DNA from: Vitrella brassicaformis CCMP3155
Lineage: Eukaryota > Protista > Chromerida
Direction: 5' to 3'
NCBI GenBank assembly: GCA_001179505.1
Contig: CDMY01000621.1
Coordinates: forward strand, 1 to 41,190
Length of the DNA stretch: 41,190 nucleotides
Part shown: piece by piece, positions 1 to 41,190 of the stretch
Layout of the letters: each line of letters opens with the position of its first letter
How positions within the stretch are numbered: the stretch's first letter is position 1
Position numbers and translations under genes: made by a program
The notes under the pieces: generated by a model
Told to the model about the DNA's origin: nothing
Databases searched by the model: none
The model's input: only the letters and a program-made list of their open reading frames with translations

Positions 1-128
1 GTGCTGATGGGGCGGGGATTGATCCCTCCTCCCCTTGAGCCTGTTTGACTCTGCGTGCTGATGGGACTGTATTTGTATGAGTATCACGGACACACAGACG
101 AGTGTTACGGTTAATGACAGTTTCTCCC

Positions 129-307
129 CTGATCAACGAGCGGGCTGAATCGGGTGTCAGCCGTCACTGATAGGGCAGAGGGGCGATACTCCATCCATCA
201 TCACGGCGAATTAGCCGGCCCTTCCGCTTATAGGCACCGACGCCATCCTTCCGCCTCTTTCTCCCTTAGCAGCGCATGCAATCCGGCGGCGATCCACCTT
301 GCGAGCT
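129..307 (+). repeat. Dispersed non-coding element, copy 1 (upstream of SURF1); inverted relative to the copy at 22453-22643
   Basis: Core 134-234 matches the reverse complement of 22536-22638 with 3 substitutions and one 2-nt indel. Weaker similarity continues through cgacgccatcc, cctctttctccct and cttgcgagct (298-307). Confidence 0.9.
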
Positions 308-412
308 GTACTTTTTCTCTGAGCGACGCGGAGGTGGTGCTGGTGCTGCTGACCAAGATCTTGTTCAAGATCTCCCTCTAGTGACGCGCCACCTGCGCGG
401 TCCTCAACAACA

Positions 413-1271
413 ATGCTCTCTGCATCACTCCGGCACGTCCGGCGCGTGGCTCTCCCCCCCCGCCCCTCTGACCCTGCCCACTCTCTACCCTCGCAGTGCC
501 ACAACATCGTCAGACCGCCCCCCGGCTCCTTCCGCCTAGTCCACGGCCGCATCCGGCAGCCTCCCCTTGCGTCCATCTGGACGGGATGGAAGGGCACCGA
601 GTCGCGAGATGAGAAGGAAGGCGCCAAAGATGACAACGATGACCACATGGCGAATAATGTGTCGGCATCGGCTGACCAGGCTGTGGCCAAGGGCGGCGGT
701 GGTCAGGCCGTTGGTGGTGGTCAGGGCGGTGGAGATGGTGTGGTTGATGACCATGACCATGAGGCTGGGGAGGGGGACTTTATGGATGGGAACGAGGAGA
801 ACACGCCGATCCGGAAGTTCAACCAGGGCAACCTTATGGGTCAGAGGATATGGCGGGCCACGGCGGAGGACATCAAGATCCTCAGGAAGGCGCCGTACAA
901 GTACCCCCTGCCCATCGAGATGCCGGTGAGTGCGTGACCGACACACAGACACACATGAGGGAGTGCACTGTGTGCTGGACTGCGTGAGCCGTGTGCTTGT
1001 GTGTGTGTGTGTGTGTGTGTTTGTAGGGTACGATTGTGATCCGCATCGTACGCCTGTCTGAGCCCGTGACGAGCCCCATTTCCCGAGCTATAGCGAATGC
1101 TCAATGTGAGTGAGTTCACCACCCACACCGAAATCATCACATCAGCGGCTTCTCTGTCTGCTGTTTCTTTATCAGTTGGCATTCGTGAGGACGAGAGGTG
1201 GCGGCTGCTGTTTTGGGGGTTTCTGTGCTCGGGTGTCTTGTGCAGTGCTGGCCTCTGGCAGCTGTATAGGT

Positions 1272-1304
<33 letters not shown>

Positions 1305-2840
1305 GGGCGGAGGGACGGAAGCGTGTCATTGTGGTATGGCGTGTGGAATCCACAGGATGAAGTGGAAGGCTGATTTGATAGAGAAGCGGCGCAGTCGCCT
1401 CTCTATGCCCATGACCGTCGTCACAGGCAGCCCATTCCCATGGTGCTCACACACACACACACACATACACACACACAAACGGCAGACACACAGACCCACG
1501 GGAATCCTCCGTGTGTGTTGCAATGCAGGACGGATGATCTCGAGAGCTGGGCTTATCGCCTTGTGGAGCTGAGGTACGAGAGCACATATTAAACACCTCC
1601 CTCTCACGGCTGTGTGCGAGTGTGTGTGCCTGTAGGGGTGTTTACGACCTGAGGAGGGAGATGAAAGTGGGGCCCAGGCCGGGACTCAGCAGAGACAAAG
1701 TCAGACAGACAATCAGACACACACCGTACCACTGTCACACTCACCCCCCTGTCCTGTGCGGACGTGTTTGTTATGGTTGTCAGCCTGGCTACAACATTGT
1801 GTGCCCCCTCGTACTCGAGGACGGGTAAATAGACAGACAAACAGTCAAACAAACAAACAAACCACAAGGGTACCATGTGTCCGCGTGTGCATGCGTGTGT
1901 ATGGTCAGGACTCGTGTGTTGATCAACCGAGGTCACATCAACTTCGAGTACGCTGAAGCCGATGTCCGCAGAGAGGTCAGCTGCACTCAGCACCCACGCA
2001 GCCTTCACACAGACAGACGCACCGCAAATGTGTGTGCGCTCTCCCACCATGGCTGGCTAACAGATCCCCGAGTGGCTCAGCGTCCGAGCCGTCATCGATC
2101 CCGGCGAGATTGTAAACACACACACGAAGCAGACCATTCACTCATTCACCTCTCGCTCACCTCTCCCTCCCCTCCCTTGCTCTCCCTCAGCCCAACTTCC
2201 GTTGGTTGAATCCGCTGGGTCGTCTGAAGAACAGACCCGACGACAACATGTTCCACTCAATGAGGGCAGAGGACCTGGCACAGAGGTCGGGGGCGCCCAA
2301 CATCCAGGCCTGCTCACAGGCTGTCCTCAACGCTTTCGGTCAGTCAGGCACACAGCACACGCAGGGCGACGTGGGCGGGGAGGGAGGGAGGGGGGGCGGG
2401 GAGAGAGATTCGTGTCGTCTGTGTGTGTAAATGTGGTGCAGACGCCATTTACGATGAGGACAAGTACCTGCCGCCCAACAGTAAGCAGCACAGCAGAGAG
2501 AGAGAGAGAGAGGGAGGGATGTGTGTGTGTGAGTGGATATTGCGTGTCGCGTGTGTGCACACGTATGTCAGTGCGCCGTCGTCGGTTCACGAGTGAGTTC
2601 GACATGAAGGGCAAGAAGGACTACCTCCTCTTCTGGGCCGACGAATTCACACACTTCAACTACGCCATGCAGTGGTACGTCTGTGTGTGAGTGGGCTGCC
2701 GACCTACCTACCTACCTAGTGCGGCCATTGAAGCGCACACACGCCATCGCCTACGTGTCTGTGTCAGGTTCGGCATGGCGGCCTTGGCTGCGGTGATGAC
2801 GGTGTCCAAGTTCATCCAAGTCAGCAGATGGAGGTTCTGA
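413..2840 (+). CDS. SURF1: SURF1/Shy1 cytochrome c oxidase assembly protein, about 13 exons
   Basis: Manual splicing is phase-consistent and gives ...GLWQLYR|MKWKADLIEKRRSRL...PGYNIVCPLVLEDG|TRVLINRGH...FTHFNYAMQW|FGMAALAAVMTVSKF. These are the SURF1 hallmarks (GxWQxxRxxWK after TM1, GY..PL..LVNRG, H..YA..WF before TM2). The Arg-rich N-terminus MLSASLRHVRRV resembles a mitochondrial presequence. Confidence 0.92.
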
Positions 2841-3525
2841 CCGGGCGGCCGTGTCGATGGATGCAGTCAGTTGTTGTTGTGCGTACGCCCCGTCCATTTG
2901 GAGTGTCGTGCTGTCTTGTCTGATCGCGGGATTGTTGCCATAACCGACGTCGGGGCTGATCGTCGTCGGTTGCAGCAGCGAGTCGGAGGGCGAACGTGAG
3001 ACAGCATGGTGCAGCAGAGAGGAGGGGCCTCCTCGGTGCGTTGTGTGTGTATGTGCGCGTGTGAGAGAGAAATTGGACCGGCTTGTTTTGGTTGAGTTGT
3101 CTGCTGATCGATAGAGAGAGTGCGTTTCCCGCCTTGTTTGTACATGCATGTCCTCCCGGGTTTGGGCTGCACATGGACCTGGCTGTTGGTATCAGCAATG
3201 GCCGGGCTCATGCGCTCGCATTCGGTACGGCGCGCGCAGACAGGGGGAAAAGGACGGCTCGATGGATGGATGGATGGACCTGTTGAGGTGAATTACACAC
3301 ACGCGAGAGACGTGTCTGTCTGTCTGGGTGGGTCGCTGGGTGGGTGGCTGTACACTCAGTCAGCAGTGTCAATCAACGCATATATACACACAGGAAGAGC
3401 AGAGGAGGAAATGCGATCAATCATCACCATCAATCAGACTTTCGCACATTGACTGACACAGTGGCTGAAAAAGCACTGATATAGATAGATAGACCTGAGC
3501 TGGCGTGTGAACCCCCCCCCCCCCC

Positions 3526-3825
3526 NNNNNNNNNNNNNNNNNNNNNNNNNNNNNNNNNNNNNNNNNNNNNNNNNNNNNNNNNNNNNNNNNNNNNNNNNNN
3601 NNNNNNNNNNNNNNNNNNNNNNNNNNNNNNNNNNNNNNNNNNNNNNNNNNNNNNNNNNNNNNNNNNNNNNNNNNNNNNNNNNNNNNNNNNNNNNNNNNNN
3701 NNNNNNNNNNNNNNNNNNNNNNNNNNNNNNNNNNNNNNNNNNNNNNNNNNNNNNNNNNNNNNNNNNNNNNNNNNNNNNNNNNNNNNNNNNNNNNNNNNNN
3801 NNNNNNNNNNNNNNNNNNNNNNNNN
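3526..3825. other. Assembly gap (300 N) flanked on both sides by poly-C
   Basis: Run of N directly visible; C-runs at 3512-3525 and 3826-3839. Confidence 0.99.
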
Positions 3826-4340
3826 CCCCCCCCCCCCCCAGGGTACGGGCACGGTGGATGGATGCATGCCCAAAAAAGTGACCGACACACCCAGACACAC
3901 CACACACACACACATATAAGATAGGATGAATGACATGCTCGCTTGCCACACGTGTGAACGCGTAGATGTCCTGTACGTGTTGTATGCATGCATCATGCAC
4001 CAAGTCGATTAAGTGGGCGGCTGTCTTCTTCGCTGAATTAGCACGAGCTGGGCCCCTCTGTCTGTCGGTCTGTCTGTCTGTCTGGTGAGACATAAATAGC
4101 ACTCTCACACGCACGCCGTATGGATGGATGGATGGATGGATGGATGGATGGAGACAGGCAGACAGTGAGGTGGCGTAAGGAAGGGCGAGACACACAGAGA
4201 AAGTCAGGAGAAAAATCACTCACCGACCAGACCAATGGATGGAGGCATTGCATTGCATTGATGGACGGATGGACAAAACCAAACCAAAAAGGACTCACAG
4301 AAAAATCCAAACCAAATCACCTACCTCCCTCCCCACCCAC

Positions 4341-4367
4341 CTATAATGGGGGGTCGACCAAGGCCCC

Positions 4368-4429
<62 letters not shown>

Positions 4430-7400
4430 GTGCGCATTCCCGTGCACTCATACCCACCACAACCAAGCCGCCGCCTCATTTCATTTCTCCCCACCTCACC
4501 TGGCAGGTTGAATCCCTCCTTGAGGCCGCCATTGGTATCCAGCAGGCCGTAGAAGTCCTCAAACCCGCACTTTTCGTAGTCAAAGTCGCCACCCTCGCCC
4601 ACATGCTCGCAGTTGAAGAACCGCCACCGCCGCGGCGCGTCTGTCGACGCAAAGTGGAACACACACCGCTCACGCACCCCTCCCTGCTGCACCACCACAC
4701 CACTCCCAGCAGCCATCTGGACCTGCTCCTTCTTATCTGGGGGCTGCTGTGGATCGGCTGCCGACGGTGGCGCGACGACGATAGGCCGCCTGACGACAAA
4801 CTGCGGGCTGATGGAGGACTTCTCCGCCGTTGGTGGTGGGCCTTCGAGCTTGGGGAGGGCTGAGGGGTCGCCGACAAGGTTAGGCAGGTAGGGGCTGCAT
4901 GTCTCCCGGGTCTCCTGGTCTTGCCAGAGACACAGCTGCCACGCGGTGGGCGGGGGCGATGATCCTCCTGGGAAGCGGAAGACCTCCCACCTGAAGTACC
5001 ACCTGCCGTTCCAGTAGTCGTGGGGAGACGTCCAGTCGGCTGGCCAGCCCGCACGCGCTGACGCCGGAGGGGCGTAGTCGTAATCGTAATCGTACTCGTC
5101 TTCTCCTCCGTCTGGTGCTGCTTCGGTCGGCTGGCCTTCGAGCTTGTCGAACCAGAAGCCGCGCTCCGCATCGCCCGGTCCCCCCACCCTGCTCAGGGTC
5201 ACCACCCTGTCCACCACCAGAAACTCCGTCTCGCTCTGACCACCACCACTAGCACCACCACCACCTCCTCCTCCTCCTCCCTCGCCCGACATGTACGCCG
5301 CCCAGTCGTTTGAGAACTCTGCGCCCTCGGCCACAGCGATGATGGTGACGCGCATCTCAAGAGGCAGGTAGTCGACGGCCCTGTCCCAGCATGACTCTTT
5401 GTCGACTGAGAGGTCAGACACGATGCAGCCCCAGGGGGAGTCGTTGCCGTCGAGGGCCCGGAGGGGGCCGCCGATGAAGTCTAGGTCGGTTGGGCGGGCG
5501 AAGTCCACTGGCTTGTCGGCTGTGGCGTGCCACCAGTCGGTGGCGGGCGTAGACACGCTGTAGACGATGTGACTCCGGTTCGCTGCACACGCGTGTTGGG
5601 AGGCATTTGGTGTGTCTGTGTCTGTGTCTGTGTGTGCGAGGTTGTTACTTGTCTCTGAACGGAGTTCCAGCGGCAGGTCATCCACCGGCATCATCAGGGG
5701 ACGCTGTCTTTTCTCCTCATCTTCCTCCGGCTCAGGCTCTATCGGCTCCATAGGCTCCATCCCCGCTGCCTCTTCTGTGTCGACTGTCTCCACCTCGCCC
5801 CCGTCCCGTGTGACCGACAGCTGGTAGTCATAGTAGCTGTCATCACCACCAGGCCGCTTGTCGTTGGACGTCACATAGGGGCTGCACCCCTCCCGCCCCC
5901 CCGTCTGCCACACGCACACCTGCCACGCCGAGGGGGGCGGCCCGTCGCCATCCGGTCGGCCGAAGATCTCCCATCGCGTGTGCCAGCTGCCGTGGTAGTA
6001 GTCGAAAGGGTCCATCCAGCTGTCGGGGTAATCCGCCACTGCAGCGGCGCTCTGCTGGTCGAGGGCGTGCCACCAGAAGCCGTGGTGGCTGCCGGGGTCG
6101 CCGGCGCCCTTGGCCACGGTGACGATCTTGTCTAGGACGAGGAGCTCGCCGAAAGCCAGGGGCAGGTTTGGGTTGTTGAGGTAGTGGACCCAGTTGCCCG
6201 AGAAGTCGGTTCCGTCTGCCACGGCGACGATGGTGACGCGCATCTCGAGAGGCAGGTAGTCGTCAGCCCGCTCCCAGCAGGACTGGGAGGGCGATGTGAG
6301 GTCCGACACGATGCAGCCCTCCTCGGTGCCGTGTGCGCCGTCGAAGGCACGGACGGGGCCGCCGACGCGGGTCTTGCCGTCGACTTGGGAGAGGTCGATT
6401 TGGTTGGACGGATCCTTGTGCCACCAATCCGTGGCGGGGGAGGATGAGCCATAGATCACAATCCCGCTGCCGTCACGAGCTGCAGACAGAGAGACAAGAC
6501 ATGTATACATACATGGCCAGTTTCGATGAGTTGAGTGCGCACCATCTCTGTTAGAGATGGGGCTGAGTTGTGCCGCCTTGAGCTCGACGGCCTCCTCCGC
6601 CTTGTCTTCAACCACCGCCTGGCTGGTGGCGGTGAGCGAGTGCGAGTCGGAGTGCTCTTGAGCAGCAGCAATGGTGGCCTGTGTGCCGGTCGAGACATAG
6701 CTGTAGACGTACTGGAGGAAGTCGTTGGCGTTGCCGATGTCGGCCTGGTCGCCATTGCCGGTGGGCCACCCCGTCTGACCCACATACACAGCTATGTCAG
6801 GATAGCCTGCCCAGCCCAACACACCACACACAACACATCCAGTGATGCAATCTTAATGGTCCTCCTGTGGCAGGGCACCCATACTCACTCACCTAGCCGT
6901 GACAGCGCGGCCTTGAGTGTGTCGACAAGTGCCGCCATCAGCCCGGTGTACTGCGTGCCCGTCCCGTCGTCCGTGTAAGAGCCCTTCCCAAGCGCAAAGT
7001 TCAGGTCGACGTCGGCCTCCCCCTTGGTATACACGTCATACACGTTGACGTTGAACAGCATGGGGGCGCCCTGGCTCTTGAGCACGTCCAGGATGCTCTT
7101 CAGGGCCTCCTGAAACTCATCGACAAACTCGCCTGACGATGGGGGCAGCAACTGACGAAAAAGGAGCAACAAGCGCATTTCAGTGAGACGTGTTGTCGGC
7201 GTGTTCTGCTCTTCTGTGGCTACTTGTTTGAGGATGGTTGGCCCCTCTGCGACTGTGACCCAGAAGGACGCTTGTGCGCTGTCGACGGCCGCCTTGAGGG
7301 TGTTGAGAGATGCGAGCAGCAGCTCAGCCGGGGCTCCGCCCTGGTTCTCGTGCAGTGTGCCGCTGCCCACCACAATCGCCTCCACCTTGTCTTGGAAACC

Positions 7401-10400
7401 CTGTGTGTGTGTGGGAGGGAAAGAGTCCGCATACATATGTGTTGACAAAAGGATGGTCACGTCACCGACTTGACTTACCGTGAGGTGGTCGATCATCTCT
7501 TGTGCCTTTGCCTCGGTCATGCCGAGCTGGCCGTTGGAGATGCCGACATAGATGCGGCATGGGTCGCTGCCGAAGGCCGACGAGACGCTCTGGGCCTCGC
7601 TCTGCAGCGGGAACAGACTGTTCTCCCACGTCTTGATGTACTCCACTCCCGCACTCTGACATGACACACGCAAGACAACACACACACAGGGCACGCACGT
7701 CGAGGGAGGCACAATTATATGGACGCGCAGCCCCACCGCCACCCCCGCCCACCTTGAGTGCGTCGATTGATGATTGGATTGTGTCCTCCGAAGCCACCAG
7801 ATTGACACCCCAGCACCAGCCTTCACCAGGAGTCTCCGGAGGCGTCTCCGGAGGCGGCGGTGGACCATCTTCAGGAGGCGGTGGGCCCGGTGTGGTTGTG
7901 GTCGTCCCGTCAGGTGGAGGCGGTGGGTTCGGCGCTTCCGTCGAGCCATCTGGTGGGGCCGCAGATGGACTAGCTGTGGTGTCTGGCTGTGGAATGGGCG
8001 TCATCGGAGGGTCCGTCATCGGTGGCTCCATTGAGGGTGTCAGTGGCTGAGTGGTGGGCATCGATGTGGAGGGGTCTGACGGCTGGGTGGTCGGCACCAC
8101 TGACGGCATGTCGGTAGGGGTGGGCACCACCTCGGTCGGCGTGGGGGGTGAGGATGGCACAGATGAAGGATCGGACTGGGCCGTCTGGTACACTGCAGAG
8201 AGAGGAAGACAGGCAGACACAGCACAGCACAGCGACACACACCTGCCTGCGACTGCAGCATTCCCTCCCATTTCGTTTGTTCGCCTGCTTACGCATGAGA
8301 ATGGACGGCGAGCCATCGACGCCCAGAATGTTGAGCGGCATGGCGGTGACCTCCACATACTCCTCACCCTCGAACAGCTTCATAATCTCGTTTATCGGCT
8401 CATACACGACCCCCCCGTTGTCACCCGTCGCCGTGTATGGCTGGTCCTTGTCGACGCTCCGCACGGACCCGCTCTTAAAGGTCGCCATCATCCCCGTCGG
8501 CCCCCGGATCTCGAAGCCGCCCGCACTGACCTTGGCGTCGCACTCGACGGCCACGACGGCGAAGGTAGTGGTGCCGTCCCACTCCTCCTCCATGAGCTTG
8601 GTCAGGTCGACGGTGGCCGTGTCGGTTAGGTGGTCGGCCCGGAAGAACCAGGGGGTCGTGACGGGCTCCTTGTCCGCATTGAGAGGGATCAGCTCGAAGC
8701 CAATGAACTTGGGATCTGAATGAACACAGCACGAACGACACGGCCGTGCCAGACAGACCGACATGGACGGAATACATGTCATGTCGGCCAGACGACACGG
8801 CAGGTGGTGCTCAGGTTGGGAATGTCGCGTCGCACCTGAGCAGGGTCTCCCCTGGATGTAGATTGATATCTCGAGCTGAACGCCCGGCGTCTTGTCGGCG
8901 GACATCGGCGTCGCCCGCAGGATGTAGTGCCCGTCGGGCACCACTTCCTCCTCCGACTCGCCAGTGAGGGCATCCATCAGCGACTTGAGCAGCGTCCTCG
9001 TGTCGCCCTCCGACTCCTCAGTGCCGAATGCCGCCCACGCCCAGTCCTGTGGGGTGCCTTCATCTGGGGTGGGCGTGGTTGATGATGACGGTACGGGGAC
9101 CTCTGGATCGGGCGATGTCGGCATGGCTGGTGCGGTGGTCGGCATCGGTACAGTCGTCGGCATTGGCGTGGTCGACGACAAGAACCCATCTGGTACGGGT
9201 GTTGTGGTGGACGTGATGGGTATCTCAGGAGGGGTGGTGCTTGTGGCGGGCGACTGCTCTGGAGCAGGCTCTTCAGGGGCGGGATTGACAGGCACCAATG
9301 GATCCTGAGGCTTAACGACCACCCACGGCTCGTCAATCACGGTGTTCCCGGGCGGATTGCATCCGAAATTGTTCATCGCACAAGCCGGCCGCTGGCAGGA
9401 GAAACACACGGGGCTGCGAGTGGGCCGCCGGGGCCAGGCCTTCCGGCCGTGGTGGCCGATATGCAGCGGCTGCCGATACATCCTGCGGAATGTCAGGGAG
9501 TCGGCCGTCTCTTGCGTGTCGTTGAGACTGTCCACATCCAGCGCCGTCGCCAGGGATTTGGCCGCCTCAGGAGGCACAATCTTGTACGCCATTGCCGACG
9601 CGGGCGGCTCCTCAGCAAAAGTCATGTTCTTGGCCAGCTCGCTGAGCGACAGCCGTTGAGCGGAGGCGGCGAGTCTCCCATCGTCAAGAATCGCCTTGGC
9701 TTCATACTCAAAGATCGCCTCGCCGGTCTCATTTGCGTTTGCGGCCGGGTTGAAGAGCTGAAAGAAGACGGTATCGACGCCATGGTTGGACTTGCCGAGG
9801 ACCAAGAAGGTGAAGTGCTGCACCATGGTTGCATCGAGGAACATGGTGCGGTGGGTGGAGAGGTCGATGGGCCCGCTGCGGGACACCACACTCCCGTCTT
9901 CATCAAGCTCGACGAACTCCATCTCCATGACTGTTTCTGCCGGGTGCGCAGGGACCGCTGCAGCTGCATCTGTGCTTGCCTCTGACTGCACGTTTGTCTG
10001 GGCTTGACCGACTGTCGTCTTTGGTTCACCGGCTCCTCGACTCCGACGCTTGTAGTTGATGAAGCGCTCTGAATGATAGATAGAGGGAGCGCGGACGAGA
10101 GAAGCCATGATTGGGTGTGATTGGCTTGGCCTGGCCAAGCCTTGCTCGGTATCTCACAAACCCACTGACTCACCCCATTTTCGTTTGATCTCCTCGGTGG
10201 TTTCGGTGAGGATGCTGCTGCTGAGGGGGCTCCTGCTCTGAAGGCCTCGCAGCACTGACGATGACAACGACTTGCCTGATCAACGGCCGGCCGGCCACAC
10301 ACATTGAATCTTGAATCAACAAACCTCACAGCCAGGCGGTGTGTCTGCCCGGTCGGTCGGTCTCACCATGTGGGTCAAGCAGGCTCATAAATGGCAGGTA

Positions 10401-10472
10401 CTCGTCCAGCAGGCTCAGCCCAAGCAATAGGATAACACCGGCCGCCAGTGCATTGAGCATAGCCATTGCCAT
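4341..10472 (-). CDS. Large secreted multidomain protein (~1,850 aa, about 12 exons): signal peptide, two Ig-like beta modules with Pro/Thr linkers, degenerate GH17 beta-1,3-glucanase-like barrel interrupted by two Trp-rich repeats
   Basis: Hydrophobic leader MAMAMLNALAAGVILLLGLSLL (10472). A phase-consistent chain joins the 7970-10138, 7462-8367, 6885-7949 and 4321-6831 ORF segments and ends ...FNLP|DGALVDPPL* (stop 4341-4343). GH17 motifs: WGVN, IYVGISN, IVVGSG (canonical IAVGNE), LPPSSGEF, PMLFNVNVY, YTGLMAALVDTLKAAL, VYVGQTGWPT (canonical VVSETGWPS). The exon 1/2 junction is uncertain. Confidence 0.8.
4885..6462 (-). repeat. Two tandem copies of a ~200-aa Trp/Cys-rich coding domain (copy 1 about 5872-6462, copy 2 about 4885-5571)
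   Basis: Both copies share PATDWWH, GGP.RA.DG, GCIVSDL, SCW.RA.DYLPLEMRVTI.AVA.G..FS..W..Y, GFW, P..W..P.DY..G.W..RWE.F..P.G..PPP.AWQ.C.WQ and CSPY. DNA is near-identical over gatggtgacgcgcatctc(a/g)agaggcaggtagtcg. Confidence 0.93.
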
Positions 10473-10763
10473 TGTGCACCACGAGGGGCTCCAATTGAAC
10501 TGACTGCTCCCGTCCTTCACAGCTGGACCGATGTGGACATCAGCTGCCAACGCCGAGCATACTCTCTTCTTGTCCTGTCTGCCCCCGACATAGTGCGCGA
10601 TTCAGCCTTGACTCACAGAAGATTCCCACCTTTCGTTTCAGCCTCACGCACATACGCGCCGTTTTTTCGTTTTATTTCGTCCCACCCTCGTGGAGGAGTC
10701 AGCTGAGCTCCCAAGGCGGGCGGGCGGGCGTCGCTTCACATCATCCAAGCATTCATTTCTTCA

Positions 10764-11849
10764 ATGGCATCTTTCGTTTATCTGTCCCCGAGTGTCATCT
10801 TGACAGGCCACTACCTGACGCTGGGCATCGCCCCGGGCGCCTCTAAGGACGACATCCGCAAAGCGTATTTGAGGGCCAGCCTGCGGGTCAGTAAACAGCA
10901 GATGCCCCTTCTCATCCACAAGATCCACGAGAGAGATCCACCCTGGTTTGCCTTGCTGCTTCTTGGTGCATACAGACTCATCCGGACAAGCCGGGAGGCA
11001 CGAAGGAGGCCTTTCAGAGGGTGCAGGAGGCCTTCGCCATCCTCTCTGATGACGCGCAACGACAGGCGTATGACCGAGAAGGTAAGGCACACGCGACGAG
11101 AGAGAGAGCTGCACTTGTTACCAATGGCTTGGAAGGCCGTGAATGTGTGTGTGTCACGGTCGATCAGTCGGTGCGGGTGGCAGTGTGCATGAGCCCCGTC
11201 CCTCGTCGGCCTCTGGCCAGAAGCGCCGACGTGAGAGCGACGAGTCCACGAGCCCTGGCTGGTCATGCGACGAGAGTGACGAAGACGGCCCCGACGACAA
11301 CACCATTCGGTTCGGCACCAAGCACTACGGGCGCTCCTTCGACTGGGTGGAGAGGTACGGGTGTGCGGCCGTATGACACACTGCCGCGTATTTCTGGGGA
11401 TGGATGGATGGATGGCTGGGGTGCGCTTGTCCGTCCATCAGGCACGATCCGGGTTTCATCAAGTACGTGTTGGGCAAGGGCCGCGTCCACAACGTGAATG
11501 AGCTCATGTGGCCGTCGCGGGGCCGCAAATACAACAAGGCAAGCCAGTGAAGTAGATAGAGGGACGGACGATGGATGCGATGCATGTGTGTGTGTTCGTG
11601 TGTGTCCCCTCGCGAAGTGTCAAACAATTATGTGAATGTTGGTTGGTTCAGTTCTACGACTACTGCAAGGCCAAGTACGGCAACGGGAGCTCCCTCAACT
11701 GGTCGCGGTGCTGGTACTACGACCCCTGCGACCCTTACGAGGTACCTACAAACCAGAGAGACAGACTGATGGCTTTCGGTTGCCAGACGACCTGTGCGTC
11801 CTTGGTCTTCATTCAGGTATTGAGAACGGGTAGAATGAGAGGCGCCTGA
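10764..11849 (+). CDS. DnaJ/J-domain protein (class C) with uncharacterised C-terminal domain, 6 exons
   Basis: HYLTLGIAPGASKDDIRKAYLRASLR|THPDKPGGTKEAFQRVQEAFAILSDDAQRQAYDRE is a complete J-domain with the HPD motif. Downstream exons are phase-consistent if one GC-AG intron (donor 11539) is used. Confidence 0.85.
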
Positions 11850-14200
11850 CTGAATGGGCCTGCCTGCCTGCCTGCCTTCCTGCCTGACTCATCGATGTAG
11901 GTGACCAAGCCGCCCACTGACTAAGTAACTCACCGGCTCACTCACTCATTGGCTCGCGTGACGTGACGATGACAGGCAGACAGGCAGACAGGGAGGGAGG
12001 GAGGGACGCGACCAAACGCATGTCGCTGTGTGGTGGTGGTGGGGTGGTTTGGGCCACTGTTGGGAGATATTTCTCCAGCTGGCTTTTGCTGTGCTGTGCC
12101 GTGAAGCACAGGTAGTAGGTTGGACACATCTGTGTGTGTGTGAGTATGCTATGCTTTGCCGACGTAGCGACGGGCGAGGTGTGTCTGTCTGTCCGTAGTG
12201 AGTTGGTCGGTGGGGTGGGAGAGGAACAGACAGACGAGTGGCGTGTATGGTGTGATTGATGTGTTCTTCATCGACTGACTGGCGGAGGGACCCACCCACA
12301 TGTAGTGAGCGTGCTGAATCGTTCGCTATTAGGCAGGCAGCGCAGCATCGACTAGTCCACCAAATACATACATTATGCAGGGAACATCCACCTACACTCC
12401 CGCACACACACACACACAGAGGGAGAGTCGTCAAGTCAAAGTCACAAAACTCACTCGCACCCACATCCACACCCACATCCACACGCACACAGGAAGGCAC
12501 AATCGCACAAATAGACCGTCTGTACGCAAGCCAAGGAGAGAAAAGAGGAGAGGGGAAGAAGGCCAGGATATGCAGGTAGGTAATGTAAGGGAGGGCAAAA
12601 GCGGGCAGCAACCACACCACACCACACAGCTGGCCAAGGCAACAAAGGAAAAACGAGTCAGTACCCACCGCCGCGCACCGAGTGCACGCCATGCGACCAA
12701 CAATCCGTGGCTGTGTGTGTGTGAGAGTTAGAAAATGAATAACAGACTAATGTGGCAGGCAGGCAGGCAGGCAGTGGGCAGCAGTACATTCGATGTGATG
12801 TATGGTACAAGACTGACTGATTGGCTGACCGGTTCAAAACCGCGCACACTCTCCGCATGCGACCGACCGACCAACCGACCGACAGACAGACACCCCACCC
12901 CACCCACCCCCCCCCCCCCCCCCCCCCCCCCNNNNNNNNNNNNNNNNNNNNNNNNNNNNNNNNNNNNNNNNNNNNNNNNNNNNNNNNNNNNNNNNNNNNN
13001 NNNNNNNNNNNNNNNNNNNNNNNNNNNNNNNNNNNNNNNNNNNNNNNNNNNNNNNNNNNNNNNNNNNNNNNNNNNNNNNNNNNNNNNNNNNNNNNNNNNN
13101 NNNNNNNNNNNNNNNNNNNNNNNNNNNNNNNNNNNNNNNNNNNNNNNNNNNNNNNNNNNNNNNNNNNNNNNNNNNNNNNNNNNNNNNNNNNNNNNNNNNN
13201 NNNNNNNNNNNNNNNNNNNNNNNNNNNNNNNCCCCCCCCCCCGGAGTGACAGCAAAAAACCCCGACGCCCGATGACACGTGGCGCGCGGGACGACCAATC
13301 GGTGAGTGACATGACGCTACGCCGACCCGACCCCATTCCCATTCCTAACCCCGGTTCCCCTGCCTGTACGTGTCCCTCCCTGTCAGCTCTCTGATCGATC
13401 CATATCACTCATTGATATGCTACTGTACAAAGGAAGCGATACTTACTTTGTGTTGTGTGGTGGGTGCGGTGCATGCGATTCGTGGCTTGGCGTGGTGGGC
13501 GACGAGACGATCGACTGACTGATGACGGGAAAAACCGTGAATGAGTGAGTGGCTTGAGAAAAGTGGTGGGATGGGTTGGGTTGTCGTGTCCATCCATCAT
13601 GTCATCATGTCATGTGTGTGTGGACGGGACGGTGTGGAAGCAAGGGACAAAAGTGAGTTGGGTGGAAACACTCATGGCATGGCATGCATGGAGGAAGGGA
13701 CACGCTTAACCAAGCAGCTGAGCCTTGCCCAAACAGACCGGACCGACCCCGCTCTCTCTCCTCCTCCTCCTCCTCCTCCAAAATCACATCACATGCAGGG
13801 CAGGGCTTCCCGGCGTTCCCATTCAGACAGACAGGAACAGCAGGAGCAGCCACAGCGTATGTATATAGGTATGTCAATGTATATGTATGTGGGTCAGAGT
13901 ATATGGTACAAGGGACGGACCCACACAGGCTGGCTGGCTGATGTGTCCCTCCCTCCCTCCCTCCTCATTCCCTCTCTCTCTCTCTCTCTGGTTCCACTTC
14001 ATCCTCAGTAGGTAGTCTACAGCACGCCTGGCTGCCTGCCTGGCTGCCTGCCCGTCTGCCCGGCAGTTGAAGTGACCGCCAGGCCAACCAACCAACCTGT
14101 ACAAATAAACCCATCCGTCCATCCATCAGGACAAACCAACAATCACAGAAAAAGCCCATCTCACTGCATGCCCCTGCATGCCTTGCCGTAGGCCAGCTAC
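11850..14200. repeat. Microsatellite-rich intergenic region ((GCCT)n, (CA)n, (GACC)n, (CCT)n, (CT)n) containing a gap
   Basis: Dense simple repeats; no phase-consistent recognisable coding model found. Confidence 0.6.
12932..13231. other. Assembly gap (300 N) flanked on both sides by poly-C
   Basis: Run of N directly visible; long C-run ending at 12931 and a C-run from 13232. Confidence 0.99.
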
Positions 14201-14207
14201 CCATCTA

Positions 14208-17200
14208 CTACTTGAAAGCACTCGTATCGCCCCTCTGCTCTCTCTGCCGGTCCTCCTCCCTCTCTCTCTTGTCGGCCGCCGCGGCTGCGCTGTCCCTCTG
14301 GCGTGCAGGCGAAGTGTTGCGCGAAGACACGGAGGGGCGCGATGGCGGCCGCGATGGGGATGGAGAGGGGGATGGGGGAGGGGGGGCTGGGGAGGGCATC
14401 GGGGAGCGAAGGGTGTGCGGCTGAGAGCACTGGAACAGTGTCACTGAGCCGATGTACGAGTTGGCCAACACCTCAAAGATCAGACCTGACAAGAAAGGAA
14501 TGCACAGCACAGCACAGCATAGGTATTCTGATAGGGTGATTCTGCAGACGATTACTTCGCCCCGTTCCGTGGGTACCTGGGTAGGCGTAGTAGTAGGTGG
14601 ATGTGCCCTGGCTTATGCCGTACCGCTGATTGACCACCAGCGGCTTCCCACACTCGCCCAACGCACGCTGGATCGACGGCCAGCTCGTCGACACCGTGAG
14701 CTCAGCCAAAGGGGCTGCTGTCGTAGCACCAGCACCCGCAGCGGAGCTGCCGGGACGCGCTGCCCCACCGCCCTCTCCCTCTCCCGTCGCCCCACCCTCA
14801 CATGACGGTCGTGGGGCCGTCTCTGCTTGATACCTCCTCTCCCCTTGTGTGTCAGCGGTGGGTGGACGGCCCGTCCTCTGCTCTTCTCCCGGGGTGGCCG
14901 ATTCGTCCTCGTGGCGCCTCCCCTTGTCGCTCTTCTCGGACCCTCCCCCGGCGGCCTCCCCCTCCCTGACGTCACACGGCGGCGACAGGGCAGCCCGGTG
15001 CCCACCACCACCAGCGGCAGCATTGCCGCCCTTGCCCTCCTCCCTCTCCCTCTCCCTCTCCTGCCGCCAGCAGCTCAGAGGGCGCGTGTACGGCAAAGGG
15101 CTCTTGGGCGGCTGGAAGGACGTCGGGTGCCGGGGCAGAAAGCCGCCCCCGACAGGCCCGTCGAAGCCGCCCTCCGCATAGCCGTAATGCTGCCGGTCAT
15201 AGGCTGACGGCGGCATCACTGAGGGCGGAGGCGTGGGCGGGGGCAGGAAGCCCGTCGCCACGGTGTCGACGCTGCCAGTGCCCGAGCAGGTGCTGCCGGA
15301 GCTGCTGACGCCACTGGCACCACTGGCCGTCGACCGCACAGTCCGATACGTCTCGCAGCTGTCACTTTTGACCGACTGGAAGGAAGGTGCGCGGGGCCGG
15401 GCCGGTGGGGGGAGAGGGGCTGGTGATGGGGGGCCGACGACACTAGATGGGTTCGATGACGGGCCTGAAGCGGTGGACGGGGGAGGGGCGGAGGAGGAAC
15501 CCGCCTCGGACACGCAAGGGGCCGGGGACAGCTCTCGTGCGTGGGGACCGTCTGGCGGCACGGATGGGTGGGGCCTTTCCGACGGGACGACTGACAGCTG
15601 CACTCTCTTGGCCGCTTGACCACCTTCTGAAGCTGCTTCGGTCTCCCTCCTCTCGTCTGCGGATGGCCGTACTTCACTGACAGGTGGCGCAGGGGGAGGA
15701 GCAGGCACAGCAGCGGACACAGCACCAGTTGGCGCTTGCCCGCTCGTCCTTCCCTCGTCCGTCGCTGGCTTGGCGGGCAGTGGTGGTGGTGGTTGTGGTG
15801 GCGGTCCTGCCACAGGCCCTGGCGGCGACGTGTGTGGTGAGGGCGCCGGCTTGCCGCTGTGGAGAGACCTCAGGAACGAATGGATGTCCTTGGCCTCTGG
15901 CGGCCGACGCGTAGCAGCCCCCACTGTCCCAGCCGCGGATGACGGCCCCTCCGCATTTGCCCCAGGGCTGACGGTGGGACTGTCCTCTATCTTCACCACA
16001 CCAGCAGCCGCAGGTGGGCTCGGTGCCGCCTCCAGCGACACGTGCACCTCACTCGGCTGCACGCCAGCAGCCGCAGCACTAGATGACGCTGACGCGGGCC
16101 CACTCGCCGACGGCTGTTGAGCCTGAGCCGCTCCCGGCGCACCGCCCTTGCGCTGTTTCTTTTTGTGTCGCCTCTGCCTGCGATTCTGAGAGGCCGTCAC
16201 CCGTGGCGCGAGCCCATCAGATGGGGATGACAGAGGTGATGCTGACACGGGCGAGCTTGCCGGGGAGGGGGAGAGGGATATCGCTGCTCGCTCCGGGGCC
16301 GGCACTGGCGATGCGAGTCGGGGCTCGGGGAGCGTGAGGGAGGGCCTCGGGAGGGCCAGCAGGGGTGGGGGCGACCCTGATGCAGTCTGGGGGCCTTCAT
16401 CGCTGTCGTTTCGCGAGATGAAGGCCGGTACTGGAGGGGCCGGCTCCTGTACCAGCTCTGTCGGTGCCGCCGCCGCCGCAGCAGCAATGTCGTCCGCGGC
16501 TGGCTTCTCTGGCATCTCAGCCTTCGTCCCAGCCGTCCTTTCCGTCGGTGGAGAGTCCAGGCCGATCAAGTCTTCATCAGCCCCAACAAAAGCCACGCCA
16601 GATTGGGGCTGATTGTCCTCATCAGGAGCCTCTATAGCGGCTGAATGGGGATCCACCACCACCTCCTTCTCAAAGCCCGACGGCTCACTCGACACTGCTG
16701 GCCGATCGCTGACAGCCGCTGTCGTCATAACCGGAGCCGTGTGTGGTGCGTGGGCGAAGCTGCCAGTGCCCTCGATGCTGATCAGAGGCGACAGACCTTC
16801 AACCACACCCTTGAAACCGACACAAACACCCACGCCCTCACCCTCACCAGCCGCCTTCATATCCCCCCCTCCCCCGCCGTCGATGCGGCCCCCCCTCCGC
16901 CCGCCTGGCGTCTCCTCTGGCGCTGACGGGTCCGCACTCGCCTCATCTAGCCCATTGAGGCCCAGCAGGTCGACGGCCTCTCTCTGATTGTCGACAGCAG
17001 CCGAGGAGTCCTCAGCCTCGGTCCTCTCCGGCTGGTCCATTGCAGAAGGAACAGACGCAGGAACGGGTGGCGGCGGCGCCTGTGGGCGCGTGTGGGGGAA
17101 GGGGTCTAACGCAGGCGGGGCCGAGAAGGAGTGATCCATGGACGGCCGGGGTGGGGGTAGAGTGGAGGGGCTTTGTGTCGGCAGGGGGATGGAGAAGAAG

Positions 17201-18951
17201 CAGCGACGGTACCGCAGGAACAGCTCGTGACCTGGTGTGCCGGGGAGAACAGAAGGAGTGAGATTCCCATTGCCTTATGCCGTCGTTGCGCACTGCAGGT
17301 CACCCACCTGGCGGATTGGTGTGGAGAATGATTTTCACCACAGTGTTGGTTGACCCATCAAACAACAAATCCATCCCTGCATCACGGCGACCAATCGACA
17401 GCATGATGAGTGTCATGGCCTTTCCTGCCTCTCGTGATGCCGGCGGACCTCTGCTGAAGTAGTTGTAGAAGTAGTCGGCACCAGTGGGGATCGAATGCTG
17501 CTGCTGGTGGTGGTGGTGGCGCGCCCCTCTGGAGCGGGACGTATTGGCGGGGCTGTGCAGGCGCATGACCTCCACATCACGCTGACACACCTGCTCGGGC
17601 GGACCCAACTCAGAGAACACATCCTGTGGACTGATACATACACCGAACACACACACAAGTACTTTCTTTCCATGCCACCCCTCTCCTCTCCTCCCCTCTT
17701 CTGTTTTGTCCCACCCCCCTCCACTCACGTCGCTCCAAAGTCAATCGAGCGTCCCCCAATCTCAATGCCCTTTGCCACACGCACCACCACTGGCCTGCCG
17801 TCTACCCCGTCTCCATCCCGATCGCCATCCCCATCGACAGACCACCAATCGCGCGCTTCCAGCGGGTGCACATAGATGCGGGAAGCGATGGGCGAGGCCG
17901 TCAGCGAAATGTCCACCATCTCTGGCGTGGGTGAGGGGAGCGGCTCACCGGCCGTCGCCAGGGGGTTGGCTGACGGGGTGTAGCCCGACGGCTCATAGTC
18001 AAGGTCCATTGGGTGGTCGCCGCGACGCCGGAGGTCGTCAAAACACTCGGGCGGCAGCGGGAACTTGAAACTCACTCCTGCAGGGACCAAGCAACGATGT
18101 GAGTGTATCATTATCAATGGTCGCCTCTCTATGCCACCCATCGTCCTTAAGGTACCTGGATACTTGAGGGCGTAGTTCTTCTTGCCCGTGTCGAAATCCC
18201 CCGGGTAAGTCGGACCGAACAGCCCGTACAGATCTCGGAAGTGCGGCACCACATCGTCTCCCGCAAATACCTTCCCGTCGTAAGCGAACTTCACGCCACA
18301 GCCATAGCCATTGCCCCACTGCTGCTGCTGCTGCTGCTGCTGCCCCCCACCCTTGGCAATCGACGACCGGCCAGACTGCCGCGGAAGAGCCAACGATGTG
18401 GTCGGACCGCTCCACGTTGATGGCGGGAGAGACGGCGGTGCTGGGGGCGATGGTGATGGTGGCCTCGGCTGGCTGGGCAGGGTGTGTGCTGGAGAGATTG
18501 CCGGTGGGAGGTCGAGCAGGCCGACAATGAGATGCAGCCGCTGCGTGAGTGCGTGGAAGCACAGCTGCAGATGGAGGTCGGGGAGCCGCAGCACCAGATC
18601 GGCGGCGAAGAAGTCGGCGCTGTCGGTGGTGTACATGAGCTCCACGTTGTCCATCGGCATGTGCGACGCTTCATTCTGCACATACCACACACGACACAGA
18701 AACGCACACCAAAACCACGTTTGAGTGACACGATGAGGGGATGCAGAAATGGCTGCCTGACAACCCCAGACCTCCCCATCTCCCTCTCTCGCCTTTGGAG
18801 AGCTTCTGCCTCACTCTGTTGCCCGAGCTGTCTGTGTGTGTGCGTGCGTGTGAGTGTGTTGGCTCACCACGGCCTGTGCGATGTCCATGCCGATGAAGAA
18901 GGGCCCGACGGATGCGCCTGGCTTGACATCCAGCACCCCGAAGCTCTCCAT
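14208..18951 (-). CDS. PHAF1: PHAF1/C16orf70 (UPF0183) family protein with ~830-aa low-complexity insertion
   Basis: Spliced product shows LDVKPGASVGPFFIGMDIAQAV, DLVLRLPDLHLQLCFHALTQRLHLI, FGPTYPGDFD, IDFGAT|PQDVFSELGPP, DYFYNYFSR|GMDLLFDGSTNTVVKIILHTNPPG|HELFLRYRRCFFSIP, and after the insert LTVSTSWPSIQRALG..KPLVVN..YP|GLIFEVLANSYIGSVTLF. These match the family motifs (DYFFNYF..G.DILFD..TH.VKK.VLHTN.PGH..F..Y.RC.F.I; ..FEV..N..IASVTL). Start codon uncertain by about 10 codons. Confidence 0.9.
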
Positions 18952-19133
18952 CACCACTTGTGACGATGGAGAATCTGTGATTCTCTGGCCATTCCACAAC
19001 GGTTCTTACTCATCTACTAGCACACCGCAGCGCGCCTGCCTCTTCTTCCTCCTCCCTCCCTCGGCTGCGCGCTTGTGCGAGCTGAAATCAGTCTCCGAGT
19101 CGCCACTCATTAATTGACCGTTGCGTGAGAAAG

Positions 19134-21197
19134 ATGGCGACTGTGCACTATCCAGTGGCTGTTGGCCGTCCCCCACGGCAGAGGGTACGCGACGGGCTGA
19201 GCCCCCTGATGATCCCTGCGTAATGCCCCAATTCTCTCTGGTGTGTGTGGCTGCATATAGGCTTTGGTTGTGGGTGTGGACTACCATTCCATCCCCTCGC
19301 CCGAGATCACCAAGCTTGCCGCCCCATGTCGCGACGCCTGCACGTTCCGCGAGTGAGAAAGCAGAGAGGGCATGGCCTTGTGTGTGGCTCACTGTTTGTT
19401 CACAGGGCCCTGCGTGCGTTCGCCCCGGATGTGGAGGCCCAGGTCCTGACCGAGACGCTCATCGGGCCTGACGGGCAGCTGCTGCCTCAGCCGGCCCCGT
19501 ATGACAACCTCCCCACTAAGGCCAACGTGAGGCACTTTTGTTTGTCGCGCCATGAACTGCCTGCAGCTGATTGAATGATTGGTTGTTGTCGTGCCTGCAG
19601 GTGATCAAGGGTCTGCAGTGGCTGGTGGAGGGCGCTGCTCCAGGGGACTCCTTTTCCTTCTATTTCGCCGGTGTGTGTGTGTGTGTGTCTCCTTCTCGTG
19701 TCTTGATGTGTGTGTTCCCGGCATGGTGTCTCCTTGTTGTCTCTGTCTGTCTGGCTGGCTGGCTGGATGTCTTGCGCGCATCATCACATCAGGTCACGGT
19801 ACCCGCATCAGTCCCGGCGGCCCACAAGCTGCCGCCACGACTGAAGGCGACTGGGAGGCCATCGCACTGCTCGACAACCTCATGCTGCTCTCCGAGATAT
19901 GGATGTACACCCTCTACCTCCCGCCAAAGACGTTCATCGGCGTCTTCATGGACTGCAGCCACGGAGCGTCCGCACTCGACCTCTCCAACGTAGCCGTGAG
20001 CCCCGGTGGCCCGGCGGAGGCCAAGGTGCCGTCGCTGCGTGTGGGCCCGGGGATGAGGCTGCTGACGCCGCGAAGGCCGCCCATGTGGTTCGACTTCGGG
20101 AGGTATCCGCGGAAGGCTCCCGGGCTTCTGGCTGATCGGCCGCAGGTGAGCGCCTTCTGTTTCTCTGCGTGTGGGTCGAAGCAGACCTGCCAGGAGATCA
20201 CCAACCCAACCAACGGTCTGGCGCAAGTAAGCGGCCGAGACGACCGACCATGGGAAAGAAATGGTGTCTGTTCTGCATCTCTCTGTTCTCTCCTTCATTT
20301 AGGGTTTCTTCACGTTTTGTCTGTACAACGCTTTGTACGAGTTGGCTCCCCGCCGGCGCGTGTCCGTGGCGGACATCTACGAGTGCATGCTCACCTACGC
20401 CCGACACTACGCCAGCCTCCTGCAGCACCCAGACGGCGCACCGATGCCAGTGCTTAAGTACGGGTCGATGATGCCCCGCTACTGCCGGTTCTTCATGATG
20501 AAGCCCAAGCCCGGGGCGGAGGGGCTGCAGGCCACGTGGACGCTGTCCGAGGCCACCGTGTCGCCCCTCGGCTCACCGTATCCTCCAAGCCCTGGTGCTT
20601 TCCCGAGCCAGAGGGGCATCCCACCGGCCACCATGCGTGCGACCATCGGGGGACCGAGTGAGACAAAATGATGGGAGGCACGACACGAGACACTTGCATG
20701 TCTCTCTCTTCCTGTCAGCTCTGATGCCGCCACCACCTGCAGGCGGCTACCGCCCCATGGTCATCCCCCCTCCCGGCCACACACAAATGCCCATGCAGAT
20801 GCAGAGGCCGATGCCGATGCCGATGCCGATGCCGCCCGCCGCCCCAGGAGCGTCCCCACATCCCGTCACGCCTCACATCCCCTTCACCTCGATGCCGATC
20901 GACTCCCACCGGCTCACACAGACAGTCCGGGGCGTCGCGTACACGGGAGGGGTGCCTGTGGCCGTCCGCAGGTTGGTGCCGCCTGGCGGCCAGGTTGGTG
21001 CGGGTGCTACTGTGCCGCAGCTGGTGGTGACGCCCGAGGAGGGGGCGCCGGCACCGCAGCAGGAGAAGCAAGAGGGGGTTGAGGGCGAGCAGGGCGGGGC
21101 GGGTCTGGCGCCGGCCGGGGCGGAGGAGCGGCAGCCGATTGGGGACGCCACGCCGGGAGGGACCTTTGTGGCCATGCCACACATCATCCAGGGGTAG
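19134..21197 (+). CDS. Metacaspase-like protein (clan CD, C14B) with catalytic Cys replaced by Ser and a Pro-rich C-terminal tail, 6 exons
   Basis: QR|ALVVGVDY..LAAPCRDA, LPTKAN|VIKGLQWLVEGAAPGDSFSFYFA|GHG, VFMDCSHGASALDL, FSACGSKQTCQE, |GFFTFCLYNAL. These match the metacaspase motifs ALLIGINY, GC.NDV, PT+ANI..A+.WLV.GA.PGD.LFF.YSGHG, DCCHSGSALDL, SGC.D.QTS and GAMT.AF..AL. Confidence 0.88.
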
Positions 21198-21752
21198 ACA
21201 GCAGACAAATACCAACACACAAACAGGCAGACAGACAGGCAAACTTCGTTGTCCGTTGTCTGAGCGAATGGCTGCACGAATGAACGGCTGAGTGGGTGAG
21301 TGTGTGTGTGTCTGTCTGTATGGGTGCTACGGTATTCCCCCCGGTGTGCTCCAAAGAGGGCACACGGGCAGTTGGTTGACTGAGTGAGGGCAGCAACGGG
21401 TCCAAACGTTCCTATTCATCGACGTAAGATTGACACGTTTGCAGCTACGGACGAGTGGATGACTGAATGAATGAAGTCAACTGAAGTCACGTACAGTACA
21501 CTCAGGCATGAAATGCAGTGCAGCATGGCATGTGGGCAGCAGCTGGTCTGCGTGGTCTGTGATACGATACAGGGGTCGGATAAGATAAACACACGCATAC
21601 AGCCCACGGAGGACATGCGTTCATTGCTCACACAGACAGACAGACACGCTGCACATATCTGCCTGTGCCTTCGCGCTCGCACCCCACCCACCCCCCGCCC
21701 ACCAACCAACTCGCTCCAAAGGCAAAATACCCACCCAAAATGACTTAAAGCC

Positions 21753-22404
21753 TCAACCCAACAGCTGATCCTGCAAACATGGTGAATCGCACAAACGGCC
21801 AAAGAGAAGCCATCGGTTGTCCGTTTCTCACGCACATCGACCGTGTGTTCTGCTCACCTTGAAGACGAACACCTTGTAGGAGTAGTAGGGAGAGGAGGCC
21901 AAGCCAAGACCAACCAGCAGCAGCGGCACCACCGGACTCTTGGCCTGAATCACACACACACGCCATGGCAATGAACACCGCCCATGCACTCTTAAACAGA
22001 ACGCTCACCCCTCTGAGCCTCGAGAGCCCCGCAATCAGGGTGAAGTAGCCTCCCGTTGCCCCCAGTGCATAGCCCATCGGCGTGTAGTCGGTGTACTGGA
22101 TCACATAGGAAGACGCCGCAAACACCGTGCCCAGAGTGCATGACGCTGACATCAACACCCATACCCACACAAACACATGTGACGAGAGAGAAGGAAACCC
22201 CTCCCAGCAGCCATTCAATGCCTCCCTTGCAGCTGCGCCTCCCACCTGCCAGCGATTTGAGGGAGCCTGCTGTGGCATAGGCCACTCCACCGGCGCCAAA
22301 TAAGACGGCAGCGCACGATGTCGCCTGCATGAAACAGCGAAAGCAGCAGATTCAATGAAGCGATTCCGCCGGCAGTCCAATGCTCTTACGATGTGATGGG
22401 ACAT
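21753..22404 (-). CDS. TMEM14: TMEM14 family (Tmemb_14) small membrane protein, ~114 aa, 5 exons
   Basis: Spliced: MSHHI|ATSCAAVLFGAGGVAYATAGSLKSLA|ASCTLGTVFAASSYVIQYTDYTPMGYALGATGGYFTLIAGLSRLRG|AKSPVVPLLLVGLGLASSPYYSYKVFVFK|DQLLG*. The H..A..A.L..GG..GY...GS..SLAA...G pattern is typical of TMEM14. Confidence 0.85.
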
Positions 22405-22452
22405 CGCGAAGCGCGGAAGGGCAGATCCGGCTCACGAAGTTTCCCCTTTTTA

Positions 22453-22643
22453 AGCTCGCAAGTCCCGATCGGTTGCGAAGGAGGAGGAAGAGGGAGAAAG
22501 AGGCCAAAGAGGGCGACAGAGGGATGGCGTCGATCCCTATAAGCGGAAGGGGCGGCTAATTCGCCCTGATGATGGATAGAGTATCGCCCCTCTGCCCTAC
22601 ATCAGTGACGGCTGACACCCGATTCAGCCCGCTCGTTGCTCAG
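22453..22643 (-). repeat. Dispersed non-coding element, copy 2; fills most of the 258-bp divergent intergenic between TMEM14 and the F-box-like gene
   Basis: Reverse complement matches 129-307 (about 95% identity over the ~101-nt core). Confidence 0.9.
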
Positions 22644-22662
22644 TAATTAGCGCGTGTTTGAG

Positions 22663-24453
22663 ATGTCTGATGGCGCTGATGGCGGGAAGCGCCAGCGCGT
22701 CGACGGCCCGGCTGCCTCAGGTAAGCCGAGAGATGCAGAGGATGGGGTGAAGCATGGTATGAACAGATGATGTGCTGTGTGTTGTCAGGTCATGGGATGA
22801 GTGGAGTGTCATCATCGCAGCACCAGCAGATGGATGCCGCCCATAACGCATCGGTGGGCGGTCTGTCCCATACACCTTTGACCGCCCTCTGTGCGCCATC
22901 ACAACTCTGTGTGTGTTGTGCGTCCGTGTGCAGGCGGCCGGCGGTAGTCTTAGTTTTGAGGAGCTGCAGCGGCGCTTCTCAGTGCTGCTGGCACAAGTGA
23001 CACAGGTAAGGACGCGATGACGACACACATCCACACACACAGCTCGGCCTTGTGTTGGTCAGGTGGAGTGTGATGTGACGACCATTGAAGGCTCGTTCGT
23101 CGCCAATGTCGCTGCCAGGGTCAGAGAGGTTATCCCATCACCACCGCCGCCATGACTTATTCCTCTCTGTCTGTGTCGATGGCCTCAGCTGCCGTCTGAT
23201 GCCTCTCACTGGTATACCCTCAAGAGCAGCATCTCGGCGGCCTCTGAGGCCCTCACCGCCATCACACGAGGCATGGCGGCCACTCACCCACCCCAGGCCC
23301 CTCCCTCACACCCCCATCCCTCCCCGCCAGCTGCCCATGCCGCCCCCACTCACACCGAACACACTGGAGGCGCTGCCGCCACCAGCACCCTGCCGCCTGA
23401 TGTCTGCCGCGACGTCATCTACCGGTGCCTGCCCATCGATGAGGCCGTCTGCTCGGCCCGCCCCATCAGCAGGGCACACGGCAGCCAACTCGTCAATGAG
23501 GCCTTCGCGCTGCGCCGCGTCGACAAGCACCTCACGGACACCAACCTCACCGGCCTCATCGACGTGCACCGGCCGACCCTTCAGTACTACACCAAGTGCG
23601 CATATGCCCTCGAGCATGGCGGGGCGGTGTGGTGTGAGTGGCCCGACTTCATCCGGCTGGCTGACATCTACAAGCTGACCGACGGTCTGCCCTTGATCAT
23701 GTCGTCCCAGTGGATGGCGGCCCACCTGCCCACCAAGGCCGACTTCCACACCATGCCCCTCGCCCTTCGCCAGTACAGCACATTCGGCCACCTCCTCAAC
23801 TATGAGGGCACCAGCCTGGCGCTCACAAAGGTGGATGAGGCCGATGACAGCGATGGCGAGGATGGCGACGAGGCCAAGAAGGAGGATGGAGGGGGGAGGG
23901 GAACGAAGAGGGGGAGGGGGACGGTGGGGTGACACGGCAGCGGTATCGCATCGGAAGCGGCCAGCGAGAGTGGCGCTTTGAGACGGTGCCGCTGTCCGGC
24001 CTCCCTCCCCAGCATCGCTTCCGTGAGACATACGACCCCCACAACCCGCCCGTCCGCCACGATGGCTCCCTCTTCCCCTCATTCACGGCCTTCATGAAGT
24101 GGTTGGTGTTGGCGGAGTGGTATGGCCAAGAGGGAGCGGACGAGAAGCGGATATTTGGAAGGAGAGTAGGCGATGGCGATGAGCGGTATCAGCGACTGCT
24201 GACCGAGCCCATAGACGGCCACACCACCATCGACTACACTGACGGGCGGGAGCGACACATCATCCTCAAGGGCATGAAGGAGGGCGACACCGTCGCCGCC
24301 CACCTGTACCTGACCGACGGCGACATCAACCTCTACACGACCGAGGCGGCCATCAAGGGCCACACGCGGCTAGCCGGCCGATATCCCATCGCGATGTCCC
24401 TGGTCCGCCCCCTGTTGACCAAACACCGACTCGCCCACCTCATACCAAAGTAG
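22663..24453 (+). pseudogene. Lineage-specific multicopy-type protein with N-terminal coiled coil and F-box-like motif; carries a 1-nt frameshift near 23891-23896 (pseudogene or assembly error)
   Basis: Four short phase-consistent exons (MSDGADGGKRQRVDGPAAS|GHGM..|AAGGSLSFEELQRRFSVLLAQVTQ|VECDV..RVRE|) splice in frame (23189) into the 23273-23932 ORF containing LPPDVCRDVIYRCLP. The 23929-24453 ORF continues in a shifted frame. One extra G in the G6 run restores EDGGGEGNEEGEGDGGVTRQRY. Confidence 0.65.
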
Positions 24454-25395
24454 AGGAGACTACACAGGTAAGCCCGGGGGAGGACATCCGGCAGTGCCAC
24501 AGATGGTGGTCTGTGTATGTTTGTGTGTGTGTCTGTGTGTGAGATGGTGTGCAGGTTGATCTGTTCCGAGTGTTGGCTGAGACTGTCAAGTAGATGGACA
24601 GATGGACGGCCTATCGATTGCTAGCTGGCGTGCGTGATACATGTCTGTGTGAGAGGTGCAGCCTTTTCTGACTTGACTGATTGATCGCTGCATGGAAGTG
24701 TCACTCACTCAGTCCATAGCCACACCGCTGTCCTGTCAGCCATCACTCCCACAGCATCATGCTGATCTCACGCAGCTTTCTCACCACCAAAACACGATAA
24801 ATGGCTGTGGTGACACTCAGCGGCGCCAGTGACAGAGACATGGGCTGAGTGGGTGGCGGATGGCGTTCGCCCGCCCCGCCTCAGATCAGCGGCGGGATGT
24901 GTGTGTGCGTGATGGGCGAACGACTCAGGCGCATGGGCGAGTCCATTCATATGTGCGTGTGTTATTGGCAGTTTAATCTGGATATCCTTGGTCGCACCTC
25001 ATGAATACCGCCAAAGAGGCTTGCCAGAAAGTGAGCGTCTCTTGCCTTCTGCAGGCGTACATACCTACCGTCCAAAGAGAGGGACGCACATAGCGCACAG
25101 CGGGTCAGGTTTGTGACTCGGAGCAGTCGGAATGGGCGGCGGCACACGAGGGGCAGGGGGCGAGTGAAAGGGTGGTCGCACAAAGCGCACACAGGCGGGG
25201 TAAGGGGCCAGAATGCCGAGGGAAGGCGTGAAAGCCGAGAAACGTAGAAAAAAAGGTAGGGTTTCCGGGGTTGTCTCGGATTTCAATTCTCGCCGCGCGA
25301 TCTCGCCTGGTCTCGCCGTAGCTCCGTCAGCCCTGTCACGTATCCCGTGGGGGACCCTAAGTGGCCGATTGCGCACGTCGTTTTTCACGAAGACG

Positions 25396-26201
25396 ATGGG
25401 TCGTTTGGCCTTGCTGCCATCCTGCTGGTCGGCTTCGTAGCCGTTGTGGCATCCCAGCGCACCAGCGACCGACGTAAGCAGAGGGGGGACGCACAGGCGC
25501 CGAACTGACCGTGCACCAATGCAGCACCGTGGCAGATCTCCCCATATATGCCCAAACTGAGTGTTTTCTCTGCTCTTTGTGCATACGGATGGCTGGATGG
25601 CTAATCTATGGCTGCAGAGGTGTCGGTGGCTGCTCATGAGCACGGTAGGTGTTCTTGCCGGCGCCGGATCCTTCATCCGACTGAAGTGCATCCAGCGCAT
25701 CGCATACATATGTATGTCTGTTGTTCCCGTCTTCTTTCTTGCAGGTGGGGAGATGTCACTGGCCATGGTCCAGCTGGACCCAGCTCTGGAGCAGGCCAAG
25801 AGCACCCTCACGGCCGCTCGTGATCTGATCACCGCGGCCATCAACACCATCGACACGGCCCACCGGACCATCATCTCAAAACCAGGTCAGCTCGGTCACA
25901 TGGCACGTATACCCCCTGGCCACATTTGGGGGTGTGTGTGTATGCGTGTGTGTGTGTGTATGTGTGTGTGTGTATGTGTGCAAAAGGGGCTTCATGCGGT
26001 TACGACAATTTCGGCGACAAATCCGGTGCCGGCGTGACTCTCTGCGGCGGCGAGGACGAAGTGTGTCTCATTGATGAGGCGACTTCGTTCTCAGGTTATG
26101 GCGAGTGCATCAAGGAGAGCGAGGTAAAGGGAAAGCACGCGCCCTGCGGCGGGGAGAAGGGAATCTGGAAGAAGTGGGGGGGCAAGTTCCTCTGCAGCTA
26201 G
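25396..26201 (+). CDS. Putative small secreted protein (helical segment plus Cys-containing C-terminus); first exon appears frameshifted
   Basis: Exons GGEMSLAMVQLDPALEQAKSTLTAARDLITAAINTIDTAHRTIISKP| and GASCGYDNFGDKSGAGVTLCGGEDEVCLIDEATSFSGYGECIKESE... have coding-like codons and canonical splice sites. A signal-peptide-like stretch GLAAILLVGFVAVVAS is one base out of frame with the ATG at 25396. Confidence 0.45.
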
Positions 26202-27161
26202 CTGATAGGCTGGATCGAGCTCGATAGTAGGGTGGGGCTGAGTGGGGTGGGGCTCGTGGGATCACTCCACCTGTCTGTCTGCCTGTCTGCATGATGGATG
26301 GGTTTTAAATGACGTGTGCTCTATGTGTGTGTGTCTCTTTGTGGTGTGACGTGTTGTGTTCTGCCGCTCTCCTTCTTTTCCGGTGAGTATAGACAGCACA
26401 GAGGAGACTGGATGGATGGATGGATGGCCTGTCTGTCTGCTTGCGTGAATCGGCGGTAGGGGGGCTGTCGCCGTACACGTCACATCAGAGAGAGGGACGG
26501 TCGTGTGTCGCGATCTATACCGGCCGGTGTGTATATCTGCGTGGGTACATAATCGTGAGGGACGCACAGACGCATCAATCAATTACTGGTGGAAGAAGGT
26601 TTACAAAGCGCTGTTTCCAGACACATTGTGTAGGTCTGTGCCGCACACACATCAGTCAGTCAGTCAGTCGGCCAACAAACACCACTGATTGCATGATGCG
26701 ATCCATACACATCAGGCAGTCAGTCAGTCAGTCGTCAGTCGTCGAGCCGAATAAACAGAAAAACACATAACACACAGCCAGGCACCAGACATACATGGCC
26801 GGTGAGATGCATGCACACATGCACGCGTACCGGAACTGGCAGGTGGCACTTGGTCGGCCTCAAGCCGCTCCTCAGCCCCTGCAATCAATCAGTGGGCGTA
26901 CACACACAACAGACATCCGCTGACTTGACATGTGTGTGTTTTCATGCTCATGCACTGAATGTGGCAACATCTGTGACCAGCCGCCCAGCATTCAATTTTC
27001 CGGTCCTCTGTCCGATGATTTCAATCATTTTTTGCATGTTGCGTTGCCGGATTTCGCCTGTCTCTGTCGTATATCATGAATGCTCTCTGCCTGCCTGCAA
27101 CGGTGATGAATATGTGATGAATTCTCTTCTGTTCTCTCCCTTTTTGGCTTGTAAAGGGGAG

Positions 27162-27687
27162 ATGGCCGGCTTACAGAGTCTGAGATTAACACAGAAAAAC
27201 ACAACAATCACAGCGCCGACAACATACCGAGTGATTACTGATGTGTTATTCCTGAGCGGTTACCTGTACAGGTAACCGTGCTTCTTGCGTGCGCCCAGCC
27301 AATCAAGGGGCACACGCAAGAGACACAACGCATTAGCTGTAAAAGTCACCCATCATTGCATGCGGCTCAAACTGTCGTACTCAATTCCATCAGCCGGCAA
27401 CGTTGTGCGGAAGTCTTCCAACTCGTCCACTTGCGTCAACGACCCATGCAGCCATGCCCATGCAGCCAAGACGAGGGCATCGAGCCAAGCAAGGTAGGTA
27501 CCCTGCACCACGGCCAACACGACCCCAGCGGCTGACTGAGTTGTGTCTGTGGTGTGGTCAGGGTGTGTCTGCCCGTTTCCGCCCTCCTGAGGATGTGTCG
27601 CCGGTGACCAACTCGCATTCGTTCCTCAAGGACGGCATCCTCTTCGCCCTGAGCATGTGTCCACTTGCTTCATTGCATGCATGCTAG
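27162..27687 (+). CDS. Possible 3-exon orphan ORF (~130 aa) or spliced non-coding transcript
   Basis: Donors tacag|gtaacc and aag|gtaggt and acceptors cattag| and ggtcag| join in consistent phase without stops; no recognisable motif. Confidence 0.3.
27257..27278. repeat. Perfect 22-bp palindrome CGGTTACCTGTACAGGTAACCG
   Basis: The sequence equals its own reverse complement (checked base by base). Confidence 0.97.
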
Positions 27688-27700
27688 GGTAATGCATGCA
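27674..27700. promoter_or_regulatory. Pair of TGCATGCA palindromes (candidate ApiAP2-type sites) about 145 bp upstream of the secreted-protein gene
   Basis: TGCATGCA at 27674-27681 and 27693-27700. The motif is a known ApiAP2 target in apicomplexans; function here is inferred only. Confidence 0.35.
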
Positions 27701-27845
27701 CGCCCCCAGTCTTGGCCCCCCACCTCTTCATCGGCTCCTCGCGCGACCTCCCCCCTATTCCATTTATCCATCCCATCCAATTCCCATCCACATATTCCGA
27801 TTCATCACGAGGGCCTCCCCTTGCCTGTCCCGTGACACCGCAACA

Positions 27846-28605
27846 ATGCATTGCAGCACCGCCTCCATCCTCCTCGTGTCCGTCCTCATCGGCACTCTCC
27901 TCATCTCCCCCGCCATCGCCACAAGAGCCACCGCCCCGTCCGTCTACGTCAATCAGCTCGAATCAGACTCTGCGCTTGGTGAGGATCAGCGCCATGCCAC
28001 TGAGGAGCCCGGCAGCCATGCCAAGGCGTTCGCCCACTACGTGAGCCACAAGGCGGCCCAGGAGCTTGCAGACCTCATCCATAGCCACCCTGCAGGCTCA
28101 GCAGGGGACACCTCGGCTCCCGTGGCTTTCTCGACTCTGTCTGTGGATGAGAACCACGGCGGCTACGGCGGCCACGGCGGCTACGGCGGCGACGGCGGGG
28201 GTGGGCAGCCGGTGGTGCGGATGCCCCCTGGCCTGATTGAGCGCGCCAATGGGATGTATGGCGAGATCAGGGAGAGCCGCACCCTGCTGACCAAGCTCAG
28301 ATCGGCGCTGTTCAAGCACATGGTACAAGGGGGAGAGAGAGAGGGGAAGCGAGAAGGGGACGGGACACCTGTGGTTCTGTGTGTGTGTGTGTGTTTATGT
28401 GTTGGAAACAGATAAGTCAGGCGATGCAGCTGATCCAGATGGCAGCGCAGGCGTGCTGCGAGAAGCTGTCCAAGGCCGAGGGCATCATGCAGACATTCAT
28501 TCACCAGACCCCTACTGGCATCATCCCACAGATCAACACCATGTTCAAGGCTGTGGTACGCTGCGCACACCGCAACATGGGCATTCATGCTGTGGCTGCA
28601 TGTCT

Positions 28606-28639
<34 letters not shown>

Positions 28640-30097
28640 GTGCAGGCGGCCGCTGCTGTTAGACTGGCGCGTCTGCTGCAGGAGCTGCAGCGATGCTACC
28701 TGGAAGAAGCCAAGGCGCGCTGGCAACTCGTAAGAGCATACAGACACGTGCACATGAGGGAGGCAGTGGACATTGACGCTCTTGGTGTAGGCCGACAAGG
28801 TGGCCACTCACCGCGAGCACATGAACGCTCTCACCTGGCAGCTGGCCAGACCGGATCACTTAAGATACGCGAACTCATGGCCCAAGCCTGTACTGTCTTT
28901 GTCTTTGTCTTGTCATTATCGATCAGAAAATGTTTGAGGACGAGATCCGCTCCCTCACCGGAGAAGTCCAATCCCTACCCAGGGTAAGCACAGAGACAGA
29001 CAGACACCACACCCTTTTATTCCTTGTCTATGTCCATGTCTCTGACTGTCTTGATGTGTCTCTGTTATGTGCAAATGGATCGATACATAGGAGTTTGAGA
29101 GAAGTGTGGACTGCGAGCAGGGCGGCGATACGCTGGACCCCCTGTCGAGCGACCCGTCATGCCGTGTGGCCTTCAAGCAGAACCCCTGCTGCCGCGGCAC
29201 CACCGTCCACCAGTGCGCTGCCTCTTCAGCCAGTGCCACCAAGACCATCAAACGGATTCTCACCGTCTACTGCGAGCAAAACGGAGGTAAGGTAGATCAG
29301 CCACAATGGGCGGGGGAATGAATGGCCAGGTCACTTTCTCTCTCCCTCCCTGTGTGCAGGTGGCGGTGTGTCGCTTGGCGACTTCTCAGACACCTTTGGA
29401 GGCTTCTGTACGTGATGTGCAAGGAAGAAACGATGCCAGATCAGATATCACCACTCACTCACCCACTCAGCTATCTCTGTTTTTGTCTTCAGCAGCTGGC
29501 GGCGATTTCGGCGGCTTCCACAACACCTCTTACTCGGCTGGCTCGTTCAAGGGCCCCATCAATGCCTTCCCCCAGCTGCCAGCCCTCGCCACCCATCCGC
29601 AGCAGCAGCGTACATGCCCCACAAGACCCCCGCCACCCCTTCACATCAGGGAGGGGGTGGCATCTGGACACACAGCCCATACTGTAAGCAAGCCATTGAT
29701 CGCTCAAAACCTGGATGGACACACGTCGCCTGCGTGGCGTCTGTGTTGGTATGTCTGTCCACTCCACTCAGTCACGAAAAGGAATGTGTCGAGCGCTGCG
29801 GACGACACGGCCCTGCTCGAGGGTGATCTGTCCTCCTTCCCCCGGGTCCCGGACTCCGGCCTCTCCGAAGACGACCTCTCGTCCGGTCGGTACACATTCC
29901 CACAGACACTCACCAAGTGCCATCCATTCTGTCTGTCTGTCTGTCTCTTGTGTGTGGGCTCAGTTGCGCACGCGTTGAATCGTTCGGTGACGATGTCGCA
30001 CTTCACGACCCCCACCCACTACAACTTCTCCTCTTTTGGGGGCAACACGACTCAAGCAGCGGGGCGCAGGAGCGTCATCGGAGGGGAGCCCTGCTAG
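27846..30097 (+). CDS. Secreted hypothetical protein (about 10 exons): signal peptide, GGYGGH repeats, helical/coiled-coil region, Cys-rich module, Ser/Gly-rich tail
   Basis: MHCSTASILLVSVLIGTLLISPAIA is a clear signal peptide. Successive exons (ISQAMQLIQMAAQACCEKL.., AAAAVRLARLLQELQRCY.., KMFEDEIRSL.., EFERSVDCEQGG..CRVAFKQNPCCRGTTVHQC..YCEQNG, ..GEPC*) are mostly phase-consistent; the junction near 28850-28927 is unresolved. Confidence 0.7.
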
Positions 30098-30448
30098 AAG
30101 AAGAATTGATGGCTGGATGGCGGCAGTGCAGACAAACAGAGGAGAGTGCACATGCGGAGGGAGCGAGGGAGAGAGGGAGGGAAGGCAGAGAGACAGCGGT
30201 GGATGGATGGATGCATGGAGGTTACATGCTGACATCGTGAGGCTGTGAGGCATCTGGACATACGGACGGACGGACGGACGGACGGACGCATGGTACATGT
30301 CATGAATGGCCTGTGGAATGGTGGGTGGAAACAGAGATTCCAAGTCACATCAATGGTCGTATCGATGACCCGGACGACCCGGACATCAACACAGACGTAA
30401 CCAACCAATCTGGCAGTACTCACCGTTCGTTAGTTTGACGCCGTCGTG

Positions 30449-30838
30449 TGTGGTTTGACGATTTGCTGGCCCGGCTTGAGAGCATGCGGGCAGGGACGGC
30501 CGACCCGACAAGCGAGACATGGAAGCAGTCCAACCAGCAGCTCCTCAACTACCACAACGCACAAGTAACCAGACAGACAGAGACACACACAACAGCAACT
30601 GATGTCTCCCTCCCTCCCTCCTGCCAGACACACAGACAGAGACCCCATCCGTCTGTGTGTGTGGTTGGTGGATGATCTAGTTCCGTTGTCTGGCGGGTCG
30701 GCCTTGTCTGCCACAGCGTCGAGTGGTCGGCTGGGCGTCACCATTGTGCTGGCCGTGTCGGCCGTGGCGCTCGCTGCGGCGCTGGTGCTGGCGACTGTGT
30801 ACATGTACAAAGACAGCATGCTCTTCGCTGCCAGATAG
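30449..30838 (+). other. Two coding-like fragments (WFDDLLARLESMR... and TM-like GVTIVLAVSAVALAAALVLATVYMYK) that do not splice in phase; decayed gene or microprotein
   Basis: GC3-rich codons and a typical intron (gtaacc...tag) between them, but the first frame has an upstream stop and the phases mismatch. An alternative ATG near 30518 would give a ~67-aa single-pass peptide. Confidence 0.3.
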
Positions 30839-31135
30839 ATAAACACACACACAGACACACAGACGAACAGACAAATGTGAGACCGACGCACACACAATGC
30901 ATTGTATGAGACTGACGCATGTGTGAGTCTCCATGCTCTCATGAAAGAAACAAAAGACCTGTGTCTTAGCCGCTGTCAGCTGCCTGCAGCAGGTGGGCAA
31001 CGGCCTGCGCATCAGTCTGATTGGACCAATGCGCAGCACATTGCACACTCAGATGTTACAGCTGACAGGGTACATGAAGGACATGAGAAACGAGTCCGTT
31101 TACTCACAGCCGCACCACTGGGCAGCCACCTCTAG

Positions 31136-33697
31136 CTAGCTATTGGCTTCCTCCTCATCCCGCTCTGTGCTCTTCCTCTCGGGGCTCCCCTCCACAGACA
31201 CCGACACGGCACCATTCGGGCTGCCCGCCCCGTCCCCCTCCCTCTCAGACACAGCAGCCTCAGGCGGCTGCCTGTCAGCCCCCCCGCCACCGCTGCCATC
31301 GTGTGGCGGCACTGCTGGCGCCGCAGTAGCTGGATTGCCGATGCGACTGAACCACGGCTTCGCGAAGCCGCCTGCGGCTGCTGGTGTCGCCGTGTTGATG
31401 GGGTGCAGCCCATTGAGGGCCAGCGGCGCCTTGACGCCATCACGGCCGTCCTCCCTGGGTCCATATGTGCTGCTGGGAACGCCGTTGGTGACATGCGGTG
31501 AGTTGGCCGCGGCCGCCATGGGTTGGGGGGGCGATGCGACGCTTGAGGGTGCCGAGGGCAGGTCGGCTGAGAGGCTGTCGAGGGTCTGTTCGAGCAGTGT
31601 GCGGGCGGCCTGTACGCGGGACATGTCCAAGCCAACGAACGCCTGAGGAATCCAGGAAGATTGAGAGCGTGGCGGCGGTTCAGCCGTGATCACATGTTGC
31701 CTGTCTGTATGGCGTACGTATGATTGTTGCTTCTGCTCGAAACCGATGCACTTGAGCAGCGCCGGTGTGGACCGTTTCGTGCCCAGACGCTCTGCACGCA
31801 CACAAGCCACACAGACAGCTCATGTGTGTGCGCCTTAGTGAGGGCACCGATGTGTTGTGGCCTCACTGACCATTGAATCGCGCGCTTGACGCGTTTATCT
31901 TTCGGTACCGGTCGGCGTCAGGATACGTCAGCAGGTTCTTCAATATCAACTGCAACCATACACACACTCTCCCATTAGCATCTCCTCCCTCTTTCTTCTC
32001 CCCGATCCATCCATCTCCAGCGGCTCCACCCACCTGCAGGGTGGCCAGTGTCTTCTTGGCCTCCTCCCTGCCCTCACAGTCGTCAACCAGGGCACGCACA
32101 CACGCCGACACCTCACCATCGACCGCTGCCATCTCTCGCGCGTCCGATGCAGCAGGCGACGGCGACGTTGGCCGCGACGTGGGGGGCTGCTGGATGGCGT
32201 CGGTCATCGAGGGCATCACGCCATCCACCTCAGCAGCACCGCTGGCCTGGCGCAGAAAGCAACAAGGAGGATGCCTTCCGCCTTTCTGATGCATGTCTTG
32301 CCGGCTGTCAACGGCTCACCTGGGATGGCCTTTGGTGCTGCTGCTGCTGCTGTTGGAGCAGGCTTTTGATGACGCCGGCCATCTCCCGCAGCTCGTGCCC
32401 CTGACGCTGGACCATATCCAACAACTGACACGACAGCACATACAAACAGACATGGGCGAGATGACCTTGGGCACTCATCGGGTTGTCATGTCAGTCAGCC
32501 TCACCGCGTCCTCCCGCCGCTTGACTTCGTTCTTCATCTCCCGGATCTCATTCGAGAGGGCAAACGACATCGACAATGACATGGGAGGCATGCCAGGGCT
32601 CAACTCATCTGCACACAAACGCACACACGAGGAACATCAGACTCAGCAACACGTGTCTGACCACGCCCGGCTGTTCCCCTGGCTGTGTGCTCACTGACCT
32701 GCCTCTCCGTTGGTAGCAGCAGCGGCAGGGATAGGTCTGCCGTCCATGTGCTCGTCTCCTGCCCTCCTCATGCCCAGCCCCCTGCCGCCCCGCCGCCCGC
32801 TGTCGTCCTCATCGTCACCTTCCAGTGGCAACGCACCACCGCTCTCGGCCGCCTCACGGGGAGCAGCAGCCGCCTCCTCGATGCGCCACTTGGTGTACAT
32901 GTCCTGAGCAATCAGTGAGGGAAGGAGTCGTGACACAGGCGTGTGTGTGTTGTGTGTGTGGTTCTGTGGTTTTGTGGTTGCTTGATTGGGTAACCCACCC
33001 AGACATAGTGGAGAATGGCATATGCGCCGAAGGATATGATCATGGGCACAGTCCACTCCTGCAGACGCTGAACCCAACCCTTGCGACGGCCTGCACCACA
33101 GCCACACCGTCAAGCCAAGCGAACGATGTCACATCCACTACTCTGTTCTCCCTCCCTCCCTCCCTCCCTCCCTCCCTCCCCTCTCTCACTCTTGATGCGT
33201 CCGTAGGGGTAGGGATACGAGCCGAGGGGATAGGCGGCTGGGTAGGGCGGGGGCGGCATGGAAGAGGGCACCAACGCAGAGGCCACAGCGGGGGTGGGCG
33301 ATGGAGGTGACGGAGAGGGAGATACCTGAACAGCAATGTTAGCACCAGGGGGGAGGGCAAACAACCATCACATCGCCTACCGCACAGACACACACATCGG
33401 TTTCTTTCCCAGTCTCACCTGCGTCTGTTGTTGCTGCTTGACGCGTTGGAAGGCCTCGGCAATCTCGCTGTCCGGCAGTCCCTTCTTCTTTAGGAACTCC
33501 CTCTTCTGCTCCTCAGACGCCGCTTGCACTGCTTGCGCGCCAACCACCCCGATATATGCAGCCACAATCACAGGAAGGAGATATCGACATAGATGCGCAT
33601 TCAGCGTGTGTGTACCTGATGGGTGTGACAGGAACCGCACCGCGTTCTGCACCTGGTCCTCCCGAATCGTCCCATTCGCTGGTGGGGGACTGCTCAT
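31136..33697 (-). CDS. PEX14: Peroxisomal docking protein PEX14 with a C-terminal PUB domain, about 11 exons
   Basis: IREDQVQNAVRFLSHPS|AVQAASEEQKREFLKKKGLPDSEIAEAF is the Pex14 N-terminal domain. A Pro/Tyr-rich linker, a TM segment (WTVPMIISFGAYAILHYVW) and a coiled coil (NEIREMKNEVKRREDA|RQGHELREMAGVIKSLL) follow. Then AKKTLATLQ|LILKNLLTYPDADRYRKINASSARFN|ERLG..ALLKCIGFEQ is a PUB signature. All junctions are phase-consistent. Confidence 0.88.
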
Positions 33698-33949
33698 GTC
33701 AGTCAGCGAGATCAACGAGATACAAAAGCGAACGAATCATGCTCGTTCTGATGCACAGATTCGCCACAAGCCCAAAGGAATCTGCTTTTCCCTTTTTGGC
33801 TTCAAGCTCGCAACACGATCGCATCGCGCCAGGAGCAAAAGGGCGTTGAAAGAATCCTTTGCTGTGCAGCGGCAGGTCCGCAGATGACGGCTACACAGCG
33901 GCATTGGCATCTTTCACTCCCCTGAGTGCCGCACCGTATCCAGTCGAAT

Positions 33950-34833
33950 ATGCCGAAGAATCTGTCCTTGTTCGGCAAGTATCTGCGTAAGGTGGGCAAG
34001 ATCCACTGGCGGGGCTTCAAGCGGCACCAGATCGCCCACCCCATCCCCGTCAAGGCGTACGGCAGGGAGCCCACCGCGGCGGCGTCGACGGGCCTGTACC
34101 ACGATGAGGACTTCAACTACTACTCGTACATCGTGTGGACGATGGACAAGTTCTGGACAAAGGCCAAACCCAACACGTTCAAGAAGGACATTAAATCCAA
34201 GCGGCTCAACACGGAGATCAAAAACCTCAGAGTCACCACATCAGGTAGAGAGGAATGTGTGTGTGGTGTTTATTGCGTGCGTGCGTGCGGTGTTGGTATG
34301 TGCTGTGCAGCGCTTCACGCGATGGACGACATGGGTGGGTTTGACGAGTACATTTTGCGGACGCCGCCGCAGGAGATGCGGTCCAACATGGGCGAGCGGA
34401 TGAGAAACGTCATGTACTTCTACCAACACAACCCCGGTGGGTAGGGTAGGCCGGGGCCGCACGGACGGACCACCACACACATATGACTGACTGACACGGA
34501 TGGATGGATGGATGGAAGCACGTTTCCCTCTCTTTGTATGTCTATTTGTCTGTTCAGAGGTCCGCGAGTGGGCTCTGCCGTGGAAGGTCTTCTTGCGGTT
34601 CAAAGACCAGGTAGGTACGCGCAGTACGAAGGAAGGGCGTCCATGCATAACCATCACTCACACACATGCTGTCGTGCTTGTTTATGTGTGTCAATCGGAT
34701 TGAGTCAGCGCGACCCCTACTTTGCCCGCCACTGGCACTACCTGCGGAAGGAGAGGAATGAGAAGTGGTTCGGCAAGGCGTGCGCCAAATTCTCACCCTA
34801 CTACCTGCCTCCGGAAGAAAGTACCTACAACCA

Positions 34834-34866
<33 letters not shown>

Positions 34867-35461
34867 CGAGAGAGAAGCACACGAAGAGGACGGTATGCAA
34901 TTCGACGCGTGTCGTGTCTGTGTGTTGGTTGGCAGAGATGCATCCTGAGCGTCAGGAGTTCCTCGAGGGCTCCGAGCCGCCACAACCCATCAACATGTAA
35001 GTAACCAATCAGGAGTGGAAGGACAGGACAGCGACGGCTGGGTGGATGCCATTGGGTGCCTTATGCGTGTGTGTGCGTCTGATGCTAGGTGGTGGAAGGA
35101 GAGTCCTGCGTTGGAGCAGGGCTTTAGGCGGCGGCTCAAGGAGGCCAAGTCGTTCGAGGAGGCACATCCCGACCACCACGAACCTGACGGATTCAGGTAC
35201 TGCACACGCACCGTCGCTGCGACGTGTTGGTGGTTGCGACCATTGTTGCGTCCATGTGTGTGTCTGTCTCAACTAACCAGGGAGGGTTACGGTCACGGTG
35301 GCGGCGGTCAGCATGGCAATGTGAATCCGATGCGCAAGCACAAGAAGGAGTACAAGTGGCACAACGTCTACAAGCCGGAGAGCGGCAAGAAGTACTGGGG
35401 CGCATGGATGAGACTCAGGTCGGCAAGGATCAAGCAAAACAATAAAGTCGGAGGCAAGTGA
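33950..35461 (+). CDS. MRPL28: Mitochondrial ribosomal protein bL28m with alveolate-type extensions, 7 exons
   Basis: TGLYHDED..KPNTFKKDIKSKRLNTEIKNLRVTTS|ALHAMDDMGGFDEYILRTPP matches the bL28 pattern (GLY..KPN...K.L.S..L.....+.VTT.AL..ID..GG+D.Y+L.TP). The 3' end is ambiguous (see findings). Confidence 0.85.
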
Positions 35462-35598
35462 GTGACACAGTGAGTAGGGGCGCCAGCTGCCTGTGTCATG
35501 TCATGCCTGGAGTGGGTCCTGTACAGTGTTCGTTCATTCTGGTCCAGTGGTATGTATCTGTTATTGGTATGTATGTGGGGTGAGGTCGATAGATTCAG

Positions 35599-37324
35599 CC
35601 GGTATCGACGTGTGTGTGCTTCATGCCATTGACGTTTCTTCATTGCAAATGGAGCTCCACGCTTTCCTACGGGCTTCTCGTGTACTCTCGAGCTTGTCCA
35701 GCCAGCCGAGGAGCTGGGTGACACGCTTGAAATACACCAGTAGCCCGTGGCCAACGTGCGCGCTTGACGAGTCAAAAACCACAGATATACTCAGATCCTG
35801 TCATGACGGCCTCTCTCGAGCTTCTCGAAGCTCTCCTCGAGCATATCATCCCATCTACACAACAAAATGGCCAGGTATCACAACACGGCAACGGCCACCC
35901 ACACACAGCCGCGCTCCATGCCCTTGCGCCATTCAGGATCACAGGGGCAGCAGCGGGAGGGCGGTGCTGCTGCTTATCCCCGCTGCCATGGACGACATGA
36001 AGATCTGCCGGCCCGACGCCATCCGGCCCGGCGTGGACTCATCCGGCCATCTCGCTTCCACCCTTGCGATGGAGGCAGCCCTCCAGTACTGCATCCAATG
36101 GGCTCGCGAATGCGCCATAGTCGTGTGGTATGCCACATGCCTGAGAAGTGGAGGTGCATTGATGGCCTATGGTGTGTGCAGTGAGCAGGAGTCGCTTCTG
36201 TCGCGGCCCGCCCTGCTGCGGACGGATGAGCGGCGGGGAGGTCACCACCACACGTCTGCGGCCATGCCACACCCGGCTATGGAACGCATCCTGCTCAAGT
36301 ATGCTGGGAAACCACCAGCCGCTCTTGAGGCCATCATCTCTCATAGCCATGGGTGTATGGGTGTGTATGCTGCTGCAGGTATGTTGACCATCATGCCCAT
36401 CCCCGGGGCTCCCGACGCCCCGCCCCATCAGACGAGGCCAACGATCCCCCCGCCACCCGCCAGTGGTACCGGCTGCTTGACACCCTCACCGCCCTGCACG
36501 AAATCGACCCCCCGCAGCCGCACCTACACACACACTCCCGCCCACAGTCGGCCGTGGCGAGCAGGAAGCACACCCGCACCCGCCGCAAGTCCCGCCGCCG
36601 ATCGCAGCCATACACCATCAGGAAACCGGCCGACCCTTTTGCGGTCGTGCCAGCCCCTCCTCCCCCGGCTCCCCCCAATGCAGCCCCATCTACCAGAACA
36701 GTCAACCGTCCGTCGCTGGTGGTGCTGCATCGGCTGACCGACTTGATCAGAGGTGCTGAGATTGACATGAGCAAGACGCGCCCCCACTCGCCCCGCACCA
36801 CCAGCAGCAAGGCCACTGGGGCGGGGGTGGCGAGTGGGAGCGCAGCGGACCCCAAGACGCCTGGGAGGACGCAAGCGGGAGGAGGGGGAGGCGGGACAGG
36901 CGGTGGGGCGGGTGGTATGATGGATGTGAGGCCCGATGCGAGCACGGCCAATTTTGCGGTGCATCTGGTGCTTGCGCTGCTGCGGAACGCCGTCAGTGCC
37001 ATGGGGGCGGGGGCGGGTGCAGGGGTGGTCGTCATTGACGTCATTGATGCAGGTGTGTGCGTGTCTGAGGGCATGCCACAAGAGAGAGAGAGAGAGAGAG
37101 AGAGACTGTGTCAGGCACCCCATGTGTGTGTGTGTGCAGATACAGTTGTAGAGTTTCAGCGCACCCAAGGCCCCGTATCGCATCGGCTGCAGACCTACCG
37201 CCGTTTCTTCGATGCCATCCTGCTGCTCACACAGCAACAGCTGCAGAGCGGCCAGGGGGGAGAGGGCGGCACGAGTGCCGCACTCTCGTGGACGGACCTC
37301 ACTCGCATCAAGCCACTCGTGTGA
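35599..37324 (+). CDS. Hypothetical protein with helical segments and low-complexity linkers; true 5' end uncertain (may splice from the bL28m last exon)
   Basis: Phase-consistent exons: ..MELHAFLRASRVLSSLSSQPRSW|IYSDPVMTASLELLEALLEHIIP..|DHRGSSGRAVLLLIPAAM..|..MERILLK|YVDHH..QWYRLLDTLTALHEI..|DTVVEFQ..RFFDAILLLTQQQL..IKPLV*. No family recognised. Confidence 0.6.
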
Positions 37325-37540
37325 TGATATGGATGGATGGATGGATGGACAGTAACCAATTCACTGTTGTTGGCGAGTAGTAGATTCGAATTAAGTCGGA
37401 GTCAGTCAGCGGATGGTCGAATTAGCACCACAGCAAGAAAACAAGACTATCAGCATCCACACCAGTACTTAGTACACTGTCTCGCACCAACAGCATGGAA
37501 CCAACCACACATGGACACACCAGATCGATCATGAATGCCT

Positions 37541-39174
37541 TCAGTCGCCCTTTCTGCGCTCTTTTCTGTCATCTGGTTGCGCCAAGAGCTTCTCCAACGA
37601 CGCACCGGGGCTGCAGACAGACAGACGGACGAAACGTGCAACATCAGCGCCACTCAGAGGTAATACAGGTGGACCAGATGAGACACTGCATCCATACCAT
37701 GGTTTCCAGATGTCGAGGGCGTGCAGCAGCCGCACAAGGATGATGTCACGCGCCATCTGCAGCGCTGCACACACACCGGACATCAATCAACTGAGAATGG
37801 CTAGACGCCGCGCGCGACTTGTGTTCGGTATCTATCTACATGCGAGTGCGACGTTGAGCTTTGACCCAGGGATCTCCTGCCAGTTGACGGCCACCTCAGC
37901 CACACGAAGGCCCAGCCTGCACCCACAACACACCACACCCCTGCTGTGTGCTGAAAGGACGCAAGAAGTGTGTCGACTGATCTATCTGTCTCTCTGTCTG
38001 TCTGTCTACCGTTGCGCAATGACGAGGACTTCAATGTCGAATGCCCATCGTGTCACGTTGAGTGAGGCGAAGATGTCTCGCGCGGCGGCCCGCGTGAAGA
38101 GCTTGAAGCCGCACTGGGTGTCCTTGACGTTGGAACCCACCAGCAGCGTCACAAACACGTGAAAGCCATACATGAGCACATTCCGGTACCATGCTCGCTG
38201 GAAGCAACGTCCACAACACACAACACACACACACATCACATCTTGCCCTGCCCTGTCTCTCTCGGTTTCCCTTGGCCGCTGAGAGCTCTGACTTACATGT
38301 GCGACAGCGTCCTTCTGCAGGTGGGCCCGCGAGCCGAAGACAACGTCATACTCGGCCGTCTGTGCGTCGGCGGTGGTTGATGGCTTGCCGGGCGGCCGCC
38401 GGGCCCCCCTGTGCAGCTTGGCCTCCAGGTGGGAGAGGTCGCGGATGTCGGTGGCGCCATCCGCATCAACCATCAGCAGCGACTCACCCTGGCCGAGCAA
38501 CATGCCCTGAGAAGGAGGACAGGAGATGGCTGTGAGTGAGTTGGGGGGAGTCCATGTGCATCTGTACTGCATATATGTGTGTGTACCAACCATTTTGACG
38601 GCGAATCCCTTGCCCATGTTTCTTCTCAGTCGGACCACTTTCAGCTCCTGAGCTATCCCGCACTCAGCTGCCGTCGTGCGGGCCACTCTCGCACTGACAC
38701 AAACAAACAAACAAACAGCCAACCAGATAAGAGAATGAATGAGTGAGTGGCAAGCAGATGGAACGACACATAGGCATGCTCACGTTTGGTCGCGGCTGCC
38801 GTCACAGACCACGAGCACCTCGAATGACTTGGACGGGTCGGCTACACGACGGTCCAGCAAGTACTGTAGACACACACACAGACAGACAGACAGACAGGCA
38901 GACAGGCAGACAGCAACACAACAAGAAACCACACAGATACCTTTATGTATCTCCATCCCCTGTCTTATGTATCAGTCGGACGCACCTTAGCGGTGTCTTT
39001 GAGCATTGGCGGCAGCCGGTCGGCCTCGTTGTAGGCAGGGATGACCAGCGACAGCTCCACCTCCTTGGCTGACTTGCCCTTGGCGTGCTGAACCTTGTGG
39101 CATGCCGACACGATGAACCGACTGACGACGTCGGAGCTGCCACCGGGAGATGGCGGATGTGACGCCGAATCACC

Positions 39175-39221
<47 letters not shown>

Positions 39222-39632
39222 TGCAGAACACGCAGGGCAGTCATTGGTCTGTCCTTTATGAGCGCTGTGCTTACTTGTCAGAGGGGAGCTGTCCAGAAAG
39301 ACGTCAGCTATCTCATCCCTGATCGGACAGAACACGAGCACGAGCCACCATTCATTCAAGTGCAGGCCCTCTCCCTCCCCACATCCATGCGCCTGTCTGT
39401 GCCACAACATACACACACACACACACCTGAACGTGTGATCTCTGTCCCGCCGCCACTGCAGATAGGGCTCCAGGAACCAACGAACAAAGAGCAGAAACCC
39501 GCCCAGCACCACCTGCACAACCACACAACCAAACACACACACGAGCACTCAGGCAGCCGAAAGGCCTTCACATGTGCCCCCTGGTTTGCTTACCACAGCG
39601 AAGGCTGTGAAAAGGCCGATCAGCATCTCCAT
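37541..39632 (-). CDS. ALG5: Dolichyl-phosphate beta-glucosyltransferase (GT2), about 10 exons
   Basis: N-terminal TM (MEMLIGLFTAFAV|VVLGGFLLFVRWFL), LSLVIPAYNEADRLPPML, FEVLVVCDGSRDQT, NMGKGFAVKM|GML, LLMVDADGAT (DxD), VFGSRAHL, DTQCGFKLFTR, RWAFDIEVL, EVAVNWQEIPGSKL and MARDIILVRL are all ALG5 signature motifs. Confidence 0.95.
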
Positions 39633-39808
39633 GTCAGGAGGTTCAGGGATCAATCCACGCTGTCCTCCTATGCTTCCTGCGGCTGCCGGGACGCCAAAGG
39701 AGGAGCGAGGAAGGAGGAAGGAAACGCGAGCTCAGCAATGCGAGCTCATCATTGCGAAGAGAGATCTTTCGCCACGACTAATGCGCTGCACCCACCAAGC
39801 GCAGCATC

Positions 39809-40477
39809 ATGCTCTCATCAGCGACGCTGTTGGTCGTCTATCTCGTCGTTCTCGGGGCAGCAGAGAACTGCCGGCCATCGGCGGTGTCAGCCTTCGTCCC
39901 GCCGCCCGTCCGCCTCTCCCGCACCGCCAAGCACACAGGCCTGGCCTCCCAGATGAGAGCCACGAAACCGCAAGTTGAGGTGACCGACTGACTGACTGAC
40001 TGACATTCATGACAGATATGCACTGGCTGTGTGTGTGTGTGTGTGAGTGACTGTGTAGAAATCAGGTGAGCAGCGAATGGCTGAGGTGGACCGGAAGCTG
40101 GGGACCTTCGAACGGGACGCTAGCTTCATGGCCAAGTACAGCGAGTTCCAGGGGCTCAAGGAAGCCAAAAGATATCTCACCCTACAGCAGACCAAAGGCA
40201 CGCACGCACGCCACACACACACACACTCGCGCACACACACACACACACGATCCTGCAGGTGAGTCTCTTCTCGGTCTGTCTCTGTCTGTCTGTCTGGTGT
40301 GGCCATTGATGGGTGGGTGCAGGGACGTCGGGGGCTGGAGTGAAAGTGGCCGGTTTGACGAAAAAGGGCTGGACCAATATTTTCATTACCGTCGCGCTTC
40401 TTGTCTCGCTAGTCTGGGTGTTTTTCTTCACAGTCGATTATATGCTGGCCCCCTTGCGTGCCGACTTTGGAAAGTGA
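39809..40477 (+). CDS. Small putative plastid-targeted single-pass membrane protein, 3 exons (one GC-AG intron)
   Basis: MLSSATLLVVYLVVLGAAENCRPSAVSA-F-VPPPVRLSRTAKHTGLASQMRA has the form signal peptide + Phe at +1 + basic hydroxylated transit peptide. Exon 2 is RMAEVDRKLGTFERDASFMAKYSEFQGLKEAKRYL; exon 3 has a TM (WTNIFITVALLVSLVWVFFFTVDYML). Confidence 0.6.
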
Positions 40478-40825
40478 CGAGCGGGCGGGCCGGCGGGTTG
40501 CCTCTGCGGACTGGCTGATGTGTGTGAGTATGTAGACGTAGCGAAGGGGTGAGGTCACACGATTCGCTACGGATTTCTGTGTCGGGTTTGCAGTGGGGAG
40601 TATGTGAGCGACTGCTCAGGCTGGGTGTAAAGGGACTGTTATCCAGCGGTTTTAAACCAACGGCTTGCCGGGAAAAATTGTGGGGAGCTGGGTTCAAGAA
40701 GCGGAACCCGCAGCTGCGAGTCCGCCACGGGTGCATGTGGGATCAGACCCTCGGGCGCCCTCAGCTGCTGGGAGTGGTGGATTAGGAGGGTCTTCTGATG
40801 ACATCGTCTGTCCCCTTGTCGTTGG

Positions 40826-41170
40826 TCAGGGGTTCGCTTTTGCTGCGCCCATGTCGACCGTGAGTATGTCGATGTCGATGCCGTGTGTGAACGTTAGTCG
40901 AGAGCCGAAGGTGGAGTCAACGTTAACGGTCAACGGCGAGGTGTCGTATATAACGGTGTAGACAGCAGGAATCGGTCCATCGAAAGTCAAACACGAAACT
41001 GCACCACCACCACACACAAACGAAACACCAGCCACACACAGCAAAGGTGAGTGAGGATGGAGAGGTGAGGTGAGTGGGTAGGGTGGTGGTGTATGTGACG
41101 TACCGGTGAAGGCGTGTAGGTATGCCCAGTCAGTCACCCAACACGCTACTGAACCGAGAACCAAAACACC
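40826..41170 (-). CDS. Possible last two exons of a gene running off the window end
   Basis: ctcag|GVLVLGSVACWVTDWAYLHAFT g|gtacgt...gtgcag|VSCLTFDGPIPAVY..KANP* is phase-consistent; no family recognised and codon bias is weak. Confidence 0.3.
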   Translation of the reverse strand, partial: GVLVLGSVACWVTDWAYLHAFTGTSHTPPPYPLTSPLHPHSPLLCVAGVSFVCGGGAVSCLTFDGPIPAVYTVIYDTSPLTVNVDSTFGSRLTFTHGIDIDILTVDMGAAKANP

Positions 41171-41190
41171 CTGAGCCACCACACACACAC

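What the first reader, a model, noticed from the sequence alone, without database searches (positions are those of the whole stretch)
4503..7818. GH17 barrel apparently split by a ~625-aa insertion between helix 7 and strand 8
Seen: GH17 motifs run in order from WGVN (about 7818) to VYVGQTGWPTGNG..GNANDFLQYVYSYVSTGT (about 6683) and then stop. The missing end of the fold reappears about 625 aa later at 4503-4670 as CVFHFASTDAPRRW...FEDFYGLLDTNGGLKEGFNL. That resembles the GH17 terminal motifs (fungal type VFYFEAFDEPWK...EKHWG+F..DG.LK; plant type YIFA+FNEN.K...ERHFGLF.PD..PKY). The intervening region holds the two Trp-rich repeats. Inference: two whole domains are inserted in one loop of a (beta/alpha)8 barrel. 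I do not recall this architecture for GH17; it would put accessory modules beside the glucan groove.
Basis: partly seen in the sequence, partly recalled or inferred. Interest (0 to 1): 0.8.

Follow-up and report, generated by a model that had tools for sequence, protein, structure and literature searches.

The report
Dead glucanase barrel split by insert
One spliced gene of the alga Vitrella brassicaformis encodes a catalytically dead beta-1,3-glucanase-like barrel that stops one strand short, is followed by about 627 residues holding two copies of an unnamed beta-sandwich module, and ends in a short tail that probably, but not provably here, supplies the missing last strand.

Summary
The gene is on the minus strand and is the annotated Vitrella brassicaformis protein CEM26599.1 (P0109, 1707 aa). 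The GH17 match runs from about residue 746 to 1013 and ends at Pfam profile position 264 of 306. That is after helix 7 and before strand 8.

One spliced RNA contig covers the barrel, both Trp-rich repeats and the C-terminal piece in one open frame. "Two genes" is therefore refuted.

The 68-residue C-terminal piece holds the best match in the whole protein to the GH17 terminal motif (FEDFYGLLDTNGGLK against sERNfGLFyPDG..vY). Its chance probability is about 0.003-0.007. It keeps the invariant Glu and Gly of that motif and shows only synonymous differences from a 97% identical metagenomic relative.

The strand-8 stretch (CVFHFA) has no statistical support of its own. The one AlphaFold run possible without biasing the answer left the piece unplaced (pLDDT 25-40). 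The split barrel is likely, about 0.65, but not shown.

Both catalytic glutamates are replaced (G841, Q983). The inserted module folds confidently as a beta-sandwich with no Pfam family and no solved relative, and its two halves are in the opposite order to bacterial homologues.

The scan has noted a second GH17 pseudo-enzyme elsewhere in this genome. It has not noted this split layout before.

The parts
7753..7820 (-). GH17 strand 1 and helix 1 (GWCWGVNLVASEDTIQSSIDALK, P0109 746-768). This is the end of exon 7753-8192, whose upstream part is a Pro/Thr-rich linker.
   Evidence: The exon is defined by spliced RNA contigs. It is strand E10-14 of the AF2 model. The sequence was read.
7479..7655 (-). 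GH17 exon covering strands 2-3 (P0109 769-827).
   Evidence: Joints 7655/7753 and 7399/7478 appear in runs X4 and X5. The local GH17 HMM alignment begins at residue 788.
7224..7400 (-). GH17 exon with strand 4. The family's VGNE motif reads VGSG here, and the acid/base Glu is replaced by G841 (codon 7359-7361).
   Evidence: The HMM alignment pairs 'iavgnEvl' with 'IVVGSGTL'. Columns N101 and E102 of alignment A1 are at least 90% conserved in 60 GH17 rows.
6893..7151 (-). GH17 exon covering strands 5-6 (LLPPSSGEF...NVNVYDVY...LSRL).
   Evidence: Pfam GH17 matches profile 140-218 at E 7e-8. Solved plant glucanases match at E 5e-8.
6685..6806 (-). GH17 strand 7 and helix 7 (YPDIAVYVGQTGWPTGNG...YVSTG). 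The nucleophile Glu is replaced by Q983 (codon CAG, 6775-6777). The GH17 match ends at G1013.
   Evidence: Pfam matches profile 222-264. The HMM match ends at position 273 of 323. No differing letters appear in four runs (table 3).
6543..6684 (-). Ala/Glu-rich linker (P0109 1014-1060), where the insert begins.
   Evidence: AF2 predicts helices at low pLDDT. No family match was found.
5866..6462 (-). Trp-rich module, copy 1 (P0109 1067-1265). It lies in exon 5649-6479 (831 nt, phase 1-1).
   Evidence: AF2 gives pLDDT 87.7 and pTM 0.86 for one compact beta domain. The exhaustive search found 108 homologues.
5649..5865 (-). Acidic low-complexity linker between the two module copies.
   Evidence: Sequence read. 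AF2 pLDDT is below 50.
4876..5571 (-). Trp-rich module, copy 2 (P0109 1342-1573). It carries Gly-rich and acidic loops.
   Evidence: It is 43% identical to copy 1 in alignment A3. Homologues match both copies.
4678..4875 (-). Pro-rich linker (P0109 1574-1639).
   Evidence: Sequence read. It lies inside 4501-4910, where all 15 codon differences from relative L001 are synonymous.
4648..4665 (-). Candidate strand 8, CVFHFA (P0109 1644-1649).
   Evidence: Support comes only from position and order. The plant GH17 PSSM gives -12 bits. Bacterial GH17 read PCFIFEMFDE at this place. This assignment is inference.
4570..4614 (-). Extra loop bracketed by C1661 and C1675 (NCEHVGEGGDFDYEKCG). It accounts for the longer spacing between candidate strand 8 and the terminal motif.
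   Evidence: Sequence read. The spacing was compared with the GH17 consensus. A disulphide between the two Cys is inference.
4501..4563 (-). GH17 terminal motif, FEDFYGLLDTNGGLKEGFNLP (P0109 1678-1698).
   Evidence: This is the best site in the whole protein for the GH17 end block. It scores +3.6 bits and the next best site scores -9.6. One of 107,471 background positions reaches that score. hmmsearch gives i-E 0.003. hhalign aligns the same columns.
4370..4499 (-). Last intron (GT..AG), holding (GA)n and (CA)n microsatellites.
   Evidence: RNA contigs stop at 4500 and run on into sequence beyond it. The annotated protein joins 4500 to 4369.
4341..4369 (-). Last coding exon, D-GALVDPPL-stop. 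The GH17-like piece therefore sits at the true C-terminus.
   Evidence: P0109 ends ...GFNLPDGALVDPPL. The sequence was read.

Best explanation
This is one gene for a secreted, multi-domain surface or wall protein of Vitrella brassicaformis.

Its GH17-type (beta/alpha)8 barrel has lost both catalytic glutamates: the acid/base is now G841 and the nucleophile is now Q983. It most likely works as a non-hydrolysing beta-1,3-glucan-binding module.

The chain leaves the barrel in the loop after helix 7. It then runs through a helical linker, two copies of an about 200-residue beta-sandwich module (a candidate glycan-binding or adhesion module) and a Pro-rich linker. It returns for its last 68 residues, which supply strand 8 (CVFHFA), a Cys-bracketed extra loop and the GH17 closing motif (FEDFYGLL.TNG).

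The insert probably arose by insertion of a phase 1-1 module exon into an intron in the alpha7/beta8 loop, followed by tandem duplication.

Shown here: one mRNA; where the GH17 match ends; loss of both catalytic Glu; an independently folding inserted module; the GH17 terminal motif at the C-terminus; purifying selection on that piece.

Inferred: that the C-terminal piece physically closes the barrel; glucan binding; the disulphide; the origin by exon insertion.
For: One mRNA:
- An RNA contig of run X4 (5279 nt) covers exons 7753-8192, 7479-7655, 7224-7400, 6893-7151, 6543-6806, 5649-6479 and 4500-5582 with every GT..AG intron removed. Run X5, from another study, shows the same joints.
- The stored annotated protein P0109 (CEM26599.1) has exactly this structure.

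GH17 match and fold:
- The GH17 match ends at Pfam profile 264/306 and local HMM 273/323.
- The AF2 barrel has seven confident strands and no eighth.
- It superposes on solved plant GH17 at Z 28-31 and rmsd 2.2-2.9, with Foldseek E 2e-20.

Catalytic residues:
- Both are replaced, and four runs show no read-level variants.

C-terminal piece:
- The HMM forward score was reached by 7/2000 and 14/2000 shuffles.
- The two-block PSSM was reached by 1/5000 shuffles and 1/2585 natural windows.
- The motif block was reached at 1/107,471 background positions.
- The invariant E and G of the GH17 end (E289 and G293 in alignment A2) are kept as E1679 and G1683.
- Against relative L001, 4501-4910 shows 15 synonymous and 0 non-synonymous codon differences. 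Upstream, in repeat 2, the counts are 1 and 9.

Inserted module:
- AF2 gives pLDDT 87.7 and pTM 0.86.
- Its homologues sit in secreted bacterial proteins with CBM6, CBM4_9, GH43_C2 and type IX secretion tails, and in Vitrella and Piridium GH3 enzymes.
- Exon 6 is 831 nt, phase 1-1.
Against: - The strand-8 stretch itself scores -12 bits against the plant profile.
- hhalign gives only P 0.061 and covers 16 columns.
- Pfam and PDB sequence searches of the piece alone find nothing.
- The language-model search of the piece finds nothing usable.
- The AF2 run that had no alignment for the piece left it at pLDDT 25-40.
- In that model, residues 330-341 (GIVIYGSS, the first strand of Trp copy 1) overlay strand 8 of solved GH17 chains.
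- No other protein with this layout was found among 1.84 billion representatives, so conservation of the layout could not be tested.
- Glucan binding was not tested.
Confidence: 0.65

Rival explanations
1. The barrel is truncated. The GH17 domain simply ends after helix 7 as a decayed remnant in a pseudo-enzyme. The C-terminal 68 residues are an unrelated Cys-containing tail, and the resemblance to the GH17 end is chance.
For: - The piece has no Pfam, PDB or language-model hit on its own.
- hhalign gives P 0.061.
- The strand-8 block is not supported.
- AF2 did not place the piece.
- Catalytic decay shows the domain is already under relaxed enzymatic constraint.
Against: - The terminal motif is the top site in 1707 residues by a 13-bit margin, and natural sequence almost never matches it.
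- The match keeps the invariant Glu and Gly.
- It sits at the true C-terminus, exactly where a GH17 domain ends.
- The barrel part is otherwise well preserved: pLDDT about 90 and Z about 30 to solved GH17.
- A seven-strand open barrel would not be expected to be stable. This rests on general knowledge of TIM barrels.
- The tail shows only synonymous change.
Confidence: 0.22
2. The barrel is closed by another stretch. Strand 8 comes from a segment just after the linker, for example GIVIYGSS at 1066-1073, and the C-terminal piece does something else.
For: In the AF2 model of residues 740-1707, VIA-align extends the match to solved GH17 through model residues 330-341, overlaying chain residues about 282-293, which is strand 8. 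RDGSGIVIYG loosely resembles RPG..IETYIF.
Against: - That stretch has pLDDT 31-45 in the model.
- Folded with its own alignment, it is strand 1 of the Trp module at pLDDT about 97.
- It is conserved as part of that module in repeat 2 and in bacterial homologues that have no GH17.
- It is not among the top six strand-8 PSSM sites.
Confidence: 0.08
3. The layout is an artefact: two neighbouring genes, or a mis-assembly, joined by annotation.
For: The window has assembly gaps, and most public contigs are short. No second species shows the layout.
Against: - One spliced RNA contig spans all parts, and a second study shows the same joints.
- A collinear 7.6-kb DNA contig covers 4436-8400 (run X1).
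- The frame stays open across all joints.
Confidence: 0.02

Closest known systems
Plant-type GH17 endo-1,3-beta-glucanases (for example barley GII 1GHS, banana 2CYG, Cryptomeria CJP38 6JMS)
   Same: - The fold matches from strand 1 to helix 7: Z 28-31, rmsd 2.2-2.9, 266-274 residues aligned.
- Pfam PF00332 matches at E 2e-19.
- The GWP, NVY-type and PPS.G.F motifs are present.
- A terminal E..[FWY]GL[FL]..[DN]G motif sits at the C-terminus.
   Different: - Both catalytic Glu are replaced (G841, Q983).
- 626 residues are inserted between helix 7 and the presumed strand 8.
- The strand-8 sequence is strongly diverged, and the FNE Glu is absent.
- There is an extra Cys-bracketed loop.
- The domain lies at the end of a 1707-residue protein rather than being a free enzyme of about 310 residues.
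Glycosidases with a whole domain nested in the catalytic fold. Recalled from knowledge, not tested here: PA14 inserted in the GH3 beta-glucosidase KmBglI; the chitinase insertion domain between strand 7 and helix 7 of GH18; domain B between strand 3 and helix 3 of GH13.
   Same: An accessory beta-rich domain leaves and re-enters the catalytic fold through one loop, near the C-terminal, substrate-facing ends of the barrel strands.
   Different: - The family is different (GH17).
- The loop is different (alpha7/beta8, which lies on the side of the barrel opposite the catalytic face; see below).
- There are two tandem modules with long linkers rather than one tight subdomain.
- The host domain is a pseudo-enzyme.
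Unnamed Trp-rich beta-sandwich module of secreted bacterial proteins (for example NJK94680.1 of a Bacteroidales MAG, P0006) and of the Vitrella/Piridium GH3 and fasciclin proteins (CEM20314.1 is P0003; P0002; P0111)
   Same: - Sequence homology is E 1e-17 to 1e-4 across 107 representatives.
- Motifs are shared: SP..WW, CI.SD..CW.R.DY.P.R.T..AV, GF.W, P..W..P.DY..G.W..R.E and C.WQ...E.CSP.
   Different: - In 90 of 96 representatives where both halves were found, the halves are in the order B-A.
- The order is A-B in P0109 (twice), Vitrella P0003 and Piridium P0002 and P0065. Three further, unnamed representatives also read A-B but hold several copies.
- This amounts to a circular permutation.
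- Only here is the module nested in another domain.

Membership tests
GH17 (Pfam PF00332, clan GH-A) | Significant match to the family profile | tested here: met
   P0109 scores 70.7 bits (cut-off 28.2, E 2e-19) over profile 90-264. The local HMM gives 104.5 bits.
GH17 (Pfam PF00332, clan GH-A) | (beta/alpha)8 barrel superposable on solved GH17 structures | tested here: inconclusive
   Seven strands and helices are modelled at pLDDT about 90 and superpose at Z 28-31. The eighth strand and the closing segment are not placed with any confidence.
GH17 (Pfam PF00332, clan GH-A) | Acid/base Glu at the end of strand 4 (the NE of VGNE) | tested here: not met
   The motif reads VGSG. G841 aligns with the Glu, which is at least 90% conserved in 60 GH17 rows.
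GH17 (Pfam PF00332, clan GH-A) | Nucleophile Glu at the end of strand 7 (ETGWP) | tested here: not met
   The motif reads GQTGWP (Q983, codon CAG at 6775-6777). Four DNA/RNA runs show no variant.
GH17 (Pfam PF00332, clan GH-A) | C-terminal strand 8 (Y.FA.FNE) and the closing motif E..[FWY]G[LI][FL] | tested here: inconclusive
   The closing motif is present at 1678-1698 with p about 0.003-0.007 and the invariant E and G. Strand 8 is not recognisable by profile.
GH17 (Pfam PF00332, clan GH-A) | Hydrolysis or transglycosylation of beta-1,3-glucan | not testable with these tools
   This needs an enzyme assay. Loss of both catalytic Glu predicts no activity.
Carbohydrate-binding module (for the inserted Trp-rich module) | Beta-sandwich fold related to a known CBM family | tested here: inconclusive
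   The model is confident, but the best solved match is only Z 5.1. CBM32, CBM27 and other beta-sandwiches are tied at Z 3.8-4.6. Foldseek finds no match at E <= 1e-3. Atlas TM is <= 0.41. Pfam and NCBIfam find nothing.
Carbohydrate-binding module (for the inserted Trp-rich module) | Demonstrated glycan binding | not testable with these tools
   There is only co-occurrence with GH3, CBM6, CBM4_9, GH43_C2 and 3-keto-disaccharide hydrolase domains.

The most novel reading that the evidence does not exclude
This would be the first GH17 barrel with whole domains nested in it. Two copies of a circularly permuted, so far unnamed beta-sandwich module are threaded through the alpha7/beta8 loop of a naturally inactivated (E-to-Q, E-to-G) glucanase. 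The chain returns after 626 residues to close the barrel. The result would be a composite glucan-binding lectin scaffold specific to the Vitrella lineage.
Probability: 0.6. Interest if true: 0.55.

Novelty: new variant of a known kind. Interest (0 to 1): 0.45.

Why it matters
If the tail really closes the barrel, three things follow.
- GH17 would tolerate a 626-residue interruption one strand before its end. That is useful for protein engineering of TIM barrels: split or insertion sites and domain grafting.
- It would be a clean natural example of exon-mediated domain nesting.
- A glucanase would have been turned into a lectin-like scaffold in a photosynthetic relative of apicomplexan parasites, whose cyst and oocyst walls contain beta-1,3-glucan.

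Independently of the split, the inserted module is a widespread family without a name, and the eukaryotic and bacterial forms differ by circular permutation. There are 107 representative clusters, mostly from secreted bacterial proteins. The family deserves a family entry and a binding assay.

Tried and rejected
Database and pattern searches:
- The word-index protein search was run three times: on ORF 4324-6831, on P0109:740-1020, and on P0109 region 740-1707. It found no hits, so it said nothing about relatives.
- A metagenome scan with the barrel part found no relative.
- tblastn against plasmids found no GH17.
- A bacterial-genome scan with a GH17 alignment gave only 4 loci.
- A degenerate DNA pattern for NVYPYF...ETGWP fetched about 115 natural plant-type GH17 genes. 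These were used for all profiles.

Attempts to give AlphaFold an alignment for the C-terminal piece all failed:
- MAFFT scattered full-length GH17 rows over the insert.
- It misplaced separate C-terminal fragments onto strand 6.
- It treated them as insertions even with anchor rows.
- Mixed GH17 plus Trp-module alignments were also wrong.
- Only the run with GH17 rows cut before strand 8 was therefore made.

Other points:
- The protein-atlas search of the piece gave no usable hit.
- One search used a wrong reading frame (4501-4700) and is void. One search is the correct repeat.
- One search failed on a frame slip and was corrected.
- I did not build or hand in an insert-deleted or self-joined protein. 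Exons were searched one by one by reference until the stored annotated protein P0109 was found.
- Two-gene and mis-assembly readings were rejected.
- Reading GIVIYG as strand 8 was rejected.

Full report
WHAT IS THERE

The finding lies in an intron-bearing gene on the minus strand.
- Laying public runs on 4250-8400 showed that runs X4 and X5, from two studies, are spliced. Run X1 is collinear DNA.
- One 5279-nt X4 contig covers exons 7753-8192, 7479-7655, 7224-7400, 6893-7151, 6543-6806, 5649-6479 and 4500-5582. GT..AG introns are removed at 8193-8292, 7656-7752, 7401-7478, 7152-7223, 6807-6892, 6480-6542 and 5583-5648. The contig runs a further 2 kb upstream.
- No differing letters were reported in any of the four runs.
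- Exon-by-exon Pfam scans hit Glyco_hydro_17 only on exon 6894-7151 (profile 140-218, E 7e-8) and on exon 6544-6804 (profile 222-264).

A cluster look-up of a 97%-identical metagenomic fragment (P0001) returned the stored annotated protein of this very contig.
- It is P0109, which is CEM26599.1 and UniProt A0A0G4GBX2, 1707 aa, from Vitrella brassicaformis CCMP3155.
- Its exon joins are those of the RNA contigs.
- It ends ...GFNLP-DGALVDPPL. The last intron is therefore 4370-4499, and the GH17-like piece is at the true C-terminus.

THE OBSERVATION

On P0109, Pfam GH17 matches residues 837-1017 as one stretch, which is profile 90-264 of 306 (E 2e-19).
- To get GH17 sequences, I fetched about 115 natural plant-type GH17 genes from metagenomes with a degenerate DNA pattern.
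- An HMM of 27 non-redundant domains matches P0109 788-1013, which is positions 35-273 of 323, at 104.5 bits.
- Both matches stop at the G of the 'GTP' loop that precedes strand 8.
- The same alignment shows the acid/base Glu replaced by G841 (VGNE reads VGSG) and the nucleophile replaced by Q983 (ETGWP reads GQTGWP). Both columns are at least 90% conserved in 60 GH17 rows.
- Between G1013 and V1640 lie 626 residues, made up as follows:
  - an Ala/Glu-rich linker;
  - Trp-rich copy 1 (1067-1265);
  - an acidic linker;
  - copy 2 (1342-1573);
  - a Pro-rich linker.

IS THE C-TERMINAL PIECE THE END OF THE GH17 FOLD?

Sequence tests used a profile of the GH17 end, from GTP to the last residue. 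It was built without reference to this protein.
- hmmsearch finds its best site in all of P0109 at 1678-1689, pairing FEDFYGLLDTNG with sErnfGLFypdg.
- The forward score of residues 1640-1707 is 5.3 bits. That score was reached by 7 of 2000 composition-preserving shuffles, and it is the top 68-residue window of the protein.
- With two bacterial GH17 sequences added, 14 of 2000 shuffles reach the score, and HMMER's own i-E is 0.003.
- A two-block PSSM (strand 8 plus terminal motif, in order) was reached by 1 of 5000 shuffles and 1 of 2585 natural windows.
- The signal is nearly all in the terminal block. That block scores +3.6 bits at 1678, against -9.6 for the next site. It was reached at 1 of 107,471 natural background positions. 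This gives about 0.006 for the roughly 690 positions after helix 7.
- The two invariant residues of the GH17 end, E289 and G293 of alignment A2, are kept as E1679 and G1683.
- hhalign chooses the same 16 columns, but at P 0.061.
- The strand-8 block (RCVFHFASTDAP) scores -12 bits and so has no support of its own. Tenacibaculum GH17 read PCFIFEMFDE there, with the same Cys, but that is an anecdote.
- The longer spacing between CVFHFA and the motif is accounted for by a loop bracketed by C1661 and C1675.
- The piece alone has no Pfam, PDB-sequence or language-model hit.

A metagenomic relative (L001, about 89% DNA identity) gives a selection test.
- In 4501-4910, the linker plus the piece, there are 15 synonymous and 0 non-synonymous codon differences.
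- In the part of repeat 2 just upstream, there are 1 synonymous and 9 non-synonymous.

STRUCTURE

The first AlphaFold job used residues 740-1707, with 60 GH17 rows cut before strand 8. No alignment information could therefore favour the hypothesis.
- The barrel from strand 1 to helix 7 came out at pLDDT about 90, with seven strands.
- Everything after it, the tail included, came out at pLDDT 25-40.
- Foldseek and VIA-align confirm the GH17 fold: 6JMS at E 2e-20, and Z 30.7, rmsd 2.2, 274 residues aligned.
- VIA-align's ranges show that in this low-confidence region the model put GIVIYGSS (1066-1073) on strand 8.
- The second AlphaFold job used repeat 1 with 83 homologous rows. There, that same stretch is strand 1 of a compact beta-sandwich at pLDDT about 97 (mean 87.7, pTM 0.86). 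It is also conserved in homologues that have no GH17.
- I therefore read the placement in the first job as barrel-filling by the nearest beta-prone stretch.

Every attempt to get MAFFT to align GH17 ends onto the tail failed, so an alignment-supported run was not possible. The result is inconclusive, not negative.

THE INSERT

The exhaustive search, with strand 7 to the C-terminus as query, found 108 representatives.
- One is P0001, the fragment of a close relative of this same gene. All the others match only the Trp-rich module, and none has a GH17 part.
- The module has no Pfam or NCBIfam model.
- It has no solved relative: best Z is 5.1 with generic beta-sandwiches including CBM32 and CBM27, Foldseek finds nothing at E <= 1e-3, and Atlas TM is <= 0.41.
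- Its bacterial hosts are secreted proteins with CBM6, CBM4_9, GH43_C2, 3-keto-disaccharide hydrolase, Ig-like domains and type IX secretion tails.
- Its eukaryotic hosts are Vitrella and Piridium GH3 enzymes and a Piridium fasciclin protein.
- In 90 of 96 representatives where both halves were found, the two halves are in the order B-A.
- In P0109 (both copies), Vitrella P0003 and Piridium P0002 and P0065 the order is A-B. Three further, unnamed representatives also read A-B but hold several copies. This is a circular permutation.
- Copy 1 is a symmetric phase 1-1 exon of 831 nt, the class typical of shuffled extracellular modules.

HOW IT MOST LIKELY WORKS

The N-terminus has a hydrophobic leader, there are long Pro/Thr-rich linkers, and all recognisable parts are extracellular types. 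This points to a secreted wall or surface protein; that is inference.

The barrel cannot hydrolyse by the GH17 mechanism, because both Glu are gone. E-to-Q at the nucleophile is the classical binding-competent dead mutant (established knowledge). It most likely binds beta-1,3-glucan without cutting it.

The two beta-sandwich modules probably add glycan or surface binding.

I put the split-barrel reading at about 0.65. A barrel that otherwise models this well needs a strand 8. The only stretch with a GH17 end motif is exactly at the C-terminus, in the right order, constrained, and complementary to where the match stops.

An alpha-to-beta loop such as alpha7/beta8 lies at the N-terminal ends of the strands. 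That is the face opposite the catalytic groove. The long linkers could bring the modules anywhere, but 'beside the groove' does not follow from the insertion site.

COMPARISON AND NOVELTY

By profile and fold, the protein belongs to GH17. It fails both catalytic-residue criteria, so it is a GH17-fold pseudo-enzyme, not a glucanase as the UniProt name says.

Nested domains are known in other glycosidase families: GH3 PA14, the GH18 insertion domain and GH13 domain B. These are recalled from knowledge, not tested here. I found no report for GH17 in the paper library, and no second protein with this layout. If real, it is a new variant of a known kind.

The earlier scan notes on the pseudo-enzyme (s1-242779) and on the tandem Trp/Cys-rich domain (s1-242873) agree with what I tested. 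A second GH17 pseudo-enzyme elsewhere in this genome (s1-231149) was not examined.

LIMITS

- No orthologue is available.
- The exhaustive search was not run with the barrel part.
- Model coordinates are not readable here, so contacts could not be checked.
- All p-values rest on plant-type GH17 profiles.

Noticed in passing
4876-6462 (-); P0002, P0003, P0065 and bacterial hits P0004-P0108: The Trp-rich module is circularly permuted between lineages. Of 96 representatives where both halves were found, 90 (the bacterial type) have the halves in order B-A. Vitrella (this gene and the GH3 protein CEM20314.1) and Piridium sociabile have A-B. Three further, unnamed representatives also read A-B but hold several copies. 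The family has no Pfam or NCBIfam model and no solved relative (best Z 5.1), although it models at pLDDT 87.7.
   Followed up: partly
5649-6479 (-): The exon carrying Trp copy 1 is 831 nt and phase 1-1, that is symmetric. The next exon starts copy 2 in the same phase. This fits exon insertion followed by tandem duplication.
   Followed up: partly
6775-6777 and 7359-7361 (-): The nucleophile codon is CAG (Gln), one base from GAG (Glu). The acid/base position is GGC (Gly). Four DNA/RNA runs show no variant, so the inactivating changes are not sequencing errors. The UniProt name 'Glucan endo-1,3-beta-D-glucosidase' is probably wrong as to activity.
   Followed up: yes
L001 (ENA ERZ893784 contig k147_4732846) against window 2371-5614: A metagenome holds a close relative of Vitrella: about 89% DNA identity and 97% protein identity over the last coding exon. 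The first 317 nt of that contig match 5298-5614 in inverted orientation. This is probably an assembly chimera at the GGA/GGT repeat.
   Followed up: partly
3526-3825: The 300-N assembly gap sits beside a poly-C run. In the relative's contig L001 its two flanks are adjacent, with the matches overlapping by about 12 nt. The real gap is probably close to zero length.
   Followed up: partly
4370-4499 (-): The last intron consists largely of (GA)n and (CA)n microsatellites. The reads tool skipped 4363-4435 as repeat, so the last splice rests on the annotation and on contigs that run on beyond 4500, not on a listed joint.
   Followed up: partly
8293-10400 (-); P0109 residues 1-740: The N-terminal 740 residues have no match in Pfam or NCBIfam. 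They comprise a hydrophobic leader, two folded-looking regions at about 115-240 and 430-620, and Pro/Thr-rich mucin-like linkers. Residues 165-176 (HGVDTVFFQLFN) gave a chance-level hit to the GH17 strand-8 block.
   Followed up: no
P0109 1066-1073 (window about 6442-6465, -): Without an alignment for the insert, AlphaFold laid the first strand of Trp copy 1 into the empty strand-8 slot of the barrel at pLDDT 31-45. This is a caution for anyone reading a database model of this protein.
   Followed up: yes

Follow-up and report, generated by a model that had tools for sequence, protein, structure and literature searches.

Gene Structure and Expression

The window analyzed here, a stretch of 41,190 nt from Vitrella brassicaformis, carries one expressed gene of 12 exons extending from ~10472 to 4341 on the minus strand, on which all the features described below are located. 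This gene encodes a modular protein of ~1,707 aa. The summed exon lengths amount to 5,124 nt, which is divisible by three, and the frame is open across ~1,700 codons in the 12 exons. The evidence for both the sequence and the splicing consists of assembled contigs from four runs belonging to three studies, from which rare variants drop out: the DNA contigs (two studies) and the spliced, RNA-derived contigs (two studies) showed zero differing letters over positions 4250–10200. Nine introns were confirmed, all of the GT..AG type and spliced out in the contigs of two studies; the spliced contigs belong to runs X4 and X6, with eight listed GT..AG joints and one further skip. The reading frame is intact, as described in the first-pass annotation, but the gene is much larger than assumed there, its product being no small secreted GH17 protein.

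In the order of the protein, a predicted signal peptide is followed by a stretch of ~690 aa that lacks known domains, then by Pro/Thr-rich linkers, an apparently dead GH17 domain, two Trp/Cys-rich domains, and a weak GH17-like motif in the C-terminal part. An exon is required upstream of exon 2, since the latter contains no ATG and is closely preceded by a stop codon. The putative exon 1 (10367–10472), which lies outside the read-joint coverage, starts with an ATG at 10472 and would encode a hydrophobic N-terminus (MAMAMLNALAAGVILLLGLSLL...), likely to be a signal peptide or a signal anchor; the donor GT at 10366 and the acceptor AG at 10276 are consistent with a phase 1 boundary. The 3' end of exon 2 (10174–10275) is fixed by a read joint between 10068 and 10174, while its 5' end was deduced. 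Exon 3 (8836–10068), defined by read joints and the open frame, encodes the N-terminal region including a Pro/Thr-rich stretch and gave no Pfam matches at E ≤ 1. The second part of the N-terminal region is encoded by exon 4 (8293–8715; read joints and frame), the region of which gave no matches in either Pfam or the ESM Atlas. The sequence MGGNAAVAGRCVSLCC... at ~8270 was discarded as a candidate signal peptide, as the read joints place it in an intron (8193–8292). Exon 5 (7753–8192), delimited by the joints linking 8192 to 8293 and 7655 to 7753, encodes a Pro/Thr/Ser-rich linker, after which the GH17-like barrel begins. Judging from the hydrophobic N-terminus in the deduced exon 1 and the long Pro/Thr/Ser linkers, the ~1,707-aa protein is probably secreted or associated with the wall.

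The GH17 Domain

The exons were analyzed either singly or as unspliced ORFs. The ORF spanning 6888–7655 matched the Pfam family PF00332 (clan GH-A) with 36.2 bits, the cut-off being 28.2, and the individual exons scored 75 (exon 8), 21 (exon 9), 7 (exon 7), and 2.6 (exon 6) bits against an HMM made from 19 GH17 sequences. The beginning of the barrel, WGVNLV... in exon 5, was recognized as β1 by eye, the HMM having missed this 26-aa piece. Exon 6 (7479–7655; read joints, MAFFT, and the weak HMM match of 2.6 bits) corresponds to β2–α3, with IKTW in place of RIYF and ISNG in place of vpNE/ND. Exon 7 (7224–7400) was assigned to β4-α4-β5 on the basis of read joints, the 19-sequence HMM (7.2 bits), and a long-loop GH17 HMM (12.3 bits). 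The best conserved GH17 segment is encoded by exon 8 (6893–7151), which extends from PPSSGEF to the α6 region and covers positions 136–220 of the Pfam profile. Exon 9 (6543–6806), which is supported by read joints, includes β7 with the QTGWP motif, α7, a GTQ, and then an acidic helical linker.

The sequence matches in the PDB were 6jms, 2cyg, and 1ghs. An AF2 model of the β2–α6 region reached a pLDDT of 77 and a pTM of 0.76; it describes a partial barrel, its input was an unspliced ORF in which two introns are translated, and its MSA was already in the register used in the first-pass annotation. When this model was submitted to Foldseek, the top nine matches were all plant GH17 proteins (E from 2e-11 to 5e-8; query-normalized TM 0.55–0.66), the (β/α)8 fold being closest to solved GH17 structures. 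About 24 of the ~31 GH17 columns conserved at ≥80% between β2 and α7 are kept, and those lost include N101, E102, and E250 (P0005 numbering, corrected by the HMM alignments). The homology with GH17 is beyond chance. No second GH17 copy was detected in a six-frame HMM scan of the whole window.

Nucleophile and Acid/Base Positions

The minus strand read from 6777 gives cag acg ggg tgg ccc, that is Q-T-G-W-P, versus the E[ST]GWP of GH17 enzymes. The Gln codon CAG (6775–6777) occupies the position of the catalytic nucleophile, Glu231 of barley GII: exon 9 alone aligned with residues 223–265 of barley 1ghs with the Gln opposite Glu231, and the 21-bit alignment with the 19-sequence HMM placed it opposite the Glu of sEsGWP. 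The codon is covered by runs X1, X3, X4, and X6 (record 16) with zero differences. The nucleophile Glu is replaced by Gln, and this assignment is firm.

At the acid/base position, the minus strand from 7370 to 7359 reads gtg ggc agc ggc (V-G-S-G), where the Ser-Gly codons AGC GGC (7359–7364) again showed zero read differences. Assigning these residues to the Asn-Glu of the family hinges on the alignment register. The general GH17 HMM placed Ser-Gly opposite Asn-Glu with 7 bits and a high posterior, the long-loop HMM aligned avGNEvL with VVGSGTL at 12.3 bits with one inserted residue, and the MAFFT alignments gave the same correspondence. The AF2 model shows a strand VEAIVV (V91–V96) followed by coil, which is consistent with this register. 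The rival register, in which the HE of HENQ lies on the NE motif, was obtained only in a pairwise phmmer stretch versus barley 1ghs scoring 0.5 bits; it was rejected in view of the long-loop HMM, the short-loop HMM having failed to align the strand. Loop lengths have no discriminating power between the two registers; both candidate positions lie at a distance from the helix within the family range of 10–15 residues. Judging from the alignments and the predicted model, the Ser-Gly register is the better supported of the two.

The Glu of HENQGGA, encoded by GAG (7347–7349), is located four residues past the canonical acid/base position, in the β4-α4 loop, which is coil in the AF2 model with a low-confidence pLDDT of ~64. 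Its spacing to the next helix and to PPS matches that of barley NEVQGGA.

The reading of the two motifs proposed in the first-pass annotation therefore stands: QTGWP was read on the minus strand and aligned with both Glu231 of 1ghs and the profile Glu, and VGSG has the sequence proposed, in a register backed by the HMMs, MAFFT, and the AF2 model. The codons are genuine rather than sequencing errors, given the identical letters in the contigs of the four runs and three studies. The remark made there on the Glu of HENQ, a residue four positions downstream in the β4-α4 loop, was judged to be fair.

Residues of the Substrate Cleft

The cleft residues of the barley enzyme, along with the fact that its E94A and E93A variants yield no products, have been reported previously (PMC11080057). 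These residues, in barley numbering, were carried over to the Vitrella sequence by alignment, those of β1 and of the C-terminal part being placed by eye only. Among the catalytic residues, E94 corresponds to Gly and E231 to Gln. In the rest of the cleft, Asp57 is replaced by Gly and Phe171 by Asp, and in weaker or by-eye alignments Phe34 is replaced by Glu and Tyr5 is also replaced. Tyr170 is kept, and Tyr33, Tyr184, and Phe137 are changed conservatively to Trp, Phe, and Leu, respectively. A supposed loss of the β6 tyrosine of clan GH-A was dismissed, as Tyr170 is the conserved cleft residue (PMC11080057) and is retained here. Since several sugar-contacting residues are replaced, the idea of a glucan binder is weakened; part of the cleft is eroded, but as some of its aromatic residues appear to persist, glucan binding is still plausible.

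Trp/Cys-Rich Domains and C-Terminal Segment

The GH17 domain is followed after α7 by an insertion of ~625 aa. Exon 10 (5649–6479) encodes a first Trp/Cys-rich domain of ~200 aa and an acidic linker, and exon 11 (4500–5582) continues with a second such domain, 40% identical to the first (E 5e-56), before a linker rich in Pro and Gln and the C-terminal segment. The Trp/Cys-rich domain gave no matches in Pfam or in the ESM Atlas, and an AF2 prediction based on a two-row alignment was unusable (pLDDT 40). Contig 12 of X4 skips 5583–5648, a 66-nt GT..AG intron, and stops at 4500 beside a GT donor. The putative exon 12 (4341–4369) would end the protein with …DGALVDPPL and a TAG stop (4343–4341); its acceptor AG (4371–4370) sits after a (CT)n(GT)n repeat that the read comparison skipped.

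In the C-terminal segment, a PSSM scan picked out FEDFYGLLDTNGGLKEGFNL (4504–4563) as a weak match to the C-terminal GH17 motif E..FGLF.pd..pvY. This was the top match among the six-frame pieces of the window, with a score reached by 80 of 2000 shuffles. The β8 motif yIFalFNEN.K was not detected in the PSSM scan, and an HMM search of the exon-11 tail gave no match.

Search for Relatives

In an exhaustive phmmer search of 1.8 billion representative proteins, neither an ortholog nor the gene's own protein was among the matches, which numbered 33 and were all ordinary GH17 proteins aligned to exon 8 only. Word-index homolog searches performed with the whole 827-aa ORF and with the Trp/Cys-rich domain alone, in a length window too short for a protein of ~1,700 aa, yielded nothing, and no related locus was found among the metagenome contigs. 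In the literature consulted, nothing specific was found on natural dead GH17 proteins, the ZERZAUST papers contain no statement about missing catalytic residues, and almost nothing has been published on the biochemistry of chromerid walls.

Functional Interpretation

The fold and the structural signature residues are kept, the catalytic residues are lost, and the gene is intact and expressed. On the residues present at these positions, the GH17 domain is almost certainly unable to cut glucan in the usual way. The non-catalytic character proposed in the first-pass annotation is well supported, as both canonical Glu positions are non-acidic and Asp57 and Phe171 are also replaced; the presence of β-1,3-glucan in coccidian oocyst walls, which was invoked there, is likewise correct (PMC3518913). 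The place suggested there for the protein, in the walls of resting or sporangial stages, is a conjecture on which the present results bear neither way. The reading we favor, and consider reasonably likely, is that of a GH17 pseudo-enzyme in an expressed, probably secreted or wall-associated protein, having a non-catalytic role in binding or in the organization of the wall. The domain would be incapable of double-displacement hydrolysis, the defining reaction of GH17, and would act non-catalytically, its likeliest roles being those of a carbohydrate-binding or a wall-organizing module. This module would be displayed on Pro/Thr-rich, probably O-glycosylated linkers, alongside the two lineage-specific Trp/Cys-rich domains, and β-1,3-glucan would be the obvious candidate ligand.

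The most serious competitor, which we nevertheless hold to be unlikely, is a structural relic that binds no sugar: within a large protein of the wall or surface, the barrel would act only as a rigid spacer or in protein-protein interactions, leaving any ligand specificity to the Trp/Cys-rich or N-terminal domains. The replacements of Asp57 and Phe171 in addition to the two catalytic Glu, those of Tyr5 and Phe34 on weaker or by-eye alignment, the confinement of clear GH17 similarity to the exon-8 segment, and the possibility that the barrel is incomplete all point in this direction. However, aromatic cleft residues persist (Tyr33 as Trp, Tyr170, and Tyr184 as Phe), the cleft-shaping signatures GWP and PPSxG are unchanged, and dead glycosidase folds elsewhere, such as the GH18 chi-lectins and the GH16-like domains of insect β-glucan recognition proteins, usually retain ligand binding. 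Residual or altered catalysis, in which the Glu of HENQ would take over as a shifted acid/base and the task of the nucleophile would fall to another residue or an altered mechanism, with weak hydrolase or transglycosylase activity as the outcome, is very improbable. The 44 residues separating this Glu from PPS, as in a barley GII-like sequence, the conserved E-x-Q-G-G-A, and a distance to the helix that suits either candidate position speak for it, but no covalent glycosyl-enzyme intermediate can be formed with a Gln, VYVGQTGWPTGNG has no adjacent acidic residue, the profile alignments favor Gly at the acid/base position, and the Glu of HENQ lies in a low-confidence loop of the AF2 model while Asp57 is lost too; besides, in barley GII the E94A exchange by itself is enough to stop product formation (PMC11080057).

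That the gene is a decaying pseudogene, or that the substitutions are assembly errors, might be suspected from the fact that no ortholog or close homolog occurs in any library searched. This explanation is largely refuted and deserves hardly any credence: the frame is open over ~1,700 codons and 12 exons, the nine observed introns are all GT..AG and are removed in the contigs of two studies, and the four runs, drawn from three studies, agree in every letter. Given its expression, correct splicing, and uninterrupted frame, the gene should be described as encoding a pseudo-enzyme and not as a pseudogene. A bolder extension of the pseudo-enzyme reading, which we regard as a rather improbable speculation, is that β-glucanase folds in Vitrella (GH16, GH17, and GH81) might as a whole set have been turned into non-catalytic binders of wall glucan or organizers of the wall, and that the GH17 barrel, split after α7 by the lineage-specific ~625-aa tandem Trp/Cys-rich domain and closed by a C-terminal β8, might form a new composite, glucan-binding scaffold in the laminated wall of the cell or the sporangium.

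Comparison with Known Systems

Chromerids are photosynthetic relatives of the apicomplexan parasites. A GH17 pseudo-enzyme that is expressed as part of a mucin-like modular protein would provide a concrete handle on the organization of their wall, and it represents an instance, rare in nature, of a GH17 fold in which both catalytic carboxylates are lost. Glycosidase-derived pseudo-enzymes and lectins include the GH18 chi-lectins (YKL-40), the GH16-like domain of insect β-1,3-glucan recognition proteins, and the GH1-like Klotho, which have kept the fold despite the replacement of catalytic carboxylates and function outside the cell in binding or signaling. The present case differs from these in belonging to another fold family (GH17), in having a partly eroded cleft, and in that ligand binding is only proposed. 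The reuse of a dead glycosidase as a binder is a well-known principle; the present case would add a family and a lineage to it and overturns nothing.

The best matches in terms of both sequence and structure were the plant GH17 endo-β-1,3-glucanases, namely barley GII (1ghs), Cryptomeria CJP38 (6jms), and those of banana (2cyg) and potato (3ur7/4gzi). The (β/α)8 fold is common to these enzymes and the Vitrella domain, and the plant signatures PPSxGxF, N-x-x-x-Y, L-x-[YF]-A, Y-x-x-L, V-D, GWP, NA, and GT are all kept in the same order and with the same spacing, whereas Asn-Glu has become Ser-Gly, the nucleophile Glu has become Gln, Asp57 Gly, Phe171 Asp, and GTP GTQ. The identity with the plant proteins is only ~20–30% and drops below detection outside exon 8. 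The plant enzymes are 300–350 aa long, whereas the domain studied here is embedded in a protein of ~1,707 aa, with ~625 aa inserted after α7.

Apicomplexan oocyst walls use β-1,3-glucan (PMC3518913), and in the coccidian wall the plant-like TgGH17/EtGH17 proteins carry a Cys-rich glucan-binding domain (Bushkin et al., 2012, PMC3518913). An alveolate, plant-like GH17 combined with a Cys-rich accessory domain in a secreted wall protein, which the Vitrella product probably is, and a β-1,3-glucan wall biology in the wider lineage are features common to both systems (PMC3518913). TgGH17 is treated as a hydrolase and is encoded by a single exon, with its Cys-rich domain N-terminal to GH17 (PMC3518913); compared with this published description, the Vitrella protein has lost the catalytic residues, carries its Trp/Cys-rich domains after α7, and is encoded by 12 exons.

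Family membership and fold of the GH17-like domain

The unspliced open reading frame at 6888-7655 (minus strand) matched Pfam PF00332 with 36.2 bits, the gathering cut-off being 28.2, and the PDB sequence search yielded CJP38 6jms (1.5e-8), banana 2cyg, and barley 1ghs. When the exons were searched singly with an HMM of 19 GH17 proteins from the library, the scores were 75 bits for exon 8 (6893-7151), 21 for exon 9 (6543-6806), 7 for exon 7 (7224-7400), and 2.6 for exon 6 (7479-7655), and the matches run in the correct order along the GH17 profile. The AF2 model of the unspliced frame (pLDDT 77, pTM 0.76; 31-row alignment) consists of exons 6-8 plus two translated in-frame introns, which are non-native insertions, and lacks beta1, beta7, and beta8. 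Searched against the PDB with Foldseek, this model has plant GH17 structures as its nine best matches (E 2e-11 to 5e-8), and beyond the ninth the E-values exceed 1e-3.

Catalytic and cleft residues

Direct reading of the minus strand gives gtg ggc agc ggc (V-G-S-G) at 7370-7359, followed by aca ctg cac gag aac cag (T-L-H-E-N-Q), and cag acg ggg tgg ccc (Q-T-G-W-P) from 6777 downward, which agrees in letters and coordinates with the first-pass annotation, where VGSG and QTGWP had been taken to replace the VGNE and ETGWP motifs. Contigs of four public sequencing runs were aligned to 4250-10200: those of X1 and X3 are unspliced and correspond to DNA, while X4 and X6 are RNA-derived, since their contigs carry spliced forms. 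Across these four runs from three studies no letter differs from the window, in a comparison based on assembled contigs, from which rare variants could escape. Both codon sites are covered by contigs of X1, X3, and X4, and by two X6 contigs (record 16 for 6775-6777 and record 17 for 7359-7364). For practical purposes, neither a sequencing error nor fixed RNA editing can account for these codons.

Exon 9 alone aligns to residues 223-265 of 1ghs (barley GII), and its Gln faces residue 231, the catalytic Glu of that enzyme (PMC11080057); the HMM alignment also places Gln at the nucleophile position. Exon 9 also keeps the neighbouring G-W-P, N-A, and G-T positions, which makes this register certain.

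At the acid/base position two registers were weighed. That placing VGNE over VGSG is returned by the general GH17 HMM with a high posterior, MAFFT agrees, and a long-loop GH17 HMM gives it 12.3 bits with one inserted residue, matching the Leu two positions on; it is also consistent with the AF2 model, in which VEAIVV forms a strand and GSGTLHENQGGAP a coil (pLDDT about 64 for residues 101-110). The alternative, in which the HE of HENQGGA lies over the NE of barley NEVQGGA, appears only in pairwise phmmer, as a 0.5-bit stretch, and from the HENQ Glu to the PPS motif we counted by hand 44 gapless residues in the query; the corresponding distance in the barley-like library protein P0003 is equal. 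A short-loop GH17 HMM left the beta4 strand unaligned. Loop length is uninformative on the register, since in the relatives 10-15 residues lie between the catalytic Glu and the PAM-motif Ala, a range that includes both query distances (15 from Gly and 11 from the HENQ Glu). From the alignments we conclude that the canonical acid/base position is a Gly in the query, with a Glu four residues past it, in the beta4-alpha4 loop.

About 24 of the approximately 31 GH17 columns showing at least 80% conservation between beta2 and alpha7 are kept, as counted on the MAFFT alignment, or on the HMM alignment where the two disagree; N101, E102, Y186, P187, N222, E250, and P287 (numbering of library protein P0005) are lost. 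The conserved cleft residues listed for the barley enzymes (PMC11080057) were mapped via the pairwise, exon-9, and MAFFT alignments: Glu94 corresponds to Gly, Glu231 to Gln, Asp57 to Gly, Phe171 to Asp, Phe34 to Glu, Phe137 to Leu, Tyr33 to Trp, and Tyr184 to Phe, and Tyr170 is kept. Tyr5 (Leu in the query) and the C-terminal Glu279, Lys282, Glu288, and Phe291 were placed by eye only. Loss of the catalytic carboxylates, together with retention of the structural signatures and part of the aromatic lining, looks like the pattern of a pseudo-enzyme, and is no proof that sugar binding continues. The non-catalytic reading first proposed for the domain is well supported, whereas glucan binding and a stage-specific function are candidate roles. 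The gene exemplifies the known principle of a glycosidase fold turned pseudo-enzyme, here a GH17 domain in an unusually large, otherwise orphan modular protein.

Gene structure and in-frame introns

One X4 contig of 5,279 nt covers the entire region of the gene, with joints at 6479|6543, 6806|6893, 7151|7224, 7400|7479, 7655|7753, 8192|8293, 8715|8836, and 10068|10174; it likewise skips 5583-5648, where there is a masked repeat. All nine observed introns start with GT and end with AG, and the transcript also includes the upstream 722-codon open reading frame (7970-10138). A hydrophobic stretch near 8270 was rejected as a signal peptide, being intronic according to the contig joints. The exon ending at 10174 has no ATG and a stop lies just upstream of its predicted acceptor, so that one more 5' exon is required for the start codon; the sole fitting exon, from 10472 (ATG) to 10367 on the minus strand, would encode a hydrophobic N-terminus. 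We infer that the protein is secreted. With this exon and a putative last exon at 4369-4341 (minus strand), the 12 exons total 5,124 nt: 1,707 codons and the stop codon. Most of the putative last intron is taken up by a long (CT)n(GT)n microsatellite (4363-4435), the joint there being a predicted one.

The length is divisible by three in six of the nine contig-confirmed introns, all on the minus strand: 63 nt (6480-6542), 66 nt (5583-5648), 72 nt (7152-7223), 78 nt (7401-7478), 120 nt (8716-8835), and 105 nt (10069-10173). In-frame stops are absent from at least five of them (63, 66, 72, 78, and 120 nt), so that their retention would insert extra in-frame peptides and not truncate the protein; the long unspliced open reading frames at the locus are explained in the same way.

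Barrel completion and accompanying domains

No beta8 motif was found in a PSSM scan of the window, and the GH17 HMM gave no match to it either. Alpha7 is followed by an acidic linker and then by two Trp/Cys-rich domains, each about 200 aa long, and resemblance to the GH17 C-terminus is confined to the last 70 or so residues of the protein. The best match in the whole window to a PSSM of the E..FGLF motif, at 4504-4563, lies close to the protein end, as E..FGLF does in GH17, with a score reached by 80 of 2000 shuffles. A GH17 barrel split by an insertion after alpha7 is thus a plausible but hypothetical arrangement.

The Trp/Cys-rich domains stand in tandem at 4885-6462 (exons 10 and 11) and share 40% identity (E 5e-56). 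They had no match in Pfam, the Atlas, or metagenomes, and the AF2 model, from a two-row alignment, has a pLDDT of 40. The N-terminal part of about 550 aa (8293-10068) likewise had no Pfam match at E<=1 and no Atlas match; it apparently comprises two beta-rich parts with a Pro/Thr-rich stretch between them.

Relatives and genomic setting

An exhaustive phmmer search, run over 1.84 billion representative proteins, gave 33 matches at E<=1e-3, none of them an orthologue of the gene, the best scoring 71 bits at 29% identity; the exon-8 segment is the sole region matched in all 33. Inspection of the complete sequences of the top five showed ordinary plant-type GH17 proteins. In alignments of some 30 relatives, VGNE and E[ST]GWP occur in nearly all the full-length rows, the few departing ones being one repeat of library protein P0001 with VGND, P0023, and P0007. 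Natural departures at the catalytic motifs are found in some plant tandem GH17 proteins of the library, namely the VGND repeat of P0001 (residues 210-530), P0002 with ETGRP and ETSWR, and P0023 without VGNE; decay of the repeats or errors in the gene models may be the cause.

Coccidian oocyst walls contain beta-1,3-glucan, and a coccidian plant-like GH17 hydrolase bears a Cys-rich glucan-binding domain (Bushkin et al., PMC3518913).

A J-domain-like start (GHYLTLGIAPGASKDDIRKAYLRASL) lies head to head with the GH17-like gene at about 10830-11100 on the plus strand, and the few hundred bases between the two may act as a common promoter region.

What the first reader, a model, noticed from the sequence alone, without database searches (positions are those of the whole stretch)
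19790..19983. Metacaspase with the catalytic Cys replaced by Ser (DCSHGA instead of DxCHSG)
Seen: the His of FAGHG is intact, but MDCSHGASALDL aligns without gaps to FDCCHSGSALDL, placing Ser (agc 19957-19959) at the nucleophile position and Cys one residue earlier. The acidic Ca2+-binding loop (usually DE.DG.DE) reads AAATTEGDWE. Known: Trypanosoma brucei MCA4 carries Ser at this site and is a pseudopeptidase, and plant MC9 can use a second Cys equivalent to the one kept here in APCRD. Inference: a pseudo-metacaspase regulator, or an enzyme using a displaced nucleophile.
Basis: partly seen in the sequence, partly recalled or inferred. Interest (0 to 1): 0.7.

Follow-up and report, generated by a model that had tools for sequence, protein, structure and literature searches.

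The report
Expressed pseudo-metacaspase of Vitrella
The gene is a real, transcribed metacaspase relative of the alga Vitrella brassicaformis that has lost its cutting cysteine and its calcium switch but kept its pocket for basic residues, and it belongs to a small, previously unremarked clade in which every member lacks that cysteine.

Summary
Window 19134-21197 (+) is a seven-exon gene, protein CEM26602.1 / A0A0G4GCS2 of Vitrella brassicaformis CCMP3155 (533 aa). It passes the Pfam Peptidase_C14 cut-off and models as a metacaspase fold.

HMMER against TbMCA2 and MAFFT against 18 canonical metacaspases both align MDCSHGA to xDCCHSG without gaps. Ser167 (agc 19957-19959) sits in the nucleophile column and Cys166 one residue before, as in T. 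brucei MCA4.

It is not a sequencing error. Spliced transcript contigs from two independent studies cover the site with no differences.

New here: the protein belongs to a clade of four clusters (100/100 support). These are a second Vitrella paralogue and two environmental sequences. The nucleophile column reads S/A/S/P and the column before it C/T/T/S. The His (GHG) and both acidic S1-pocket Asp are invariant. Three of the four Ca2+-site Asp are gone. New invariant motifs appear (SEIW and R-x-L-x-x-R-x-x-P-x-W-F).

Correction: the Cys of APCRD lies one residue after the conserved GC-x-ND Cys column, which holds Pro39.

Best reading: a Ca2+-independent pseudopeptidase that may still bind Arg/Lys. 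A displaced nucleophile is unlikely. This is a new variant of a known kind, of moderate interest. An untested note from this scan reports another probable pseudo-metacaspase elsewhere in this genome.

The parts
19134..19184 (+). Exon 1, residues 1-17 (MATVHYPVAVGRPPRQR). There is no long N-terminal prodomain.
   Evidence: The ATG and the GT donor at 19185 are read. The joint 19184|19261 is seen in transcript contig X6 record 7.
19261..19352 (+). Exon 2: strand beta1 (ALVVGVDY) and AAPCRD. Pro39 lies in the conserved GC-x-ND Cys column. Cys40 = tgt 19327-29. Asp42 = gac 19333-35, the S1-pocket Asp equivalent to TbMCA2 D95.
   Evidence: Asp42 is invariant in all 23 aligned sequences.
19406..19526 (+). 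Exon 3, residues 48-88.
   Evidence: Joints 19352|19406 and 19526|19601 are seen in the transcript contigs. The exon peptide is found in P0001.
19601..19670 (+). Exon 4: VIKGLQWLVEGAAPGDSFSFYFA plus the first base of Gly112. It forms the strand before the catalytic His.
   Evidence: tblastn of this exon hits six canonical metacaspase loci of the same genome at E 3e-5 to 1e-3.
19793..20226 (+). Exon 5, residues 112-256. It holds G-H113-G, the degenerate Ca2+ loop, LLSEIW (19885-19902), MDCSHGASALD (19948-19980), the linker motif R200...F211 (20056-20091) and SACGSKQT.
19957..19959 (+). agc = Ser167, in the column of the metacaspase nucleophile Cys (TbMCA2 C213).
   Evidence: Alignments. Confirmed without differences in two transcript assemblies.
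20303..20657 (+). Exon 6, residues 257-375: the p10-like part (GFFTFCLYNAL...) and the start of the Pro-rich tail.
   Evidence: Joints 20226|20303 and 20657|20719 are seen in X6 and X9. Helices 258-270 and 278-295 appear in the model.
20719..21197 (+). Exon 7, residues 375-533 and the stop codon: a Pro/Gly/Ala/Met-rich low-complexity tail that includes PMPMPMPMP.
   Evidence: The tail (residues 336-533) is 21% Pro and 14% Gly.

Best explanation
The gene encodes a non-catalytic metacaspase-fold protein (a pseudopeptidase). It belongs to a small, old clade that lost the nucleophile Cys and the allosteric Ca2+ site while keeping three things: the fold, the active-site His-Gly, and the two Asp that make the S1 pocket specific for Arg/Lys.

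Shown: the homology, the fold, the residue replacements, their conservation pattern across the clade, and transcription with correct splicing.

Inferred: the protein no longer cleaves. It probably still docks an Arg or Lys side chain in the retained acidic pocket, without needing Ca2+. That side chain could come from a partner or from its own invariant linker arginines R200/R205, by analogy with the autoinhibitory motif of type II metacaspases. On this view it acts as a binder, decoy or scaffold, perhaps towards the several canonical DCCHSG metacaspases of the same genome, with the Pro/Met-rich C-terminal tail as an interaction or targeting region.
For: - Family: P0001 passes the Pfam Peptidase_C14 cut-off (31.2 vs 21.4 bits). 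The clade profile hits solved metacaspases AtMC4, Yca1, TbMCA2 and AtMC9 at E 6e-22 to 2e-19.
- Fold: the AF2 model has pLDDT 83 and pTM 0.87, with His113 just after strand 105-111 and Ser167 two residues after strand 159-165. The top 29 Foldseek hits are metacaspases plus the bacterial homologue 3BIJ, ahead of paracaspases.
- Site table: the nucleophile column is Cys in 18/18 canonical rows and S/A/S/P/P in the clade. The D189 column is Asp in 18/18 canonical rows and L/L/L/M/M in the clade. D190 is Ser in all clade rows, and D173 is W/Y/gap. H158, D95 and D211 are invariant in all 23 rows.
- Clade: the four members form one clade at 100/100 support and share the invariant motifs SEIW and R..L..R..P.WF.
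- Precedent: TbMCA4 has the same Cys-Ser pair and is inactive until S219C (PMC3220528).
- Expression: the gene is expressed and spliced exactly as P0001 in two studies.
Against: - No biochemical test exists.
- His113 with its flanking glycines and both S1 Asp are strictly kept, which is also what an active enzyme would keep.
- Cys166 sits next to the nucleophile position.
- The clade has only four sequence clusters, so column statistics are thin.
- The window protein has the longest branch (1.58), so it could have drifted in its own direction.
- Binding of Arg/Lys, a role for R200/R205 and any link to active paralogues are inference. I could not read model coordinates.
Confidence: 0.7

Rival explanations
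1. It is an active protease with a non-canonical nucleophile. Cys166 (one residue before the usual position), Ser167 itself, or Cys40 near the GC-x-ND site would work with His113.
For: - His113, Gly112, Gly114, Asp42 and Asp165 are invariant.
- Cys166 and Cys40 lie next to the two positions where metacaspases carry reactive cysteines.
- AtMC9 uses a second Cys, Cys29 (PMC2064784).
- AtMC9 is Ca2+-independent after loss of only one of the four Asp (PMC10235996) and is the best structural match.
Against: - None of Cys166, Ser167 or Cys40 is conserved in the clade: the columns read C/T/T/S, S/A/S/P and C/A/I/V.
- Cys40 is off by one from the conserved Cys column, which holds Pro39.
- TbMCA4, with the identical Cys-Ser pair, showed no activity on a P1 library, and that paper states that no Ser-nucleophile caspase-fold protease is known.
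- SG after the nucleophile-His, which contributes to the oxyanion region, reads GA here.
Confidence: 0.13
2. It is a decaying gene copy with no function, drifting after duplication.
For: It has the longest terminal branch in the clade (1.58 against 0.89 for its paralogue). Single exons are too divergent for Pfam.
Against: - The 533-codon reading frame is intact across seven exons, and all six introns are GT-AG.
- It is transcribed and correctly spliced in two studies.
- 43 columns are invariant over about 30% identical clade members, including motifs outside the old active site.
- The nucleophile is absent in all four members, so it was most simply lost before the two Vitrella paralogues split.
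Confidence: 0.07
3. The Ser codon is an assembly or sequencing error for Cys (tgc).
For: agc and tgc differ by one base.
Against: Two independent transcript assemblies read the stretch with no differing letters. The relatives also lack Cys in this column.
Confidence: 0.01

Closest known systems
Trypanosoma brucei metacaspase 4 (TbMCA4), a pseudopeptidase
   Same: It has the metacaspase fold with the His kept. The nucleophile Cys is replaced by Ser and directly preceded by a retained Cys (Cys218-Ser219 against Cys166-Ser167). It coexists with active paralogues (PMC3220528).
   Different: - TbMCA4 regains Ca2+-dependent activity on S219C, so its Ca2+ site works. Here three of the four Ca2+ Asp are replaced.
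- TbMCA4 keeps the conserved Cys98, which is Pro39 here.
- TbMCA4 was made cytosolic by a G2A mutation of its predicted N-myristoylation site. This protein starts MATV, with no Gly2.
- No TbMCA4 sequence was in my tree, so the origins were not compared directly. The clade's own motifs (SEIW, PPxWF) are absent from TbMCA2.
Canonical type I metacaspases (TbMCA2 4AF8, Yca1 4F6O; MEROPS C14B)
   Same: The order is p20 then p10. The motifs KALxxGxxY, GxxxD, PTxxN, WLxxGAxxGD, (S/A)GHG, xDxxH and QT are shared. The S1 Asp equivalent to D95 and D211 are kept. TbMCA2 is the best PDB sequence match (E 9e-10).
   Different: There is no nucleophile Cys and no D173/D189/D190. There is no N-terminal Pro/Gln-rich prodomain; a Pro/Met-rich tail sits at the C-terminus instead. 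A p20-p10 linker of about 55 residues carries a clade-specific invariant motif.
Arabidopsis metacaspase 9 (AtMCA-IIf, 8A53/9N3E)
   Same: It is the best structural match (TM 0.64-0.70). It is Ca2+-independent with an incomplete Asp quartet. A linker Arg is buried in its S1 pocket as an autoinhibitory motif (PMC10235996), which is a precedent for the invariant linker Arg here.
   Different: AtMC9 is an active type II enzyme with Cys147 and Cys29. It shares only 17-18% identity.
Dyad-less apicomplexan metacaspases (PfMCA3, PbMCA3, two of three T. gondii MCAs) and cyanobacterial pseudo-orthocaspases
   Same: These are caspase-fold proteins without a full His/Cys dyad, some of them in the sister lineage of chromerids (PMC6657590; PMC6426788).
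   Different: In PfMCA3 both dyad positions are replaced, by Ser and Pro. Pseudo-orthocaspases carry Tyr/Ser. Here His is invariant. No apicomplexan protein was found by the exhaustive HMMER search with exon 5 at E <= 1e-3. Orthology was not tested further.

Membership tests
Peptidase C14 / metacaspase (sequence family and fold) | Significant match to the caspase-domain profile, with p20 followed by p10 | tested here: met
   PF00656 scores 31.2 bits against a cut-off of 21.4, over residues 16-277. The clade profile hits solved metacaspases at E about 1e-21. Foldseek's top hits are AtMC9, Yca1, TbMCA2 and AtMC4.
Peptidase C14 / metacaspase (active enzyme) | Catalytic His in (S/A)GHG after strand beta3 | tested here: met
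   G112-H113-G114 follows strand 105-111. His and the preceding Gly are invariant in all 23 rows, and the following Gly in 22 of 23.
Peptidase C14 / metacaspase (active enzyme) | Nucleophile Cys in D-x-C-H-S-G after strand beta4 | tested here: not met
   Ser167 occupies the column, where Cys is present in 18/18 canonical rows. The site is confirmed in transcripts.
Peptidase C14 / metacaspase (active enzyme) | Acidic S1 pocket (TbMCA2 Asp95 and Asp211; PMC4357240) | tested here: met
   Asp42 and Asp165 are invariant in all rows. The other two pocket residues differ: Cys92 is Pro39 and Ser156 is Ala111.
Peptidase C14 / metacaspase (active enzyme) | Allosteric Ca2+ site of four Asp (TbMCA2 D173, D189, D190, D220; PMC4357240) | tested here: not met
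   Only Asp174 (= D220) is kept. D189 is Leu144 and D190 is Ser145. D173 is Trp132 by MAFFT or Thr128 by HMMER. Acidic residues Glu129, Asp131, Glu133 and Glu146 lie nearby.
Peptidase C14 / metacaspase (active enzyme) | Arg/Lys-specific peptidase activity | not testable with these tools
   This needs recombinant protein and peptide substrates.
TbMCA4-like pseudopeptidase | His kept, nucleophile Cys replaced by Ser, preceding Cys kept | tested here: met
   D165-C166-S167-H168 against TbMCA4 Cys218-Ser219.
TbMCA4-like pseudopeptidase | Lack of activity, restored by Ser-to-Cys; processed by an active paralogue | not testable with these tools
   This is a bench experiment. Loss of the Ca2+ site suggests that a simple S167C change might not restore Ca2+-dependent activity.
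Second-Cys metacaspases (AtMC9 Cys29 / TbMCA2 Cys92 column) | Cys in the G-C-x-N-D motif | tested here: not met
   Pro39 is in that column and Cys40 is one residue later (HMMER, MAFFT). Clade members read P/T/C/S there.
Type III metacaspase | p10 placed before p20 | tested here: not met
   The order is p20 (16-175) then p10-like (231-310).

The most novel reading that the evidence does not exclude
The clade is a metacaspase fold turned into a Ca2+-independent reader or trap for basic residues. The intact acidic S1 pocket and His would be held permanently occupied by, or would compete with, the invariant linker arginines (R200/R205). That would be a never-cleaved, frozen autoinhibitory motif, released to capture Arg/Lys motifs of partners or to titrate the cell's active metacaspases. 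A more radical possibility is that the window paralogue has re-evolved catalysis with the displaced Cys166, which would be the first shifted-nucleophile caspase-fold protease.
Probability: 0.15. Interest if true: 0.7.

Novelty: new variant of a known kind. Interest (0 to 1): 0.42.

Why it matters
Pseudo-metacaspases are known from trypanosomes, Plasmodium, Toxoplasma and cyanobacteria, but their mode of action is poorly understood. This clade offers a clean natural experiment. The nucleophile and the Ca2+ switch are gone, while the His, the substrate-specificity pocket and a linker Arg motif are strictly kept. That pattern points to binding without cleavage.

It occurs in a free-living photosynthetic relative of apicomplexan parasites that also carries several canonical metacaspases. 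This makes regulator-enzyme pairs testable. The public record calls the protein only 'Peptidase C14 caspase domain-containing protein', with no note that it cannot be a canonical cysteine peptidase.

Tried and rejected
- Single exons by reference gave no Pfam hit at E <= 1 and no PDB hit for exon 5 at E <= 10. A six-frame PF00656 scan of the genome did not pick up the window either. The domain is visible only in the whole protein or with the clade profile.
- The word-index search with the exon-5 open frame found nothing, because the length window of 160-511 aa missed the 533-aa protein.
- Word-index searches with clade profiles found no new clade member. They also failed to list P0002 and P0003, so their blanks are weak.
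- The JGI metagenome scan used the patterns LLSEIW and KWLVEG. It returned 25 loci; every one in which the motifs could be read is a canonical DCCHSG/DSCHSG enzyme, and none has SEIW.
- The literature search for chromerid or alveolate pseudo-metacaspases found nothing specific.
- I could not obtain model coordinates. His-Ser/Cys distances and the position of R200/R205 were therefore not measured.
- DNA-type runs X2 and X4 gave no contig over the Ser codon.
- P0004 (a YDG-repeat protein) was a spurious low-complexity hit.
- P0007 scored high only because it holds two canonical domains.
- Complex prediction was not used, because no spliced sequence of an active paralogue was at hand.

Full report
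**What is there.** The window is a GC-rich, intron-bearing eukaryotic stretch. Its assembly has 72.7 Mb in 1064 contigs. An exact look-up names the organism and the protein: Vitrella brassicaformis CCMP3155, CEM26602.1 / UniProt A0A0G4GCS2, 'Peptidase C14 caspase domain-containing protein', 533 aa.

Reading the three forward frames gives seven exons: 19134-19184, 19261-19352, 19406-19526, 19601-19670, 19793-20226, 20303-20657 and 20719-21197. All six introns are GT-AG and 53-122 nt long.

Exons were searched one by one, by reference. The exhaustive HMMER search with exon 5 returned the database protein P0001. Each exon peptide was then found in P0001, in order and without change. All whole-protein analyses used P0001 as returned.

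**Checking the observation.**
- The Gly of FAGHG is split by intron 4. His113 is cac 19795-97.
- AAATTEGDWE follows in the loop after the His.
- MDCSHGASALDL spans 19948-19983, with Cys166 tgc 19954-56 and Ser167 agc 19957-59.

Single exons are too divergent for Pfam or PDB sequence searches. The full protein passes the Peptidase_C14 gathering cut-off (31.2 bits against 21.4, residues 16-277).

HMMER aligns P0001 to T. brucei MCA2 (4AF8/4AFP/4AFR) at E 9e-10. vfmDCSHgasalDL lies opposite avfDC(G/A)HSGSIMDL, where G/A is the crystallographers' C213 mutation. So Ser167 = C213, Cys166 = C212, Asp165 = D211 and Asp174 = D220. MAFFT with 18 canonical metacaspases gives the same columns. Vitrella's own canonical paralogues read MDCCHSGT.

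**Reads.** Contigs of four public runs were laid on 19100-21300. Two of them, from different studies, are spliced transcript assemblies.
- X6 record 7 (1532 nt) carries joints at 19184|19261, 19352|19406, 19526|19601, 20226|20303 and 20657|20719. It covers 19792-20226 with no differing letters.
- X9 record 10 covers 19792-20122, also with no differences.
- Intron 4 (19671-19792) is removed in both, although the tool masked part of it as repeat.

The gene is therefore transcribed and spliced exactly as P0001, and agc is not an assembly error. The two DNA-type runs gave no contig over the site.

**Fold.** AlphaFold2 on residues 1-335, with a 23-row alignment, gave mean pLDDT 83 and pTM 0.87. His113 follows strand 105-111, and Ser167 lies two residues after strand 159-165. 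That is the canonical topology of the dyad. Foldseek ranks AtMC9, the bacterial homologue 3BIJ, the Candida and yeast metacaspases, TbMCA2 and AtMC4 first (E 1e-16 to 4e-11, TM up to 0.70). Paracaspase MALT1, legumain and caspase-8 come after them. The ESM Atlas neighbours are all Peptidase_C14.

**A clade without the nucleophile.** The exhaustive search over 1.84 billion cluster representatives found only three real relatives of exon 5 at E <= 1e-3.
- P0002 is a second Vitrella protein, CEM27468.1, on contig C635.
- P0003 is a 715-aa product of an intron-free 2255-nt contig in JGI sample 3300017354.
- P0005/P0006 come from ENA assembly ERZ24794637.

A six-frame scan of the genome with the clade profile finds only the two Vitrella genes, and they share the intron at profile position 245.

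The four proteins are about 30% identical yet share 43 invariant columns. In a maximum-likelihood tree with 29 other metacaspases they form one clade (100/100, stem length 1.38). That clade sits on the eukaryotic side of a 97/91 split from the side holding the bacterial-labelled homologues. The two Vitrella paralogues are sisters at 92/79. The window protein has the longest branch, 1.58. Long-branch attraction cannot be fully excluded, but the shared motifs and the linker insertion argue for a real clade.

**Site table, TbMCA2 numbering from PMC4357240.**

| Position (TbMCA2) | Role | 18 canonical rows | Clade (P0001 / P0002 / P0003 / P0005) |
|---|---|---|---|
| C213 | nucleophile | Cys in 18/18 | S / A / S / P |
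| C212 | residue before the nucleophile | C, S or T | C / T / T / S |
| H158 and the preceding Gly | catalytic His | invariant | invariant |
| D95, D211 | acidic S1 pocket | invariant | invariant (Asp42, Asp165) |
| C92 | S1 pocket, second Cys | Cys in 16/18 | P / T / C / S |
| S156 | S1 pocket | Ser in 16/18 | A / S / A / A |
| D189 | Ca2+ site | Asp in 18/18 | L / L / L / M |
| D190 | Ca2+ site | mostly Asp | S in all |
| D173 | Ca2+ site | Asp in 13/18 | W / Y / gap / gap |
| D220 | Ca2+ site | mostly Asp | kept (Asp174) |

The lost D189-D190 pair lies inside a new invariant motif, S-E-I-W (LLSEIW, 19885-19902). The p20-p10 linker carries the invariant pattern R200-x-L-x-x-R205-x-x-P-x-W-F (20056-20091), which is modelled with pLDDT of about 80-87. 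All three full-length members have almost no N-terminal extension and a Pro/Gly/Ala/Met-rich C-terminal tail. That is the reverse of the usual type I layout.

**Interpretation.** The nucleophile column is variable and never Cys, and the neighbouring Cys166 and Cys40 are unique to the window protein. The simplest reading is therefore that the clade's ancestor had already lost catalysis.

AtMC9 does use a second Cys, Cys29 (PMC2064784). But the equivalent column (TbMCA2 Cys92) holds Pro39 here, and Cys40 aligns with TbMCA2 Cys93.

TbMCA4 has the same Cys-Ser pair. It showed no activity on peptide substrates or a P1 library, and it became a weak Ca2+-dependent peptidase only after S219C (PMC3220528). 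Here the Ca2+ site is also gone. Loss of a single Asp already goes with Ca2+ independence in AtMC9 (PMC10235996).

What stays conserved is His-Gly, both S1 Asp and a linker Arg motif. That is what one expects of a protein that still recognises a basic side chain. In type II metacaspases a linker Arg or Lys is buried in the S1 pocket as an autoinhibitory motif. The invariant R200/R205 could play this part, or could be a site cut by active paralogues, as MCA3 cuts MCA4. This step is inference, because I had no access to model coordinates.

**Novelty.** Pseudo-metacaspases are known: TbMCA1 and TbMCA4, PfMCA3 and PbMCA3, two T. gondii genes (PMC6657590), and cyanobacterial pseudo-orthocaspases (PMC6426788). 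No paper in the library links metacaspases with Vitrella in this sense. The public name does not flag the loss.

The clade differs from TbMCA4 in three ways. It has the additional loss of the Ca2+ site. It has its own invariant motifs. It has a C-terminal rather than N-terminal low-complexity region. I rate it a new variant of a known kind, of moderate interest.

The clade is rare in current databases. No further member appeared in two word-index searches or in a JGI metagenome pattern scan. Those searches are imperfect, since they missed known members.

**Limits.**
- The clade has only four sequence clusters.
- Read support is from contigs, not raw reads.
- There is no biochemistry.
- The taxa of the two environmental members are unknown.
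- The apicomplexan dyad-less metacaspases were not compared directly.

Noticed in passing
L001 772-1899 (-) = G000:C638, about 14430-15557: A 375-aa open frame is the best PF00656 hit in the genome (41.9 bits). It reads FYFTGLGSQ at the His motif and VVVIDGHSPS at the Cys motif, so it is another caspase-fold protein lacking both dyad residues.
   Followed up: partly
G000:C635:39098-40314 (+) (L016-L019, L024): This is the paralogue CEM27468.1 (P0002, 541 aa). It has MDTAHAL at the nucleophile site (Cys replaced by Ala). Its tail matched only weakly, below the cut-offs, to coiled-coil-type families (TMCO5, bZIP). It shares the intron at profile position 245 with the window gene. Its expression was not checked.
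   Followed up: partly
P0007 (MMETSP transcript, 634 aa): It holds two complete canonical metacaspase units (both FDCCHSG) in tandem in one polypeptide. Its linkers carry R-Y-x-P-P-P, which resembles the clade's linker motif.
   Followed up: no
window 19671-19776: Intron 4 holds a (GT)n run and CTGG-type repeats. The read tool masked 19663-19776 as repeat.
   Followed up: no
window 20807-20837: The hexanucleotide coding repeat for PMPMPMPMP matches unrelated contigs in runs X2, X4 and X9, with loose ends on both sides. The same repeat therefore occurs elsewhere in the genome.
   Followed up: no
window 19100-21300: Marine sediment and microbial-mat metagenomes of 2023-2025 (X13-X19) hold 5-18% of the sampled 31-mers. 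This suggests near-identical Vitrella-like DNA in the environment.
   Followed up: no
window 17725-18690 (-): A long open frame upstream on the opposite strand contains a poly-Gln run and Pro-rich stretches. It is probably part of a neighbouring gene.
   Followed up: no

Follow-up and report, generated by a model that had tools for sequence, protein, structure and literature searches.

A PUB-like domain in the Pex14 of Vitrella brassicaformis, with a predicted non-canonical peptide pocket

How are export ATPases held at the peroxisomal import site of alveolates, in which Pex13, Pex15 and Pex26 have been lost or have diverged beyond recognition? An obvious candidate for this function is a Pex14 that contains an adaptor domain of the Cdc48 type, and a gene of Vitrella brassicaformis, located on the minus strand of a 41,190-nucleotide stretch of genomic DNA (hereafter the window), raises the question of whether such a protein is made there and what its adaptor domain would bind. 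None of the three peroxins is detectable in alveolates, and one group has proposed that the free-living chromerid alga Vitrella could model the peroxisomes of apicomplexans (PMC5755239). The Pex14-PUB architecture as such was described earlier, in Toxoplasma gondii and Chromera velia, by Moog et al. (2017, Genome Biol Evol; PMC5737649), who proposed the PUB domain of these two Pex14 proteins as an AAA-ATPase docking site, for interaction with Pex1/Pex6. This answers the query, raised by a sequence-only reading of the window, whether the combination is already catalogued in other protists. Vitrella Pex14 was not covered in that study (PMC5737649). In the searchable literature the fusion has been the subject of one sentence since 2017 and of no experiment; the exon chain and profile matches presented below point to its occurrence in Vitrella as well.

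An exon chain from Pex14_N to a PUB-like domain

The gene runs from 33697 to 31136 (minus strand; all coordinates below follow the gene). A scripted exon check showed one open chain of 11 exons, with a coding total of 1707 nt (568 codons plus a TAG stop). Its introns, 73-99 nt long, are all of the GT..CAG type (10/10), and their phases are consistent across the chain. Splice sites, phases and coding length thus bear out the phase-consistent chain from Pex14_N through a membrane segment to PUB that had been read from the letters, and from this chain we infer a single transcript.

Exon 1 (33697-33616) starts with the ATG at 33697, encodes the beginning of Pex14_N and ends in phase 1; it scores 15.1 bits against the Pfam Pex14_N profile (PF04695, curated cut-off 23.2 bits), over profile positions 2-16. 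Exon 2 (33528-33419), which carries the remainder of the domain, including REFLKKKGLPDSEIAEAFQRV, reaches 32.3 bits alone, and exon 1, in-frame intron 1 and exon 2 taken together reach 46.3 bits. The translation displays AVRFL and REFLKKKGL, with both conserved phenylalanines present. These residues, in AV[KR]FL and FLKKKGL, we take, after human PEX14, to be the aromatics of the grooves that bind the WxxxF/Y motifs of Pex5. A Pfam profile search of the 72.7 Mb V. brassicaformis genome returned no other Pex14_N above threshold, and the Pex14-PUB gene is the single Pex14 gene of this organism.

The product of exon 3 (33325-33190) lies N-terminal to the membrane segment, on the predicted lumenal side; it is a Pro/Ser/Tyr-rich linker that contains PxxP motifs and YPAAYPLGSYPYPYG and has no Pfam match. 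The only membrane segment follows a basic stretch in exon 4 (33090-32999): WTVPMIISFGAYAILHYVW, a hydrophobic run of 19 residues at about 33055-32999, was read directly from the translation and has RRKGW just before it. Past the membrane segment come a charged, disordered-looking linker (exon 5, 32903-32699), also without a Pfam match, and a charged helical region that ends in poly-Q and looks coiled-coil-like, as judged by eye (exons 6 and 7, 32608-32505 and 32424-32320).

The PUB-like domain follows, spread over four exons. Exon 8 (32246-32034) begins with a Ser/Pro/Ala linker and ends with the presumed first PUB helix (32111-32034); exon 9 (31949-31871) encodes the PUB core, LILKNLLTYPDADRYRKINASSARFN; exon 10 (31791-31718) continues it, (E)RLGTKRSTPALLKCIGFEQKQQSY, with the conserved GF motif; and the first 24 codons of exon 11 (31642-31571) would supply the last strand and helix (AFVGLDMSRVQAARTLLEQTLDSL). 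The placement of the domain at about 32060-31575 in the sequence-only reading, and the peptide quoted there, were correct, the bounds adopted here being 32111-31571. The remainder of exon 11 (31570-31136) encodes 144 residues rich in Ser/Pro/Ala/Gly, a tail whose acidic end, ..ERDEEEANS, precedes the stop; this tail has no match in Pfam or the PDB. The proposed order of Pex14_N, membrane segment, helical region and PUB was likewise upheld, by the 46.3-bit match for the first element, the translation and the PUB profile matches for the others.

To our knowledge, no PUB has been described in animal, fungal or plant Pex14. Like canonical Pex14 (human PEX14, yeast Pex14p, Arabidopsis PEX14), the Vitrella protein has the FL..KKKGL core in its Pex14_N, a single membrane segment, a helical or coiled-coil-like region and a C-terminal tail that is acidic and disordered; it differs by an extra PUB of about 100 residues between the coiled-coil-like region and the tail. 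Pex14_N and PUB thus lie in one polypeptide, according to the exon chain and the single transcript that it implies, with the PUB C-terminal to the membrane segment, which is the definition of the myzozoan fusion. Compared by published description, the T. gondii and C. velia proteins have the same Pex14_N, membrane segment, PxxP motifs and less conserved C-terminal part with the PUB (PMC5737649). They come from the same wider lineage (chromerids and apicomplexans), which is also without detectable Pex13, and by analogy the Vitrella Pex14-PUB appears to be the counterpart of these PUB-bearing Pex14 proteins. The accepted topology places the N-domain of Pex14 on the lumenal side (PMC6862443, PMC12925559). 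Since the PUB comes after one membrane segment, it is predicted, by analogy and with good confidence, to be cytosolic.

The PUB-like domain and its peptide-binding pocket

Several comparisons support the assignment of a PUB-like domain to about residues 324-424. The Pfam PUB profile (PF09409) has 82 positions and a curated threshold of 34.3 bits. Exon 9 scores 19.2 bits (E 0.0012) over positions 13-37 of the 82; the domain, being split over four exons, was scored in pieces, and this score is below threshold because only 25 of the 82 positions fall in exon 9. For the same reason, no part of the PUB ever exceeded the Pfam threshold; exon 10, exon 11, and exon 10 with intron 10 and exon 11 had no Pfam match. 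A profile built from six bona fide PUB paralogues of the same genome itself matches the PUB structures of PNGase, UBXD1 and HOIP, with E-values down to 3.5e-13. Against it, exon 9 gives an hhalign value of 92.6% (E 4.7e-7), and exon 10 matches columns 57-68, exactly in register with exon 9 over the phase-1 intron 9; exon 10 also aligns gap-free with the human PNGase segment. Among all stop-to-stop pieces of the window, ranked with the six-paralogue HMM, the one with exons 8-9 came first (E 9e-4), and the one with exons 10-11 was not significant. Neither the tail of exon 8, the presumed first helix, nor the start of exon 11, the presumed last strand and helix, matches the PUB profile significantly alone. 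A PDB sequence search with two stop-free pieces of the gene gave no match, the PUB structures being reached through the paralogue profile only. In an ESM-atlas feature search, the top three named matches were PUB clusters, which we take as a lead only. A HMMER search of all databases, with exon 8, in-frame intron 8 and exon 9 as the query (125 aa), returned 0 matches at E-values up to 0.001; the organism's own protein was also missing from this result, which has no bearing on novelty.

The PUB domains of PNGase/NGLY1, UBXD1/UBXN6 and HOIP/RNF31 (PDB 2HPL, 6SAP, 4OYJ) share with the Vitrella domain the gap-free core N-x-L-x-x-P-x-x-x-[KR]-Y-R-x-I..F..R-L...L...G-F-E. The Vitrella domain differs in that it sits in a membrane protein, is split over four exons, and has Ile, Asn and Ser at three positions of the peptide-binding pocket. 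In PNGase numbering, with the Vitrella residues mapped through the alignment to the paralogue profile and PNGase, Tyr38 is replaced by Ile351 (31946-31944), Arg55 by Asn368 (31895-31893) and Asn58 by Ser371 (31886-31884, codon AGC), while the equivalents of Asn41 (Asn354, 31937-31935), Tyr51 (Tyr364, 31907-31905), Arg52 (Arg365), Phe61 (Phe374) and Arg64 (Arg377) are kept. The motif YxxN(x)9Y, which marks the pocket of p97-binding PUB domains (PMC6995525), reads IxxN(x)9Y here (Ile351, Asn354, Tyr364). Ser371 occupies the place of the cornerstone Asn, which corresponds to N58 in PNGase, N201 in UBXD1 and N102 in HOIP (PMC4017264, PMC6995525), and which is invariant in the six aligned PUB paralogues of the genome (6/6) and found in two more, eight in all. 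In UBXD1, Y181A weakens binding of the p97 tail 8-fold and N201A 5-fold (PMC6995525). The pocket, whose loss would speak against the suggested tethering of p97, is partly preserved: it stands at Asn41, Tyr51 and Arg64 and is changed at Tyr38, Arg55 and Asn58. Because these three residues have changed, the domain is predicted to bind a p97-type tail less tightly, or with another specificity, than PNGase or UBXD1 does. This apparently non-canonical p97-binding pocket in the Pex14 PUB of Vitrella is new here.

Has the domain lost motif binding altogether? SPATA2, which bridges CYLD and HOIP, is a soluble protein of animals. Its PUB also lacks the first pocket Tyr and is an earlier example of the domain binding a ligand that is not a p97-type tail (PMC6995525). 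The Vitrella domain might similarly be a scaffold for another partner, for example an E3, a deubiquitinase or a ubiquitin-like domain, or its role might be structural only. Ile stands where SPATA2 has Val, with no motif binding found for SPATA2 (PMC6995525); Ser replaces a cornerstone Asn that six aligned paralogues never vary and eight possess; and Asn replaces Arg55, the clamp on the ligand's C-terminus in PNGase, whose loss opens PNGase to internal motifs (PMC4017264). The PNGase PUB also has a second face, which binds ubiquitin/Rad23 (PMC4017264). However, Asn354, Tyr364, Arg365, Phe374 and Arg377 are retained, Ile can still line a hydrophobic pocket, several PUB paralogues in the Vitrella genome have Leu at this position, Ser is still able to donate a hydrogen bond, and avidity between a hexameric Cdc48 and an oligomeric Pex14 could offset weak sites. 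On balance, we consider the loss of motif binding unlikely.

Candidate AAA ATPase partners

Known PUB ligands are D-L/M-Y motifs, located at the C-terminus or internally. In the Vitrella genome, the terminal exon of a cytosolic Cdc48 (locus C603) ends in EEDLYS, and a second Cdc48 paralogue (locus C275) ends in EAELY. EEDLYS is a PUB-interacting motif of the classic kind and the best candidate for the ligand. At the last intron or introns of the C603 Cdc48 gene, the phase of a strong donor (L019, 5054) does not fit the CAG acceptor preceding FGQQAEEEDLYS, so that an additional small exon, or a different donor, is likely.

Pex1 is present in the genome (locus C592), and a Pex6-like type II AAA (locus C395), in which D2 is good, D1 is degenerate and CDC48_N is lacking, is the best candidate for Pex6. 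At both loci, no stop-terminated piece on the gene strand ends in an acidic-hydrophobic-aromatic sequence, the apparent ends being ..QRVALA for Pex1 and ..RPVRITA for the candidate Pex6. A matching tail appears to be limited to the Cdc48 paralogues and absent from Pex1 and the candidate Pex6, a contrast that is new here. The Pfam profiles PEX6_4th and Pex26 have no match in the genome. Two other loci were set aside as Pex6: C258, the best match to the D2 exon of Pex1, resembles an NVL/Rix7-type ATPase, and C415 encodes a proteasomal Rpt-like subunit. With Pex1 present and a gene for a Pex6-like type II AAA in the genome, the suggestion that p97 is tethered instead of Pex1/Pex6 finds no support; p97 may act alongside them.

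The PUB could recruit Pex1/Pex6 and not Cdc48, in replacement of the missing tail-anchored Pex15/Pex26/APEM9, as Moog et al. (2017) suggested. There is a possible functional analogy, in that an AAA unfoldase would be brought to the Pex14 docking site, but the Vitrella PUB has no sequence or fold relation to these proteins. Pex15 and Pex26 contact the N-domains of Pex6, not a tail. This weighs against the idea, as do the nature of PUB ligands, D-L/M-Y motifs that are found at the end of neither Pex1 nor the candidate Pex6, and the standing of C395 as no more than a candidate for Pex6. In its favour, alveolates are without detectable Pex15/Pex26 (PMC5755239), to which the lack of a Pfam Pex26 match in Vitrella can be added; the altered pocket could mirror a ligand that is not of the p97 type; and, as Pex26 and Pex15 bind Pex14 in mammals and yeast (PMC6862443), an AAA-binding module fused directly onto Pex14 would shorten that chain. 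The recruitment of Pex1/Pex6 seems to us quite doubtful.

The explanation that we favour, with some reserve, is that of one spliced Pex14 gene whose cytosolic PUB serves as a landing pad for an AAA unfoldase. The protein would have one membrane segment, with the helical region, the PUB-like domain and the disordered acidic tail all in the cytosol, and the PUB module would offer, at the import site, a place for the unfoldase or for a partner of one. Its best candidate partner would be the cytosolic Cdc48, through its C-terminal EEDLYS, although we hold this identification, drawn from the tails, only tentatively, at somewhat less than an even chance. Such a landing pad would aid the extraction or quality control of the receptor or of peroxins, in a lineage where Pex13, Pex15 and Pex26 have not been found. 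A wider proposal, which we regard as speculative and improbable, is that in chromerids and coccidia the Pex14-fused PUB is the missing membrane anchor of the receptor-export step, tethering either Cdc48, by EEDLYS, or Pex1/Pex6, by a non-canonical contact in the remodelled pocket. If this were true, peroxisomal receptors in this lineage would be recycled by an ERAD-like adaptor logic unseen in animals, fungi and plants. The finding is incremental and reveals no new kind of system; the occurrence of the fusion in Vitrella, the altered pocket and the tails apparently confined to Cdc48 together sharpen a vague suggestion to the point of a specific binding experiment.

One gene or two

That this is a real Pex14-PUB fusion gene we hold to be very likely. 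A merger of two genes, with exons 1-7 as a short Pex14 of the usual kind and the start of an independent PUB protein within exon 8, is highly improbable: exon 8 does contain in-frame Met codons, and retention of intron 7 would lead to a stop after three codons (VSR, stop at 32310-32308) and to a conventional 281-residue Pex14, but intron 7, whose GTGAGC donor is joined to a CAG acceptor, phase 0 to phase 0, is just 73 nt long and so leaves no space for a terminator and a promoter, exon 8 begins with 45 in-frame linker codons, and the same fusion has been reported for the gene models of T. gondii and C. velia (PMC5737649).

The Pex14-PUB gene of Vitrella

The predicted Pex14-PUB gene lies on the minus strand, at 31136-33697, in eukaryotic DNA that is GC-rich (~60%) and has short introns of the GT-AG type. 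It was traced by hand, and checked by script, as a chain of 11 exons. All ten introns (73-99 nt) start with GT and end with CAG, the phases match at every exon junction, and the total of 1707 nt amounts to 568 codons followed by a TAG. The ATG at 33697 is the earliest in its own frame. A plus-strand open frame begins at 33926 and is directed away from it, so that the 5' end of Pex14 lies within the gap of ~230 bp between two outward-pointing frames. This opposite frame (33926-34444, MPHRIQSNMPKNLSLFGKYLRKVGK..), for which Pfam gave no match, could be a small gene transcribed from one bidirectional promoter with Pex14. Simple repeats were seen in intron 3 ((GGGA)n-like, 33185-33140) and intron 4 (CA-rich, 32985-32935); CA/GT-rich tracts like those of the Pex14 introns also occur in introns of other genes examined.

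Queries were single exons or stop-free read-throughs of intron 1, 8 or 10, each of which is in frame. The Pex14_N domain (PF04695; cut-off 23.2 bits) is matched by exon 2 alone (33528-33419) with 32.3 bits, by exon 1 (33697-33616) with 15.1 bits, and by the two joined through intron 1 with 46.3 bits. No second Pex14_N above threshold turned up when all 72.7 Mb of the assembly (1064 pieces) were scanned in six frames: this is the sole detectable Pex14 of the organism. Exon 3 (33325-33190) encodes a Pro/Ser-rich linker that joins Pex14_N to the membrane segment, with a Tyr-rich run, PPYPAAYPLGSYPYPYG, at its end; its faint likeness to the Tyr/Gly-rich region of Pex13 is too short for any claim. 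Exon 4 (33090-32999) carries a basic stretch and then a 19-residue hydrophobic run. Exon 5 (32903-32699) follows, and exons 6 and 7 (32608-32505 and 32424-32320) encode a charged, helical-looking region ending in poly-Q, a putative coiled coil. Since PEX14 has its globular N-domain on the matrix side (PMC6862443; PMC12925559) and there is one membrane segment, the coiled-coil region, the PUB domain and the tail should be cytosolic. By this analogy, the PUB domain is probably in the same compartment as Cdc48 and Pex1/Pex6.

The PUB domain is encoded by the last exons, 8 to 11 (32246-32034, 31949-31871, 31791-31718 and 31642-31136). Exon 9 (LILKNLLTYPDADRYRKINASSARFN) matches positions 13-37 of the 82 of the Pfam PUB model with 19.2 bits (E 0.0012); a third of the domain would not be expected to reach the 34.3-bit cut-off, and it does not. 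We aligned six other PUB domains of the same genome into one profile, which itself matches PUB domains of known structure, those of UBXD1, PNGase and HOIP (E 3.5e-13 to 6e-4). In hhalign, exon 9 alone aligns with columns 23-46 of this profile (probability 92.6%, E 4.7e-7), and exon 10 gives a weak local match, PALLKCIGFEQK, to columns 57-68. The register across the junction is exact (F374 in column 46, N375 in 47, the split-codon Glu in 48, R377 in 49), so that splicing of exon 9 to exon 10 rejoins the domain without a gap; alignment with the human PNGase segment shows none at the joint either. Taken alone, neither the presumed first helix (tail of exon 8) nor the presumed last one (start of exon 11) is significant against the PUB profile. 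The three best named matches in an ESM-atlas feature search are PUB clusters, which we take as a lead only. From these alignments we conclude that the PUB domain is real and spans approximately residues 324-424. A disordered tail of 144 residues, acidic at its end, comes after the domain, which thus looks like an insertion ahead of the usual acidic Pex14 tail, not a simple appendage.

The sequence-only reading had proposed a PEX14 fused to a PUB domain, and the phase-consistent chain, the Pex14_N score and the hhalign match to the PUB core bear it out: judged on its sequence, the fusion is real. That Pex14 and a PUB protein are instead two separate genes is unlikely, because intron 7 is canonical and only 73 nt long, and because Pex14-PUB fusions have been reported in relatives. 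Indeed, Moog et al. (2017; PMC5737649) reported a PUB domain in the Pex14 of T. gondii, "similar to the homolog of C. velia". Vitrella therefore adds one member to an architecture already described in sister lineages, its closest relatives. Full-text searches found no further relevant paper on Pex14 with PUB, and the literature searched holds no experimental follow-up of the architecture; Ludewig-Klingner et al. list Pex14 for Vitrella and do not discuss its domains (PMC5755239). The present result is a useful, testable refinement of a known, neglected feature. Retention of intron 7 would add Val-Ser-Arg and a stop after three codons (32319-32308) and hence give a conventional 281-residue Pex14 without PUB, possibly a regulated isoform.

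At least nine other PUB loci were found in the genome (assembly G000: C27, C466, C733, C553, C204, C677, C573, C488; loci L001-L010), of which five pass the threshold within one exon and another does so when counted with a neighbouring match; four human PUB proteins, PNGase, UBXD1, HOIP and SPATA2, are named in the literature cited. PUB fusions look like a theme in Vitrella's lineage. A 125-residue piece of the gene, read from exon 8 through intron 8 into exon 9 (97 exonic residues), had zero matches in a 1.84-billion-protein representative library; the annotated Vitrella Pex14 is evidently absent from it, or present without these exons, and null library results for this genome need cautious reading.

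A partly remodelled pocket

PUB domains that bind p97 recognize its tail, DDLYG, through a YxxN(x)9Y core (Y38, N41 and Y51 in PNGase; Y181, N184 and Y194 in UBXD1) and a "cornerstone" Asn (PNGase N58, UBXD1 N201, HOIP N102), while Arg55 of PNGase clamps the free C-terminus (PMC6995525; PMC4017264). Pocket residues were mapped through the match of exon 9 to the paralogue profile and that of the profile to PUB structures. Relative to PNGase, N41 (Asn354), Y51 (Tyr364), R52 (Arg365), F61 (Phe374) and R64 (Arg377) are kept and K50 is conservatively changed (Arg363), while Y38 (Ile351), R55 (Asn368) and N58 (Ser371) are changed. With key residues part kept and part changed, the pocket is neither lost nor canonical. 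The position of the first Tyr varies more among the PUB domains of the genome, and several paralogues have Leu there. The cornerstone Asn is present in all six aligned paralogues and in two further ones, and is missing only in Pex14 among the PUBs examined here. In UBXD1, the dissociation constant rises ~8-fold with Y181A, ~5-fold with N201A and ~20-fold with N201D (PMC6995525). We predict that binding by the Vitrella domain is weaker or retargeted. The Ser371 codon, AGC, is a single base from AAC (Asn), and a sequencing error or polymorphism is possible.

Candidate ligands

A direct p97 link had been envisaged alongside or instead of Pex1/Pex6. The second option is unlikely, because Pex1 is present at locus C592 (PEX-1N, 27.1 bits in the six-frame scan, 22-25 bits for single pieces), with the apparent C-terminal end ..QRVALA. 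For Pex6, the best candidate lies at C395, a type II AAA gene without CDC48_N, whose first ATPase domain is degenerate (GPHGCGKRS, LMEDLD) and second good, and whose apparent end is ..RPVRITA; it stays a candidate because the PEX6_4th model had no match in the genome. Neither did the Pex26 profile, a weak negative that agrees with the absence of Pex13, Pex15 and Pex26 from alveolates (Ludewig-Klingner et al.; PMC5755239). No frame on the gene strand has an acidic-hydrophobic-aromatic end in the DNA retrieved for the Pex1 and Pex6-candidate loci; binding of the PUB domain to Pex1/Pex6 would, to judge from these ends, have to be of a new mode. Another type II AAA gene, at a contig end (L023, G000:C258:139500-147041), has two intact ATPase domains and an N-terminal ..YPDYKRKKVGALKQWV..; it was rejected as Pex6, since it resembles a nuclear NVL/Rix7-type ATPase.

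Three loci carry CDC48_N. The C603 product has an N-terminus like that of cytosolic Cdc48 (..NRLIVEEAVNDDNSVV..), and its putative terminal exon, behind a CAG acceptor ~350 nt past the penultimate exon, ends FGQQAEEEDLYS-stop, in this gene model a textbook PUB-interacting tail. If the PUB domain binds a tail motif, the predicted ligand is Cdc48, not Pex1/Pex6. The proposed tethering of p97 at the import site is partly supported: it is favoured by the fusion, the probably cytosolic PUB and the matching Cdc48 tail, and is weakened by the partial remodelling of the pocket. A paralogue at C275 (L021, G000:C275:239800-249700, minus, ~5844-5620), the third Cdc48 locus, has both Walker A motifs intact and an acidic tail ending EAELY-stop, and is a potential additional ligand. 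The second cytosolic-Cdc48-like copy (L020, G000:C22:66500-76400, minus) shares the N-terminal motif of C603; its first Walker A is altered (GRSGCGKT), its CDC48_N match contains a TGA, and it may be a decaying duplicate.
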